From NCBI GenBank assembly GCA_019058295.1, contig JAHPZI010000021.1, forward strand, positions 64,001-128,000: a stretch of 64,000 nucleotides of DNA, written 5' to 3'. The notes beneath the pieces were generated by a model that saw only the letters and a program-made list of their open reading frames with translations, searched no databases and was not told the DNA's origin. A program made the translations under genes and the position numbers. Source of the stretch: Promethearchaeota archaeon. GTDB taxonomy: Archaea > Asgardarchaeota > Lokiarchaeia > Sigyniarchaeales > SOKP01. Shown here in pieces: positions 1 to 64,000 of the stretch; position 1 is the first letter of the stretch, and every line of letters starts with the position of its first letter.

Positions 1-396
1 AGTATATTTACCCAAATATAGTTTTAAGGTTCCTCTAACTAGCGCGAATTTACCATGTTTTAATGCTTTTTTTGCTTCGTCACACCTTCTATTTTCAGGG
101 TCGTTTGAGCATGCAACAATCAGATTTAAGACTCTTCGAGCCTCCCCAGCAACAATATCACAAGGAATACTACCGTCAGAAGGATATGATCTTGACCCCC
201 CATCTAAGTATTTCTTAAATAATTCAAGATCAGCATTAGGTATTACATAATAGGGATTGTTAAACATTTGTTTGCTAAAAATATAGTGAGTAAAACCATT
301 TTTATCTGTGTAAGTTTTATCTAATAATGGAGACACATCTCTAAGGTTATCACCAGGTTTTATCGCATCTGCTTTATTATCCCAAATGTCTGCCAT
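1..396 (-). CDS. hypothetical protein, runs off the window start (MADIWDNKADAIKPGDNLRD…LYLGKYT)
   Basis: Manually translated open frame from ATG at 396 to position 1 with no stop; absent from the ORF track because it is truncated. Confidence 0.75.
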   Translation of the reverse strand, partial: MADIWDNKADAIKPGDNLRDVSPLLDKTYTDKNGFTHYIFSKQMFNNPYYVIPNADLELFKKYLDGGSRSYPSDGSIPCDIVAGEARRVLNLIVACSNDPENRRCDEAKKALKHGKFALVRGTLKLYLGKYT

Positions 397-475
397 GATG
401 TTTTTTTTGTTTTTAATCTATTATTGGTTAATATTGATATTTAAGACTTGGTTTTATAGATAATAAAATTTGATG

Positions 476-2524
476 TTATGAAATTGATTCTAAGTACTCA
501 ATCATTTTCATTGAATCTGTGGTTGGAGGTTTACAGGTTTTGTTAATACAAACATATGCGGTAGCTTTTTCTTGGACTTTATCAAACCATTCAATAAAGT
601 TTGAAAATTTATCAATCTTTGGAGGATAATTCTCTGTTGGGCGAAATATTAAGACTTTATTCGGAATATAATCATTATTTACGGTTTCTAACATTGAGTT
701 GGTATCATCTGAATTTGTATCTCCAGCAATAACTAAGGAAAATGTTGGACCAACACCAAAATCTACCGCAATTAAAAACTGAGTATAGGCAATTGGAGTA
801 CTCTCGATCTTTTCTGCGAATACCCTTCCCAACAAATCAGCCTTTTTTTCAAGATCTGTATCACCTGTAATATAACTTAATCTAAGGAGATTTGACATAG
901 CTACAGAGTTCCCTGAGGGGATAGCACCATCGTAAATCTCTTTTTGTCTAGAAATTAATTGTTCTCCATCATCTGGATAGAAATAAAACCCAGCAATATC
1001 ATTATCCCAAAAATGCTCAATTAATTCGTTATTTAAATCAAGAGCGATTTTAAGATATTCAGTATCAAACGTAGCTTCATATAATTCTATTAATCCCCAT
1101 ATAAAGAACGCATAATCATCTAAATATGCTAAAATTTCAGCTTCAGAATCTCTATATCGATGTAGTAATCGATCATCTGCATTTTTCATAGCTTTTATTA
1201 TGAAATTCGCAGCCTTTTGAGCTGCTTCTATATATATCTTTTCGTTTAAGATTTGCCCTCCCTTAGCTAAGGCAGCAATCATGAGGCCATTCCAATCCGT
1301 TAGGATTTTGTCATCTTTAGAGGGATGGATTCTCTTTTCTCTTCCATTGAAAAGTTTTTCTCTTATTTTTTCTAATCTGGGACTGTTAATAACATCAAGA
1401 GTTTGAAGATGTAAAATATTATTACCAGTTCTTCTTTGTGTGGATTCTTCTAAAAAATTTCCCTCTTTCCTCGTATTATATTTTTGGAAGATGTATTCTG
1501 CATCATCTTCTTCAAGAATTTTTTGAATTTCTTCTTCACTCCAGACATAAAATTTACCTTCTTCACCTTCACTATCGGCATCTTCTGCTGAATAAAAACC
1601 ACCTTCTGGTGAAGTCATATCTCGTAGAACATAAGAAAAAATTTCTCTCACGGTGTTCGCGTAAATCTCTTTTTTGGTTGCTTGATAGGCCTCTAGATAT
1701 GCGATTGAAACGAGAGCTTGGTCATAAAGCATCTTCTCGAAATGAGGTACTAACCATTTTTGATCAGTAGAATAGCGATGAATTCCAAATCCTATATGGT
1801 CGTAGATACCTCCTTTTCGCATATATTGAAGGGTTTTCTCAACCATCTTTAAAGCATAATCATCTTTAGTTCGTTTCCAATATCTTAGTAAGAAGATAAG
1901 ATTATGCGGAGTGGGAAATTTTGGAGTACTGAATCCTCCAAAATTTTGATCAAATCGGGCTCTAAGTTGTTCATATGCTTTACGGAGCGTTTTTTTATTT
2001 AATTTTTCTCCCGGAGCTTCATTAGTCATATTATTTAAAGTAAATGTTATCTGATTAGCGGACTCTAAAACCTTTTCTTTTTCAGAGTTCCATAACTGCT
2101 TTATTCGAGATATTAAATCCATTATACCTATACGCCCAAATCGGCTTGTTTTTGGAAAATATGTACCCGCAAAGAAAGGTTTTTTATCGGGCGTCATAAT
2201 AATAGTGAGAGGCCATCCGCCCTGTCCTGTCATCATTTGGCAAACAGTCATATAAATCTTATCAATATCGGGGCGCTCCTCACGATCAACCTTTATAGAA
2301 ATAAATACCTCATTCATTAATTTTGCAATTTCGGTATCTTCAAAAGATTCATGAGCCATTACATGACACCAATGACAGGTTGAATATCCAATCGAAAGAA
2401 AAATTGGTTTATTTTCTTTTTTCGCTTTTTCAAAAGCTTTTTCTCCCCATGGATACCATTCAACGGGGTTGTTGGCATGTTGGAGTAAATATGGGCTTTT
2501 TTCATTAATTAAATTATTAGAAAT
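476..2524 (-). CDS. thioredoxin-domain protein, YyaL/SPATA20 (DUF255) family
   Basis: Frame stays open 55 codons upstream of the track's ATG (2359) and encodes the family N-terminus [25 protein letters not shown]…[16 protein letters not shown]; also [27 protein letters not shown]. Probable ATT start at 2524 after GAGGGG. Confidence 0.9.
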
Positions 2525-2556
2525 TGTTTTATATCCCCTCTTCCCAGTTTTTACTA

Positions 2557-3123
2557 TTATTTTGGAATATACTTATTCATAAAAATGAATTCTTCTAACT
2601 TTTTTCTTGGTGGTCTGCTTTTTTCCCCTAACTTCATTGGTTCAGAAAGAACAGGATTTACTTCTTTTGAATGCTTTCCTATATTTATTAAGGTAATTAA
2701 TCTCATTTCTTCCGGGATATCTAAAATTTTTTTAGCCTCTTCTTCTTTAAAGCCTGCTATTGGATGCGCAACAAGATCCAATTCAGTAGCCCTCAAAATT
2801 ATAAAAGCTGTTGCCATCCCTGTATCAAATAAATAATATAGTCTTTCACCAATGATGCAATCATTTTCTGGTTTACTAAATACCGCTATTACTAATGATG
2901 CTTTTTCAACCCATTTATTTCCTGAAGAAAGAGTCTTAAAAATTTTTTCTAATTGTTCTCTATCATGTATAAAAACGAAGTTCCAAGGTTGTTTGTTCAT
3001 ACAAGAGGGTGCGATTTGCGCAATTTCTGCGAAATCTTTAATTAACTCTTCAGTAATTTCAACTGGTTCAAGAGATCTATAAGCTCTTCTTTCATTAATA
3101 GCTTTTTTTACATCCATTTTCAT
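2557..3123 (-). CDS. nitroreductase family protein
   Basis: [15 protein letters not shown] and DTGMA…LRATELDL motifs; ATG at 3117 fits the GGAGG spacing better. Confidence 0.88.
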
Positions 3124-3310
3124 ACCTCCATTACTTAATTTAATTTAATTTATAAAAAAAGAATTAAAAATTAATTGATTCCATTCTAAATAGCATTTAA
3201 ATTTAAAATTTTAAAAGATTATTTCTATGAAATATTTAGAAAACAGTATTTTCAAGAAATATTAACCAATAGTTTTGAGAAATAGTTTTTAAATTATAGA
3301 TATTAAAAAA

Positions 3311-3481
3311 TTACATTGGAAATCCTAGGAATATGTAAGGAGAGTATCTCGAAAAATGATCCCAGAATTTTGTTTTCTTTTTCTTTTCTTCATCTTGAGG
3401 TTTTTCTTCGTTTTCCTCTGCTTCTATTGGCTTGGCATCATCTATTTTTAATTCACTTTTGCTTTCTATTGTATCTGACAT
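3311..3481 (-). CDS. small hypothetical protein (charged N-terminus, aromatic C-terminus)
   Basis: ORF with GGAGG upstream of ATG 3481 (MSDTIESK…YIFLGFPM). Confidence 0.5.
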   Translation of the reverse strand: MSDTIESKSELKIDDAKPIEAEENEEKPQDEEKKKKTKFWDHFSRYSPYIFLGFPM

Positions 3482-3705
3482 ATTATCTACCTCCATTTTT
3501 TTATTTATATTCTAATTCAATTATATGAATTTCTATTAAATATAGAAAAAATGAATTATTTCAATCTTAGCACTTTAAAAATTAAATATTATTAAATTTT
3601 GAATTACTAAAATAAAGGAATTGAATGGAATTCAATTATAATATATAAAAAAGAAAGAAAATGATAATTTTTCTCTTTTTGAATTAATTATACTGAAAAA
3701 AGTTA

Positions 3706-4830
3706 TTATATTCCTTTAGTTTTTGAAGATTCATCTTTTTGTTCTAAAAATAATTTTCCTATAGCGATATCTTCAACATGTAATCTTTCTCTCAATAGAT
3801 TTTGAATTTGTAATTCCTCAATTTTTCTACCCTCTTTCATGAAATCAATTCCGCATAATATACTTGCCAAATGAATCACTGAATTTATTGTTGGAGTTGG
3901 CACCCCAAGGAATTTCCCTAGTGAGGAAATTGGGACAAGCCCGGTGGGTACATCTTCAGTAAAGTATCTGGTTATTAATTGAGTTGGAGCATAAATATCT
4001 TGGTATGCTTCCACCTTTTGGATTGCCTCATAGATTGTTTCCGCCTTTATACCATATGACTTTTCAGCCCATTTGTGATATCTCAGCTGTTTTAAACCTA
4101 ATTTTCCAAAAATTTCATTAATTTCCATCTCAATCATTTCAAGAACTAAACATACTCGTGGAGTTGTTCCTTCTTTATAAAATTTAAATTTTTTGCCAAA
4201 ATCCATTAACCCTGCGTTAAAAAGTGAGATAGTGGGATGCAATAACATCCCAATATTATTAAGGGTTATTTCAAAATAATCGTCAACGGGTTCTAATTGA
4301 GGAAAAACATCTTTTATTATTTCATAAACTAGATCATTATATTTATCTGGAAAGCAAGAAAAGCCAACAGAATCCTTTATTTTAATAATATTTACTTTAT
4401 TTTCAGATAATTGTCTTGAAGTAAAGAGTAAAGTTTGAGTTTCACCGACAAAGATCGGTATGTTTCCTCTATATTTTTCAATAATTTTAATAAATTCAAT
4501 GGAACCAAAGGTTCTTCCTGGATTTAAAATAATCATTTGTCCTTGAGATAAATAAGGAGCAATCATTTTCGCAATCTGTTTATGAGCTGAGGCTGGTGTA
4601 ACTACCATTATTAAATTAGCGTCATTAACGGCCAATTTGATGTCTTGAGTTATACAGTCTAATGGAAAGAATCCATTAAGTTCTCCAGACGCTTCTATAC
4701 CACCATTTTCAATGATATCACAAATTCTTGTAAAAGAACGATTATAAAGAGAAACGGAATATCCTTTTGAAGCTGTATAAGCGGCAAATGCTCGACCACC
4801 TGATCCAGCACCTATAACACAGACCCTCAC
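3706..4830 (-). CDS. NAD/NADP octopine/nopaline (opine) dehydrogenase family protein
   Basis: Rossmann GAGSGG, LNPGRTFG, RYFTEDVPTGLVP motifs; start overlaps the upstream stop (GTGA). Confidence 0.85.
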   Translation of the reverse strand: MRVCVIGAGSGGRAFAAYTASKGYSVSLYNRSFTRICDIIENGGIEASGELNGFFPLDCITQDIKLAVNDANLIMVVTPASAHKQIAKMIAPYLSQGQMIILNPGRTFGSIEFIKIIEKYRGNIPIFVGETQTLLFTSRQLSENKVNIIKIKDSVGFSCFPDKYNDLVYEIIKDVFPQLEPVDDYFEITLNNIGMLLHPTISLFNAGLMDFGKKFKFYKEGTTPRVCLVLEMIEMEINEIFGKLGLKQLRYHKWAEKSYGIKAETIYEAIQKVEAYQDIYAPTQLITRYFTEDVPTGLVPISSLGKFLGVPTPTINSVIHLASILCGIDFMKEGRKIEELQIQNLLRERLHVEDIAIGKLFLEQKDESSKTKGI

Positions 4831-6575
4831 TGAATCATCACCCCATTCGGGGAGAATTCTCCTTGAAGTTCTTTTTTTGATAAAAATTTATCAGAATTAC
4901 AAGCAATAATAATTTTAATTCTTTCAATCTCATCCATAACTTTCTGAGTTGATTCATCCCAAGAATAGCAAGCGCCATCCACAATTTTTGTTTTAATCTG
5001 TCCTAATGCAAACTTATTATTCTTTAAATGTGGCGCATCAAAAATTCCATATTTAACAAGACGAGTTAAAATTTTATAATTCGTCCATGGCCTCATTAAT
5101 TCTGCTGAGGTTTTTGCTAATCTAGGAATTAAATTAACTATCCATTTCGCTTGTCTTATTAATTCTTCTTTTCTCTCTTCAATTCTCTTATCGTCAATTT
5201 TCAAATTACTAGAGTATACTTGATTAATTACTTGATCTACAATATTACAACTTTCAATTATATCTTCAGGGCGAGCAGCATGACTTGCTTCAGAATAAGA
5301 CACAACATGTACAATGTCTGGCTTTATTGATAATTGTATTAAAGTGGAAGCTGCTAATTGTCCCTTAGCTTTTTCTAAGTTTAAAGGAAAACTTGCTAAT
5401 CCTGTTCTTACTTGTGTTATTACTTTGAAAGAATCATCAACTAAAGTTTGAAGTAGTTCATTTTTAGCATATATTTTTGCTAAGTCCATTTTAAAGGAAC
5501 TTGCTGGGGGAGTATTAAACATGAATTGGGCAATAAAGTGTTTCACACCTAATTTCTTTGCTATTATTCCACATAGATACATATCCGCGACAGCTACGGC
5601 ATCAGGAGCATCTCTTAAACTCCAGTGGTGAGGATCATTGATTTCTACAGGTATATTATTTTCTGCGTGCCATTTTATTGCCGCTAAATGTTGTTTTATT
5701 GAGATTTTTAACGTTAATGGGCCTCTACTGTCCATCTGATTAAACCAAAAGATTGGAATTGCTGCCCATGCATTTTTTATTGTCTTCTGATACAGTTTTC
5801 CTAATTTTATAAAATCCCTCGTACCAGCATAAATCCTCAACAAAGGAAAATTTCCTCTTAATCGTGCTTTATGCAATTTAATAAAATCTTCTTTAGATCT
5901 TAAAGGAACACCTCCCGCTCCAGATAGGTTCTTAATTAGCTCTTTTGGATGAAAATAGTTCGATTGAGTATTTTGATCAGGTGCAATTGAAATTATATCT
6001 AAAATTTCGGACTCAGCTAACTGCCTTATTCCTTTAATTGTTTCTTCTAAATTTGGCAAACCGAAGTGAGCTCTGATAATTGGATAAGGTTTTTTCCAAT
6101 TTATCCTAGAAATTATATCCATTGGAATTTGAGCTTTCTTATGTTTTGAAATCTTATCTCTTCTCAACAGTGAAATTATTTTGTATTTTGATTCACCACC
6201 TATAAAAAATTCGTCAATTGAATCAAATTTTCTCGCAAATTTTACGACATCAGGGGTACCTGCGAAAAATAAATGTTTCGGCTTATATGATAATTCATTA
6301 TATTTTTTGAAAAATTCTTTAAGAAGGGGAATGACGGTTGTAGGAGTTAATCGATAACTTAATCCTACAATATCAGGCTTTTCCCTAATTATATTATTAA
6401 TTATATGAGGGATTGGTGTTGCAGGACCTAAAAATATACAATCATAACCTAATTGATGAGCAATATTAATGAAATTATATGTGCCAGCAACATGAACACA
6501 TTGACCGAGACAGGCAGTCAAAATTCTTTTCTTCTTATTTTTCCTTTCTCTATTAATATCATTTAATTTTTTCAT
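4827..6575 (-). CDS. cobalamin (B12)-binding domain protein with uncharacterised C-terminal catalytic domain
   Basis: N-terminal CVHVAG (DxHxxG variant), FLGPA and VGLSYRL B12-binding-domain pattern. Confidence 0.75.
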   Translation of the reverse strand: MKKLNDINRERKNKKKRILTACLGQCVHVAGTYNFINIAHQLGYDCIFLGPATPIPHIINNIIREKPDIVGLSYRLTPTTVIPLLKEFFKKYNELSYKPKHLFFAGTPDVVKFARKFDSIDEFFIGGESKYKIISLLRRDKISKHKKAQIPMDIISRINWKKPYPIIRAHFGLPNLEETIKGIRQLAESEILDIISIAPDQNTQSNYFHPKELIKNLSGAGGVPLRSKEDFIKLHKARLRGNFPLLRIYAGTRDFIKLGKLYQKTIKNAWAAIPIFWFNQMDSRGPLTLKISIKQHLAAIKWHAENNIPVEINDPHHWSLRDAPDAVAVADMYLCGIIAKKLGVKHFIAQFMFNTPPASSFKMDLAKIYAKNELLQTLVDDSFKVITQVRTGLASFPLNLEKAKGQLAASTLIQLSIKPDIVHVVSYSEASHAARPEDIIESCNIVDQVINQVYSSNLKIDDKRIEERKEELIRQAKWIVNLIPRLAKTSAELMRPWTNYKILTRLVKYGIFDAPHLKNNKFALGQIKTKIVDGACYSWDESTQKVMDEIERIKIIIACNSDKFLSKKELQGEFSPNGVMIQ

Positions 6576-6583
6576 AATATCAT

Positions 6584-6670
6584 CTCCTATTATTATTTAG
6601 GAGTAAAATTTAGGCGAGTTTCGCAATTTATTCACAAAATCGGATTGAAAATTCTTCACAATCCGACTCT
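6584..6670 (-). promoter_or_regulatory. structured 5' leader with three hairpins, the last occluding the SD of the B12-binding gene
   Basis: Inverted repeats TCGGATTG-N11-CAATCCGA (6640-6666), GCGA-GTT-TCGC (~6614-6624) and CTCCTA-N8-TAGGAG (6584-6603), the last containing the minus-strand AGGAG. Confidence 0.45.
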
Positions 6671-6923
6671 TTTATATTAAAAATAGCTAAATTAATGTGG
6701 ATCTTTGTTAGAATAATAATCAACTCTATATATCTAATATATGGATTCTATATTTAAATATAACGGTCATTTAAATAAGTATGAAACTAATATTTATTTA
6801 AATAAATAATCCTTTTACTAATGCAAGATCTCATCATAAATATAAACATTACATTTATATTTTTTTATATCTATTATATAAATAAGAAAATTTATTATTT
6901 TTCATATAAAAATATTTTAATTA

Positions 6924-7160
6924 GTGATATTTATTCCTGAAAACAAATCTGTTCAAAGGAAAAATACTTCACAAATAATAGAAAGCATTTATAGTGCTCT
7001 GGGAGATGGAAGATATCACACTATTAGTGAAATTTCCCGTCTTGCTGGGTCGAACTGGACAACAATAAAAAATCAAATTGATATTATTGTAAAAATTCAA
7101 GAATTACCAAACCTAAAAATAATAAATGCTTCAAAACAAGTCTTAGTGAAAAAACAATGA
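6924..7160 (+). CDS. small winged helix-turn-helix protein, putative regulator
   Basis: HTISEISRLAGSNWTTIKNQI HTH-like pattern; divergent from the B12/opine DH pair. Confidence 0.6.
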   Translation: MIFIPENKSVQRKNTSQIIESIYSALGDGRYHTISEISRLAGSNWTTIKNQIDIIVKIQELPNLKIINASKQVLVKKQ

Positions 7161-7227
7161 ATTTATATATTTTTTATCATGTTTATTTTAATAAAATGGT
7201 TAAATAAATCATTATACTATTAATAAT

Positions 7228-8130
7228 ATGAAAAAACAAAAGGCTTTTAACATAACTTATTTAATTGGATTAGCTGGTTCATTTTTTTTTATGATTTGGA
7301 TCTTTTTATTTGAATTATATGTGTTAAATTATTCATTTTTAGTATTTTTCTGGGTTGTGAAATATTTATCTGGCTTTGGACTAATTTTAAGCATTGCTAA
7401 TGGATTTTTGTTATTATTTGATAAATTTAAGAATGATCTTAGTAAAAGAGGAACAAATATTCTTATCGTTCTCCAATTTGTAATACCTATATTATTTGTA
7501 ATATACGCGATTTACCGTATTTTTTCAAGTTTTTATGGTGGTTCAGGGATCAGAATGGTTGGTGTCTGGGCAGATTTTTATGTTTGGATAGATGATATTA
7601 TATATATCTATGGTATCAGTTCTCTGCTTATTACTCTTTATATTATTCCAATTATTCGAGATGAATTTGATGACGCCGTAAATCAGACTAGATTATCCCG
7701 ATTTAAAGTTGGCGCAAAATCCATTGGAAGAGGAATTAAGAAGAAATATTTTAGTATAAGAAAGAAACATGCAAAAGTTCAGCTCCAAGATCAAATTACA
7801 GGAAAAGAAGTGCTTGTTTCATGGAGGAATAAATTTGCTGTGTATTTAATGATTCCCATAGCAATAGGCTCTTTATTACTAATGCCCTTAGCATTCATCT
7901 TAATTGTACTATGGTTGAAAATATTATTTTTTGAAAATATAGATATAAAACTACATGAAAAAATTGCCTTACTAATCTCAATAATCATTCTAGGGGTTGT
8001 GGCTATCTTAGCTCCTTATTTAGAACTAGTATTTTATGCACAGATTAGTGATTTATTTTGGACAATCAATATATTTTATCTTATAGGAATCGGTGTTGCA
8101 TCTTTCATATATTTTAGAAAAATAATCTAA
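7228..8130 (+). CDS. hypothetical integral membrane protein
   Basis: About 7 hydrophobic segments. Confidence 0.7.
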   Translation: MKKQKAFNITYLIGLAGSFFFMIWIFLFELYVLNYSFLVFFWVVKYLSGFGLILSIANGFLLLFDKFKNDLSKRGTNILIVLQFVIPILFVIYAIYRIFSSFYGGSGIRMVGVWADFYVWIDDIIYIYGISSLLITLYIIPIIRDEFDDAVNQTRLSRFKVGAKSIGRGIKKKYFSIRKKHAKVQLQDQITGKEVLVSWRNKFAVYLMIPIAIGSLLLMPLAFILIVLWLKILFFENIDIKLHEKIALLISIIILGVVAILAPYLELVFYAQISDLFWTINIFYLIGIGVASFIYFRKII

Positions 8131-8199
8131 AGCAAGTTTAAATATTAGAATTTTAAAAAAAAGAGAAAAATATCAGAAAATATTTAATTTTCTTCTCAA

Positions 8200-8868
8200 T
8201 TAATATGCAACTTTTTTAAAACTCGTTGATTTGAAATGAGGGATTATATTTTCAAAGATTTTTCTATTACTTTCGGGATAATGTCTTGAATAATTAATAA
8301 GCTTATCTTTAGAAATATACTTTAAATATTCGGATATATCTTTAATAATTTCGACATTACTCCTTTTACTGAGTTTCCATAAATAAATAAAATCTAAAAT
8401 TGTTTTTTCAAGATCAGAATAATAAACCTTCTTTTTTATTATTCCAAAATTTAAAAGTGATGATTGCAATATTAAAAACTTAAGCTTAAAACGGTCAATC
8501 TTTGACGGTTTACGTTTAAAAATTTGATTATTTATTATAAACAATTCCATATCATGGTCATTTTGGATTCCATTTAACGTTAAAGCTGTATATAAACCAA
8601 AATACCATTTTTGTATATTTTTTAATTTAAGACCTTCTGAGATAAGGTCAAAAGGTGCAAGATTTATTCTATTTGAGATGAACTCTTCCCTACTTTTAAT
8701 ATAATATATTCCCTTAACAATCTTGAGTAAATAACCTCTCGAAATGAGATATTTAATTATATTATTATACTTATAATATAAGGCTTTACCATACTCTTCG
8801 AGCTCTTCAGATGTAATAAACTTTTTTTTCTTTAACCTTAATTTCTTTAATAATCGATTAGTAGACAT
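8200..8868 (-). CDS. AbiEi-like (type IV TA antitoxin family) wHTH protein
   Basis: YLISRGYLLKIVKGIYY, WYFGLYTAL and SDLEKTILDFIY resemble the AbiEi family pattern. Confidence 0.6.
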   Translation of the reverse strand: MSTNRLLKKLRLKKKKFITSEELEEYGKALYYKYNNIIKYLISRGYLLKIVKGIYYIKSREEFISNRINLAPFDLISEGLKLKNIQKWYFGLYTALTLNGIQNDHDMELFIINNQIFKRKPSKIDRFKLKFLILQSSLLNFGIIKKKVYYSDLEKTILDFIYLWKLSKRSNVEIIKDISEYLKYISKDKLINYSRHYPESNRKIFENIIPHFKSTSFKKVAY

Positions 8869-8949
8869 CTAATTTAACCAAATTTTTTTTTAATTTTTAT
8901 TTCCTGTAATAAATATTAATATAGTTAAAGAACTAAATGAAGAAAAAAA

Positions 8950-9216
8950 TCATGAACATTCTAATTTAAATAATACTGAATAAGTCGGAATATAGAACTT
9001 ATCTTTCTGTTTCACAGCTACGGTATGGAAAAATTCCGCCAATCCTAAAAATCCTTTAATAACTTCCTCAGCTCCCTCAAATTTAAAAGTTACTGTAGCT
9101 ACTGTATTTTTAGTACTAAAATTAACTTTATCATAAACTCGTTCATCAACTAAAGGAATTTTCATCTCACCTGCATTTTCGTACACTTTTTTAATAAAAA
9201 TCTCATTATTTCCCAT
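8950..9216 (-). CDS. hypothetical protein
   Basis: ORF; GGAGGTGA precedes ATG 9216. Confidence 0.65.
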   Translation of the reverse strand: MGNNEIFIKKVYENAGEMKIPLVDERVYDKVNFSTKNTVATVTFKFEGAEEVIKGFLGLAEFFHTVAVKQKDKFYIPTYSVLFKLECS

Positions 9217-9272
9217 CTTATCACCTCCCATCTACTTAATATATATTAGAAATCTAATTATTTGGAGAAATT

Positions 9273-9530
9273 TCATTTACTAAGTTCTTTATTTATAATT
9301 TTAATTATTTCATTGCTATATAATTCATGATTTCCAGTAGATTCCATTTTCATTAACAATCTACTGATTTGTCGTTTAGCAATGGGACGGAATCTTTCCA
9401 AATCAATTGAATCTATCTCATTTTTCTTGAGTGAATTTATATCTTCTTTTTTTTTATATTTTAAATGTTCTTGATAAATTTTTCCACGATAATGATATCT
9501 TTTACATTCCATGCAATAATATTTTTCCAT
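9273..9530 (-). CDS. small hypothetical protein with N-terminal CxxC…H…H putative zinc finger
   Basis: YYCMECKRYHYRGKIYQEH. Confidence 0.6.
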   Translation of the reverse strand: MEKYYCMECKRYHYRGKIYQEHLKYKKKEDINSLKKNEIDSIDLERFRPIAKRQISRLLMKMESTGNHELYSNEIIKIINKELSK

Positions 9531-10057
9531 TTTCTTTACTAAATCTTATTGTTAATTTATCTTTTTTATTAATTTTAGATTTTTGATTAATATTATCCAT
9601 GATAAATTATCTATATATATCTAAACTTTCAACTTATGCTTTTCTAATTTTTAGCAATTCATTTAGAATGCAAAGAATTTAGTTTTTCTTCTATTGAGTT
9701 TGTTCCATTAATTATAAAAAATTTTTTTTAAATTAATGGAATAGATAAGATAAAAGGATATTATCCCATAATTACATCTATAATATATAAAGTAATTATT
9801 ATTTTTAATTTTTATTATAAAAATGGTATAATATTTGCATTGTTTAATGAATATATCTTTTAGTTTTCTTTTTTATTTCTATTCTCTTAAATAATGGCTC
9901 GTTGAGCACTGAAATTCTAAGTCTTAATCCAATTTAGTTAATGTCGTTATAAAATTTTTCTTAACAGACAGAATCATTCTAAAGAAAATTTTCCATATTT
10001 GTTTTCTTTATTTTTAAGTGGTAAAATAAAAATTAAAAAAGAATAAATAATTTGAAT

Positions 10058-12031
10058 TTAGATCTTTAGCTTTTTTCGTTCTTCTAATAAATCGTCAACT
10101 ACGGATGGATCGGCTAATGTAGTGACGTTTCCGATATCAGTACCAGAAGCAATAGCTTTAAGAATTCGGCGCATGATTTTCCCACTTCTTGTTTTAGGTA
10201 AGACATCAGCAAATTGAATTATATCTGGTTGGAATACAGGTCCGATTTCTTTTCGGACATGCATTTTTAACTCATTAGCTAACTCATCAGACTTTGAAAC
10301 ACCCTCCATTAGAGTCACGTATGCCCAGATTGCCTGTCCTTTAATTTCATGAGGAAATGGAGCAACTGCAGCTTCAGCGACTTTAGGATGACTTACTATC
10401 GCAGATTCCACTTCCATAGTTCCAATTCTGTGCCCTGATACTTTAATTACGTCATCAAGCCGTCCTAAAATCCAATAATATCCATCTTCATCCCTTCGTG
10501 CACCATCATCAGTATAATAATAACCAGGATATTTCTCCAAGTATGTTCTTTTGAATCGCTCAGTATCACCCCATACATCTCTGAGCATTCCTGGCCATGG
10601 ATTTGGCCCTATTGAGAGATATCCCCCCTCCTCTGGATCAGTCACTTCATCCCCTTCTATATCAAAAATGACTGGATTAATCCCAAAGAAAGGTAAACAA
10701 CACGAGCCTGGTTTTGTAGGTGTAGCAGTGGCAATAGGAGTTAAAAGAAATCCTCCAGTTTCTGTCTGCCAATAAGTATCTATTATTGGGCATCGTTCTT
10801 TTCCAATTATTCTATGATACCATGTCCAAGCTTCAGGATTTATAGGCTCACCAACAGTTCCTAAGACTTTTAATGAACTAAGATCATGACCAAGCACAGG
10901 CTCATCACCATATCTCATAATAGCTCTAATTGCTGTAGGTGCCGTGTAAAAATGAGTAATCTTATAGGTTTCAACCATATCCCAGAATCTAGTAACATCA
11001 GGATATGTAGGAACCCCTTCAAACATTACCGTTGTTGCACCATTTGCTAATGGTCCATAAACAATATAGCTATGACCTGTAATCCAGCCAACATCAGCTG
11101 TGCAAAACCATATATCCCCTTCTTTAATGTTAAATACAACTCGATGTGAAAAGGATGTATAGAGAAGATATCCTGCTGTTGTATGCTTTACACCTTTCGG
11201 TTTTCCAGTTGTTCCACTTGTATAGAGAATAAATAAGGTGTCTTCAGAGTCCATAACTTCTGGTTCACATTCATCACTTATTCCTTCAATGAGGTCATGA
11301 TACCAAATATCTTTATTAGTATGCGGGACTTCATTTCCAGTTCTTTTAACTACAATCACATGTTCTATTGTTGGAACTTCATCAATAATTTGAGCAACAT
11401 CTGCCATTTTTGGATATGTCCTTCCAGCTCTGGCTGTTTCATCACTAGTAAATAAAAGCCTAGAGTTTGAATCACCTATTCTATCTTTTACGGCTTCTTT
11501 GGAAAACCCTCCAAATACAATAGAATGGATGATACCTAGTCGTGCACATGCTAGCATTATAATGGCTAATTCGGGAATCATAGGAAGCCAAATGGTAACC
11601 CTATCTCCTTTCTTCAGCCCTAACTTTTTCATTCCATTAGCAACTTTACAAACTTCACTTTTAAGCTGGTTAAATGTAAATGTTCTTCCCTGCCAAGGTT
11701 CATCTGCTTCCCATATTATTGCTAATTTATCTCCTTTTCCTGCTTTTATATGACGGTCAATGCAATTATAACTCACATTTAGTTTTCCTCCAACAAACCA
11801 TTGACCAGGAAATAAGTCAGTTTTTTGCCAGACTTTTTCATAAGGTTCAAACCAATCTAAAGATTGTGCTTGTTCAGCCCAAAATCCCTCAAAATCTTCT
11901 ACACTTTGTTTCCATAGTTTCTTATATTCATCAAAAGACAATCCAGTTTTGGCAAATTCTGGATTTAACTTTGCTGGGTCAAATACTCTTGTTTCAGTCA
12001 AAACTGTTGCGATTTTTTCTTCTTTCGACAT
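10058..12031 (-). CDS. acs: acetyl-CoA synthetase (AMP-forming)
   Basis: YTSGTTGKPKG, ADVGWITGHSY, DTYWQTETGG, PKTRSGKIMRR. Confidence 0.96.
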   Translation of the reverse strand: MSKEEKIATVLTETRVFDPAKLNPEFAKTGLSFDEYKKLWKQSVEDFEGFWAEQAQSLDWFEPYEKVWQKTDLFPGQWFVGGKLNVSYNCIDRHIKAGKGDKLAIIWEADEPWQGRTFTFNQLKSEVCKVANGMKKLGLKKGDRVTIWLPMIPELAIIMLACARLGIIHSIVFGGFSKEAVKDRIGDSNSRLLFTSDETARAGRTYPKMADVAQIIDEVPTIEHVIVVKRTGNEVPHTNKDIWYHDLIEGISDECEPEVMDSEDTLFILYTSGTTGKPKGVKHTTAGYLLYTSFSHRVVFNIKEGDIWFCTADVGWITGHSYIVYGPLANGATTVMFEGVPTYPDVTRFWDMVETYKITHFYTAPTAIRAIMRYGDEPVLGHDLSSLKVLGTVGEPINPEAWTWYHRIIGKERCPIIDTYWQTETGGFLLTPIATATPTKPGSCCLPFFGINPVIFDIEGDEVTDPEEGGYLSIGPNPWPGMLRDVWGDTERFKRTYLEKYPGYYYTDDGARRDEDGYYWILGRLDDVIKVSGHRIGTMEVESAIVSHPKVAEAAVAPFPHEIKGQAIWAYVTLMEGVSKSDELANELKMHVRKEIGPVFQPDIIQFADVLPKTRSGKIMRRILKAIASGTDIGNVTTLADPSVVDDLLEERKKLKI

Positions 12032-12197
12032 TTAATCTCACTATTTTTCTATCCAATATGAATTAAGATTTCCAATGCAAGTAATATTATAAAACAATTT
12101 AAAGATTTATTTTAAAAATCATAAATATTTAATGAATAAAAGTGTTATATTTATAACAAATAAATAGATACCTTTTTGCTTGTTTGATCTGAAGAAA

Positions 12198-14084
12198 ATG
12201 GAAAATATAGAACCTAACTGGAGGGAAAAATGGAAAGACAAGGAAATTACTGCTGAAGAAGCAATTAAAATGATCATTCCGGGAAATAGAGTATTTATTG
12301 GTACTGGGTGTTCAAAACCACAGGCATTAATTACTGAATTAATAAAACAATCTGATTGGCTAATGGACACAGAAATCCTTCACTTCTTAGATATTGGTCC
12401 TGAAAAATATTTTGATAAAAAAGCCGAAGATTTTTTTAGACATAATACACTTTTTATAGGAGCTAATCTACGAGAGGAAATTAACAAAGGAAAGGCAGAT
12501 TATACACCTATTTATGCAAGCGAAATTCCTTCTTTATTTCTTTCTGGACGAAGGCATATTGATATAGCTCTTATTCAAGTAACACCTCCAGATCCTTATG
12601 GATTTTGCTCTTTTGGAATAAATGTGGATATAACAAAACCTATATCTCAATCAGCTTATTTAACTATTGCTGAAATAAATCCTCAAATGCCGAGAACCCT
12701 TGGAGATAGTTTTGTTAATATAAAAAAAATTGATTATTTTGTTTATAATGACACACCCTTAATAGAATATCATTTTGATGAACCTGATGAGATAGCTGAA
12801 AGAATAGGACAAAATGTAGCTAATTTAGTTCAAAATGAATCAACCGTCCATGTAGGTTTTGGAGACTTGCCAAACGCAGCTCTAAAATATCTTAAAGATA
12901 AAAAAGATTTAGGCTTCCATTCTCATTACATTACAGATGAAATCATACCTCTTATTGATGAAGGCGTATTAACTTGTAGAAAAAAGAATATCTTTCCAGG
13001 AAAGATTATTACTAGTTTCGCATTAGGAACTAAAAAATTGTATGATTTTATAAACACAAATCCTTTCATTGAATTCTATCCATCAGATCAGGTTTGTGAT
13101 CCCCGATTTATTGGAAAAAATGATAACTTAGTTTCAATTAATTCTGCTAGACAGATTGATTTAACTGGACAAGTTAATGCTTCAACAGAAGGATATACCT
13201 TTTATTCAGGATTGGGAGAAACTATTGATTTTATGAGAGGTGCTGCGTTTTCTAAAGGAGGCAAACCCATTATAATATTACCCTCAACTACAAGAGATGG
13301 TAAAAAATCCCGAATTGTGCCCCATTTAGATGAAGGTGCTGGAGTAATGTTATCGCGTGGAGATGTCCATTATATTATAACCGAATGGGGTGTTGCACAT
13401 TTGCACGGGAAGACTATACGCGATCGAACCCTTGAACTAATCTGTATAGCGCATCCTAAGTTTAGGCCACAATTATTAGAGGAAGCTAAAAGATTAAATT
13501 ACATTTATTCTGACCAAATGTTATGCTGTGATGAGGATGGAGAGATTTGTATTTACCCAAAACAATACGAGACCTATTTTAGGACTAAACAAAATGATAA
13601 AATTATCATTCGTCCTGTAAAAACTACTGATGAACCTCTTTTAAGAGAGTTATACTATTCATTAGATGAAAAAGATCGATATTTACGATTTTTTGAAATT
13701 AAAAAAGAATTTACTCATTCAAAAACTCAAGGCGAAGTAAATATTGATTACAATAAGGTTTTTTCGATTGGAGCATTTATAGGAGATCTTTCCAATCAAA
13801 AAATGATTGGAAATGCAACATATTATTTTAATCCAAGAAATAACATGGCAGAATTTAGTTTCACCGTAAATAGTGAATGGCGTGGGCATGGTATTGGTTC
13901 CTACCTTTTAAATCACTTAATCATAATTGCTAAAGAGCGTGATATTAAAGGTTTCTACGGAACGATTCATATTCAAAATAAATCTACAATACATCTATTT
14001 CAAAGACTTGGTTATACAAAGGTCACACCACCTGAACCAGGAGAAAATGAACTATTTTTTGAATTATTCTTTGAAAGAGAATAA
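12198..14084 (+). CDS. acetyl-CoA hydrolase/CoA-transferase-like domain fused to C-terminal GNAT acetyltransferase
   Basis: QVTPPDPYGFCSFG, INSARQIDLTGQV, DFMRGAAFSKGGKPII, HPKFR; GNAT motif WRGHGIGSYLL. Confidence 0.88.
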   Translation: MENIEPNWREKWKDKEITAEEAIKMIIPGNRVFIGTGCSKPQALITELIKQSDWLMDTEILHFLDIGPEKYFDKKAEDFFRHNTLFIGANLREEINKGKADYTPIYASEIPSLFLSGRRHIDIALIQVTPPDPYGFCSFGINVDITKPISQSAYLTIAEINPQMPRTLGDSFVNIKKIDYFVYNDTPLIEYHFDEPDEIAERIGQNVANLVQNESTVHVGFGDLPNAALKYLKDKKDLGFHSHYITDEIIPLIDEGVLTCRKKNIFPGKIITSFALGTKKLYDFINTNPFIEFYPSDQVCDPRFIGKNDNLVSINSARQIDLTGQVNASTEGYTFYSGLGETIDFMRGAAFSKGGKPIIILPSTTRDGKKSRIVPHLDEGAGVMLSRGDVHYIITEWGVAHLHGKTIRDRTLELICIAHPKFRPQLLEEAKRLNYIYSDQMLCCDEDGEICIYPKQYETYFRTKQNDKIIIRPVKTTDEPLLRELYYSLDEKDRYLRFFEIKKEFTHSKTQGEVNIDYNKVFSIGAFIGDLSNQKMIGNATYYFNPRNNMAEFSFTVNSEWRGHGIGSYLLNHLIIIAKERDIKGFYGTIHIQNKSTIHLFQRLGYTKVTPPEPGENELFFELFFERE

Positions 14085-14142
14085 TTAATTAATCACTCAA
14101 GATATATGGAAAATAAAGATTATATTTAAGAGGATATTAAAG

Positions 14143-14850
14143 ATGATGAGAAGTAGAGAAGAAGAACACATAGAGGGAGGAGGTCGTATTCGTAGCATTA
14201 TCCTAGGATTAAATGATGGTTTAATTTCAACATTTACTCTTCTAGTTGGTATAGCAGCCGCCACTATTACAAAAGGAAATGCGATTGTATTATTGGCAGG
14301 TATTGCAGCTATGGTCTCAGGGGCAATATCGATGGGGTTAGGAGAATATGTTTCTTCAAAATCAGAGTATAATTATATTAAAAATGAGATGAAGAAAGAA
14401 GCCGCTGAAATCGAATTATTTCCAGATGAAGAAAAACTGGAAGTAAGAGAAATGTTTGAGAATATGGGATTAAAAGGAGATACTTTAAATTCATGTGTAG
14501 ACACGATAACTTCAAATAAAGAAACTTGGCTTAATTTCCTCTTAAAAAGTGAATTAGGATTGGAAGAACCCGAAAATCCCGCATTAGGAGCAATACTAAC
14601 TTTTTTTTCTTTTATTGGCGGTGCATTAATTCCGCTCTCACCATATTTCCTAAACTTAGGAATGATATCATTGATTATAAGTTCAATAATTTCTTTCTCT
14701 ATGCTTGCGATTGTGGGTTCGCTGAAAACAAAAATCACAGGTGAGACGAGGTGGAAAGGTGCTTTAGAAATGATAATTATTGGAACTATTGCTTTTATAT
14801 GTTCTTACTCAATTGGGTTATTGCTTGAGCAGTTCATAGCTGGCTTGTGA
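14143..14850 (+). CDS. VIT1/CCC1 family Fe/Mn transporter
   Basis: ILGLNDGL, GAISMGLGEYVS, ELGL, GALIPLSPY. Confidence 0.92.
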   Translation: MMRSREEEHIEGGGRIRSIILGLNDGLISTFTLLVGIAAATITKGNAIVLLAGIAAMVSGAISMGLGEYVSSKSEYNYIKNEMKKEAAEIELFPDEEKLEVREMFENMGLKGDTLNSCVDTITSNKETWLNFLLKSELGLEEPENPALGAILTFFSFIGGALIPLSPYFLNLGMISLIISSIISFSMLAIVGSLKTKITGETRWKGALEMIIIGTIAFICSYSIGLLLEQFIAGL

Positions 14851-14856
14851 ATAAAT

Positions 14857-15426
14857 TCAATCAACTTTTTTGAAAAATTTTTGTTCATGATCACAATTAG
14901 GACAAGTTTTTGGAGCTTTTCTTAATTCAACATTTCCACAAATAGTGCATACATATATATCAATTGGTTCAATATTTTCCTTTTTGTCAAGTTTTTTTAG
15001 ATAAGCAATGTATAATTTACTATGAACTATTTCAGCTTTTCTTGCTAAATCAAATGAGAATTCTGCTAGATAAAGATCTCCTTTCTTAGCATCTTTTATA
15101 AAACTTTTATACATTTTTTTGAATTCAAAAGTCTCTCCTGCTATTGCTTGAATAAGGTTATTTCTTGTATCTTGAACTTGTTTTTTTAGCTCTTCTTCAT
15201 TGGTTTTAACGATTTCATTTGCATTAACTTCAGAATTGGTAATTTTTGCAATCGCTTGTATGTGATTTTTTATATGTATACTTTCTGCAGATGAGATCGC
15301 TCTAAATAAATGAGCAATTTCGGAATAATTCTCTTTTTCTGCTTGTTCAGCAAAGAGCTCGTATTTTATCTTAGCATTGGTTTCTCCGTTTATTGCTTCT
15401 TTTAAATTATCTATAATTAATGACAT
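14857..15426 (-). CDS. rubrerythrin family protein
   Basis: Two ExxH diiron motifs (AESIH, AEIVH) plus C-terminal CTICG…CPNC rubredoxin-like domain. Confidence 0.92.
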   Translation of the reverse strand: MSLIIDNLKEAINGETNAKIKYELFAEQAEKENYSEIAHLFRAISSAESIHIKNHIQAIAKITNSEVNANEIVKTNEEELKKQVQDTRNNLIQAIAGETFEFKKMYKSFIKDAKKGDLYLAEFSFDLARKAEIVHSKLYIAYLKKLDKKENIEPIDIYVCTICGNVELRKAPKTCPNCDHEQKFFKKVD

Positions 15427-15589
15427 TTCAATCTAATCGAATTTTTTTTCTGAATTATATTAATTTCTTTTTCTTTTAAGAATTTATTACTATCCTAATA
15501 AAAATTCTTTCAGTGAAAAACCTATTCTTTATAAATAATAAATAAATAATAATATATAATATTCAAAATCAAGTAAACGGAAAAGAAAA

Positions 15590-15655
15590 ATGTTTAGAGA
15601 AAACTTAAAAGATCCTTCATCAGCTTGGTTTTGTTGTTGGCGTTGGCACGCATAG
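15590..15655 (+). CDS. trpL: putative Trp-rich leader peptide of trpDC-cupin-FBA (MFRENLKDPSSAWFCCWRWHA*)
   Basis: 21-codon ORF with 3 TGG codons in its last 9 codons, 162 nt upstream of trpD ATG; homologous to the leader before trpE. Confidence 0.8.
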   Translation: MFRENLKDPSSAWFCCWRWHA

Positions 15656-15777
15656 AGCGTGCGCAATGGCTTTAATTATTTTTAGAATTTCTTGCTTTTT
15701 TCTCTTTATAATTCTTAAAATTTTATGTTTGAATTGTAAAGAATAAAGGGGTTTTCTACAATATTAGAAATTCTAAA
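15624..15777 (+). promoter_or_regulatory. putative attenuator RNA (hairpin 1 over leader stop codon, hairpin 2 with U-rich arm)
   Basis: GCACGC(15646-51)/GCGTGC(15657-62) stem extended by CGTTG/CAATG; TTTAGAATTTCT(15681-92)/AGAAATTCTAAA(15766-77) outer stem and TCTTTATAATTC(15703-14)/GAATTGTAAAGA(15731-42) inner stem. Confidence 0.7.
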
Positions 15778-15817
15778 TCTTAAAATTTTAATAAAAAAAA
15801 TAAAAAAATTGAATAGG

Positions 15818-16873
15818 ATGACAGAAGAAAAAATAGTTGATGGTTTGAAAAAAATAACTCAAAAAGTAAGCTTAACAAGTGAAGAAGCAGAAAATATAAT
15901 GAGAGAGATAATGTCTGGTAAGGTACAAGACGCTCAATTAGGAGCATTTTTAACAGGTTTAGCTATGAAAGGAGAATCTGTTGATGAAATCACAGGATTT
16001 GCTCTAATAATGAGAGAATTTGCAAATCAAATTGAACCTAATGTAGAAGGAGATTTATTAGATACTTGTGGAACTGGAGGAGATAAAATTAAAACATTCA
16101 ACATTAGTACAATTTCGGCCTTAGTTGTTGCAGGAGCTGGAATACCTGTTGCAAAACACGGAAATCGAGCTGTAACTGGTACATGTGGTAGTGCAGACTT
16201 ATTGGAGGGGTTAGGGGTGAAAATTGATTTACCTCCTGAAGAAGTTAAAACTTGTATTGAAAAAGTAGGTATTGGATTTATGTTTGCGCCTTTATTTCAT
16301 CCGGCGATGAAATATGCTATGCCTACTAGAAGGGCTTTAAAATTAAGAACTGTGTTTAATATACTTGGACCATTAACAAATCCTGCAAATGCCAAGTGTC
16401 ATGTATTAGGTGTATTTCAAAAAGATTTAACTCCTGTTATGGCCAAGGTACTAAATGGCTTAGGTGCAAAACATGTTTTTACAGTTCATAACTCATATGG
16501 TATTGATGAAGTAGCACCAGTAGGAATAAATTATATCACAGAAGTGAATAATGGAACAATTGAGAGTTATGCAATTACCAATGAAGATTTTGGTATTCCT
16601 GATTGTTCGATAAATGATATATTAGCGGGAAATTTAGAAGAAAATCTTAAAATCGCAGTCAATATCTTAAAAAATAAAGTTATCGATTCAAAATACAACA
16701 CTGTATTAATGAACGCAGCATTAGCTCTTAAAAGTGTAAATAAAGCAAGCGATATCAAAGAAGGAATTGAAATCGCTAAAAATGCTATTGAATCTGGAAG
16801 TGTTTTTGAAAAACTTAAACAATTTATCGAAGTATCTGGCGGAAATCAAGACAAGTTAATGAGTTTATTATAA
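15818..16873 (+). CDS. trpD: anthranilate phosphoribosyltransferase
   Basis: DTCGTGGD, TFNIST, AKHGNRA, RTVFNILGPLTNP. Confidence 0.97.
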   Translation: MTEEKIVDGLKKITQKVSLTSEEAENIMREIMSGKVQDAQLGAFLTGLAMKGESVDEITGFALIMREFANQIEPNVEGDLLDTCGTGGDKIKTFNISTISALVVAGAGIPVAKHGNRAVTGTCGSADLLEGLGVKIDLPPEEVKTCIEKVGIGFMFAPLFHPAMKYAMPTRRALKLRTVFNILGPLTNPANAKCHVLGVFQKDLTPVMAKVLNGLGAKHVFTVHNSYGIDEVAPVGINYITEVNNGTIESYAITNEDFGIPDCSINDILAGNLEENLKIAVNILKNKVIDSKYNTVLMNAALALKSVNKASDIKEGIEIAKNAIESGSVFEKLKQFIEVSGGNQDKLMSLL

Positions 16874-16892
16874 AAGAAATAGCTTGAGATTA

Positions 16893-17702
16893 ATGAGTTC
16901 GAATAAAATAAAAGAAATAGTGGAGCAACGGAAAAAATCTATTCAAAGAGATGTAGATTTCATGAGAGATTTAGGAAGTGAGATTATCAAAAAGAATCGG
17001 GGACCTTTAAGTGAGATTATTAAATATAATCAAGGGATTTCGATTATCTCAGAGATTAAACCAGCCTCTCCTACTTTAGGCGATATTAAAAAGAATATTA
17101 ATGTTAAGGCTATTGCTACAGAAATGGAAAGTGCAGGAGTAATTGGTTTAAGCGTTTTAACTGAACCAAATTATTTTAATGGTTCCTATGAGAATCTCAA
17201 GTTAGCAGTAGAAAGCACGAAATTGCCGTGTTTAATGAAAGATTTTGTTGTTGATGAGATCCAATATAAAATTGCTGCTCAAATAGGAGCAACTAATATT
17301 TTGATTATAAATTCAATTAGCAATTTGGAGGATTCATACCGCAAAGCTTTAGAATATAGCTTAGAACCTCTGATAGAAATCCATGATAGTGAAGAACTCA
17401 ATGATATTCGTCATTTATATGATATAGGTTTAAAGCCTGCATTAATCGGAGTGAATAATCGCAATTTGAAAACATTAAAAATTGATTTAAACACATCAAA
17501 AGTAATCATTCCGAAGTTGAAGGAAGAATTTGGAGATAAAATTCAAATTATTAGTGAAAGTGGAATAAATACAGAAGATGATATTAAGTTTTTACTTCAG
17601 TATAAAGCTAATGCATTTTTAATTGGTTCTTCAATAATGAAATCGAGTAATATAAGAGAAAAAATATTGTCATTAAGAGGTTTAATTAATAAAATAGGTT
17701 GA
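16893..17702 (+). CDS. trpC: indole-3-glycerol phosphate synthase
   Basis: ISEIKPASPT, SVLTEPNYF, LMKDF, GVNNRNL, ISESGI, LIGSSIM. Confidence 0.95.
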   Translation: MSSNKIKEIVEQRKKSIQRDVDFMRDLGSEIIKKNRGPLSEIIKYNQGISIISEIKPASPTLGDIKKNINVKAIATEMESAGVIGLSVLTEPNYFNGSYENLKLAVESTKLPCLMKDFVVDEIQYKIAAQIGATNILIINSISNLEDSYRKALEYSLEPLIEIHDSEELNDIRHLYDIGLKPALIGVNNRNLKTLKIDLNTSKVIIPKLKEEFGDKIQIISESGINTEDDIKFLLQYKANAFLIGSSIMKSSNIREKILSLRGLINKIG

Positions 17703-17706
17703 GAAA

Positions 17707-18018
17707 ATGGATTATAGAATAGATTTTGAGAAAATTAAATGGAAAGAACCTGCGATTGGTGTAAGATTTAAGTCTTTCATATCCAATAATAAACAAGTAC
17801 GCTTGGTTGAATTTACTGATGAATTTATAGAACCTGATTGGTGTACGAAAGGACATATAGGTTTTGTATTAGAAGGAGAATTAGAAATTAATTTTGATGG
17901 AAAGTTAGTTAAATATGGAGCGGATGATGGTATATTCATTCCTAAAGGACCAGAACATAAACACATGGCAAAATGCATAACTAAAACAGTAAAATTAATC
18001 TTAATAGAAGAAATTTAA
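17707..18018 (+). CDS. cupin-fold protein (DHCW-motif-like) inside the trp operon
   Basis: DWCTKGHIGFVLEGELEI…HKH cupin pattern. Confidence 0.8.
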   Translation: MDYRIDFEKIKWKEPAIGVRFKSFISNNKQVRLVEFTDEFIEPDWCTKGHIGFVLEGELEINFDGKLVKYGADDGIFIPKGPEHKHMAKCITKTVKLILIEEI

Positions 18019-18031
18019 AGGTGAAATATAA

Positions 18032-18679
18032 ATGGAGTACATAAAAATATGTGGCTTAAAAGAAATCGAACACATTGAATTATGTAGGGATAATGATGCT
18101 AATGCCGTAGGTTTCATATACAATGTTCCTAGTTCTCCAAGAAATTTGGAAAAATCCAAATTAATGAATCTTTTAAAAGACATTCCTAAGAAATTATTAA
18201 CTGTAATTGTATTTAAACCCCAAAATATCTTAGAATTAGAAAGAGTAATAAATGAAATAGATGTTGATTTATATCAGATTCATAGTAATTTTGAAAATCT
18301 AGAAATGGAAGAAATTCAACCTGAATTGAAAAAAAAGATTATTTTAGCATTACAAGTAAATTCTTCCAATAAAGATGATGTAATTTATAAAATTAATAAA
18401 TATTATGACCAATTTTTTGGTTTTTTAATTGATAATAGTGAAGGTCATGGTACAGAATTTAATTTCAATATCGTTGCAGATATTATAAATAATACCAAAG
18501 GAGCGAGTATAATAGTTGCTGGAGGTATTGATAGTAACAATATTGAAAAGATAATTAGAGATTTAAACCCTTATGGAATTGATATAAGTAGTTCATTAGA
18601 ATCCGAAAAGGGGGTTAAAGATCCATTAAGAATTGAAAATTTTTTAAAAAAAGTAAATGAAATTAAGAAAACATTATGA
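18032..18679 (+). CDS. trpF: phosphoribosylanthranilate isomerase
   Basis: IKICG, SPR, QIH, VAGGI, GIDISSSLESEKGVKD. Confidence 0.93.
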   Translation: MEYIKICGLKEIEHIELCRDNDANAVGFIYNVPSSPRNLEKSKLMNLLKDIPKKLLTVIVFKPQNILELERVINEIDVDLYQIHSNFENLEMEEIQPELKKKIILALQVNSSNKDDVIYKINKYYDQFFGFLIDNSEGHGTEFNFNIVADIINNTKGASIIVAGGIDSNNIEKIIRDLNPYGIDISSSLESEKGVKDPLRIENFLKKVNEIKKTL

Positions 18680-18688
18680 GGGATAAAA

Positions 18689-19891
18689 ATGAAATATAGT
18701 GGGAGATATCCTAATAAGTGCGGTAAATTTGGGGATTTTGGAGGTATTTTTGCTCCAGAGGTTCTCATGCCAGCACTTAATGAGCTTACTGAAGCTTTTG
18801 AAAAATATAGAAATGATGAAAGTTTCAAAAAAGAGTTTTATCAGATACTCGAATCATATGGGGGTCGTCCAACACCTTTATTTTATGCTAAAAGATTAAG
18901 TGAAGATGTAGGATGCAAAGTATATTTGAAAAGAGAAGATTTACTTCATGGTGGAGCTCACAAATTAAACAATGTAATAGGACAGGCATTATTAGCCAAG
19001 AAAATGGGAAAAACAAAGCTTGTAGCAGAAACAGGTGCAGGGCAACATGGATTTGCTACTGCTATTGCTGGAGCTTATTTCGGCATGGAAACAAAGGTAT
19101 TCATGGGAGAAGTTGATATCGCCAGACAAGCATACAATGTATATCGCATGCAATTACTTGGAGCTGAAGTAATACCTGTAAAAATTGGTTCGAAAACATT
19201 AAAGGATGCGATTAATGATGGACTTAGATATTGGATCACCAATGTGAGAGATACTCACTACTTAATGGGAAGCGTTGTCGGTCCACATCCATATCCGCTA
19301 TTAGTGAGAGAATTCCAAAGAGTTATTGGAATTGAAACTAAAAAGCAAATAATGGAGTTAGAGGGTAGATTACCTAATGCAATCATCGCTTGTATTGGTG
19401 GTGGAAGTAATGCTATAGGAATAATGTATGATTTCATTGAAGATGAGAATGTCCAGTTAATTGGAGTTGAGGCTGCTGGAGAAGGATTAGAAACAGGAAA
19501 ACATTCAATAGCATTAGGGTTAGGTCGAAGAGGAGTATTACATGGATCCTTAATGTATCTATTACAAAATGAATATGGTAATATACTAAAGACACATTCT
19601 ATAAGTGCAGGACTAGATTATCCTGGTGTTGGCCCCGAACATTGTTTTTTAAAAGAATTAACAAGGCTTAGAGTAGAAACTGCAACAGATAATGAGACTT
19701 TAGCGTCTTTTCAAAAATTATCCGTTATAGAAGGAATTATTCCTGCATTGGAGTCATCACATGCACTTGCGTGCCTGGAAAAAATTAAGGGTGAGTTTAA
19801 TAAAGATGACATTGTAATAATTAATTTATCTGGTTCAGGTTCTAAAGATCTAAATATAATCAAACAGCGTATGGAGTTTAAAGTAAAATGA
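18689..19891 (+). CDS. trpB: tryptophan synthase beta chain (TrpB1 type)
   Basis: [16 protein letters not shown] (PLP Lys), [30 protein letters not shown]. Confidence 0.98.
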
Positions 19892-20718
19892 ATCATACAA
19901 ATAGAATCTTGGACCTTTTTAATGATAAGAATGCATTAGAGGAAAAATATTTTATGCCCTTTCTAGTTTGTGGAGATCCTTCGATTGAACAGTTTATCTC
20001 AATGATTGAAAAAATCGATCCTTATATAGATATCCTTGAGTTAGGCATTCCTTTTAGCGACCCAATTGCTGATGGTCCTACCGTTCAAGAGGCAAATATG
20101 AGAGCATTCGAGGCAGGCATCAATACAAAAGTCGCGCTCGATACAATTAAGAAAATCAGGACATTTTTCCAAAAACCGATTGTTATTTTAACTTATTACA
20201 ACATTTTAATTCAAGGATCAGAGACAATAGAAAGTTCATTGGATAATACATTGAGAAGATTCAAGGAAAGTGGGATAGACGGAATTGTTATCGCCGATCT
20301 TCCAATTGAAGAAGCAGGTTTAGCGTTAAAATATTGTAAAAAACATAATATATCCCTTATATTTTTAATTGCTCCTACAACTACAGATGATAGATTAGAA
20401 AAAATCTTGAAAGAAGCAAGAGGATTTGTCTATTTAATATCTATATTGGGTGTTACCGGTGCTCGGGAAAAAATCGCTCAAATCACGAAAGAAACGATTA
20501 AAAGAGTAAAAAGTAAAATCAAAACCAAAATTCCAATTTTCTTGGGATTCGGTATATCTACACCGGAACATGCATCCACTCTAGTTGAATTAGGAGCCGA
20601 TGGAATTATCATTGGCTCGGCAATGATAGATGTTATTAAGAGAAATCTAAGCGATTTCACCAAAATGGAAAAAGAACTTGTGGAATTTGTATCAAGTATA
20701 AATAATGCGATTAAGTGA
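19888..20718 (+). CDS. trpA: tryptophan synthase alpha chain
   Basis: [33 protein letters not shown]; ATGA overlap with trpB. Confidence 0.97.
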
Positions 20719-20728
20719 TTAAATTAAA

Positions 20729-21913
20729 ATGTCAAATAATATACTAAAAGTCGGTGTGATTGGGTGTGGAATTATTGCAAAAATAGGACACTTACCATGG
20801 TATAATCATTCAAAAGAGGCAAATATAGTCGCTTTAGCAGATCCCGATGAGAAGAAGCTTAAAAAAGCAGGAAAATTATATAATGTAGAGAAATTATATA
20901 CTGATCCAAATGATCTTATTGATGATCCTGAAATTGATGCTGTTAGTATTTGTTCACCTCATTGGGCTCATGCTCAACAAACAGTAAGAGCTGCTGATAA
21001 CGGAAAACATATTATTTGTGAGAAGCCTATTGGGACCGACTTAAATCAGATTGATGAGATGATTAAGGCTGTTGAGAAAAATCAGGTAATTTTCCAAACT
21101 GCTACACAAAAAAGATTTAGTCCAGGGTTCCAAATGATAAAAGAAGATCTATTAGAAGGAAAACTCGGTGATGTATTCCATGCGTCTATTTATTGGTATC
21201 ATTTCATACCTGACTTAGATATTCCATGGATAAGAAAATCTCTGGATTTTTTAAAGAAATTGGGTATTGATATAGAAAAAAATATGGGTGCATGGAGATT
21301 AACAGATGAAAGAGCAGGAGGGGGCGACTTAATGGATCATGTTCCTCACTATTATGATTTATTTAGATTTTGGTTTGGTGATGTCGCTACAGTAAGCGCT
21401 CAAGTGAGAAGAGTCTATAAAAGCAGAGCTCATGAGGATCATGGCGCAATGCTTTTTTCATTTAAAAATTGTGAAACAATTGCTGTTTTTGAAAGATCTC
21501 AGAATATAACTGGACGAGTAAAAGGTGAAGAATTAGGACGAATTCACGGCACGAAGGGTTCATATTACTTTGATGTGCCACATGAATATAACTTAGAACC
21601 AATGGAAATTAAAAAATTCATGTTCTCTTTAAAGAATTATATCGTGAATCGAAAGAAAAAGATAAAAATCAAGTATCCAAAAGATAAATGGAACCTTAGT
21701 TATGCTAGAGAAATTCGGAGTTTTATAAACCAATGTCTGGGAAAATCAAATGAGGATGTTGGATTTCCAGAAGAATGGATCCCAACAATCTATGATGGTA
21801 GGGCTGCTTTAGAAGGAGTCCTAGCGACTTATGAATCGTCTCGAACAAATCAAACTATCCATTTACCATTAAAAAGTTATTCTCCAATCAATTGGAAAAA
21901 TACAGTGGAGTGA
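20729..21913 (+). CDS. Gfo/Idh/MocA family oxidoreductase
   Basis: GVIGCG, HIICEKP, GGGDLMDHVPHYYD. Confidence 0.9.
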   Translation: MSNNILKVGVIGCGIIAKIGHLPWYNHSKEANIVALADPDEKKLKKAGKLYNVEKLYTDPNDLIDDPEIDAVSICSPHWAHAQQTVRAADNGKHIICEKPIGTDLNQIDEMIKAVEKNQVIFQTATQKRFSPGFQMIKEDLLEGKLGDVFHASIYWYHFIPDLDIPWIRKSLDFLKKLGIDIEKNMGAWRLTDERAGGGDLMDHVPHYYDLFRFWFGDVATVSAQVRRVYKSRAHEDHGAMLFSFKNCETIAVFERSQNITGRVKGEELGRIHGTKGSYYFDVPHEYNLEPMEIKKFMFSLKNYIVNRKKKIKIKYPKDKWNLSYAREIRSFINQCLGKSNEDVGFPEEWIPTIYDGRAALEGVLATYESSRTNQTIHLPLKSYSPINWKNTVE

Positions 21914-21925
21914 TTTATTAAAAAT

Positions 21926-22438
21926 ATGATTGATTATGGTCATACTTGCTTATTGATCTTTGCTCAAGGTACTTGGAAAGAAAACTATAGAATGAGATTT
22001 TTAAAGAAAATTAAAGCTAAGTTTATTACTTCAATGAAAATAGATGACATTGATCTCTGGGGCGAGAATGAGCAGATTCCTTTATTTGATCCTAATCATC
22101 CAGAAGCAAATGATAATCCCTGTGAATTATGTGATCCTTTATCTGAGATTTTTTTAAAAAAGAAAGGACAGAACGATGGTTTTATTCTTTTCTCACATAA
22201 CGTTCTTGGATGGGATGGAATGAAAGATTTTTTTCTATATATTTTAGGAGAATCAAATGTGAAAAAGATATATTACTTAGAATTGGATGGATTTTCTTAC
22301 TTAGTTAGTACAAAGGATAGGATTCCCGAAATCCTAAATGCTTTAAAAGAGAAGAAAGTCAATAGATCTACTTTCTTTGATCTATTTGAAAAAGAAAAGA
22401 TAGAATTTAGTATAATATATGAAATTTTAAAATATTAA
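21926..22438 (+). CDS. hypothetical protein
   Basis: ORF in operon-like spacing; no recognised motif. Confidence 0.65.
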   Translation: MIDYGHTCLLIFAQGTWKENYRMRFLKKIKAKFITSMKIDDIDLWGENEQIPLFDPNHPEANDNPCELCDPLSEIFLKKKGQNDGFILFSHNVLGWDGMKDFFLYILGESNVKKIYYLELDGFSYLVSTKDRIPEILNALKEKKVNRSTFFDLFEKEKIEFSIIYEILKY

Positions 22439-22478
22439 GTTTATATTTGCGAAATATAAGAAAAGAAGAGGAATAGAA

Positions 22479-23378
22479 TTAGAAATCATTAATTTTAATG
22501 TTGTTTTCCCTAAATAAGGATTTAATTTTTCTTTTTGTATCAATTGTAAGCCATTCAGAATAGTTGTATTCAGTTTCCAATCCAATTTTTTCTGATTTTG
22601 AAAGCCAAAGCGGATTGTAAGGTAATAACCAGACCTTATCTATGTTTAAAGATTTGAAATATTGTATCCAACTCCTTAGATTTTCTTCCTTTAAGGTAAT
22701 TTCTGGAATCAGAGGTATTCTCGGTAAGAGTTCTATACTTTCATTTTTTATTAAGTATTCAAAATTGCTTAAAATTAATTGATTAGGGACTTTACAATAT
22801 TTTTCATGTATATTTGAATCATATATTTTTAAATCGAAGTAAATGAGATCTAAAAAGGGTAACACTAATTCTATAAATTTCTCATTATTATAATAACCAC
22901 TTGTTTCAATGCATATATGAATTCCATACGTTTTCAGTTCTTTCAACAAAGCATTTAAATATTCCATATGAAACGTAGGCTCTCCCCCAGATAATGTAAC
23001 TCCTCCCCCTGTATTATCATAAAATACTTTATCCCTCAATATTAATTCGGCTAATTCTTTAATATCATATTCCTTACCTACATATTTATAAGCTTGATTA
23101 GGACAAACTTCTATACATTTACCACATAAATCGCAAATATCTCTATCAATTCTATATTGATTAGAGAAGTTGATTGCTCCTTTTTTACAATGACTCATGC
23201 AAATCGTGCATTCACTACAATCTTCTTTAGTGAATGATAGCTCTTGATCAGCTTTCTTAGTTTCAGGATTTTGGCACCATACGCATGAAAGAGGACAACC
23301 CTTAAAAAAAATTAAGGTTCTAATCCCAGGGCCATCATCTAATGCATTTCTTCTAATATCTACGATTAAGGTTTTCAT
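22479..23378 (-). CDS. glycyl-radical enzyme activating protein (radical SAM, with 2x[4Fe-4S] ferredoxin insert)
   Basis: DGPGIRT, GCPLSCVWCQNPE, two CxxCxxCxxxC motifs, GGVTLSGGEP. Confidence 0.95.
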   Translation of the reverse strand: MKTLIVDIRRNALDDGPGIRTLIFFKGCPLSCVWCQNPETKKADQELSFTKEDCSECTICMSHCKKGAINFSNQYRIDRDICDLCGKCIEVCPNQAYKYVGKEYDIKELAELILRDKVFYDNTGGGVTLSGGEPTFHMEYLNALLKELKTYGIHICIETSGYYNNEKFIELVLPFLDLIYFDLKIYDSNIHEKYCKVPNQLILSNFEYLIKNESIELLPRIPLIPEITLKEENLRSWIQYFKSLNIDKVWLLPYNPLWLSKSEKIGLETEYNYSEWLTIDTKRKIKSLFRENNIKINDF

Positions 23379-23421
23379 TTTAAATAAAAATTAATTGAGA
23401 AATCATCGCTTTTAAAGAAAA

Positions 23422-26388
23422 TTATCTTGCGTTGAATTCAGTTCTTTCTATAAGTTCTATTTGCATATTTTTATTTATTTTTGTGAAGTAGGCATTATAT
23501 CCAGATATCCTTACTAATAACCAATGGTAATTTTCTGGATGGACCATTGCGTCTCTTAACATATCAGAGGTTACTATGTTAAATTGCCATTGCATTCCTC
23601 CTAAATCGATAAAACTCTGCACGTATCCTGTAAAAAGATCTAATGTTTCTCCATGAGAGTCTCCTGGATGGGGCACCAATTTAACGTTATATGAAGCATT
23701 ATTTGGCATCTTTAAATGGTCTAAACTTGCGATTGTACGTATATTCTGAAGCAAAAGATCAGAGCTTCCTGGAGCAGGAGTTAAACCGGGTGTTAATGCC
23801 TTTCCTTTCTTTCTGCCAGAGGGCAGAGCGCCTGTAAGCATTCCATAACCCACATGATATGATATAGACCAGTATCCAACAAGATAAGTACCCCCTCTGT
23901 AATTCTTTTCGGATTTGTATAAATCATAACAATAATCTAATAAATCATCAGCAATATCTTTAGTTCCAGGTTCATCGGATCCAAATTTAGGAACTTTTTG
24001 GATTTTATTAAGTAATTCTGCAGAACCATTCTCAAAATTATCTTTTAAAGCATATAATAAGGTTGAATAATTTATTTCCTTTTTATTATATATCAGATCT
24101 TTTATTACTAATAGACTATCAACAGCATCCGTAAGAGACACTAATGCTACTCCAGACGTATTATAAACAGCACCACCTTGTACGAGATCTTTCCCCTTTT
24201 CTAAAGGACCGTCATAAAACGCAGATAAAAATGGAGTAGGTTTGATATATTGATGACTTTCACCTAAATAGTTATTAATTTCAATTGATTGATCAATTAA
24301 ATATTTCAATTGTGTTTTATAGGCACTATAGAAATCCTCAAATTTTGGAAAATTGTCTAGATCAGGGAAACCTGTTTCGGGTCCCACTTGTACTCCAATT
24401 AAAGGGTGAATGCCATTATTTAATGCCATTTCAAGCGGAGCAACCATATTTAGAAGCATTGCATTAGTATGACCGAAATGCTTTCCTACAACAGTTGGTT
24501 CTACACAACCAGTAGCAGCCCAATCTCTCGCATCTTCTAAAGCAAATCCTTCATTAACAAGAGCTTCAATCATTGCTTTATCATTATGTATTGAAGGGCT
24601 GGAAACCATATTTATATTAACCTCTGTTAGGCGTCTTAGATATTCTTTAGAATTTATACCAGAATAATATCTTGCATTCATATTGGGATCCTGAAAACAC
24701 AACATTTCATTTGTTTTTAAAATAATGAATGTCATATCATTAACCGCATTATTACCATTACGATCTACACCACCAATTGTAACCGTATCATCTGAGGAAC
24801 TACCACCAAATAATTTATTTCCTATAGAAGGAATCAATGGATCATGGTCATTGATTCTTAAGATTAAGTTTCCTACAAGCTCAATGGATTTATTGATTAT
24901 TTTCTCTTTTTCCTCATCGTTCGATGTTTTTTCCATTTCAGATAAGAAATATGGCTGCAGCATTTGATCTAATCTTCCTATACTCATTGCAGAATTAGGA
25001 TTCTCGCAATGAATGCAAGTAAAGCACGTCCAAATTGACTGAACTGCTTCTTGTAAGGTTTCTGCTGGTTTAGCAGGTACTTTAGCACATATTCTTGAAA
25101 TTTCTTTCAATTCATCTATTCGTAGGGCTTGCTCAGGATCATTTGAATCTAAGCTTTCAGCAATTCGCAAGGCTTCCTCGCTCAAATGGTTAGCATAAGC
25201 TAAAGCCCCATTAATAGCAGTTTGAATTGCTTTGTAGAAATTTTTCTTTTCATCTGAAGTGGCCTCCGATTCCATTTTTACTGCTTTGTTTCTTATGCTT
25301 TCTAACCCTTCATTTAGTATCTTCGGAAAACCAGGAACTGTATGTGAAATGGCATTATTCTTCATCATAAAGTAGAAGACCCATCTTTCCTCGATCCATA
25401 ACGATTTAGGGTTATGCTTGTTAACGCGACAATGCTCTCGAACATTTCTTTCCATCCAGTAAGGAAACACTTCTTGGCTTAATATATCTGCATCTTTAGG
25501 GGCAATATCGTTAGGATTAAGCTCGCGAACACCTAATGATTGTAATTCCGGCCAAGCAGCAGTACCAATCAATTCAGGATAAATTGGAATCCCTACTTCT
25601 TTTGATGTAGTGGAACCTGCGATAAGGAATTGACCATGAATTATAGGTTTTTTATTTGACATTATGTAATTTACTGCCCCCGCGTTTCGTAGTTCTGGAT
25701 CAAATGGATTCCCAGATTTATCAGTTTCATAACCATTTTCTAAATGATACTCTGTCAACAATTTTGCTCGTTCAACGCAAATTGCAGGTTTTAATGCCCT
25801 TCTTCGACTTTTAAGATACTTTAAACGTGGAAAGTCATTAATAGAATAATTTGCTAAATAAGGATCCTTTAAATAATGCACGTTATCAATTTTCCGATTT
25901 AGTGCGTCACTTTTAAGCTTTCTATTTTCTTCACCTTTTTCAATTTCTTCAATCGAATGTATTAAACGGTTTTCGGGACCTTTATAACCCTTAATTTTAG
26001 CACCCGTGGCGAGTGTAGTAAGATATGAGAATTTAGTAAGATATGCCATATTACCTTCAAAAGACATTGAATTATCTAAAAGATATTCGAGTGTTTCATC
26101 TGCAGATTTATCCCAAGTTTCTGCTAGAGTCGCCTTATCTTTATAGATTATTTTTATGTTTGGATCATCAACTATCCCTTCTTCGGCAGTTATTTTTCCA
26201 TTATCAAAGATTAATTTTAAATTAAATCCACCATCACGAGTTGTAAATTGATATTTGGCATTAAAAATGAATCCTGTCTTCTCGTTATAAATTTCCTTTC
26301 GCAATCTTCTGCGTGTAAAAACTATATCTAAAAGTCCAAGAGTTTCTTTAAATTTCTCTAATGATTCATTAATTTCAGCTTCATTCAT
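23422..26388 (-). CDS. glycyl radical enzyme (PFL-family lyase/eliminase type) with N-terminal SCP2-like extension
   Basis: SIGRLDQ, Cys loop GCVEP, Gly loop LLVRISGYNAYF; ~120-aa N-terminal extension resembling SCP2. Confidence 0.9.
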   Translation of the reverse strand: MNEAEINESLEKFKETLGLLDIVFTRRRLRKEIYNEKTGFIFNAKYQFTTRDGGFNLKLIFDNGKITAEEGIVDDPNIKIIYKDKATLAETWDKSADETLEYLLDNSMSFEGNMAYLTKFSYLTTLATGAKIKGYKGPENRLIHSIEEIEKGEENRKLKSDALNRKIDNVHYLKDPYLANYSINDFPRLKYLKSRRRALKPAICVERAKLLTEYHLENGYETDKSGNPFDPELRNAGAVNYIMSNKKPIIHGQFLIAGSTTSKEVGIPIYPELIGTAAWPELQSLGVRELNPNDIAPKDADILSQEVFPYWMERNVREHCRVNKHNPKSLWIEERWVFYFMMKNNAISHTVPGFPKILNEGLESIRNKAVKMESEATSDEKKNFYKAIQTAINGALAYANHLSEEALRIAESLDSNDPEQALRIDELKEISRICAKVPAKPAETLQEAVQSIWTCFTCIHCENPNSAMSIGRLDQMLQPYFLSEMEKTSNDEEKEKIINKSIELVGNLILRINDHDPLIPSIGNKLFGGSSSDDTVTIGGVDRNGNNAVNDMTFIILKTNEMLCFQDPNMNARYYSGINSKEYLRRLTEVNINMVSSPSIHNDKAMIEALVNEGFALEDARDWAATGCVEPTVVGKHFGHTNAMLLNMVAPLEMALNNGIHPLIGVQVGPETGFPDLDNFPKFEDFYSAYKTQLKYLIDQSIEINNYLGESHQYIKPTPFLSAFYDGPLEKGKDLVQGGAVYNTSGVALVSLTDAVDSLLVIKDLIYNKKEINYSTLLYALKDNFENGSAELLNKIQKVPKFGSDEPGTKDIADDLLDYCYDLYKSEKNYRGGTYLVGYWSISYHVGYGMLTGALPSGRKKGKALTPGLTPAPGSSDLLLQNIRTIASLDHLKMPNNASYNVKLVPHPGDSHGETLDLFTGYVQSFIDLGGMQWQFNIVTSDMLRDAMVHPENYHWLLVRISGYNAYFTKINKNMQIELIERTEFNAR

Positions 26389-26592
26389 TTTAATATTCCC
26401 CTAGTCTTAGAAATCTCGAATTTTTTTATTATTAATTGTTTTTAGTTATCCTAATTTTTAAATATCATCATTCTATTTAACAAGCTTCGTTTTAAATATT
26501 AGAATAAAAGATTAATAATTGGATAAAAAAAATATAAATACAACCTAAACCTTATTCTATTAAAAAACCTCAAAACAAGTTGTTTACTAAGT

Positions 26593-26664
26593 ATGAATAA
26601 TATGAAAAATAGTGTTGATTTTCAAGAACCAACTTGGTTTTGGGACTGGCGTTGGCACGCATAG
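26593..26664 (+). CDS. trpL: putative Trp-rich leader peptide of trpEG (MNNMKNSVDFQEPTWFWDWRWHA*)
   Basis: 23-codon ORF (20 from ATG 26602) with 4 TGG codons in its last 9 codons, 146 nt upstream of trpE. Confidence 0.82.
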   Translation: MNNMKNSVDFQEPTWFWDWRWHA

Positions 26665-26736
26665 AACGTGCGCAATGGCTTAACTTATTTTAGGATTTCT
26701 TTTCTTATAACGCATATAAAGAATAAGGGATTCTAA
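26633..26736 (+). promoter_or_regulatory. putative attenuator RNA, homologous to 15624-15777
   Basis: 44/49 nt identical to 15624-15672; GCACG(26655-59)/CGTGC(26667-71) stem plus CGTTG/CAATG; second ~20-bp hairpin 26690-26736. Confidence 0.7.
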
Positions 26737-26810
26737 TTCAAATTTTAATTATTAAGTTTTTTATTCAATAAAATAAATGATAAAAGAAATAGAAAAATAG
26801 TGGAATTGTA

Positions 26811-28304
26811 ATGGAATTTGATATTCATATTGAAAAAATTGGAGAATTGGATGATATATTTGGGTTTTATAAATATTTAGTGAAACGTTATGATTTGAAA
26901 AAACATGCTTTATTAGAGTCCGCTTCAGAAAATACAAAAGAAACCTTATATAGTTTTATTGCAATGCAACCGGATTTCATGCTTGAAATTAATGAGGATA
27001 AGTTTAAAATATATGATATCTCTACTGCCCGAGGGGAAAGAATTAAAGAATACGTAGAATCTAGAGATCCTGCCGTGGAAAGACCGCATAATCCCTTGCC
27101 ATTTAAAGATAATGTCGAATATAATATGGTTGCGCTCGATACTTTGAGCCATCTCACACCTTATTCTAATCTTCCTTTCACAGAATTATTCCCAAGGAAC
27201 ATCTTTTACGGCGGGATGCTTGGGTATATAGGGTATGACGTAGTTGCTCCTTATGTGGGTTATAAATCTACAAGCGAATTTCCAGATATTTTAATGGGGC
27301 TCTATACAAAAGCATTGGTCTATTCACATAAATCAAATGCATTATTCATGATTGATAATAGCATTAATGATTATTCAAAAGATAAAGATATCCGATATCA
27401 ACTCAGCTTATTTAATAGAAATCATAATTCAGATGAAGTTGGAGAAATATCCTTGGATATTGAAGAGGTGGATGAATCTCATTTCAGATCCAACACAAGC
27501 AAGAGTGCTCATGAAAGAATGGTAGAAAAGACAAAAGAATACATTTATGATGGAGATATTATACAAGCAGTTATCTCCCGAAGGCTCTATACAGAGACAA
27601 AAATAGATCCTATGGCAATTTATGAGGTTCTAAGAGTTCTTAATCCATCGCAATATATGTACAATATAAATTTTGGTAATATTCGCATCATTGGGAGTAG
27701 TCCAGAAGCACTTATCTCAAAAAATAAAGATATTCTTAATACTGTGCCAATTGCCGGAACCATAAGAAGAGGCAAAACTCCAGAAGAAGATACAAAATTA
27801 GAAAAGGAATTGTTAGAGGACCCAAAGGAAAAGGCTGAACATATCATGCTTGTGGATTTAGCACGCAACGACCTCGCAAAAGTTTCATATCCAGGTTCTG
27901 TTGATACATTTGAACTCATGACAGTTCAAAAATATCAAAAAGTTCAACATATTGTTAGTAAAGTGAGAAGTAAGACACCTCTTGATGGGTATCAAGTTCT
28001 AAAAAGCGTATTCCCAGCAGGTACTCTTTCAGGAGCACCTAAAAAGCGTGCTATGGAAATAATACAAGAATTAGAAACAGAATCGAGAGGACCTTATGGG
28101 GGTGGTGTCGGCTATTTCTCATTTAATGGAGATATGGCGTTTGCCATTGCGATTAGGACACTTTTTGGGATGAATGGTACATATTTTGCTCAAGCAGGAG
28201 GCGGGATTGTCGCAGATAGCCAACCACATGAAGAGTACACAGAGACCTACAATAAGTTATATAGTGTTATAAAATCGATAAAAATTGCGGAGGCAAGAAA
28301 ATAA
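26811..28304 (+). CDS. trpE: anthranilate synthase component I
   Basis: LLES and NPSQYMY Trp-feedback motifs, PIAGT (TrpE-type, not PabB PIKGT), EHIMLVDLARND, FPAGTLSGAPK. Confidence 0.95.
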   Translation: MEFDIHIEKIGELDDIFGFYKYLVKRYDLKKHALLESASENTKETLYSFIAMQPDFMLEINEDKFKIYDISTARGERIKEYVESRDPAVERPHNPLPFKDNVEYNMVALDTLSHLTPYSNLPFTELFPRNIFYGGMLGYIGYDVVAPYVGYKSTSEFPDILMGLYTKALVYSHKSNALFMIDNSINDYSKDKDIRYQLSLFNRNHNSDEVGEISLDIEEVDESHFRSNTSKSAHERMVEKTKEYIYDGDIIQAVISRRLYTETKIDPMAIYEVLRVLNPSQYMYNINFGNIRIIGSSPEALISKNKDILNTVPIAGTIRRGKTPEEDTKLEKELLEDPKEKAEHIMLVDLARNDLAKVSYPGSVDTFELMTVQKYQKVQHIVSKVRSKTPLDGYQVLKSVFPAGTLSGAPKKRAMEIIQELETESRGPYGGGVGYFSFNGDMAFAIAIRTLFGMNGTYFAQAGGGIVADSQPHEEYTETYNKLYSVIKSIKIAEARK

Positions 28305-28903
28305 TGAAAATCCTATTTATTAACAATTATGATAGTTTTGTTTATAATTTGGTCAATTATATCTGTCAATTAGAACCCAACGGCCAAATTATTATCGAGG
28401 ATAACCATATTGCGGTGGACAAGATTAAAGAAATGAATGTTGATAAAATAATTATTTCACCAGGACCTGGACATCCTAAGTATGACACGGGCACAGTAAT
28501 TCCCATCATTAAAGAATTTTATTCCAAAATACCAATATTAGGAATTTGCCTAGGGCATCAAGCTATTGTCGAAGCTTTCGGCGAAGATGAGAATATGGAA
28601 TATGTGGGCAGAGCTAAAGTAGGGCCCATGCACGGCAAGGAATCTAAAGTCTTTCACGACCAAGAAACAATTCTTAAGGACATCCCTAATCCACTCCAAG
28701 TAATTAGATATCACTCACTTTCCGCAAAATCCGATATTTTACCCCAAAACCTTAAAATTAGTGCGACTGCGGATGATGGCACAATCATGGGGGTTAGGCA
28801 TAAACAATATCCTATAGAAGGGGTCCAATTCCATCCCGAGTCGATAAAAATGAAACCTTATGGAATACAATTATTAAAAAATTTCTTAGAATTAAAAATA
28901 TAA
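28304..28903 (+). CDS. trpG: anthranilate synthase component II (class I glutamine amidotransferase)
   Basis: [36 protein letters not shown]; TAATG overlap with trpE. Confidence 0.95.
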   Translation: MKILFINNYDSFVYNLVNYICQLEPNGQIIIEDNHIAVDKIKEMNVDKIIISPGPGHPKYDTGTVIPIIKEFYSKIPILGICLGHQAIVEAFGEDENMEYVGRAKVGPMHGKESKVFHDQETILKDIPNPLQVIRYHSLSAKSDILPQNLKISATADDGTIMGVRHKQYPIEGVQFHPESIKMKPYGIQLLKNFLELKI

Positions 28904-28955
28904 GAATTTATCTAAAGTTTCTTGATGAAAGAAATAGTTGAAAAAAATAAAAGAA

Positions 28956-30620
28956 TTAAAGAAATGGAGCTGCATTCGATAAAGTAAATGCGAAGGGTGC
29001 TAATGTGCTTAGTAGACAAGTTATAATTATTGTAGTTACAATAGCTCCCGCAATGATATTACCAGATTCTTTATAGAGAACCGCTAATACAAATGAACAT
29101 AGAAGAGTAACAGGGGTTGCTATTATCAGAAAGATCATAGTAAAATAATTATTGGATACTACACAGAATAAGATTATATAGAAATATAAATATAATATCT
29201 GAAATAGAAATCCTAATACTCCAGTTTTTATTAATCCCTTTGGTTTGTCTCTAAGTTTTGTTTGGAACAGTAACTGCATAAGTATTCCGAGTGTTATCAT
29301 AATTAAGAAAATAATAGTAAAATAGATTGGAACCCAAGGCAATTTAAATATTGAAGGAATCCATCCGATATAATTGAATCCAAATGTGAGAATTAGTATA
29401 CTATAGAGAATTCCTCCTAAGATGATCCCTAATACAATATTTCTAAAAATTAATTCTTTCGGTTGTTTTAATGATTTTAGTATATATTCTTTTAATGAAG
29501 AATCCGACTTTTTAGCAATATTTCGGAGGAGCAATAGGATACCGAAGGCTTGTCCAAATAAAAGCATAGTAAATAATCCAGCAATGCTGAGAGGAAGTGT
29601 AAAGAGGATCCATGACATAATGACCATTCCTGGAATTCCAAATCCCAAGGAATATAATATTAGCTTTTTCGATAAACTCCTTACACTTTCGTTCGGCTCC
29701 TCAATCTCAATAATTTCCTCTTCCTTCTGATGCAAGATTACCCTTGAAAGTGGTTTTATCAGTAAGAAAAATAACCCAAGTCCTGCTGTTACCTGCATTA
29801 CCAGAATCCAAAATCTAAAATGGGCGTAGAAATTTTCATCTGGAGCTTTCACATTAGGGAATGTGTTTACAACCCAGTATCTTGCTTCCCTTATAAAGTC
29901 TGAATCCCAAGCAAGGGTTAAATGATCGCTATTATCATCAAGATAAATCATTGAAGCATTACGTTCAAAATCTCCATATAATTTATTCACATAGACATTT
30001 TTCGTTTTTTTACCTAACCAATCCCCCATTTCTGTTTTAGTTCTTTCCAAGGGATGTGCTTCATCATAACGAGCTTGGATCATGAGAATATTCAAACTTC
30101 TATTAGAAATATCATCCTTTTCGATTTCCAAGCCTGATCCGACTAAAATTAGACACTTAAAATCATCATCTTCCTTGACTACCCTATTTCCCGGCCATCC
30201 TCCCATGCTATATCCAAGGTATCCTAAATTATGTATGTCAACATCGCTTCTTTCATCTAAGTACTTTTTTACTGCTTTAACATCCCTGTCTAATTTATCA
30301 AAACTGATAGCTCCCGTACTTTGACCATGTCCTCTAAAATCTAGTGTTACTACTATAAAACCAGCAGCGGCCATTTCAATCGCGTAACCTTTTAAAAACT
30401 CTTTAGTTGCGGAACCACCATGCCCCAAAATCATCGCTTTCATCTTCTTATCACCATTAATTGGTTCGAATACATTAAAATAAATGGTAATACCATCATC
30501 AGTTTTAGTTGTCAATCCATATGTCACCTTAACACTCGCAGGTGTTGCAAACATAAAGACAGTGCCCAAAATAAAGCATGAAATAAGAATAGAACCAGTC
30601 AAAATCCGTTTTCTGTTCAT
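28956..30620 (-). CDS. alpha/beta hydrolase with C-terminal multi-pass membrane domain
   Basis: LDFRGHGQS, GYSMGG nucleophile elbow, about 8 C-terminal TM segments. Confidence 0.85.
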   Translation of the reverse strand: MNRKRILTGSILISCFILGTVFMFATPASVKVTYGLTTKTDDGITIYFNVFEPINGDKKMKAMILGHGGSATKEFLKGYAIEMAAAGFIVVTLDFRGHGQSTGAISFDKLDRDVKAVKKYLDERSDVDIHNLGYLGYSMGGWPGNRVVKEDDDFKCLILVGSGLEIEKDDISNRSLNILMIQARYDEAHPLERTKTEMGDWLGKKTKNVYVNKLYGDFERNASMIYLDDNSDHLTLAWDSDFIREARYWVVNTFPNVKAPDENFYAHFRFWILVMQVTAGLGLFFLLIKPLSRVILHQKEEEIIEIEEPNESVRSLSKKLILYSLGFGIPGMVIMSWILFTLPLSIAGLFTMLLFGQAFGILLLLRNIAKKSDSSLKEYILKSLKQPKELIFRNIVLGIILGGILYSILILTFGFNYIGWIPSIFKLPWVPIYFTIIFLIMITLGILMQLLFQTKLRDKPKGLIKTGVLGFLFQILYLYFYIILFCVVSNNYFTMIFLIIATPVTLLCSFVLAVLYKESGNIIAGAIVTTIIITCLLSTLAPFAFTLSNAAPFL

Positions 30621-30814
30621 AGTATCTACTCTTACTTATTGGATATTAAATAAATTTTAGATATTATGAGTAGTTTATTCTTGGTTTATTTATAAGTGTT
30701 ATTAAGATTATCAAAATTTAGAACTAAATATTGTTCTATAAAACCTTAAATTAAAAATTATATCGTAAAATTAAAATCATCAGAATATAATATGAATGTA
30801 TAGGAGTGATTTAA

Positions 30815-31045
30815 ATGACTATACTAAAAATAGAACAAGGTCAATCGCAAAAGATTGTAGATTTAGAAATTAAAGTCTTAGAAATTGAAGAATTAAATTA
30901 TGTTAAATTTTCTATTAATCAACATGGAACCATCGTAAAATTTGGTGGAGGGCAAGAGGACAAATTCACAGCATTTGAAAAAATTTTCGAAGTCAAAGAA
31001 ATAGGGAGATCACTTTTAGTTTTAGAAGTGATTGATGATAAATAA
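30815..31045 (+). CDS. small hypothetical protein
   Basis: ORF preceded by AGGAGTGA. Confidence 0.65.
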   Translation: MTILKIEQGQSQKIVDLEIKVLEIEELNYVKFSINQHGTIVKFGGGQEDKFTAFEKIFEVKEIGRSLLVLEVIDDK

Positions 31046-31067
31046 CTAAAATTCATAGGAAAATGAG

Positions 31068-31158
31068 AAATTTCCTATTGAAGATGTTCAATCCCCCCGA
31101 ATCCATTAGAATGAAGCCTCATGGAATGCAAATCCTGAAAAATTTCTTAAAATTATAA
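31068..31158 (+). pseudogene. trpG 3'-end remnant (frameshifted)
   Basis: Translates KFPIEDVQ-(fs)-PESIRMKPHGMQILKNFLKL* vs Trp[33 protein letters not shown]. Confidence 0.85.
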
Positions 31159-31191
31159 ATTTTAATTATCAAAGTCCCCTTTAATTATATT

Positions 31192-32106
31192 ATGAAGGTT
31201 GCAATAACCGGAATATCCTCAAAATTGGGACATGTAATACTTCCATTACTTGAATCTGATCCAGAAATTACTGAGGTCTTAGGGATTGATCTTAAAGAAC
31301 CCGAGACATCTTATTCAAAAGTTAAATTTCTCCAACGAGATGTAAGGGATGAATCTCTTGCGGAAGAGTTCAAAGGATATGATATATTAATGCATTTGGC
31401 TTTTATTGTTAGGACACCACTCCCTAAAGATTTCTTTTCTATTAATGTAGATGGGAGTAAAAATGTTTTTAATTCGGCTATTCAAGCGGGAGTTAAGAAA
31501 ATCATTTATGCTAGCTCTATTGCAGCTTATGGAAGCTTTCCCGACAATCCTATTCCAATTACTGAAGACCATCCTATTAGACTTGCGGAACCCAAGTTTT
31601 ACTACAATGAAACTAAATACCTCGTCGAAAAATACTTAGATAAGTTGGAGAGTGAGAATCCTGAGATTATTTTTACTCGATTCCGCCCTTGCATTATATT
31701 ATTTGGAAAAGCTTTACTCATGAATGATAAGAAGGTACTAAGCATAGCGCCTGAGGTTCCATTTCAATATATCTGGGGAGATGATCTAGCGCAAGCATTC
31801 TATTTAGCCACTAAAAAGAATGCCCCTGGGATCTTTAATATGGCGGGAGATAATCCACTTACATCTAGAGAGATTGCTGAAAGATTAGGAATGAAACTTG
31901 TGACAATAAATTGGCACGTAGCAAAATTTTTAGTGGGTTTCACCTATAAATTACACTTACAAAAGAAAATAAACACCGGTTGGGTGTGGGCTGCTCGATA
32001 TCCAACTATTGTTGATTGTTCTAAAGCTAAGAAAGAACTAGGATGGACCCCTCAATTTGACACGCTTGGATCAATAAAAAAAAATTTAGAAGTACATTAC
32101 GGATAA
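31192..32106 (+). CDS. NAD-dependent epimerase/dehydratase (extended SDR)
   Basis: TGISSKLG, HLAF, SSIAAYG, YNETK (YxxxK). Confidence 0.9.
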   Translation: MKVAITGISSKLGHVILPLLESDPEITEVLGIDLKEPETSYSKVKFLQRDVRDESLAEEFKGYDILMHLAFIVRTPLPKDFFSINVDGSKNVFNSAIQAGVKKIIYASSIAAYGSFPDNPIPITEDHPIRLAEPKFYYNETKYLVEKYLDKLESENPEIIFTRFRPCIILFGKALLMNDKKVLSIAPEVPFQYIWGDDLAQAFYLATKKNAPGIFNMAGDNPLTSREIAERLGMKLVTINWHVAKFLVGFTYKLHLQKKINTGWVWAARYPTIVDCSKAKKELGWTPQFDTLGSIKKNLEVHYG

Positions 32107-32121
32107 GTTGTATTGTTAAAA

Positions 32122-32832
32122 ATGAAGGATAAGAAACCTAAGAAGATTTACAACAAACAATTAGTTGGTGTAGGTGTTAAAAAATCTCGTGGTATTCACA
32201 CCATTTTCGAAATTGGTAATAACCAACATGAATTATATCGGAATCTTTTATTAGATTCTTTAGAAATGCCCTTAAATCCGAGGGTAAAATTTTATATTTT
32301 CCATTTCCTTAAGATTTTTCCCTGGCCTCTAAGAGGTTATCTTGAGGCTTCAGTTTGCCTTTTAGGAAAACATTCAAGTGGTATTGAGGGCTGGTATCCA
32401 ATAACCATGCCAGTAACTGGAACTTTAGCATTATGGACCGGTCTTAAAGTAGGATATCCTAAGTACAAACCACAATCATTAACTTTAAAGTCTCAAAATG
32501 GAAATTGGATCGGAAAAGTTTTACATGATGATAGGGCTCACTTCACGTTAGAATTCTCACCAGAGGATGTGGACATTCCTTGGAGAGGGATTTTAACCAC
32601 TGATACACCTTTTTTATTAAACTCGAAATTATCAGGAAAAATAAACCTTATGAAGCCATCCGTACATAAAGAAAAGCTCTATAAGGAAGAAACTGGAATG
32701 GTCTCCGTTACAATTGATTCTGACGAGCCATGGACTAACTTATTCAATACTAATGAACTAAAAGCTCCCGGCATTTTCTTTCAATGGGAAGGGAAAAAAT
32801 ATTTAACACGTGATCAAAAAAAACCTATATAA
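32122..32832 (+). CDS. acetoacetate decarboxylase-like family protein
   Basis: GYLEA…MPV…GLKVGYPK pattern of the ADC fold. Confidence 0.6.
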   Translation: MKDKKPKKIYNKQLVGVGVKKSRGIHTIFEIGNNQHELYRNLLLDSLEMPLNPRVKFYIFHFLKIFPWPLRGYLEASVCLLGKHSSGIEGWYPITMPVTGTLALWTGLKVGYPKYKPQSLTLKSQNGNWIGKVLHDDRAHFTLEFSPEDVDIPWRGILTTDTPFLLNSKLSGKINLMKPSVHKEKLYKEETGMVSVTIDSDEPWTNLFNTNELKAPGIFFQWEGKKYLTRDQKKPI

Positions 32833-33024
32833 TCCGATATTTTACCCCAAGACCTTAAAATCAGTGCGACTGCGGATGATGGCACAATCATGGGGGTTAG
32901 GCATAAACAATATCCTATAGAAGGGGTCCAATTCCATCCCGAGTCGATAAAAATGAAACCCCATAGAATACAAATCCTGAAAAATTTTTTACACTTAAAA
33001 TTTAAGGAAGATAAGAAATTATAA
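32831..33024 (+). repeat. near-identical direct repeat of the trpG 3' end
   Basis: 32831-32960 matches 28728-28857 at 128/130 nt, then diverges to [20 protein letters not shown]. Confidence 0.95.
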
Positions 33025-33057
33025 AAATTAGTATGATTATTTAGATAATGAGAAAAT

Positions 33058-33258
33058 ATGACTTCAAACCTTAAGGAAGAGATTATAGACCTCATAAGAA
33101 AATTACCAGAAGATGCCACTATTGATGATATTATGTATCATCTTTATGTTAAAAAAAAGATATTAGCAGGTCTTAAAGATATTGATCAAGGGAAAATCGT
33201 TCCTCATGAAAAAGTCATGGAGAATGCCAAAGCGAGATTGGAACGATGGTTGAAATAG
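33058..33258 (+). CDS. putative type II antitoxin
   Basis: LPEDATIDDIMYHLY…GLKDIDQGKIVPHE; overlaps the downstream RelE/ParE toxin. Confidence 0.8.
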   Translation: MTSNLKEEIIDLIRKLPEDATIDDIMYHLYVKKKILAGLKDIDQGKIVPHEKVMENAKARLERWLK

Positions 33259-33530
33259 AATGGTCAACTACAGCTCAGATTGATCTGAATGATATTATAG
33301 ATTATATTGCACAAGATTCGCTTGAATTTGCTCTTTCGTTTTATGATCAAGTAAAAGAGAAACTTGAAAATCTAACTGAATTTCCAAATATGGGAAGGAA
33401 AGTCCCAGAGCTCGATGATCCTAATATTCGAGAACTGATTTTTAGAAATTATCGTCTTATTTATCGTATCATGGGAGATAAGATTCAGATCGTTAGAGTT
33501 TTCCATGGTTCAAGAATTTTAGAATTTTAA
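33246..33530 (+). CDS. RelE/ParE family type II toxin
   Basis: WSTTAQIDLNDIIDYIAQDS…FPNMGRKVPE…YRLIYR…RVFHGSR. Confidence 0.9.
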   Translation: MVEIEWSTTAQIDLNDIIDYIAQDSLEFALSFYDQVKEKLENLTEFPNMGRKVPELDDPNIRELIFRNYRLIYRIMGDKIQIVRVFHGSRILEF

Positions 33531-33549
33531 ACTAAATATAATCAAGATT

Positions 33550-33621
33550 AATTCCATCCGGAATCCCTTAAAATGAAGCCCTATGGATTGCAAATCTTGA
33601 AAAAATTTTCAAAATCTATAA
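33550..33621 (+). pseudogene. trpG 3'-end remnant
   Basis: FHPESLKMKPYGLQILKK; differences from resident trpG mostly synonymous or conservative. Confidence 0.85.
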
Positions 33622-33629
33622 AATACTTT

Positions 33630-34277
33630 TTATCTATTCTTATCAAATAAATAGAAGCATACAAGGATTATCCAGGCATATATAGAGAATAAATACACCC
33701 ATTCATAAAAAACATAAGAAGGAAACCCAATCACCAACAATATAATAATTATAGGCATAACTAAAATCATATAGACTCCGATACTATGAGGTATATTGGT
33801 CCGATATATGATAATAACTAAACCATAAGAAATCGTGGAGATGATACCTCCAATGATGGCAAAGGTAGCAAATAAAACATGTATTTCTCGGTTGACATCT
33901 AATGTAATAATACCTGTTACTATCATATTGAGAAAAATCATGAGCATGCCAAAGAATGCCAAATTGATTATTTGAGGTTTATTTTCTTGGTTTTCTTGAA
34001 TCTGGGACATTAATTGTTTCCTTATGAAAAAGGTAAGGGGTATAAAAAAGGGTCCCGAAATAACATTACCAATAGTTCTCATATAAGGAAAGGGGGTATA
34101 TTCACTATTTCCCATATCGCTAATATAATTATCTATCATATTATAGCCTTTAGTTCCAAAAACCGCCGCAATTATGTAGCCTATAATTAGAGCTAATGAT
34201 ACAACGGTAAATGCGATAATCGTCGATATTTTAACAATTTTTGGTTTAGTTAAATAATCATATACTTTATTTTTCAT
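33630..34277 (-). CDS. DUF998-like membrane protein
   Basis: YNMIDNYISDMG motif, about 5 TM segments, FYEW near C-terminus. Confidence 0.7.
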   Translation of the reverse strand: MKNKVYDYLTKPKIVKISTIIAFTVVSLALIIGYIIAAVFGTKGYNMIDNYISDMGNSEYTPFPYMRTIGNVISGPFFIPLTFFIRKQLMSQIQENQENKPQIINLAFFGMLMIFLNMIVTGIITLDVNREIHVLFATFAIIGGIISTISYGLVIIIYRTNIPHSIGVYMILVMPIIIILLVIGFPSYVFYEWVYLFSIYAWIILVCFYLFDKNR

Positions 34278-34289
34278 CGTTTATTCCCA

Positions 34290-35825
34290 TTATTTTTTTT
34301 TATTCTTCTCTTCTTCACGAAGTATGTTTTTCATTATTTTTCCGGTTGGATTTTTAGGTAGATCGCTTCTAAATTCAAAATATTGTGGAACTTTAAAATC
34401 AGCCAGATTCTTTTTACAGAATGCTTTTATTTCTTCTTCATTTAAAATGGTATTTTCCTTTAAAACAATGAATGCTTTTGGAAGTTCACCATAGATTTCA
34501 TCATCAACACCAATAACAGTGGCTAAAGAAACTGAAGGATGTGAGTATAATACTTCTTCTATTTCACGGGGATAGATATTTTCTCCACCCCGAATAATCA
34601 TATCCTTTTTTCTATCTGAAATAAAAAAAATACCATCTTCATCTTGGTGACCAATATCACCTGTATATAACCACCCGTCTTTTAGTGTTTCCTGATTTGC
34701 TTCTGGATTCTTAAAATATCCTTTCATCACGTGATCACCTTTGCATAGGATCTCTCCTTTAGTATTAGGAGGTAATTCATTACCATTATTATCCACTATC
34801 TTCATTTCAGTTCCAGGTAAAGGTAATCCAATGCTTCCAATCTTTCTTTTATCCTCTGTTAATGTTGGCATTGGATTAACTGAAGCAGCACATGTCGATT
34901 CTGTAAGTCCGTATCCCTCCACTACTTTACATTTGAATTTCTCTTCAAAAGCCTTCATAACCTCAATTGGTAAAGGAGCCGCACCACAAATCACAAACTT
35001 TAATGAGGAAAGATCTAAATGTTCATGCGGGATTTTTAATAGAATTGAAAGTATTGTCGGGACCGCGCTGAATGTAGACGCTTTATATTTTGCAACTGTA
35101 TCCCAATGCTTTTTCGCAGAAAATCCAGGAGTTAATATGCAGCTCGCTCCGCAATATAGGGGAGTCATAACTGTAACAATTTGTGCATTAACATGAAATA
35201 GTGGCAATATTAGCATAAATCTATAATCTTCTTCTGATTTAGTATGTTCCACAATCATTTCACTATTTCTAATAATGTTGAAATGAGTTTGTAATACCCC
35301 TTTTGGAAAACCAGTAGTACCAGAAGTATATAATATTGCTGCGGGATCTAGTTTTTCATCAATTTCAACCTGTGGAGGTTTTATTGAAGATGCATTTTCC
35401 ATTAATTCAGAATAACTTAATGTATTATTTTGTTGCTCTCCAATTAAAATTATATGTTCTAAACATGGTAAATCTTCTCTAATTTCATTTACATTTTCCA
35501 ATAAAGCTGGAACTGTAACTATAATTTTTGCCTCAGAATGATTCACTACATATTGTATTTCACGTGGTTTAAATAATGCATTCACTGGACCTACTATTGC
35601 TCCAATTTTTGGAATACCTAGATAAAAGAATACATACTCCAACATGTTTGGAAGATAGATACTAACAATATCACCTTTTCGAATTCCTAAATTGAAAAGC
35701 ATATTAGCTACTTTATTTGTTAACTTATTTAATTGAGAAAAGGAAACTTCTTCATCTTTCCAAAATAGGAATGTTTTCCCTTTATATTTCTCAGCTTGTC
35801 GTTCGACTAATTCACAAATATTCAT
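34290..35825 (-). CDS. long-chain-fatty-acid-CoA ligase (AMP-binding family)
   Basis: YTSGTTGFPKG, EGYGLTE, GWLYTGD, DRKKDMIIRGGENIYP, PKNPTGK. Confidence 0.92.
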   Translation of the reverse strand: MNICELVERQAEKYKGKTFLFWKDEEVSFSQLNKLTNKVANMLFNLGIRKGDIVSIYLPNMLEYVFFYLGIPKIGAIVGPVNALFKPREIQYVVNHSEAKIIVTVPALLENVNEIREDLPCLEHIILIGEQQNNTLSYSELMENASSIKPPQVEIDEKLDPAAILYTSGTTGFPKGVLQTHFNIIRNSEMIVEHTKSEEDYRFMLILPLFHVNAQIVTVMTPLYCGASCILTPGFSAKKHWDTVAKYKASTFSAVPTILSILLKIPHEHLDLSSLKFVICGAAPLPIEVMKAFEEKFKCKVVEGYGLTESTCAASVNPMPTLTEDKRKIGSIGLPLPGTEMKIVDNNGNELPPNTKGEILCKGDHVMKGYFKNPEANQETLKDGWLYTGDIGHQDEDGIFFISDRKKDMIIRGGENIYPREIEEVLYSHPSVSLATVIGVDDEIYGELPKAFIVLKENTILNEEEIKAFCKKNLADFKVPQYFEFRSDLPKNPTGKIMKNILREEEKNKKK

Positions 35826-36028
35826 TTTTTTAACCACTTTTTAAATTATGTTTGTGTTTTTATTACAATTTAAATTTCTCATTATTAATTCAATCTTTTC
35901 AATTCGTTTTTAATATTTTGCACTTTCGATGGTTTTAGGTCATAAATCTTCCACATACAGATAAATGCAATTAGATAAAATTGTTTAATATATTTATATT
36001 ATAAATAATAATTGATTGACATAAAATA

Positions 36029-36070
36029 AGTTTAAAATGAGTTTAAAATGAGTTTAAAATGAGTTTAAAA
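36029..36070 (+). repeat. tandem repeat (AGTTTAAAATG)x3.8 spanning the start codon of the next gene
   Basis: Units at 36029, 36040, 36051 and a partial unit at 36062. Confidence 0.9.
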
Positions 36071-36826
36071 GATAAGCCTTTAGAGAAGAAGAAACTTTTA
36101 TACAATTACTTAATTGATCCAAAAGTGACAAGACGTAATATACTATTTGTAGCAATATTCTTACCAACAATGCTCATAATTGGGGTGCTTGTTGCAGTGT
36201 TTTTGGGACCTGGTAACTTTAATATAATAGATAATTATATAAGCGACATGGGTTCTCATCGATATACACCGATTCCCAAATTCCTTGATGATGGTGTCAT
36301 GATAACAGCTGTTTTGTTAGTTCCACCATGTTTTTACATTAAGCATGTATTCGATTCAAAATCAAAACAATTAGAATCTTTAAACGTGCCAAAAGGTTAT
36401 TCAACCATTGTATTAATAATGATGCTTATTGGACTGTTCGGTATTTTTAGTTCAGGTTTTATATCCGAAGATGTGGCAATTAGCTTATATCCAGTAACTT
36501 CAAGTGCATATGATTTACATGATATCCTTTCCACTGTCCAGTTTGTTGGGCTTGCTAGTGCTGGATTTCTTATTGGAATTATTCTAGTGCGTTATCCTTC
36601 AGGAATTCTTGAATTAGGTGCTTACGAAAATAAGTCAAAGATATATCCGATTTTATTGGGATTAGTAATGATTTTTCTCACACCAATATTAACTACCTTA
36701 TACTTGTTAGAATTCCCGCCATCAGCACCGTTTTGGGAATGGATGTTGTTTTTCTCCCTTTTTGGATGGATTTTAGCCATAGGAATAGTAATTTTACACC
36801 AGATTAAGACAGAAGAGCTGAAGTAA
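36059..36826 (+). CDS. DUF998-like membrane protein (paralog of 33630-34277)
   Basis: FNIIDNYISDMGSHRYTPIP, PFWEW. Confidence 0.7.
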   Translation: MSLKDKPLEKKKLLYNYLIDPKVTRRNILFVAIFLPTMLIIGVLVAVFLGPGNFNIIDNYISDMGSHRYTPIPKFLDDGVMITAVLLVPPCFYIKHVFDSKSKQLESLNVPKGYSTIVLIMMLIGLFGIFSSGFISEDVAISLYPVTSSAYDLHDILSTVQFVGLASAGFLIGIILVRYPSGILELGAYENKSKIYPILLGLVMIFLTPILTTLYLLEFPPSAPFWEWMLFFSLFGWILAIGIVILHQIKTEELK

Positions 36827-36844
36827 TATTTATTTTTTTAAAAT

Positions 36845-37474
36845 TCATCTTAGAAATTTTAAGATATTATTAACTGAAGTTCCTTGTTGATTAAGCTTAC
36901 CACTAAAATGATGAATAGTGCTATTAACACATCCTTTAATTGTATTACATTCAGAAGTAATACATGCGATTTCTAACTCAGGTCCGGTTATGAAATCAAT
37001 TGCGGCTTTAAAGAATGCATATTTAATGAGGATTATCGCAATTTGTTTTTCTTTTGGAACTAATCCCCTATATAGGGCTTCCTTGTACTCTGAATCAAAT
37101 TGCTCTTTAGCTAAATAAATTACATTGATGACACAATCTGTGCTTTTAAAGGATAGTTGGACACCAATATTGAGTTTTTTTATCTGAGCTTCTTTTTTAT
37201 AATTTTTTTTTATAAGCTTCCTCATTGCGGCTAATAGTTCATCTTGATTTTGATCCCGTGCTGTATAAAAGATGATATCTAAATCACTATCTCGTCTACC
37301 TTCTACATTTGCTTTTGAAGCAATTTTTGCGACTTTTGCGATTTTGTAACCCAGATTTTTATGTAAAAAAGCTACAATACTATGCCATTTTGATTCAAAT
37401 TTTAGTTTTTGCTTTTGATCTTTATTCATATGTAGAAATCGTTGCTTTAATCTCTTTTCATCTAAAGTGACCAT
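36845..37474 (-). CDS. pol-beta-superfamily nucleotidyltransferase-like protein (OAS/CD-NTase-like pattern, degenerate)
   Basis: IAS…RRDSDLDIIF, IILIKY, PELEIAC. Confidence 0.5.
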   Translation of the reverse strand: MVTLDEKRLKQRFLHMNKDQKQKLKFESKWHSIVAFLHKNLGYKIAKVAKIASKANVEGRRDSDLDIIFYTARDQNQDELLAAMRKLIKKNYKKEAQIKKLNIGVQLSFKSTDCVINVIYLAKEQFDSEYKEALYRGLVPKEKQIAIILIKYAFFKAAIDFITGPELEIACITSECNTIKGCVNSTIHHFSGKLNQQGTSVNNILKFLR

Positions 37475-37566
37475 ATTTAAAGTCCTCGGACAAGTTTTAA
37501 TTCAAACCTTAATAATTAAGCTCTTTCATTGTTTGTGTTAAGGATCTTAAGAATATATCTACATTT

Positions 37567-39096
37567 TCAAATATTTAACTCATCGGTAAGAACAATTTCT
37601 GCTGCCAAGCTACCCGTATACATAGAAACTGGAAATCCCCCTAAAAAAGGTTCAAGTACTGAATAGATCCCCACCATTAATAAGTGATCAATCGGAGTTG
37701 TTATTAATAATTTATTATTTAATCTAACTTTAGTTAGGTCCCGCCCCCATCCCGCTATGGATCCTTTAGTTCGCTGACCCCAGTCTCTATAGGTTAGAGG
37801 GGTTGCGATCTCCATAACCTCAATTGCTTCTGATAACCCTGGCAAAATTTTTTCAACGGTCTTTATTAATTTTTCAGCTAGATCCCGCTTATATTCTTTA
37901 TATCCTTGTTTTCTCTTTTTTTCTCCTGTACGCCAAGGATCCCAATGGGAATAAGGCATGTTAACTCTCAATACTAAACTTTTTTTACCTGGTGGGACAA
38001 AATTTAGGGAGTTATTAGACCATAGACATATTTCAATTTCCTTATTTGCAAAATCAATAAAATCGTTGGCAGATTCTTCGTTTAATACACTGCGGTAGAA
38101 AAGATGATTTGTTCGAATTTTTTTTAGATCAACCTTTTCAGGTGCGATACCGAGATACACGCAGAGTTCAGAACCAGTGTAAGGTGTTTTTTGGACAGAT
38201 TTTATAAAATTCTTCTCTAACTCCTTAGGATCGATCATTTCTAAAATCACTTTTTTATAATCTGCATTAGCGATAATCCACTCAGCATTAAAATTCTTCC
38301 CATCAATAGTTTCCACGCCGGTAGCTTGATTATTGTTAATTAAAATTTTTCTCACTGGCGTTCTTAGCATAGTCACTCCTCCATGCTTTTCAAATATTCC
38401 ATGCAATATCTCATTAATTTCTGAAATGCCTTTCGAAGGAAACCATATTCCCTTAATAGACATTACATTCCACATAAATGCCAAATGCACGACTGACATT
38501 ACCGGTGAGTAAGTTCCTTGGGATCCAATCAATCTTTTCAAACTTTCATTTGACAAATAGCGATCTAAAAACTCTCGGGAACTTAAATGATCGTATTTCT
38601 CAATTATTTCAAGCTGCTCTTGATAGCTATTAATCTGTTCTTCTGCTCTCTGCTTATTTTTTCCAAGTAAATAATCGGGATGCCGCTCCTGGACTTTTGA
38701 AATGGAATCGATCACAATAGACAACTCGTTGAATACCATTTCAATTCCATCTTTCTCTTCTTTAAATAGACCTTGAAGAGTTTCTTTAAATTTTTCCCAT
38801 TCTTTTGAATAAATTACATCTATTTCGGGAGAGAGAAGCTGAAAATGGTTTCTCTGAAATTTTAACTCTCCTTCAAATCCTATTTCCTCCAAAATCTGCT
38901 TTACAACATCAGGGAAACTGAAGGATAATGGTCCCATTGGAAAAGTATATCCTTTTCTTTTAAATGTGTGGCTGGTGCCTCCGATATGATGGATTTTCTC
39001 TAATAATAATACCTCCTTTCCTCTATTAGCGAGTTTCGCAGCACAAGTCAACCCACCTATTCCCGCTCCAATTATTATCGCATCGTACAAATTCAA
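37567..39096 (-). CDS. phytoene desaturase-like FAD/NAD(P)-dependent oxidoreductase
   Basis: IGAGIGGL, LEK…GG, ATPLTY…GSIAGW. Confidence 0.88.
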   Translation of the reverse strand: MNLYDAIIIGAGIGGLTCAAKLANRGKEVLLLEKIHHIGGTSHTFKRKGYTFPMGPLSFSFPDVVKQILEEIGFEGELKFQRNHFQLLSPEIDVIYSKEWEKFKETLQGLFKEEKDGIEMVFNELSIVIDSISKVQERHPDYLLGKNKQRAEEQINSYQEQLEIIEKYDHLSSREFLDRYLSNESLKRLIGSQGTYSPVMSVVHLAFMWNVMSIKGIWFPSKGISEINEILHGIFEKHGGVTMLRTPVRKILINNNQATGVETIDGKNFNAEWIIANADYKKVILEMIDPKELEKNFIKSVQKTPYTGSELCVYLGIAPEKVDLKKIRTNHLFYRSVLNEESANDFIDFANKEIEICLWSNNSLNFVPPGKKSLVLRVNMPYSHWDPWRTGEKKRKQGYKEYKRDLAEKLIKTVEKILPGLSEAIEVMEIATPLTYRDWGQRTKGSIAGWGRDLTKVRLNNKLLITTPIDHLLMVGIYSVLEPFLGGFPVSMYTGSLAAEIVLTDELNI

Positions 39097-39217
39097 TCTC
39101 TCTTTGCATTTTTTATATAATACTTTTGGGATGGGTTATTAATGAACTTATCATTAATCCCAATATACAAATATGAATTTAAACGTGGAAATAGCTAAAA
39201 GAAATTACAGACGCTCA

Positions 39218-41002
39218 TTAAATAGGTTTTCCCTCATTATCCCATCCACGGAGCTCATAATAATCTTTAAGCAAATCTTGTAGCGGTGGAACATTCTTCC
39301 TAGTGCCTCCTTTATCTAGTGGAGTTGAAAAACGAGTTCCATAGGTGTCGTCGTCTTTAGTTGTTCCACATTTGAGGTTGTAACTTCTCTTCATATTGAA
39401 TATTCTTTCTCCTGCTTCAATCCACGATTCAATTGAATAAGACCTTCCTGTTATAGCATTTAGAGCATTAACCCAGGGTGTAAGTTTATTTGTAAACCAA
39501 TATCCAAAAATACATCCCCCACACGCTGAATATGCTTCGCTACCATTTTGAACTTTAATTAAAATTTCTGCTACATCCTTATCGCTACTAAAACGATTAA
39601 TACCTCCGGTTAAATTGATTTCTTCCTTAAGATTCATATAAGATGATACATGCATCGGCTCATAACAATGATAAGCACCTCTTGGAGTCGTTGCGTAATC
39701 TAAAGCGGTTAAATTATTTGCTCGAGGTTCATGAGCAGGGATTTCAAGACCTTTACCATGCATTGAGAGTTCCTCGGGTAAACCCTTTTTTTCGCAGAAA
39801 GCTCGAACACCTTGTGAAAGTTCATCTCCAATTCCTTCGCGATTAGCAATCATATTGATTAATTTTTCAATTGGTTCAATAGCCCCCCAAATTTGATCTT
39901 CAGAAAATCCTAACTGCTGAAGATCGTATTTAATTAATTTTCGATCAATTGATTCAAGAAAACATGCTATAACTGCCCCTAAAGAAATAGAATCTAATCC
40001 TAAGTCATTTATTATCAAATTCCATTTTATAACTGTTTCTAAATCATCAACGAGGAGATTAGATCCTATCATTCCAAGTGTTTCATATTCTGGTCGAGAA
40101 ACCCATTCACCATTATATTCAATAAATCCTCTACAAGCTGTTGGACAATTAAAGCACCCGTGTTTTTTAACTTCCCCACGAGCATTAATCGCTTTCGCTC
40201 CAAGATTTTTTATTCCAATCCATCGGCCCGTTGAATAATTCTTAATTATTACATCTCCAACGCTATACATGGAGTCAATATGTACTGGAGTTCCAGAATC
40301 CGCCATCACCATGGCTAAAGCGTCGTTTTTTATAAGTTCTCTTATGTCTTTTGCAGCTTCATTTAATTTTTCTTTATTATTAACTTGGACTTTTCCGGTA
40401 CCTTTAACAACAATAGCTTTTAACTTTTTGCTTCCCATGATAGCACCTAATCCACATCGTCCAGCAGCATGATGGTTGTCGTTAATAATACAAGCGATAT
40501 TCACAAGATTTTCCCCCGCAATCCCTATAGTGGCAACCTTAATTTTATCATCTCCCTGAAGCTCCTTTAATTTTTCTGTAGTTTCTTGAGTTCCACATCC
40601 CCATAAATCTTTTGCACTTAAAATCTCAGCTTCTCCATCTTTAATGCATAAATAAACGGGATTCTCGCTTTTACCTTTAATTATAACTAAATCAAATCCC
40701 GCACATTTTAATTCTTTTCCAAAAAAACCTCCTGAGGAAGCTTCCCCTATTATTTTTGTGAGAGGGGATTTGGCCATTACAAAATGTCTTCCGCAAAATG
40801 GCACAGCGGTTCCGCAATAAGGACCAACAGAAAAAATAAGAAGGTTTTCTCCGTCAAAAGGATTTATATTTGGATCTAATTCTCGCGTAACTATAGAGGT
40901 TGCAACTCCCATACCACCCAAAAATTTTTCTTCATCCTCAGCTTGGATTTCTTCAAAAGAAATATCTTTATTATCTAAATTTATTCTAAGAATTTTTCCC
41001 AT
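39218..41002 (-). CDS. aldehyde:ferredoxin oxidoreductase (W-dependent AOR family)
   Basis: KSPLT, AAGRCGLGAIMGSKKLKAI, CFNCPTAC, PEYET, LGLDSIS, YYELRGWD. Confidence 0.93.
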   Translation of the reverse strand: MGKILRINLDNKDISFEEIQAEDEEKFLGGMGVATSIVTRELDPNINPFDGENLLIFSVGPYCGTAVPFCGRHFVMAKSPLTKIIGEASSGGFFGKELKCAGFDLVIIKGKSENPVYLCIKDGEAEILSAKDLWGCGTQETTEKLKELQGDDKIKVATIGIAGENLVNIACIINDNHHAAGRCGLGAIMGSKKLKAIVVKGTGKVQVNNKEKLNEAAKDIRELIKNDALAMVMADSGTPVHIDSMYSVGDVIIKNYSTGRWIGIKNLGAKAINARGEVKKHGCFNCPTACRGFIEYNGEWVSRPEYETLGMIGSNLLVDDLETVIKWNLIINDLGLDSISLGAVIACFLESIDRKLIKYDLQQLGFSEDQIWGAIEPIEKLINMIANREGIGDELSQGVRAFCEKKGLPEELSMHGKGLEIPAHEPRANNLTALDYATTPRGAYHCYEPMHVSSYMNLKEEINLTGGINRFSSDKDVAEILIKVQNGSEAYSACGGCIFGYWFTNKLTPWVNALNAITGRSYSIESWIEAGERIFNMKRSYNLKCGTTKDDDTYGTRFSTPLDKGGTRKNVPPLQDLLKDYYELRGWDNEGKPI

Positions 41003-41102
41003 TATTCATCCCTAATATTTATTAGTATAAAACCAATTCTCACTGTTTTTAATATTAATTTTTAAATTCATTACATAGAATATTTTTTTTGATTTAAATT
41101 TT

Positions 41103-41127
41103 AATTCCATTCCAAATTCATCAAAAT
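41103..41127 (+). pseudogene. possible short trpG remnant (FHPESIKM-like)
   Basis: AATTCCATTCCAAATTCATCAAAAT, 17/20 identical to the 51658-51677 part of another remnant; short and AT-rich. Confidence 0.3.
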
Positions 41128-41141
41128 ACTAAGTATTTCAG

Positions 41142-42791
41142 CTATTCAGCTTTTGGAATAGAATGTCTCAGCACCTTGCCATTTAAAGCTCCCGTGTGCT
41201 TGCCGTGATCGCATGTGATTTCCCCATTAACAATCACATACTCAATTCCTTCGGGAAATTGATTTCCATTTTCAATTGTACCCATTTCTTTAATGAGTTT
41301 ATAGTTAAATATGACAAGATCTGCTTTATATCCTTCCTTAATTACGCCTCTATCTTTGATTTGGAGAATCGACGCTGGGAGAGAAGTCATCTTTCTTATG
41401 GCTTCTTCCAATGATATAATTTTCATTTCTCGCACCCATCTCGAAATAACTCTGGGAAAGGCACCATAAGCACGAGGATGACTATTTCCACCTATATTTA
41501 GATTAGCATCTGAGCTCGCGCAAGAAAATGGTTGTTTATAAAAAGGAATTACGCTCTTTTCCTCGTCTTTCATCATATGGATTATTAATACTCCTCCTTC
41601 TTCGTCTCGCATAAAATCCAACATAGAATCTTCCAATTTTTTCCCAGGGTAAAGTTTTGTGAGCGTTTCATGCATGGTTTTTCCGAGAAACTGGCGATTA
41701 TTATTAACGTGAAGAAGTTTTACGCTTTTTGCGATTTTAGGATAGGCGAGTCGTTTCAACAAAAATTTAGGGATTAATCGGACAATAAAAGGGGCATCAG
41801 CTAAAAAGGCAGACGATAATCTCTCCCATACTTCCTTTTTAATTTGGTTTCTGGTTTTGGGATTGGACAAATTTTCTATGAAGTTTTCGAATACCCATGT
41901 ATTTAATAATACAAACGGAAGACTGGTAACGCCATCATCATAGGGTACTACATCAGCAGTAATCTCTATTCCTCCGTCTCGTGTATCTTCTAATAATTGA
42001 ATGGCTTCTTTAACTAATTCTTCGGTATTATATTGGCTTAAAGTCATCCAATGTGAAATATGAGCCCTAACATTAGCTTCTTGGGCTATACGAATGATTT
42101 CCTTCATTCCAATTTCAATGAACTTCGCACCATTATTTCTCAAATGAGAATTATAAATTCCATCATATTTACTTACTACCTTGGAAAGTTCGATAAATTC
42201 TTCAGTATCTGTAGTGGATCCTGGGGGATAATCTAAGCCAGTAGACAATCCAAATGCCCCAAATTCCATCCCTTCTCTGACTATCTGCTTCATTTGTGAC
42301 AGTTCTTCTTGGGTTGCTTGGCGCATGTCTGCTCCCATTACGCAAGTTCTTATATTTATATGGGGGACCATAAAGGCCAAATTGAGAGAAACCCCCATCT
42401 CCTCTAAAGCTCTCCTCATTTCCTGAAAGTCCCTGTAGATCGTAGGAGACACTCCCATTGCTATCGAAATAAACTCTTTATAAAATTTAATGAGGAAATC
42501 ATTGGCAGGGGCAATTCCTAGACCACACACGCTAACTAATAAAGTTGTCATTCCTTGCATAACAAAAGATTCTGCTTTGTTCGCATCGACAATATTTAAA
42601 TCAGCGTGGTTATGGATGTCTATAAATCCCGGGGACACAATTGTATTCGAGGCATCAATAAGTTTCGCGTTATCTGCAGTGAGATCAGAGCCAATTTTAA
42701 CGATTTTATCCCCTTTAACAAGAACATCTGCTTTATATTTTGGTGTTCCTGTTCCATCAACTATAAGTCCATTTTTTATTAGAATATTCAT
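41142..42791 (-). CDS. N-acyl-D-amino-acid deacylase (D-aminoacylase) family amidohydrolase
   Basis: NGLIVDGTG, PGFIDIHNHAD, GLSTGLDYPPG, HPRAYGAFPR, KMTSLPA. Confidence 0.92.
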   Translation of the reverse strand: MNILIKNGLIVDGTGTPKYKADVLVKGDKIVKIGSDLTADNAKLIDASNTIVSPGFIDIHNHADLNIVDANKAESFVMQGMTTLLVSVCGLGIAPANDFLIKFYKEFISIAMGVSPTIYRDFQEMRRALEEMGVSLNLAFMVPHINIRTCVMGADMRQATQEELSQMKQIVREGMEFGAFGLSTGLDYPPGSTTDTEEFIELSKVVSKYDGIYNSHLRNNGAKFIEIGMKEIIRIAQEANVRAHISHWMTLSQYNTEELVKEAIQLLEDTRDGGIEITADVVPYDDGVTSLPFVLLNTWVFENFIENLSNPKTRNQIKKEVWERLSSAFLADAPFIVRLIPKFLLKRLAYPKIAKSVKLLHVNNNRQFLGKTMHETLTKLYPGKKLEDSMLDFMRDEEGGVLIIHMMKDEEKSVIPFYKQPFSCASSDANLNIGGNSHPRAYGAFPRVISRWVREMKIISLEEAIRKMTSLPASILQIKDRGVIKEGYKADLVIFNYKLIKEMGTIENGNQFPEGIEYVIVNGEITCDHGKHTGALNGKVLRHSIPKAE

Positions 42792-42851
42792 TTTCAAACA
42801 AAATAACATTGATTTTATAACATAAAAATCTTTTACCTTTCAGAGATATAA

Positions 42852-42887
42852 ATAAAAATGAATCCCCAAGGAATGTAGATACTAAAG
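42852..42887 (+). pseudogene. probable short trpG remnant
   Basis: Translates IKMNPQGM*ILK vs IKMKP(Y/H)G(I/M)Q(L/I)LK; 26/36 nt match to trpG. Confidence 0.45.
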
Positions 42888-42956
42888 AGTATAAAAAAAA
42901 TTTGAGTTTATTAACAAAAAATAAAGTTATATAGAGAAGCGTTTTTAAATATAAAT

Positions 42957-44030
42957 ATGCCGGTATTAAATAAACGATTATTAAGACCAGATGTAAAGAA
43001 ACTCCAGCAAAGGAGTCAAAAAATAATAACAAAAGGAGCACTCGAAATAGCGGAAAAGGAAGGGATTGACATTATTAATATGCTCCTTATTATTTCAGAG
43101 GGAAATAAACGATTCTACCAAATACTCGAATCTGGAGAAGGTAAAATAGAAGATCTTTATGATCTTATAAACAGAGACCAAATGAAACAGTTAGCAAAAG
43201 TTTTTCGAGGTGCTATGGAATATAAGGGGAAGATTCTTCAGGAACAGCATCCATTATCTCCAGATGTAAAAATTGAAAGGGTTGATGCTGGGGGAGTACC
43301 CGCAGAATGGGAAATCTCTGAGGGTGTTGATGAGGATAAAGTTCTATTATTTTTCCATGGGGGAGGACATGTACTAGGATCTCCAGCTTCTAGTCGTCCT
43401 TATTCCGTTGAGATTGGAAAAGCTGCAAATATAAAAGTATTAAGTGTGGATTATGCTCTTGCTCCAGAACATCCATTCCCTGAGGGGCCAAATGATTGCT
43501 TAACATCTTATAAATGGCTTCTTTCCCAAGGTTTTAAACCAGAAAATATAATTGTTGGTGGAGCTTCAGCAGGTGGAAATATGACTCTCGTAACACTTCT
43601 TAAAATTAAAGAGGAGGGTATAACAATGCCTAGAGGTGCAATAGTTCTATCTCCTGGTATTGATTATACTACAAACAGTAAAACCATACTAGAGAATGCC
43701 CCTACAGATTGTGTAATGGCAGATGTAGGCGTTTTTTGGTGGATTCCCGCATATCTTGATGGAGCTAATCCTAATGATCCACTTGTATGTCCAATATTTG
43801 CTGATTTTACCGGATTTCCTCCAATTTTAGTACAAGTAAGCACAAGTGAGATGGTTTATGATCATTCAACTAGATTAGTGGAATTCTCTAAAGCAGCAGG
43901 TGTTGATGCCACGTTACAAGAATGGGATGATATGCCTCATGTCTGGCAAAACTATGGTCTTTATGATCTTCCTGAAGCAAAAGAAGCTATAGAGAAAATT
44001 GGGCAATTTGTAAAGGGACTATTTGGTTAA
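42957..44030 (+). CDS. alpha/beta hydrolase, HSL (family IV) esterase
   Basis: HGGG, DYALAPEHPFP, GASAGG, MPHVW. Confidence 0.92.
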   Translation: MPVLNKRLLRPDVKKLQQRSQKIITKGALEIAEKEGIDIINMLLIISEGNKRFYQILESGEGKIEDLYDLINRDQMKQLAKVFRGAMEYKGKILQEQHPLSPDVKIERVDAGGVPAEWEISEGVDEDKVLLFFHGGGHVLGSPASSRPYSVEIGKAANIKVLSVDYALAPEHPFPEGPNDCLTSYKWLLSQGFKPENIIVGGASAGGNMTLVTLLKIKEEGITMPRGAIVLSPGIDYTTNSKTILENAPTDCVMADVGVFWWIPAYLDGANPNDPLVCPIFADFTGFPPILVQVSTSEMVYDHSTRLVEFSKAAGVDATLQEWDDMPHVWQNYGLYDLPEAKEAIEKIGQFVKGLFG

Positions 44031-44083
44031 GTATGAAGTATTTAATTCCCTTTATTAGAATGATATGATTTGAGTAAATAAAG

Positions 44084-45325
44084 CTAATTTTTTTCATTAT
44101 ATTCATGAACTGCTTCGAGAGCTGCTACAATATTTTCAGGTGGGACATCTGGTAAAATATTATGAATAGTATTCCATACATAACCTCCTCCAGGAGCAAA
44201 TATCTCAAGTAGATTTGTTACATGTTCTTTAACTTCTGGGGGTGATTTAACATTTAAGACATGACGTGTATCTACTCCGCCTCCCCAGAAAGTAATGTCA
44301 TCCCCAAATTCCTGCTTTAAGAATTTTGGATCCATACCTTTAACGTTTATTTGGACGGGATTTAAAATATCAATCCCAATTTCGATCAAATCAGGAATTA
44401 TTGGAGCAATTGCTCCGCAAGAATGGAAGAATATCTTCCAATTCGAATGTTTTTTTACATAATCGCAAGCAGCTTCAAGCCGAGGTTTAAATAATTTCTT
44501 AAAAATTCTTGGACTAAAAAGAGGCCCATGGTTTTCCCCGTAATCGTCCCCAAACACAATTATATCTACTGTATCTCCAAGATACTTGCAACTCAGAGAG
44601 AGCGAAGCAAGCTGAAATTCCATTAAAATATCTAAAAATTTGTCAACTTTATTGGTATACCTTATTATATCTACTAGAACTTTATCCATCTTCTTTAATA
44701 CCGTCATAAATTGAAAAAAACTTATACCACCATTCAACATTAATGCTCTTTCACTATTATTCTTTAATTCAATAGATCTTCTCTTTAAATTACGCCAGAA
44801 TCCTCTTTCTCCCAAATGGTTGAAGGGTGGAGGGATCATAGATATTGCATTTTTCATTAGAAGGGATAATAATAATTGAGAATTATTAGGATAATCATCT
44901 TCAATTGGATAATAAACTTGGTCAATTACCAACGCAGCTGCTGACATACTTGCTACAACTTTACCATCATGACGACATACATCCACAGACCCATCAGAAT
45001 TAAACCGCGGTTTAAATGTTCTGGGAAACTGCGCTTGAATTCCATTAACTTCTACATCATACCATTCCTCATCCGAATCTGTGAATACCCTTCCGACATC
45101 CAAGCAATCCGCTTTAAAGTAGTCTAACATCTCATCCTCGATTTCTGCAAGCTGTTGACCAACATCATGAATGCGCGTATGACCTCCTTTTATACCTAAA
45201 TGTTCTTTTAGCTTGGTATAGGCAATAGCATGTATGCCTGTCTGCAAAGTAGCTCCAATATCTATAGGGACTCTATCCGGTTCTTTATGGTTAATAGCCG
45301 CAAGAATACGCTCTCTACTATTCAT
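44084..45325 (-). CDS. uroporphyrinogen decarboxylase / MtaA-CmuA-like family protein
   Basis: MNSRER…EPDRVP, GDDYG, FFHSCG, LNPVQ, FWGGGVD, HNILPDVPPENI. Confidence 0.88.
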   Translation of the reverse strand: MNSRERILAAINHKEPDRVPIDIGATLQTGIHAIAYTKLKEHLGIKGGHTRIHDVGQQLAEIEDEMLDYFKADCLDVGRVFTDSDEEWYDVEVNGIQAQFPRTFKPRFNSDGSVDVCRHDGKVVASMSAAALVIDQVYYPIEDDYPNNSQLLLSLLMKNAISMIPPPFNHLGERGFWRNLKRRSIELKNNSERALMLNGGISFFQFMTVLKKMDKVLVDIIRYTNKVDKFLDILMEFQLASLSLSCKYLGDTVDIIVFGDDYGENHGPLFSPRIFKKLFKPRLEAACDYVKKHSNWKIFFHSCGAIAPIIPDLIEIGIDILNPVQINVKGMDPKFLKQEFGDDITFWGGGVDTRHVLNVKSPPEVKEHVTNLLEIFAPGGGYVWNTIHNILPDVPPENIVAALEAVHEYNEKN

Positions 45326-45580
45326 TTTATTTTCATCTCTAATAGATATTTTTATATTTTTATTTTTTCATTAAAAACGCTTGCACACGAGTTTAAAATT
45401 TGAGATTCTTAATATTATTATTGTTTACAATAATCATATTAAAGAAAGAAGGTTATTTAAAATAATATTTGATTGGCATCGTAAAACAACTGCCTAAATT
45501 AATTTTTTATAATACATATCTTTCTAATAGTCATAGATATTGGAAAGATTTTATGTTTTTCAAGATTTATATTATTAACT

Positions 45581-46711
45581 ATGAGTAATTTTTCTGAAAG
45601 GATCCTTCGTACATTTGAACACAAACCCATCGATCGAATTGTATGGCAACCTCGAATAATGTATTGGTATTTTAGTAATCAAGTTCATAGGCTTACACCG
45701 GAAAAATACCAGAGCGTTGAACAATTTGTACCTAAAGAATATATAGGAAAAAGCATTAAGGAAGTATACAAAGATATAAATGCGTCTATTCGATATCCGG
45801 AGGAAACTTTCGGATTTGTAATATTTAACGAGGTTAAGAAAGCTAATCATCAAATCAGAATAAAAAGGATTAGATCAAAAGATAAGAAACATGTTATGAA
45901 AACCATAACACCCGTTGGTGAAGTGAGTCAGATAATTAAAGAAGAGCGGATTCTTGAGTTTCCTGTCAAAAGAATTGAGGATCTTAAAGTTATCAAGTAT
46001 ATAGAGGAACAAACTGATCTTGTGTTCAATGAATTCATGTACGAAAAAGCTAAAAAGGAAATGCAGGATTTTGGTATTCCAACTAGCTATTATTTCCGGT
46101 CCCCGTATATGAAATGCGTTCTTTCGTATTTAGGACTCGAACGAACAATCATTTATTTACGGAGGTACAAGTCAGAAATGGAAGATTTCTTACATTATCT
46201 CGAGGATATTGATCTTGGCAAATATAAGAGAGTCATAACAAAATGTCCCTTAAAGCTATTAAACTTTGGCGAGAATATAGACCACCATCTTTCCTCCCCG
46301 CCATATTTTGAAAAATATCTTTTAGAATATTACGAAACGAGGGTTAAACTGCTCCACAATGTAAATAAATTCGCATTTATTCATATTGATGGGTCTTTTA
46401 AGCATCTTTTACCATACCTTCCTTCAATGTCTTTCGATGGCTACGAGGCACTGACACCACCTCCTCAGGGAGATGTCCCCATAGAATCCATAGCTAAATC
46501 AATAGGAGATTCCGGAAAAATTGTACTTGATGTAATTCCAGCAACGCTTTTCTTGCGAAATTTCAAAGAATTAAAATTAATTGAGAAAACCAAGAAAATT
46601 CTCGAACTTTTCTCGCCCAACTTAATATTAGGAATAAGCGACGAATTATGCCACGGAGATGGGAGAAGATTGAAGACTGTTTCGAGAATTGTTGGTAAGT
46701 TTGAACCCTAA
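45581..46711 (+). CDS. URO-D-like TIM-barrel family protein
   Basis: NFGEN…SPPYFEKY, HIDG, EALTPPPQGD, LILGISD. Confidence 0.7.
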   Translation: MSNFSERILRTFEHKPIDRIVWQPRIMYWYFSNQVHRLTPEKYQSVEQFVPKEYIGKSIKEVYKDINASIRYPEETFGFVIFNEVKKANHQIRIKRIRSKDKKHVMKTITPVGEVSQIIKEERILEFPVKRIEDLKVIKYIEEQTDLVFNEFMYEKAKKEMQDFGIPTSYYFRSPYMKCVLSYLGLERTIIYLRRYKSEMEDFLHYLEDIDLGKYKRVITKCPLKLLNFGENIDHHLSSPPYFEKYLLEYYETRVKLLHNVNKFAFIHIDGSFKHLLPYLPSMSFDGYEALTPPPQGDVPIESIAKSIGDSGKIVLDVIPATLFLRNFKELKLIEKTKKILELFSPNLILGISDELCHGDGRRLKTVSRIVGKFEP

Positions 46712-46764
46712 TAGTAATTATTGCGTTCAATAAGTTTTTTATTATTTAATTTTTTTTCTCAGTC

Positions 46765-47637
46765 ATGAGTGAATTTTTTAATAAATATAAAGGAACGATC
46801 ATAGGAATTGTTTTTATCACTGCGGGGATGCTTTTTTTCCTTATCATAGAAATTTTTCAGATTTGGACTAGACCCCGAAGCGCAGGCCCTACTGGTTTCT
46901 GCGAATATTATGATCCGAATCTGCTAATAGGAGAACCTATGAATGCATGGTCCAACTTTTATTTTATTGGAGCAGGAATGATCATTCTTATTTATTACGA
47001 CCTCCTCCGCATGGAAAAACTAAATAGAAGAGAAGTTTATATACATAGAGATGAAAATATGCATTATATTGTTACTTATGGCTTGTTAACAATATGGGTT
47101 GGAATAGCTAGCTTTTACATGCACGCCAGTTATGCGTGGACTCCATGGTTCTCCGCGGGCTTCTTAGACGTACTTTCCATGAATATGTACATGAGTGGAT
47201 TGTTAATAATGTCCTTGGCGATTCTTTTTGATATCAAAAAACGGAATCTATATATAATACTCCTTATAGATTTTATTTTAGTAGTAATTCTAATGAAAAT
47301 AGGTCTTCCTCTTATTAGTCTGGGAGGAGGAGGATTATTCGAATTGCTTTTAGTAATTGCTTTCATAAACGAGGTCTTGATTGGACTTGGAATATACTCA
47401 AGGGTTTTTAAGTATAAAGGGGCAAGACAAATTAAAAGAAATATTCTCATATTAGCTATCGCGGGAATTACATTCGGTGTATCATATTGGCTCTGGCATT
47501 TTGGTAAAAGAAACGCACCAACATGTGATCCTCACTCTTGGTGGCAGTGGCATGCAGTTTGGCATTTTCTTAATGCATGTGCTATGTTAATGATTGGTTT
47601 ATATATTCAGTCTGAAAGAGAAATAGAAATTAGCTAG
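46765..47637 (+). CDS. ceramidase-domain (CREST superfamily) membrane hydrolase
   Basis: FCE…EPMNAWSN, SFYMHAS (SxxxH), conserved Asp, QWHAVWH (HxxxH); about 7 TM segments. Confidence 0.82.
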   Translation: MSEFFNKYKGTIIGIVFITAGMLFFLIIEIFQIWTRPRSAGPTGFCEYYDPNLLIGEPMNAWSNFYFIGAGMIILIYYDLLRMEKLNRREVYIHRDENMHYIVTYGLLTIWVGIASFYMHASYAWTPWFSAGFLDVLSMNMYMSGLLIMSLAILFDIKKRNLYIILLIDFILVVILMKIGLPLISLGGGGLFELLLVIAFINEVLIGLGIYSRVFKYKGARQIKRNILILAIAGITFGVSYWLWHFGKRNAPTCDPHSWWQWHAVWHFLNACAMLMIGLYIQSEREIEIS

Positions 47638-47690
47638 TCTATCTTACTCATCTTATTTATTATTCCAAAAATTTTTTGACTAAGATTAAT

Positions 47691-48734
47691 TCATTTTGTA
47701 ATATCTCTAATGAAGTCAACTTCTTTTTGAATATATGGTGTTCCATCGGGATGAAATATATCATGAAACCATACTTCTGGTTCAGGATCTCCTTCCTTTG
47801 ACAACCATGGATAAATTGTTTGAGTTTTTCCTGCAACAAGCCCCCAATTAATACATCCCACATTTGCCTCTTTAAAAACCGGGAGATGAGTCTCAAAAAG
47901 ACTTGTTGGTCTAGCCATGTATTCAGTGCAAATTATTGGTCGACCGTGTTTTTTCAATTTGGATATTTGCCTTTTCAAGGATCTGAAGTTGGAATAATTA
48001 TGGAATGAAATAAAATCAGAAAGTGTTGACTGAATCCTATTAAACTCCTCAAATATTTTTACAGATACTTTTCTTTGATTCCAGATCCCAACGGTTAAAG
48101 GCTGTGATGGGTTTATTTCACGGGCCCACCGATACGTCTCGATCAATAATGGTAATGATTTTTCAAGCATTCGTTCATTACCTGGTTCATTATAGAGATC
48201 CCATCCTAAAATACGATTATCTTGAGAAAATTCTGTAAGAATTTCTTGCACGTATTGTTTTAACATTGGCCAGACGGATTTATCAACAACTCGCTTATTT
48301 CCAGGACTTGCAGCCCAACCAGAATTATGTATTCCTGGAATTGGTTCTGGTTGTTTACCTATTTTTGGATCTTGTACCCAACAATCATCAAAAAAAACAA
48401 AAAGAACTTTCATTTGATGTTTTTCACATATTTCAAGAAGTTCTTTAATCCGTTTTTTTAATCCTGAGGCATCTTGCTCCCATAATAAGTAATGCAAATA
48501 GATTCTTAATATATTAAAACCAATTGATCGTGCCCAACCAAGCTCTTTATCAATCTGATCACTATCAAAAGTATCGGCTTGAAACATTTCAAGCTGATTG
48601 ATAGCATTACTGGGAATAAAATTACATCCTACAAGCCAAGGGTGTTGCGCATACCATTCATTGGCTTTTTCTTTCGACCATGTTAATTTTTCTAAATCTG
48701 AATTATCAGTGTTCATTTTGCATGCGCCAACCAC
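47691..48734 (-). CDS. clan GH-A (GH5-like) glycoside hydrolase
   Basis: WDLYNEP acid/base and ICTEYMAR nucleophile motifs, NWGLVAGKTQT; start may be 48716. Confidence 0.85.
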   Translation of the reverse strand: MVGACKMNTDNSDLEKLTWSKEKANEWYAQHPWLVGCNFIPSNAINQLEMFQADTFDSDQIDKELGWARSIGFNILRIYLHYLLWEQDASGLKKRIKELLEICEKHQMKVLFVFFDDCWVQDPKIGKQPEPIPGIHNSGWAASPGNKRVVDKSVWPMLKQYVQEILTEFSQDNRILGWDLYNEPGNERMLEKSLPLLIETYRWAREINPSQPLTVGIWNQRKVSVKIFEEFNRIQSTLSDFISFHNYSNFRSLKRQISKLKKHGRPIICTEYMARPTSLFETHLPVFKEANVGCINWGLVAGKTQTIYPWLSKEGDPEPEVWFHDIFHPDGTPYIQKEVDFIRDITK

Positions 48735-48739
48735 TAGTA

Positions 48740-57511: not shown

Positions 57512-60500
57512 ATGATTGATCCTAATAATATTGAAGAACTATTAGAATATTCTGAAGAAAAATATAGAGCTCTTTTCGACAATGCTCCATTTGCCATTGG
57601 AATTGTAGATATGGAGGGAAGAATTGTTGATATCAATTATTACCATGAAAGTAATGGAGGATTTGAAAAGAAAGATTTAATTGGTAAAAAATTCATTGAG
57701 ACTGGAGTAATACCAAAGAATTATGAAAAAGTTTTTATAGATGTTTTTAAAGAATTAGTTAAGGGAAATACTCCAGAACCAAAAGAAGTTCAAATTTATA
57801 ATAAAAAGGGAGATTTAATCTGGGTTAAAATACAATGCTCCTTCATAAAACTAGGAAAAGAAAAATTAATTCAAGTTATAACCCAAGATATTACTGAAAA
57901 AAAAAAAACAGAACAGAAATTAAAAGAATCAAAATTCCGTTATATTAATTTTATAGAAAATTTTCATGGGATTGCGTTTCAAGGATATCAAGACTTTTCA
58001 ATAGGATTTTTTCATGGAGCTATCGAGGAAATAACCGGATATGCTAAAAATGCATTCTTGTTAGGAAAAATTAAATGGGATCAAATTATCCATCCTGATG
58101 ATTTAACACAATACAAAAATAATATAAAACAATTTCATTCATCGTCTAAGACGTCAAATAGTCGAGAATACCGGATTATCCGAAAAAATGGAGATTTACG
58201 ATGGGTAACAGAAACAATTCAAAAATTTTACGATGATAAAACCAATATGGAAGGTGTTCGTGGTACTATTATAGATATTACTGAGAGAATGAACTCAGAA
58301 AAAAAACTCAAAGAATCTGAAGAAAGATATCGATTAATTACAGAAAATATAACTGATATGGTAGCCATTATTACCGGGGATTTCGTAATAGAACATATTA
58401 ACGAATCAATACATAAAAAATATTTAGGTTATTCAAAGGATGATTTATTAGGCAAAAAATCCTTAGATCTAATACATCCAGATGATCTCAAAAATATTTT
58501 GCATTTGTACAAAAAAGAGTTGGAGGTTGGTGAAGGTAGAGCAGAACTTAGATATAAAAAGAAAAATGGGGATTATATATGGCTGGAGATACAAGGAAAG
58601 AAATTTATCGATATTGATGGAAACGAAAAATTCCTTGCAGTTTCAAGAGATATTTCTGAAAAAAAAACAATGGAACAATCTTTAAAAAAATCTCAAGATG
58701 AAAAATTATTTATTTTAAATAATATTCCGGCGCTAATTGCGTTTCAAGATAGAGAACATAATATTTTATATGCAAATAAAGCTGCTGGAGATTCTGTTAA
58801 TAAATCCGCTGAAGAGTTATTAGGGAGAAAATGCTATGAGATTTGGAATATAAGGAGAGAACCATGTGAAAATTGTCCTGTACATGCTACCTTGATATCA
58901 GGGAAGGGTGAGTTAAAAGAAATGACAACACCCGATGGAAGAATATGGCAAATAAGAGGCTTTCCCGTTAAAGATGATAATGAAAATATAATTGGAGCTA
59001 TTGAAGTGACAGCCGAAATTACCAAGCGCAAAAAAGCAGAACAAAGATTAAAAGAATCTGAAATAAAATATAAAAATCTTTTTGACAATTTTCCGATTGG
59101 TATATTCTTATTTGATGACTCTGGAAATTTACTTGAGGGAAATACAAAGGTATATAACTCATTCTCAGGATATCCTCCTGATCAAAGTATTGGAAAGAGT
59201 TTCTTAGAGATAATATCCTTATTTAAGAATTCTGATGAATTATCAAAGATATTTAAGAATAGAGCAATGGAAAGAGCCAATGGAAAGGAACTGAAACCTA
59301 TTGAACTGAAATTAGTAAGACAAGATGGAAAAGAATTATGGATATATTGGCATAGTATAGTTTTAAAACTTAAAAACAAATCTATAATTCAAGCAGTAGT
59401 TCAAGACATCACTGAGCGTAAGAAATTTGATCAAATGTTAAGAGAATCTGAGGAAAAATTTCGGACTTTATATGAAAATATAGCAGGAGGTACGTTAATT
59501 ATTAGTGATGACTATATTATTAGAGATGTGAATGAGAGAACTTGTGAAATTACTGGATATAAAAAGGAAGAGCTAATTGGAAAGCTATGTGATATAGTAT
59601 GTCCGAAAGGTTCAGCGTCCAAATCTTGTCCTATTTGGGAAGGTGAAAAAGAAGGATTTAAAGGTATGGACACAGCAATCAAATGTAAAGATGGAAGAAA
59701 AAATCCAATTTTGAAAAATGCAAAAAGAATTCTATTTGAAGGAAAAATACATATCCTCGAGAATTTTCAAGATATAAGTGAAAGGAAAAATGCAGAAATC
59801 AAATTAAAAGAATCTGAAGAAAAATATAGAAGTTTATATGAAAACTCTATAAATGCGATTATTTTACTTGATTTTAATGGAAAAATTATTGATTGCAATT
59901 CAGCCACTGAGAAAATATGTGGCTATACTAAGGATGATATAATTGGTCAAAACTACTTAAAATTACCGTTTTATCCAAAAAGTATGATTAAAGTGTTAAA
60001 AGAGAGATTTCAAGCAATATCAAAAGAGTTAGATTTAAAATCACAAGAATTACAAATTAAAAGAAAAGATGGGAATTTCGCATGGGTTAAAACTAAGATA
60101 TCTTACATAAAAATAGGAAATCAAAATTATTTACAAGTATTAGTTCAAGATATAACTGAACAGAAAAATGCTGAAGAAAAATTAAGAGAATCTGAAAAAA
60201 AATATCGCAAGATTTTTGAATCTATTCCTGATCTATTCTTTTTAGTCTCAAATGATAGTACAATATTAGATTATAACGCTAGTAGTGAAATTGATTTTTA
60301 TGTACCACCAGAGAAATTTATGAATGTTAAATTGATAGATTTTTTTTCTCAAGAAATTAGAGAAAAAACTCTTGTAAAAATAAATGACGTCCTTGAATTA
60401 AAAAAACCACAAATCTTAGAATATTCCATACCTATTAATGATAAAACACGATTTTTTGAAGCCAGATTTCTATTCTTTTCTAAAAACAAAATCTTAATAT

Positions 60501-62527
60501 TCATTAGAGACATCACAGATAAGAAGGAATCGGAAAAAGGAATATTAGAACATGCCAAAAAATTAGAAATATTAAATCAAATTATAATAGCCGGAAACAA
60601 AACAGAAGATTTAACATCATTATTAGAAGATATTTTAACTCAAACCCTCAAATTATTAAATTTTAGTGGTGGAGGTATATATCTTGTTAATAAAACAAAA
60701 AAAATTGCTGAATTGGTATGCTATAAGAATCTTCCTATAGATTTCATTGAATTTGTAAGATTAAGAAAGATTGATCAAGAACCAAATAAAACTATTTTTA
60801 TTAAAGGTGAACCAATTTTTAGTGAAAATTATCAAATAATTGAACCCTTAATTGTTAAAAAGTGGGGTCTTTTATCTATTGTTAGTATTCCTTTATTTTC
60901 AAAGGATGAAATTATTGGAGCTTTGAATATTGCTTCAAAAACTCGTCATAAATTTACATTTCAAGAAAAAGATATACTTATTTCTATTGGACGAGAAATT
61001 GGAACTGTAATTTCTAAAATTAAAGCTGAAGAGACAATAAAAGAAGGGGAAAAATTTCTTTCAAATATTTTTACTAGTATTCAAGATGGAATGTGCATTT
61101 TAGATAAAGATTATAATATCATTCAGACAAATCCTACAATGGAAAAGTGGTATTCTCATAAAAAACCACTTACCAATTTAAAATGCTATCAATTATTTCA
61201 TGATAAAAATGAACCATGTGAGGATTGTGGTTGTTATCATGTAATTGAAACAGGAGAGTCTTGTATTAAATATATTCCCCGATTAGGACCTAAAGGAAAT
61301 ATTTTGGGGACATTAGAGATCTACACTTTCGCATTCTATAATCAAGAAACGGGTAAAATTTCAGGAATAATTGAATATATTCGTGATATTACAAATCAAT
61401 ATAAAACTGAAGAAAAATTAAAGCAGTCTGAAGAAAAATCTCGAGGAATATTAGAAAACATAAAAGAAGGCTATTTTGAAATTGATTTGCAGGGGAATTT
61501 TACTTTTTATAATGATGCGCTACATCAAATTCTTGGATATTCTGAAAAAGAATTGGGGGGTGTGAATCTAAATAGAATAGTAGATAATCAAACGAATAGA
61601 GAATTAAGACAATTTTTCTATAATATCTTCCAAACAGAAATTCCTCAAACTAGTTTTCAATTTGAAATTAGAAAGGGAATTATGGAAAAAAAAGTCCTAG
61701 AAACTTCCGGTTATCTAAGATATGATACAAATAAAAATAAAATTGGATTTTGTGGATTGGTTCGAGATATTACGGAAGCAAAGAAAGTTGAGTATATGGT
61801 TAAAGAGGAGATCAGAAAACTTAAAGAACTAGATTTATTAAAGGATGAATTTATGTTCAGAGCATCTCATGAATTAAAGACCCCTTTAAATCTTGTATGT
61901 AGTGCTTCATCTCGGCTTTTAGAGTCATATAAAGATAAATTAACTTCAAAAGAAAAGCAATTGGTAGAAGTTATAAATAAAGGGGGTGAGCGATTAGAAA
62001 AATTGATTAAAGCTTTACTAGATTTATCTCAAATTGAAACAGGGAAATTGGAATTGGATAAACATAATGAAAACATTTCAAAAATATTAGAAGGCTGCAT
62101 TAATGATACCTATTATTTAATTATAGAACGTGATTTAAACTTAAAAATGGATATTCAAAAAGAAATTTTTACTAAGGTAGATAAAATTAGATTTGAACAG
62201 GTTATATTTAATTTAATATCAAACGCAATAAAATATACACCTCCAAAAGGAACATTATCAGTAAATTTAAAAATTCAAAACGGATTTATCAAAATTGAGA
62301 TAAAAGATAATGGTGTTGGATTCACTGGTGATGAAATAAAGAAGATTTTTACAAAATTTGGTAAAATTGAAAGATATGGAAAAGGGATGGACATAGATTC
62401 TGAGGGATCTGGACTTGGATTATATCTATCTAAAAAAATTGTTGATGCTCATAATGGTGTGATTTGGGTTGAGTCAGAAGGCAGAAATAGAGGGTCTTCC
62501 TTTATTATCAAATTACCAATTAATTAA
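57512..62527 (+). CDS. soluble multi-PAS/GAF sensor histidine kinase
   Basis: About 10 PAS/PAC repeats ending in (Q/R)DI(T/S)E, one GAF, SHELKTPL H-box, NLISNAIKY, DNGVG, GSGLGL. Confidence 0.95.
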   Translation: MIDPNNIEELLEYSEEKYRALFDNAPFAIGIVDMEGRIVDINYYHESNGGFEKKDLIGKKFIETGVIPKNYEKVFIDVFKELVKGNTPEPKEVQIYNKKGDLIWVKIQCSFIKLGKEKLIQVITQDITEKKKTEQKLKESKFRYINFIENFHGIAFQGYQDFSIGFFHGAIEEITGYAKNAFLLGKIKWDQIIHPDDLTQYKNNIKQFHSSSKTSNSREYRIIRKNGDLRWVTETIQKFYDDKTNMEGVRGTIIDITERMNSEKKLKESEERYRLITENITDMVAIITGDFVIEHINESIHKKYLGYSKDDLLGKKSLDLIHPDDLKNILHLYKKELEVGEGRAELRYKKKNGDYIWLEIQGKKFIDIDGNEKFLAVSRDISEKKTMEQSLKKSQDEKLFILNNIPALIAFQDREHNILYANKAAGDSVNKSAEELLGRKCYEIWNIRREPCENCPVHATLISGKGELKEMTTPDGRIWQIRGFPVKDDNENIIGAIEVTAEITKRKKAEQRLKESEIKYKNLFDNFPIGIFLFDDSGNLLEGNTKVYNSFSGYPPDQSIGKSFLEIISLFKNSDELSKIFKNRAMERANGKELKPIELKLVRQDGKELWIYWHSIVLKLKNKSIIQAVVQDITERKKFDQMLRESEEKFRTLYENIAGGTLIISDDYIIRDVNERTCEITGYKKEELIGKLCDIVCPKGSASKSCPIWEGEKEGFKGMDTAIKCKDGRKNPILKNAKRILFEGKIHILENFQDISERKNAEIKLKESEEKYRSLYENSINAIILLDFNGKIIDCNSATEKICGYTKDDIIGQNYLKLPFYPKSMIKVLKERFQAISKELDLKSQELQIKRKDGNFAWVKTKISYIKIGNQNYLQVLVQDITEQKNAEEKLRESEKKYRKIFESIPDLFFLVSNDSTILDYNASSEIDFYVPPEKFMNVKLIDFFSQEIREKTLVKINDVLELKKPQILEYSIPINDKTRFFEARFLFFSKNKILIFIRDITDKKESEKGILEHAKKLEILNQIIIAGNKTEDLTSLLEDILTQTLKLLNFSGGGIYLVNKTKKIAELVCYKNLPIDFIEFVRLRKIDQEPNKTIFIKGEPIFSENYQIIEPLIVKKWGLLSIVSIPLFSKDEIIGALNIASKTRHKFTFQEKDILISIGREIGTVISKIKAEETIKEGEKFLSNIFTSIQDGMCILDKDYNIIQTNPTMEKWYSHKKPLTNLKCYQLFHDKNEPCEDCGCYHVIETGESCIKYIPRLGPKGNILGTLEIYTFAFYNQETGKISGIIEYIRDITNQYKTEEKLKQSEEKSRGILENIKEGYFEIDLQGNFTFYNDALHQILGYSEKELGGVNLNRIVDNQTNRELRQFFYNIFQTEIPQTSFQFEIRKGIMEKKVLETSGYLRYDTNKNKIGFCGLVRDITEAKKVEYMVKEEIRKLKELDLLKDEFMFRASHELKTPLNLVCSASSRLLESYKDKLTSKEKQLVEVINKGGERLEKLIKALLDLSQIETGKLELDKHNENISKILEGCINDTYYLIIERDLNLKMDIQKEIFTKVDKIRFEQVIFNLISNAIKYTPPKGTLSVNLKIQNGFIKIEIKDNGVGFTGDEIKKIFTKFGKIERYGKGMDIDSEGSGLGLYLSKKIVDAHNGVIWVESEGRNRGSSFIIKLPIN

Positions 62528-62557
62528 TTTCAAAGAGCTATTAAAATAAAAATAGGT

Positions 62558-63403
62558 TTATATAAGAGATAGTAAGCTTTCTAATTGATTAAATTTAAAT
62601 GGTTTTAAAAAATAACCATCAGCACCTGTTTCTATTAATTTTTTCTTGACTTCCGATTCTGGAACAGCAGTGACATAAAAAACAGGGATATCTTTAAGAT
62701 CATCATTAAATTTAATTTTTTTACAAATCTCATAACCGCTTATATCTGGTAAAATTATATCTAATAAGATAATCTTTGGTTTATAATTCTTTAACTCATC
62801 TAATCCTTGATTTCCCGTAAGAACTCCTTTGCATGTAAGATTTTTTGACTCAAAAAAATCATCTAGGATTGTTATAGCAGGTGGATTATCTTCAATTATT
62901 AAAATGTCATATTCAAATTTCTCGGGTTCAATCTCGTAGACAAGTTGATTAATTGTATTCTCAAGAAATTTGCTTTGATTGAGAATTTCTTTTATTTTTG
63001 TAAGAATATTTGGATTTAAATTGTTCGATTCATAATCAATAATTAATTGTGAAAAACCTTGTATAGTCGTTAACGGTTCTTTTAAATCATGAGAGATTCT
63101 AGAAATATCCTTTAAAAAATCTGATTTTGGTGAATTTTCAATATAAGAATTTACTGCTTTTCTAATAAATTTCGAAATCGTAGAAAAACTTTTTTCATCT
63201 GCAAAATTCTGCCATTTTTCTTTTGTTTCATCAGAAACTAAGATTCCTATACCCTTTTTATCTATTCCATAAATTTCTTCTCCTCTTTGCCATTTCTTAA
63301 ATCCTTCAGTTATAGCATTTCGCCAAATAGCTTTCTTTCCAGTTTCTGTTTCGTAACGGAGCATCTCTTCAGTTAATTTCTCTTCTTTAGTAATGAATAA
63401 CAC
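62558..63403 (-). CDS. response regulator with RHH-like and HisKA (no HATPase) N-terminal domains
   Basis: GILVSDETKEKW…ISKFIRKAV (RHH-like), SHDLKEPL (H-box), REC motifs IIEDN, LLDIILP, VTA, LKPF. Confidence 0.85.
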   Translation of the reverse strand: MLFITKEEKLTEEMLRYETETGKKAIWRNAITEGFKKWQRGEEIYGIDKKGIGILVSDETKEKWQNFADEKSFSTISKFIRKAVNSYIENSPKSDFLKDISRISHDLKEPLTTIQGFSQLIIDYESNNLNPNILTKIKEILNQSKFLENTINQLVYEIEPEKFEYDILIIEDNPPAITILDDFFESKNLTCKGVLTGNQGLDELKNYKPKIILLDIILPDISGYEICKKIKFNDDLKDIPVFYVTAVPESEVKKKLIETGADGYFLKPFKFNQLESLLSLI

Positions 63404-63531
63404 CCATAATCATAAAATCTGATTAATCTATTTAATGAAAATTAATCTTTCTTGTTAAATAATTAATTATCCAATTTAATAAATTTTTATTGAAAAAAAA
63501 TTTTTTTTTTTAAAAAAAAAGTAAGTTTTTT

Positions 63532-64000
63532 TTATGATTCAAATAACTCTTTTATTTTTATTGCTGTTTTATTAAAGAAATTTAATCTTTTAAGTTCGAT
63601 ATCTGTATCAGGTGTGATATATTTTTGTCTTAAGAAATTGATCTTTTCTGTTAAATTATCAAATATCCAAGAAATTCTTTTTCCTTGACCAAATTCGTAA
63701 AAATCTTCTTTTACACTTTTCATAATTTTATTAATCGTCTTTTTATCCATTTTTTGTTTGTCTTTTGGCACAAAAGGCGTTGTTCCATCAAAATAAGTTA
63801 AAAGTATAAAATTTCTTTCATAATTATTTATATTAATATTTTTAACTAAAAATTCACCATTAGCAGAGGTCAATTTAAGGAAGTCTAGTGCTTGTAAGTG
63901 TAAGCTTTCAATGGTTCTTAGCGCAATTGTGCAAATCAGTGAGAACATTGCCCCTATTGCCATGGAATCGAGCTCAATCTCTGTATATTCTGATATCATC
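63532..64000 (-). CDS. hypothetical protein, N-terminus outside window
   Basis: Open frame reaching the window end. Confidence 0.6.
   Translation of the reverse strand, partial: MISEYTEIELDSMAIGAMFSLICTIALRTIESLHLQALDFLKLTSANGEFLVKNININNYERNFILLTYFDGTTPFVPKDKQKMDKKTINKIMKSVKEDFYEFGQGKRISWIFDNLTEKINFLRQKYITPDTDIELKRLNFFNKTAIKIKELFES

Follow-up and report, generated by a model that had tools for sequence, protein, structure and literature searches.

Does an archaeon regulate tryptophan biosynthesis by letting a ribosome read a leader peptide? In bacteria, leader-peptide attenuation is textbook knowledge and needs ribosomes that translate the nascent RNA, and a familiar form of Trp control in archaea is TrpY of Methanothermobacter, a DNA-binding repressor that acts at the promoter. 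The question is raised by a window of 64,000 nt (the whole stretch of DNA analyzed here) in which a preliminary description, made from the letters alone, had noticed a short Trp-rich reading frame and paired hairpins ahead of trpD. Like TrpY, this element points to regulation of the Trp pathway in an archaeon; unlike TrpY, it appears to be a translated-type ORF combined with RNA structure in the transcript leader. Full-text literature searches found no published description of leader-peptide attenuation in archaea, and the word ‘attenuation’ is absent from a review from 2026 that surveys termination signals across domains (PMC13675443). Here, we describe the anatomy of the trpD leader and its relatives, which very probably act as ribosome-read Trp sensors, and we weigh the ways in which such a sensor might be coupled to gene expression.

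The trp genes of a Lokiarchaeia-type genome

The host is an Asgard archaeon, as had been surmised, of the Promethearchaeota, Lokiarchaeia-type: by taxonomy, the nearest trpD loci belong to Promethearchaeota MAGs, and the genome (3.2 Mb, 31% GC, 79% complete) encodes a full-length orthologue of aCPSF1/FttA. All seven Trp enzymes lie within the window (Table 1), but not in a single operon behind one leader. The genes trpD-C-(cupin)-F-B-A (15818–20718, + strand), encoding five of the enzymes and a 103-aa cupin, form one operon behind the first leader, and trpEG stands apart, beyond about 6 kb of unrelated genes and behind a separate leader copy. The trpD start was placed at ATG 15818 rather than TTG 15809 because of the alignment with the N-termini of relatives. 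trpB2 was not found in the host genome. Together, the seven enzymes contain 1 Trp in 2210 residues, in agreement with the original count of a single Trp in about 2,200, and the Trp frequency of the proteome is 1.14%. Enzymes this poor in Trp provide a demand-side logic for Trp control, and we count this in its favor.

Table 1. Leader elements and trp genes of the window, with the basis for each assignment.
Feature	Position	Strand	Basis
TATA box of first leader, TATAAATA	15530–15537	+	60 nt upstream of uORF ATG; read in sequence
P1 5′ strand (5′-UTR), CAAAAUCAAGU	15564–15574	+	pairs with 15623–15633 in MFE and centroid folds
First leader ORF, trpL-like, 21 codons, MFRENLKDPSSAWFCCWRWHA-stop	15590–15655	+	sequence (ATG at 15590, TAG at 15653–15655); in-frame Trp codons kept in relatives
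P1 3′ strand with first Trp codon, GCUUGGUUUUG	15623–15633	+	folds; block invariant in clade I
Hairpin A	15641–15668	+	folds; arm table; comparison with control stop-codon windows
U-rich stretch	15669–15707	+	directly 3′ of hairpin A; T5 15679–15683, T6 15696–15701
Hairpin B, base helix UUAGAAUUUCU/AGAAAUUCUAA, variable interior	15682–15776	+	folds
trpD	15818–16873	+	Pfam match
trpC	16884–17702	+	Pfam match
cupin, 103 aa	17707–18018	+	Pfam match
trpF	18032–18679	+	Pfam match
trpB	18689–19891	+	Pfam match; TrpB confirmed by NCBIfam
trpA	19888–20718	+	Pfam match
TATA box of second leader	26533–26540	+	60 nt upstream of second leader ATG
Second, paralogous leader ORF, MNNMKNSVDFQEPTWFWDWRWHA-stop, 4 Trp codons	26593–26664	+	genome-wide scan, sequence
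Second leader hairpin A (26650–26677), U-rich linker, short hairpin B (26691–26737)	26650–26737	+	fold
trpE	26811–28304	+	Pfam match
trpG	28304–28903	+	Pfam match

A short reading frame rich in Trp codons

Ahead of trpD is a short leader ORF (uORF) enriched in codons for the cognate amino acid, and it reads as first described: the Trp codons at 15626, 15638 and 15644 place three Trp among the last nine residues. Such frames are rare in this genome, where 17 of 36,941 short ATG-initiated ORFs across 3.2 Mb have at least three Trp in their last nine residues. The other W-rich short ORFs (C10, C6, C16, C20, C22 and others) were rejected because they are without a hairpin and have no Trp gene downstream.

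The TATA-box octamer, TATAAATA, recurs 50–63 nt before the ATG of the uORF in the majority of about 60 leaders, including the trpE, trpA and trpD types; in two relatives (L015 and L276), the TATA box is about 30 nt from the ATG. Judging from the sequence, transcription would begin at about 15562–15565, roughly 25–30 nt upstream of the uORF. Jointly with the full explanation developed below, we consider it probable that positions 15530–15817 provide the trpD-C-(cupin)-F-B-A operon with its promoter and 5′ leader.

Trp codons within predicted RNA structure

In the predicted fold the three UGG codons lie within two helices, namely P1, which joins the 5′-UTR to the region of the first Trp codon, and the 5′ arm of hairpin A, whose loop holds the stop codon. 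P1 is the consensus helix of 15 clade-I leaders, with 10 pairs, one compensatory GC-to-AU change and several GU changes. In clade-II leaders, a long-range helix related to P1 encloses the uORF, and the P1 pairing is also present in the trpE leader fold. Hairpin A pairs the last Trp, Arg, Trp, His and Ala codons with the sequence directly 3′ of the stop (15641–15651 with 15657–15668, G15663 being bulged). The GC-rich hairpin with TAG in its loop was thus recognized correctly at the outset, with an inner GCACGC/GCGUGC helix, an outer CGUUG/CAAUG helix and the loop AUAGA (15652–15656). The long second hairpin with a U-rich 5′ arm, hairpin B, was likewise recovered in the folds, and the T5 and T6 runs both fall in the region of this arm. 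The base helix of hairpin B recurs with a short interior in the trpE and trpA leaders; its changes among leaders are of the wobble type only, with no double compensatory ones. The fold of the whole leader beats those of shuffled sequences (z of −2.9 to −3.0, with 1–2 of 200 shuffles as good).

Hairpin A is also considerably more stable than expected for a stop codon in general, with a mean of −13.8 kcal/mol across 47 unique leaders vs −6.1 kcal/mol across 4614 control stop-codon windows. Its arms covary (GCACGC/GCGUGC, GCACGU/ACGUGC, GGCGUU/AACGCU, GGCGCG/CGCGCU and CCUGGCGUC/GGCGCCAGG), and the trpE leader of G007 carries a C-G to U-A double change. As the UGG codons fix the 5′ arms, few double compensatory changes occur. 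The arms were tabulated per sequence because the cross-clade MAFFT alignment is not structure-consistent in the hairpin A region, where RNAalifold run on that alignment gave almost nothing. The GC-rich relatives (family f4, 4 genomes) are too few for covariation.

Conservation and linkage to the Trp pathway

About 60 distinct relatives possess a short ATG-ORF ending W-x-W-x-W-R-x-stop, with a TATA box some 55–60 nt upstream. A uORF with this ending is found 147–478 nt upstream at 16 of 17 orthologous trpD loci, from the genus to the order level, and the uORF is present at each of the 19 named Promethearchaeota loci that have upstream sequence vs 0–3 of 28 non-Asgard loci; these counts, and P-values, overstate independence because the leaders are related sequences. 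Roughly 30 further metagenomic loci also carry it. The preliminary description had called for a search upstream of trp genes in relatives, and the Trp codons prove to be kept across genus, family and order. In the genome-wide scan of short ATG-ORFs, the exact ending WRWHA was found in the host’s two trp leaders only, which goes beyond coincidence.

Whatever the genome and its gene order, the family stays specifically linked to the cognate pathway. Leaders precede trpE in G294, G320 and G326, trpA in G004 and G009, trpB2 in G008, G013, G021, G318 and G015, and, in some genomes, a small ORF (orfX) followed by trpD. The spacer from the uORF stop to the first gene is about 140–200 nt whatever gene follows. 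As a side observation, the orfX that lies between leader and trpD in some relatives is about 85 aa long and matched no Pfam family.

The two leaders of the window align in a common block from the Trp codons through UUUUAGRAUUUCUU. A second copy before trpE is confined to the three closest genomes, all with a split operon; in most relatives trpE lies 3′ of trpA in the same operon, without a separate leader. Duplication of the leader accompanied the operon split, and the copy at 26533–26810 would place the separated trpEG under the same control.

Within the uORF, the Trp codons, the hairpin and the stop are conserved and the N-terminal part is variable, with length changes that are whole codons in the leader alignments. 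The stop is always 1–3 codons past the last Trp, in or beside the hairpin loop. The positions between the Trp are free to change (F, C, V, A, Q, P, S, H). In 51 of 51 cases the Arg that follows the first Trp is encoded by CGN, although AGA/AGG account for 65% of Arg codons genome-wide; this fixed CGN fits a constraint from RNA pairing and not one from the peptide.

These patterns bear on three other explanations of the leader. TnaC carries Trp, Asp and Pro at fixed spacing and senses free Trp at its stop codon, and by analogy the nascent W-x-W-x-W-R-x could be an arrest peptide that senses free Trp and stalls at the stop. The strong conservation of the C-terminal motif, including Arg and the stop position, would suit such a peptide, as would the structured context of the stop codon. 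However, the TnaC motif is absent from the Asgard leaders, the conserved Arg, always CGN, is explained at the RNA level, the residues between the Trp vary freely and the Ile leader described below shares the layout. Furthermore, a stall at high Trp would have to repress biosynthesis, which needs an extra inversion step of which no sign was seen, and we regard an arrest peptide as highly improbable.

Alternatively, the UGG repeats and hairpins could form the site of a Trp-activated RNA-binding protein, similar to TRAP, or of another trans factor, with the reading frame incidental or secondary. The UGG triplets do occur at exact 3-nt spacing, up to five consecutively, the arms of hairpin B and of a further clade-II hairpin are sequence-conserved beyond pairing needs, and small ORFs (orfX and the cupin) accompany the operon. 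The leader bound by TRAP (MtrB) in Bacillus has 9–11 (G/U)AG repeats with 2–3 nt spacers, whereas the leaders described here have only 2–5 UGG triplets, and the host genome, at 79% completeness, contains no match to the TRAP family PF02081. A protein site also sits poorly with deeply diverged leaders that keep an in-frame ATG, an open frame across AT-rich sequence, whole-codon indels and the stop position, and a Trp-specific one leaves unexplained an Ile-codon leader of like layout before cimA. We consider this explanation very unlikely.

Finally, the uORF might have no regulatory role, either encoding a small Trp-rich protein that serves a function of its own or being an ORF that arose by chance where the promoter region is conserved. 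Leader peptides can act in trans, as is reported for peTrpL of Sinorhizobium (PMC7298713). Yet the linkage to Trp genes is exclusive through five gene contexts, the leader was duplicated upon the operon split, the N-terminus is variable with only Trp codons, hairpin and stop kept, and such ORFs are rare genome-wide; the absence of any regulatory role is therefore scarcely credible. On the evidence of comparative sequence and structure, a translated leader that senses Trp is very likely.

Possible coupling of the probable sensor to gene expression

In the mechanism that we favor, a ribosome on the uORF would report the supply of charged tRNA-Trp. When charged tRNA-Trp is low, the ribosome would stall on the UGG codons and keep P1 and hairpin A unfolded. 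When it is ample, the ribosome would reach the stop in the loop and depart, allowing a compact fold of P1, A and B that would abut the U-rich stretch and its T5 and T6 runs. The stretch offers candidate archaeal termination or aCPSF1-recognition tracts, and, as the likeliest output, the folded, ribosome-free leader would lead to premature termination or cleavage there, either intrinsic, dependent on aCPSF1/FttA, or both; a stalled ribosome would permit read-through. Such a design would be a two-state ‘ribosome occlusion’ without a separate antiterminator, and it is favored because alternative pairing was not found. Taken as a whole, a stalling sensor with occlusion-gated premature termination is a probable explanation of the locus. 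Considered separately, and given a Trp-sensing leader, premature termination has slightly less than an even chance of being the output, and an output through translation or mRNA stability is doubtful though quite possible.

The claim that ribosome stalling on UGG codons sets read-through into trpD was upheld in part. Its sensor half has the expected hallmarks, including a conserved uORF, codons within the hairpin and a TATA box, but its refolding half finds no support in the folds. In folds constrained by a 30-nt ribosome mask over the first Trp codon, the last Trp codon or the stop, P1 and hairpin A change and hairpin B never does. When RNAduplex was used to match the 3′ arm of hairpin A to the rest of 30 leaders, no conserved alternative pairing emerged (z of about 0). 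We therefore rejected a classical four-segment switch. A promoter inside the AT-rich spacer that precedes trpD is also possible.

Termination by archaeal RNA polymerase is not known to depend on hairpins. The aCPSF1 of Methanococcus maripaludis works together with U4 tracts, and a Lokiarchaeal orthologue can take its place (review PMC13675443). T4 or longer tracts at +10 to +70 after the stop average 1.76 in leaders vs 1.02 in control windows, and 63% of leaders have two or more vs 28% of controls. Most clade-I relatives carry T6–T10 runs 3′ of hairpin B; the host trpD leader is without the T6 run that relatives have at this point, and T6 or longer runs occur in 29% of control upstream regions. 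In the host genome, T5 or longer runs lie within 80 nt of 55% of ORF stops. T-runs are not diagnostic of a terminator because they are too common in a 31% GC genome, and we rejected them as terminator evidence given this background. The modest U4 enrichment after hairpin A, the T6–T10 runs of relatives and the presence of aCPSF1/FttA are hints at a termination output.

As the chief rival, the same ribosome-read Trp sensor could instead have a post-transcriptional output, in which the leader fold governs access to the start of the first gene (trpD, orfX, trpE or others) or mRNA decay. Two GC-rich relatives, L015 and L017, keep the uORF and hairpin and have no T4 or longer run, in line with such an output. 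In L018 (48% GC), the trpD Shine-Dalgarno sequence GGAGGG is locked in a CCCUCC/GGAGGG hairpin, and farther upstream another copy of GGAGGG is part of a series of mutually exclusive helices starting at the uORF stop; this points to a translational output at least in L018. In clade-II minimum free energy folds, the U-rich segment after hairpin A pairs with the start region of the following gene, which is A-rich, and the constant spacer of 140–200 nt would fit a structured platform ending at the start codon. However, the sequence and folds of the host’s own trpD and trpE reveal no clear Shine-Dalgarno sequence or sequestering helix, and the A-rich:U-rich pairings carry little information at 31% GC and are the same in all masked-ribosome states. 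We judge a post-transcriptional output to be rather unlikely.

Comparison with bacterial leaders

Occlusion-gated termination can be set against several bacterial leaders. Similar to trpL of E. coli and Salmonella (RF00513), the Asgard leader is a short ORF with clustered Trp codons before Trp-biosynthesis genes, with the Trp codons in a hairpin 5′ arm and the stop in the loop region (cf. the 1:2 structure), U-rich sequence downstream and Trp-poor regulated enzymes. Unlike trpL, it belongs to an archaeon and has a TATA-box promoter, no detected 2:3 antiterminator or classical 3:4 terminator, a long spacer of 140–200 nt to the first gene, and an extra helix that joins the 5′-UTR to the Trp codons (clade I) or the U-tract after the hairpin (clade II). 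Termination would use oligo-U and aCPSF1/FttA, without Rho. Hairpin B in the host has no directly adjoining U-run of the kind in the RF00513 layout. The RF00513 Trp_leader model matched neither the whole window at the gathering threshold nor either leader region up to E = 10, and Rfam searches at gathering threshold and permissive E-values gave nothing relevant.

The E. coli pyrBI and pyrE leaders, in which the leader ribosome physically occludes a terminator hairpin and no antiterminator exists, may be closer in logic: in the version favored here, ribosome position alone would likewise decide whether a hairpin forms beside a U-tract. These leaders sense UTP through RNA polymerase pausing and have a canonical bacterial terminator hairpin, whereas the Asgard leader would sense an amino acid by codon stalling and has its hairpin 10–25 nt from the best U-runs, with a putative role in termination. 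Trp leaders of Actinobacteria (PMC1262725) and leaderless poly-Cys uORFs of mycobacteria (bioRxiv 10.1101/834739), both found by comparative genomics, are also short cognate-codon uORFs at the head of amino-acid operons, some of which start at or near the transcript 5′ end, as the short TATA-to-ATG distance of L015 and L276 would suggest for these two relatives; they come from bacteria throughout, and in RNA structure they have no relation to the Asgard leader.

An Ile leader and its implications

The same genome contains a conserved Ile-rich leader ORF before cimA (citramalate synthase), followed by a hairpin and U5. No convincing leader for another amino acid came out of a composition-based genome scan, which overlooked this one because Ile is common in AT-rich ORFs. 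We tentatively suggest, as a proposal somewhat more apt to fail than to hold, an Asgard family of ribosome-mediated attenuators, for at least Trp and Ile, in which ribosome position would gate leader folding beside U-tracts, and hence termination by oligo-U and aCPSF1/FttA-Spt4/5, without the bacterial antiterminator/terminator pair.

A conserved, modular Trp leader and an Ile leader in Lokiarchaeia would show that archaea evolved or retained the logic of attenuation, built on another RNA and probably served by another termination apparatus. If the proposed attenuator family is real, it would be direct evidence of functional transcription-translation coupling in gene control among the closest prokaryotic relatives of eukaryotes. 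The leader would also offer a natural, compact test system for such coupling and for aCPSF1/FttA-dependent termination in archaea. Asgard annotation stands to gain as well, as the leader ORFs are uncalled and would mark Trp-regulated genes such as trpB2 and the ~85-aa ORF. Because the trpD operon begins with a different gene in most other Asgard families, trpD alone gives no measure of the phylum-wide distribution. Separately, W-rich uORFs were also seen in two further Asgard families, f8 and f14.

A Trp-codon leader precedes the trp operon

The uORF upstream of trpD, together with its Trp codons, three helices and downstream genes, is listed in the table. The stop codon of this first leader lies in the 5-nt loop of hairpin A, and in a fold begun at the likely transcript start the 3′ strand of a further helix, P1, includes the first Trp codon. 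The fold is more stable than its shuffles (z about −2.9). The preliminary description had reported a 21-codon uORF, a stop in a hairpin loop, a second hairpin and U-tracts, and every detail that we checked against sequence and folds was right. Its count of a single Trp in the Trp enzymes was likewise confirmed, at 1 in 2210 residues over all seven, compared with 1.14% Trp in the proteome. The cupin inserted between trpC and trpF (17707–18018, plus strand; 103 aa, Cupin_2/EutQ-like) has two Trp, while the neighboring enzymes hold almost none.

Features of the amino-acid leaders and the genes behind them (window coordinates unless stated)
Feature	Position	Strand	Basis or remark
First leader uORF MFRENLKDPSSAWFCCWRWHA, 21 codons	15590 to TAG 15653-15655	+	sequence reading, ORF list
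Trp codons of first leader	15626, 15638, 15644	+	sequence reading
P1	5′-UTR 15564-15574 paired with 15623-15633	+	fold begun at likely transcript start
Hairpin A	15641-15651 paired with 15657-15668	+	inner GCACGC/GCGUGC, outer CGUUG/CAAUG; fold
U-rich stretch 3′ of hairpin A	T5 15679-15683, T6 15696-15701	+	sequence; leads into hairpin B
Hairpin B, long	15682-15776	+	base helix UUAGAAUUUCU/AGAAAUUCUAA; fold
trpD, trpC, 103-aa cupin, trpF, trpB, trpA	15818-20718	+	downstream of first leader
Second leader uORF MNNMKNSVDFQEPTWFWDWRWHA	26593-26664	+	genome-wide scan; 146 nt upstream of trpE
trpE and trpG	26811-28903	+	behind second leader
Ile-rich uORF MNKIIPIRVIGIIIIGII	source genome contig C28, 23096-23152 in plus coordinates (locus L282), outside window	-	sequence

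The archaeal, Asgard assignment of the genome, which the preliminary description had inferred, holds. The nearest trpD loci, at 95% identity, belong to the MAGs AMARA_1S and TEKIR_6S, both named Promethearchaeota archaeon, a phylum that taxonomy look-up places in Archaea, and the genome encodes a full-length orthologue of the archaeal termination factor aCPSF1/FttA (TIGR03675, 870 bits vs a cut-off of 580).

The leader is conserved and linked to Trp genes

Conservation of the uORF and its Trp codons upstream of trp genes, which the preliminary description had proposed to look for in relatives, was found: a Trp-rich short ATG-ORF lies 147–478 nt upstream of trpD in 16 of 17 orthologous loci sampled at genus, family and order level. 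All 19 named Promethearchaeota loci with upstream sequence also have such an ORF. It was essentially absent from the Bathyarchaeia, Omnitrophota, Marinimicrobia and other trpD loci compared. A metagenome scan yielded ~30 further leaders. The uORF ends ..W-F-W-x-W-R-W-H-A-stop in clade I, which includes the source genome, and ..R-W-Q-W-P-W-R-A-stop in clade II; the ending ..LWRSWWWI was found in another Asgard family. Constant features are the Trp codons, the next Arg codon and the position of the stop, while the N-terminal part is variable in sequence and differs in length by whole codons. The spacer from uORF stop to first gene is a constant ~140–200 nt. Most leaders have TATAAATA 50–63 nt 5′ of the uORF ATG; in two relatives it stands ~30 nt from the ATG, suggesting that the leader ORF there is leaderless or its start shifted.

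When 71 family genomes were searched by pattern, leaders turned up at other genes as well: before trpE (G294, G320, G326), before trpA in two genomes in which no trpD was found (G004, G009), and before trpB2 (TIGR01415/NF009057 above cut-off; G008, G013, G021, G318, G015). That the leaders are tied exclusively to Trp genes speaks against the leader ORF being either a functional small protein or a product of chance. In some relatives the leader heads an uncharacterised ~85-aa ORF that precedes trpD.

ORFs of this kind (~75–90 aa), absent from the window, occur between leader and trpD in many relatives (L005:1236–1490, L006, L007, L010, L034, L038, L159). They match no Pfam family, carry the motif ..LINK.K..IFGPEKSKTAKFI..NY.DVY.., start where trpD starts elsewhere (~170 nt past the uORF stop), and are presumably co-regulated by Trp. 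In a phylum-level sample, only 39 of 301 Asgard genomes gave a trpD match at E ≤ 1e-50. Many family members lacking a match keep the leader motif, before trpB2 or trpA in those checked, which suggests that partial or salvage Trp pathways subject to this leader control are widespread. Two bacterial trpD loci (L065 and L066, Marinimicrobia/Neomarinimicrobiota) have a 5-codon ORF, MVWIW, which ends 34 nt upstream of trpD and is a possible minimal Trp leader in bacteria.

A second copy accompanies the separated trpEG

A genome-wide scan found 17 of 36,941 short ATG-ORFs with at least three Trp in the last nine residues, and WRWHA is the ending of just two among them, the first leader and MNNMKNSVDFQEPTWFWDWRWHA. 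Both have the TATAAATA box exactly 60 nt 5′ of the ATG, the 5′-UTR motif CAAAA(U)CAAGU, a common block that begins at the Trp codons, takes in hairpin A and extends to UUUUAGRAUUUCUU, and a common hairpin B base; they are unlike in their N-terminal codons and hairpin B interior. In most relatives trpE comes straight after trpA, with no separate leader. In the source genome (G000), trpEG lies ~6 kb away from trpDCFBA with unrelated genes between, and the extra leader copy before trpE occurs only there and in its two closest relatives, G005 and G007. If the leader is a Trp control element acting in cis, its duplication together with a separated trpEG is to be expected.

The operon is split between trpA and trpE (window 20729–26388) in the source genome and its two nearest relatives. 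The genes in this interval encode a Gfo/Idh/MocA oxidoreductase, which directly follows trpA, a 170-aa ORF and, on the minus strand, a 299-aa ORF and a 988-aa glycyl-radical (PFL-like) enzyme.

RNA pairing shapes the end of the uORF

Hairpin A is a general feature of the leaders. Its window (−24 to +30 around the stop) averages −13.8 kcal/mol over 47 unique leaders, compared with −6.1 kcal/mol for control stop-codon windows from the same loci (n = 4614), of which only 3.8% reach the leader median; because the leaders are related sequences, the nominal P-value makes the case look too strong. The hairpin A arms vary by lineage with pairing kept (GCACGC/GCGUGC, GCACG/CGUGC, GGCGUU/AACGCU, GGCGCG/CGCGCU, GGCGUUG/UAACGCC, CCUGGCGUC/GGCGCCAGG). 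Relative to the trpD leaders, the G007 trpE leader has a C-G to U-A double change, at the cost of Ala-to-Val in the leader peptide, and the G000 trpE leader has the intermediate C·A at this position.

Of 51 Arg codons downstream of the first Trp codon, all are CGN, whereas AGA/AGG make up 65% of Arg usage in the genome and AGA predominates among the Arg codons in the N-terminal part of these uORFs. The uORF 3′ end is thus shaped by RNA pairing together with decoding. These data do not favor a TnaC-like arrest peptide sensing free Trp: the constraint on the Arg lies in the RNA, the positions between Trp are variable, and such a peptide would invert the regulatory logic.

For clade I, RNAalifold gives P1 as the consensus, with 10 pairs; one change in it is compensatory and several are of GU type. 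In clade II the 5′-UTR pairs over ~15 bp with the segment directly 3′ of hairpin A, U4–5 tract included, so that the helix encloses the entire uORF in its loop. The hairpin B base is kept in trpD, trpE and trpA leaders, with wobble-type changes only and interiors of very different length.

Clade-II leaders (for example L036:2400–2470, L140 and L005) also carry a strongly conserved element ~90–140 nt past the uORF stop, UUUUCUAAAUGUGCNUUA ... AUUGAAUUCCAAU ... ACACAU, which was not found in G000-type leaders. The element folds into a long hairpin; the 3′ strand of this hairpin, ACACAU, has a later AUGUGU as an alternative partner, and the arrangement looks like a possible switch.

An Ile leader precedes citramalate synthase

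A TATAAATA box stands before the Ile-rich uORF MNKIIPIRVIGIIIIGII, and a perfect 14–15-bp hairpin with U5 comes after it. The uORF stops 103 nt short of the citramalate synthase gene cimA (TIGR00977, 688 bits). The pattern ..IIP....IIIGII(II)-stop recurs 91–118 nt upstream of the cimA orthologue in nearly all family members checked with upstream sequence, and the hairpin is kept in relatives with covarying arms. This conservation indicates that cognate-codon leaders serve at least two pathways in the lineage, and increases our confidence that ribosomes read the Trp leader. A Trp-specific protein-binding site would not account for the Ile leader. A TRAP-like site in particular would leave the ORF constraints unexplained; the repeats are too few and not (G/U)AG, and no PF02081 homologue was found in the genome, which is 79% complete.

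Full-text searching of the literature turned up no paper that describes a leader peptide for Trp or any other amino acid in archaea. In kind, the leader follows an established principle, the sensing of an amino acid through a leader peptide, here in a domain new to it. Its RNA is unrelated, and its output machinery probably differs from that of bacterial leader-peptide systems.

Proposed output of the sensor

Evidence on what the sensor would control is sparse. The bacterial attenuator design was sought in the leaders and not found, and the hairpin A 3′ arm has no conserved alternative partner. Constrained folds that masked the footprint of a ribosome on the Trp codons or on the stop altered only P1 and hairpin A and left hairpin B as it was.

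Given a real sensor, we favor a two-state termination model, at slightly less than an even chance. With a ribosome stalled on UGG, P1 and A would stay open, and termination at U-tracts would be escaped by RNA polymerase or the transcript; a ribosome at the loop stop would depart, the leader would fold, and termination or cleavage would follow. The 60 nt after hairpin A contain a mean of 1.76 U4+ tracts in leaders vs 1.02 in controls, and the KH domains of aCPSF1 read U4 tracts; in Methanococcus maripaludis a Lokiarchaeal aCPSF1 can replace the native protein (PMC13675443). A T6–T10 run lies 15–30 nt past hairpin B in most clade-I relatives and is absent from the source genome's own trpD leader. 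T6+ also occurs in 29% of control upstream regions, and T-runs are frequent across the genome.

The main rival, again given a real sensor, is translational or stability control of the output, to which we assign a real chance, though one well below even. Consistent with it, two relatives of 60–65% GC (L015, L017) have no T-runs at all. In a relative of 48% GC (L018), the trpD Shine-Dalgarno lies within a CCCUCC/GGAGGG hairpin, and an upstream GGAGGG copy takes part in a chain of mutually exclusive helices.

What the first reader, a model, noticed from the sequence alone, without database searches (positions are those of the whole stretch)
26547..26736. Second, independently diverged copy of the Trp leader before trpE confirms a conserved element
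Seen: uORF MNNMKNSVDFQEPTWFWDWRWHA* (26593-26664) with 4 Trp. The N-terminal halves of the two leaders differ, but 26633-26681 is 44/49 identical to 15624-15672, keeping W-F-x-x-W-R-W-H-A-TAG and hairpin 1. Hairpin 2 is conserved in outline (TTAG[A/G]ATTTCT…TAAAGAATAA[A]GGG…ATTCTAA) despite different lengths (47 vs 97 nt). Upstream motifs are shared too: AAACC(T)TATTCT and TCAAAA(T)CAAGT (15563-74 vs 26570-80), possibly promoter elements. Inference: selection maintains the Trp codons and both structures. The invariant WRWHA-stop could alternatively act as a nascent-chain arrest motif (TnaC-like sensing of free Trp at termination), and 4 vs 3 Trp codons may tune the committed step more tightly.
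Basis: partly seen in the sequence, partly recalled or inferred. Interest (0 to 1): 0.85.

Follow-up and report, generated by a model that had tools for sequence, protein, structure and literature searches.

The report
Tryptophan-sensing leader before archaeal trpE
A 23-codon mini-gene with four tryptophan codons, folded into a conserved three-helix RNA, precedes the trpE-trpG genes of this Asgard archaeon and very probably lets a ribosome sense tryptophan shortage, a control known from bacteria for which I found no report in archaea.

Summary
The uORF 26593-26664 ends in four Trp codons and shares 44 of 49 bases with the leader before trpD; shuffled controls reach at most 32. Both hairpins are present.

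The genome is an Asgard (Promethearchaeota) MAG. A covariance model finds the leader in 21 of 135 family genomes. In the 18 loci I checked by tblastn it lies directly before trpE, trpA or trpD wherever a trp gene is in reach. Many genomes without it lack trpE.

- **The "promoter motif" is an RNA helix arm.** The motif at 26570-26580 pairs with the first two Trp codons, with covariation.
- **The frame is selected.** The variable N-terminal part has 0 stops in frame, against 25 and 35 in the other two frames.
- **Only the Trp codons are conserved as amino acids.** This argues against a TnaC-like arrest peptide.
- **No classical antiterminator exists.** Hairpin 2 folds whatever the ribosome does.

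Diverged Trp-x-Trp leaders precede trpD operons and trpB2 in three sister families.

My best reading is ribosome-mediated attenuation. Stalling on UGG keeps the two sensor helices open, so polymerase reads through oligo-U. That output step is inferred, not shown.

This scan had already noted similar Trp leaders in at least 17 other genomes, those listed being Asgard.

The parts
26533..26540 (+). TATAAATA, the likely archaeal TATA box of the leader promoter. The predicted transcription start lies a few bases before helix arm A.
   Evidence: The same 8-mer starts 33-39 nt upstream of arm A in nearly all 24 leaders. No comparably conserved box lies between the T-run and trpE. The start site itself is inferred, not mapped.
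26569..26585 (+). Helix arm A, in the 5' untranslated region. It ends 6-7 nt before the uORF start codon.
   Evidence: RNAduplex gives -15.6 kcal/mol against arm B (z -3.7), and the pairing is present in every leader. Covariation was counted on a MAFFT alignment.
26593..26664 (+). Leader uORF of 23 codons, with Trp at codons 15, 17, 19 and 21 and a TAG stop.
   Evidence: An ATG-to-stop frame of 17-26 codons is conserved in 24 leaders. The variable part has 0 stops in frame 0, against 25 and 35 in the other frames.
26626..26644 (+). Helix arm B. It holds the first two Trp codons and pairs with arm A.
   Evidence: the A:B helix is in the full-length minimum-free-energy fold.
26648..26679 (+). 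Hairpin 1 (C:D). The 5' arm holds Trp codons 3 and 4, His and Ala; the stop codon sits in the loop.
   Evidence: On the alignment 93-94% of cells are paired. The stem sequence differs but the hairpin is kept in G013 and G018.
26690..26736 (+). Hairpin 2 (E:F). The 11-bp base is conserved in sequence and the interior varies in length. Its role is not explained.
   Evidence: It persists when the ribosome footprint is masked. This inverted pair occurs only at the two trp leaders in the genome.
26757..26762 (+). T6 run 20 nt after hairpin 2, a candidate archaeal oligo-T terminator (the attenuation point).
   Evidence: A T6-T10 run lies 91-101 nt after the uORF stop in the 10 trpE/trpA-type leaders that carry the consensus hairpin 2. 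T6+ runs are 8-9 times enriched just after stop codons genome-wide. Termination here is inferred.
26811..28903 (+). trpE (26811-28304) and trpG (28304-28903), the regulated genes.
   Evidence: Pfam Chorismate_bind plus Anth_synt_I_N, and GATase.
15530..15775 (+). Paralogous leader before trpD-trpC-cupin-trpF-trpB-trpA: TATA 15530-15537, arm A 15564-15574, uORF 15590-15655, hairpin 2 15683-15775.

Best explanation
This is a cis-acting, translation-dependent tryptophan sensor (a leader-peptide attenuator) of the trpE-trpG operon in an Asgard archaeon. The leader RNA is transcribed from the TATA box at 26533. It begins a few bases before arm A and carries a 23-codon uORF whose last nine codons hold four UGG. 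Without a ribosome those codons are fully paired: the first two with the 5' UTR (helix A:B), the last two in hairpin 1 (C:D), whose loop holds the stop codon. A pioneer ribosome must melt both helices. When charged tRNA-Trp is scarce, the ribosome parks on the UGG codons, A:B and C:D stay open, and RNA polymerase passes the U-rich stretch and the T6 run into trpE. When Trp is plentiful, the ribosome reaches the stop and leaves. A:B then closes; because arm A ends 6-7 nt from the AUG, this should block further loading. C:D folds, and transcription ends at the oligo-U tracts. Shown here: the uORF, its selection, the three helices, the link to trp genes, and the archaeal host. Inferred: that the uORF is translated, that stalling is the signal, and above all that the output is transcription termination. 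Hairpin 2 is conserved, but this model gives it no role.
For: The host is archaeal. TBP is in the genome. Relatives carrying the same leader are titled Promethearchaeota, Promethearchaeia or Hermodarchaeota. The leader is in 21 of 135 family genomes. In the 18 loci checked by tblastn it lies directly upstream of trpE, trpA(-trpE) or trpD wherever a trp gene is in reach, although the gene order differs between genomes. Many genomes without the leader lack trpE. The frame is open in 24 of 24 distinct variable regions, against 5 and 1 of 24 in the other frames. Start and stop positions are conserved while stop identity varies. Helix A:B is present in every leader, with z from -1.1 to -6.3 (below -2 in 19 of 24). 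On a MAFFT alignment 89.7% of cells are paired, against 29-48% when the partner is slid. Four pairs change on both sides, and 0 of 500 shuffles reach the observed covariation score. C-G and U-G are equally frequent at one pair, which fits RNA rather than DNA. Diverged Trp-x-Trp uORFs lie upstream of trpD operons in genus g4 and in families f2, f3 and f4. In f2 genomes without trpE they lie before a TrpB-like enzyme. There too a hairpin begins at the stop codon, with one compensatory change. Oligo-T marks gene ends in this genome. In a degenerate copy before a trpA fragment, two of the Trp codons have become stop codons.
Against: No expression data exist, so translation and termination are untested. 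No alternative (antiterminator) pairing of arm A or arm D with downstream sequence is conserved, and hairpin 2 folds regardless of ribosome position. The link from sensor to output is therefore missing. A ribosome sitting at the stop codon would also cover hairpin 1, so the model needs a kinetic race between ribosome release and pause escape. In this particular leader the stretch right after hairpin 1 has only T4 runs; the first T6 lies 92 nt after the stop. T-run position differs between leader classes: after hairpin 2 in trpE/trpA types, inside it in others. Archaeal RNA polymerase is not known to need hairpins for termination (my own knowledge). The uORF has no clear Shine-Dalgarno sequence.
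Confidence: 0.7

Rival explanations
1. Nascent-peptide arrest (TnaC-like or fungal arginine-attenuator-like). The Trp-rich C-terminus senses free tryptophan in the exit tunnel and stalls the ribosome at the stop codon. The stalled ribosome then blocks downstream expression.
For: The stop codon is always at the same place, in the loop of hairpin 1, and the alternating W-x-W-x-W-x-W pattern is regular. The sign of regulation would fit a biosynthetic operon.
Against: The residues next to the stop are not conserved: A, V or E at -1; H or R at -2; R, H, C, P or S at -4. Changes at -2 and -8 go with changes in the RNA partner. All three stop codons occur. The sister families end differently, for example WPWH, WAWRL and WSWRG. 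No known arrest motif is present.
Confidence: 0.07
2. The leader is a separate small transcription unit (an sRNA or micropeptide gene ending at the T-run), and trpE has its own promoter in 26763-26810. Any regulation then acts in trans or by promoter interference.
For: A strong TATA box lies upstream, and a T6-T10 run lies about 50 nt before the trp start codon in trpE/trpA-type leaders. T-rich AT-rich sequence could itself serve as a TATA box. No antiterminator was found.
Against: No conserved TATA-like box lies between the T-run and the trp genes in relatives. Leaders of other classes lack the T-run after hairpin 2. In the loci checked the element lies immediately upstream of, and on the same strand as, a trp gene after several operon rearrangements, as expected for action in cis.
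Confidence: 0.1
3. It is a structured RNA that binds a protein, tRNA or ligand (riboswitch-, T-box- or TRAP-like), and the reading frame is incidental.
For: There are three conserved helices. The base of hairpin 2 and the loop of hairpin 1 are conserved in sequence beyond what pairing needs. Hairpin 2 has no role in the ribosome model.
Against: The frame is under selection. Start and stop are conserved. Trp codons persist in sister families where the RNA sequence is unrelated. No Rfam family matches, even at E up to 10. A protein partner for hairpin 2 alongside the ribosome sensor is not excluded.
Confidence: 0.08
4. The shared sequences are DNA operators for a Trp repressor of the TrpY or Tar kind.
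For: Known archaeal trp regulation is by DNA-binding proteins (PMC6737238). Hairpin 2 is an inverted repeat at the DNA level.
Against: The half-sites would be 25 to about 90 bp apart. Variation is G.U-compatible and strand-specific. Helix arms A and B are about 45-60 nt apart and covary. A repressor acting in addition at the promoter is not excluded.
Confidence: 0.05

Closest known systems
Escherichia coli / Salmonella trpL leader-peptide transcription attenuator (Rfam RF00513 Trp_leader)
   Same: It is a short uORF rich in Trp codons directly upstream of trp biosynthesis genes. The Trp codons and the stop codon lie in or next to the 5' arm of a hairpin (region 1:2 in E. coli, C:D here). A second hairpin and a U-run follow at a similar distance. 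The logic is the same: ribosome speed on UGG reports charged tRNA-Trp.
   Different: The host is an archaeon with a TATA-box promoter and oligo-T terminators. There is no match to RF00513. No 2:3 antiterminator exists. An extra helix pairs the 5' UTR with the first Trp codons. The Trp codons alternate (W-x-W-x-W-x-W) rather than sitting in tandem. The U-run is not adjacent to hairpin 2.
Bacteroid-trp leader motif (a Rfam family, recalled from memory as RF01692) and other predicted bacterial Trp leaders
   Same: It is a conserved RNA before trp genes that contains a small Trp-codon ORF.
   Different: No Rfam family matched at the gathering threshold or at E up to 10. The domain of life and the architecture differ.
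Ribosome-occlusion attenuators such as E. coli pyrBI (from my own knowledge)
   Same: The leader ORF runs into the terminator-proximal hairpin, so the ribosome itself, not an antiterminator helix, decides whether the hairpin forms. This is the closest match to the logic I propose.
   Different: In pyrBI the signal is UTP-dependent polymerase pausing, and a close-following ribosome prevents termination. Here the signal would be stalling on UGG inside the hairpin arm.
TrpY (Methanothermobacter) and Tar (Thermococcus) protein regulators of archaeal trp operons
   Same: They regulate the same genes in the same domain of life (PMC6737238).
   Different: Those are DNA-binding transcription factors acting at promoters. 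This is an RNA and uORF element inside the transcript.

Membership tests
trpL-type leader-peptide attenuator (Rfam RF00513) | Short translated ORF with clustered Trp codons upstream of trp biosynthesis genes | tested here: met
   The uORF has 23 codons and 4 UGG, lies before trpE-trpG, and its frame is under selection. Translation itself is not shown.
trpL-type leader-peptide attenuator (Rfam RF00513) | Mutually exclusive 1:2, 2:3 and 3:4 pairings (antiterminator against terminator) | tested here: not met
   Arm A and arm D have no conserved pairing with downstream segments. Hairpin 2 is unchanged when the ribosome footprint is masked.
trpL-type leader-peptide attenuator (Rfam RF00513) | Intrinsic terminator: G+C-rich hairpin immediately followed by a U-run | tested here: inconclusive
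   Hairpin 1 is G+C-rich and followed by U-rich sequence with only T4 runs. Hairpin 2 is A+U-rich, with a T6 run 20 nt later. The host uses oligo-T terminators.
trpL-type leader-peptide attenuator (Rfam RF00513) | Match to the family covariance model | tested here: not met
   No hit at the gathering threshold in the window, nor at E up to 10 in either leader.
TnaC-type tryptophan-dependent arrest peptide | Invariant sensor residues and an invariant C-terminal residue and stop-codon context | tested here: not met
   Only the Trp positions are conserved. Residues -1, -2, -4 and -8 vary, and all three stop codons occur.
T-box / riboswitch / other curated RNA families | Match to an Rfam model | tested here: not met
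   Searches gave only chance-level hits (E 0.5 or higher, far below the gathering scores).
Asgard Trp-leader element (this scan's own recurrent finding) | Trp-x-Trp uORF in a conserved folded leader directly before trp or trpB2 genes in Asgard genomes | tested here: met
   Earlier notes on other genomes are listed.

The most novel reading that the evidence does not exclude
Asgard archaea run a true ribosome-mediated attenuation system that works without an antiterminator helix. A single pioneer ribosome, by parking on UGG codons that are otherwise locked into a 5'-UTR helix and a stop-codon hairpin, decides whether archaeal RNA polymerase terminates at oligo-U. It may do so through contact or competition with the Spt4/5 and FttA termination machinery rather than through RNA refolding. 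That would be the first leader-peptide attenuation in Archaea and a new coupling logic in the closest prokaryotic relatives of eukaryotes.
Probability: 0.35. Interest if true: 0.9.

Novelty: new variant of a known kind. Interest (0 to 1): 0.8.

Why it matters
Leader-peptide attenuation is the textbook case of coupled transcription and translation being used for regulation, and it is established only in bacteria. The archaeal trp regulation I found described works through DNA-binding proteins (PMC6737238). Four full-text searches found no paper on leader-peptide attenuation in archaea or Asgard archaea.

A conserved Trp-codon uORF wired into RNA helices before trp genes, across four families of one Asgard order, would show that the lineage closest to eukaryotes uses ribosome position to control gene expression. 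Because no antiterminator is present, it would also make a concrete question testable: how does a ribosome influence termination by an archaeal, Pol II-like polymerase?

A practical point follows. The sister-family genome G152 is a single 6.04-Mb contig with two such leaders. Its size matches a cultured Lokiarchaeon, but I did not verify the identity. If it is that strain, the experiment is feasible.

Tried and rejected
- **Rfam.** No family matched at either threshold.
- **Spacer as antiterminator.** I considered that the spacer before hairpin 2, which resembles arm B, is an alternative partner of arm A. Duplex energies are no better than shuffles (z about 0) and cognate pairs are no better than non-cognate pairs. 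Rejected.
- **Pairing of arm A or arm D with downstream sequence.** I tested both against everything up to 260 nt downstream. There was no conserved site. Rejected.
- **Hairpin 2 as a generic genomic element.** The inverted pair occurs only at the two trp leaders. Rejected.
- **Collection-wide pattern scan.** The scan of genome contigs was too loose: of 140 loci only four were true leaders. These gave organism names but no distribution figure.
- **Positional promoter signal.** Profiling upstream of approximate gene starts gave no clear TATA or T-run position. It neither supports nor excludes a second promoter.
- **Other amino-acid leaders in G000.** The scan gave mostly noise and I did not pursue it.
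- **AAACC(T)TATTCT as a shared promoter motif.** The two copies lie on opposite sides of the TATA box. A related CCTTA-type stretch about 10-18 nt after the TATA box recurs in trpE/trpA-type leaders and may mark the start-site region. Untested.

Full report
**Observation**

The sequence is as described. The uORF runs from 26593 to 26664 and has 23 codons. UGG lies at 26635, 26641, 26647 and 26653, and TAG at 26662. It precedes trpE (26811-28304) and trpG (28304-28903), identified by Pfam.

The paralogous uORF at 15590-15655 precedes trpD, trpC, a cupin gene, trpF, trpB and trpA. The 49-base stretch 26633-26681 matches 15624-15672 at 44 positions. This is the best 49-mer match between the two intergenic regions; shuffles gave at most 32.

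Minimum-free-energy folds show hairpin 1 (26648-26679, stop codon in the loop) and hairpin 2 (26690-26736) in this leader, and the equivalent pair in the trpD leader.

**Host**

The window is part of a 3.2-Mb, 30.7% G+C metagenome-assembled genome of 30 contigs. The genome encodes TBP, which among the 14 control genomes rings only in the four archaea.

Independent assemblies carrying near-identical leaders and 93-95% identical TrpE or TrpD are titled Promethearchaeota, Promethearchaeia, Hermodarchaeota or "uncultured archaeon". Promethearchaeota is the Asgard phylum in the current taxonomy.

Promoters are therefore TATA boxes. Terminators are expected to be oligo-T runs, and T6+ runs on the coding strand are indeed 8-9 times enriched in the 40 nt after stop codons in this genome.

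**Distribution and gene context**

BLAST and a covariance model built from 15 leaders find the element in 21 of 135 genomes of the family, in 7 of 13 genera.

I checked 18 loci by tblastn. Wherever a trp gene is in reach, the leader lies directly upstream of it and on the same strand. The gene is trpE in some genomes, trpA followed by trpE in others, and trpD in others, including one trpD-C-F-B-A-E operon with a single leader. The element has therefore stayed attached to trp genes through several rearrangements.

Many family genomes without the leader also lack trpE. A third copy in G004 precedes only a trpA fragment. In it two UGG have become TAG and TGA and no open frame remains, the decay expected once the regulated gene is lost.

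**Is the frame real?**

All 24 leaders that are neither truncated nor degenerate have an ATG-to-stop frame of 17-26 codons ending at the same position. The 6-14 codons between the start and the Trp block are barely conserved in sequence. Yet they contain 0 in-frame stops, against 25 and 35 in the other two frames. Frame 0 is open in 24 of 24 distinct sequences, against 5 and 1.

The chance of an open frame is 0.2-0.6 per sequence on shuffling. The sequences are related, so the product of these values overstates significance, but at least a dozen are dissimilar. The stop is TAG, TAA or TGA at a fixed place. This is good comparative evidence for translation.

**A third helix**

- RNAduplex finds this A:B pairing in every leader, at -9.5 to -19.5 kcal/mol and z from -1.1 to -6.3 against shuffled 5' regions; z is below -2 in 19 of 24.
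- It appears in full-length minimum-free-energy folds.
- On a MAFFT alignment not fitted to any structure, 89.7% of cells pair. Sliding the partner by 1-3 columns gives 29-48%.
- Four A:B pairs change on both sides, and no shuffle in 500 reaches the covariation score.
- One pair is C-G in 11 sequences and U-G in 11, which fits RNA rather than double-stranded DNA.
- Examples of joint change: the F codon becomes an I codon in G017 together with an A-to-U change in arm A, and ACT becomes ACG in G014 together with a change in arm A.

Arm A ends 6-7 nt before the AUG in most leaders. A TATAAATA box starts 33-39 nt upstream of arm A in nearly all leaders. That spacing puts the expected start site a few bases before arm A, so arm A is the 5' end of the RNA.

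**Hairpin 1**

Hairpin 1 folds with the stop codon in or at the loop in nearly all leaders, and 93-94% of cells are paired. G013 and G018 keep the hairpin with different stem sequences.

**Codon sensing or arrest peptide?**

Only the Trp positions are conserved as amino acids:
- Position -1 is A, V or E.
- Position -2 is H or R.
- Position -4 is R, H, C, P or S.
- Position -8 is F, I or V.

Several of these changes go with changes in the pairing partner. Sister lineages end in quite different peptides that share only W-x-W. This pattern fits sensing at the UGG codons plus RNA structure. It does not fit a defined TnaC-like arrest motif.

Individual Trp codons can be lost. The trpD-type leaders of this genus carry TGT (Cys) at one to three of the four positions.

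**Breadth**

Genera and families with trp genes but no hit to my model still carry W-x-W uORFs:
- Upstream of trpD operons in genus g4 (same TATA box, a shortened stop-codon hairpin) and in families f2, f3 and f4. The f3 example has an A:B-like helix.
- In family f2 the uORF ends in WPWH, and a 13-bp hairpin that starts at the stop codon shows an A-U to G-C compensatory change.
- In four f2 genomes that gave no TrpE match, and at a second locus of G152, this leader precedes a TrpB-like enzyme. The G038 protein scores 618 bits against NCBIfam NF009057, whose cut-off is 366; the others share its N-terminus.

The common theme is Trp codons in, or just upstream of, the 5' arm of a hairpin that holds the stop codon, plus a 5' helix closing over the first half of the uORF.

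**What is missing**

There is no antiterminator. Neither arm A nor arm D has conserved complementarity to the spacer, to hairpin 2 or to anything up to 260 nt downstream. Hairpin 2 folds unchanged when a ribosome footprint on the Trp codons is forced single-stranded.

Hairpin 2 is specific to the trp leaders. Its 11-bp base is conserved, with only G.U-compatible variation, while its interior ranges from about 25 to 90 nt.

In the 10 trpE/trpA-type leaders with the consensus hairpin 2, a T6-T10 run lies 91-101 nt after the uORF stop, 12-21 nt after the hairpin where I measured it. Here it is 26757-26762. In other classes the T-run lies inside hairpin 2 or is absent. No conserved TATA box lies between the T-run and the trp genes.

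**Mechanism I commit to**

The mechanism is ribosome-mediated attenuation by direct occlusion.
1. A pioneer ribosome loads before arm B is made.
2. If Trp-tRNA is scarce, it parks on the UGG codons and keeps A:B and C:D open while polymerase passes the U-tracts.
3. If Trp-tRNA is plentiful, the ribosome terminates at the stop codon.
4. A:B then recloses next to the start codon and limits reloading, C:D folds, and polymerase stops at oligo-U.

The sensor half rests on comparative evidence. The output half is inference. It needs a kinetic race and leaves hairpin 2 unexplained. My confidence is 0.7 that this is a cis-acting, translation-dependent Trp sensor, and roughly 0.4-0.45 that the output is transcription termination as described.

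**Known or new?**

Four full-text searches found no paper on leader-peptide attenuation in archaea or Asgard archaea. The archaeal trp regulators described in the one paper I read are the proteins TrpY and Tar (PMC6737238).

This scan has already reported similar Trp leaders in at least 17 other genomes, those listed being Asgard, and in this genome's trpD leader. The present finding is one more instance. It adds the paralog comparison, helix A:B, the frame test, the test against an arrest peptide, and the negative antiterminator result.

Noticed in passing
G000 contig C22:30303-33335 (outside the window): There is a tight cluster of 27 tRNA genes covering most amino acids, in two divergent blocks. 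Only 7 other tRNAs were found in the rest of the assembly.
   Followed up: no
window 17707-18018: A 103-aa cupin gene sits inside the trp operon between trpC and trpF. It matches Pfam Cupin_2, and DHCW-motif cupin weakly. It is not a standard trp gene.
   Followed up: partly
window 20729-22438: A GFO/IDH/MocA oxidoreductase and a 170-aa ORF with no Pfam or NCBIfam match follow trpA on the same strand. The 170-aa ORF also follows trpA in G009, at 63% identity.
   Followed up: partly
G000 contigs C10, C17, C22, C26, C27, C28 (outside the window): Short Met/Thr-rich ORFs of the type MTMMTTMR recur 200-280 nt upstream of several large genes. They may be a repeated 5' element or Met-codon uORFs.
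   Followed up: no
L183 and L189 (G152, a single 6.04-Mb contig, sister family): Two paralogous WPWH leaders, 78% identical over 240 nt, lie before the trpD operon and before a TrpB-like gene. The genome size suggests a cultured Lokiarchaeon, but I did not verify the identity.
   Followed up: partly
L178:1133-1500 and L179 (genus g4): An unannotated ORF of roughly 100 codons lies between the Trp leader and trpD in G012 and G024. Its function is unknown. It may be the first gene of that operon.
   Followed up: no
window 26547-26558 and relatives: A CCTTA(N)TT stretch 10-18 nt after the TATA box recurs in trpE/trpA-type leaders of several genera. It may be the initiator or start-site region.
   Followed up: partly
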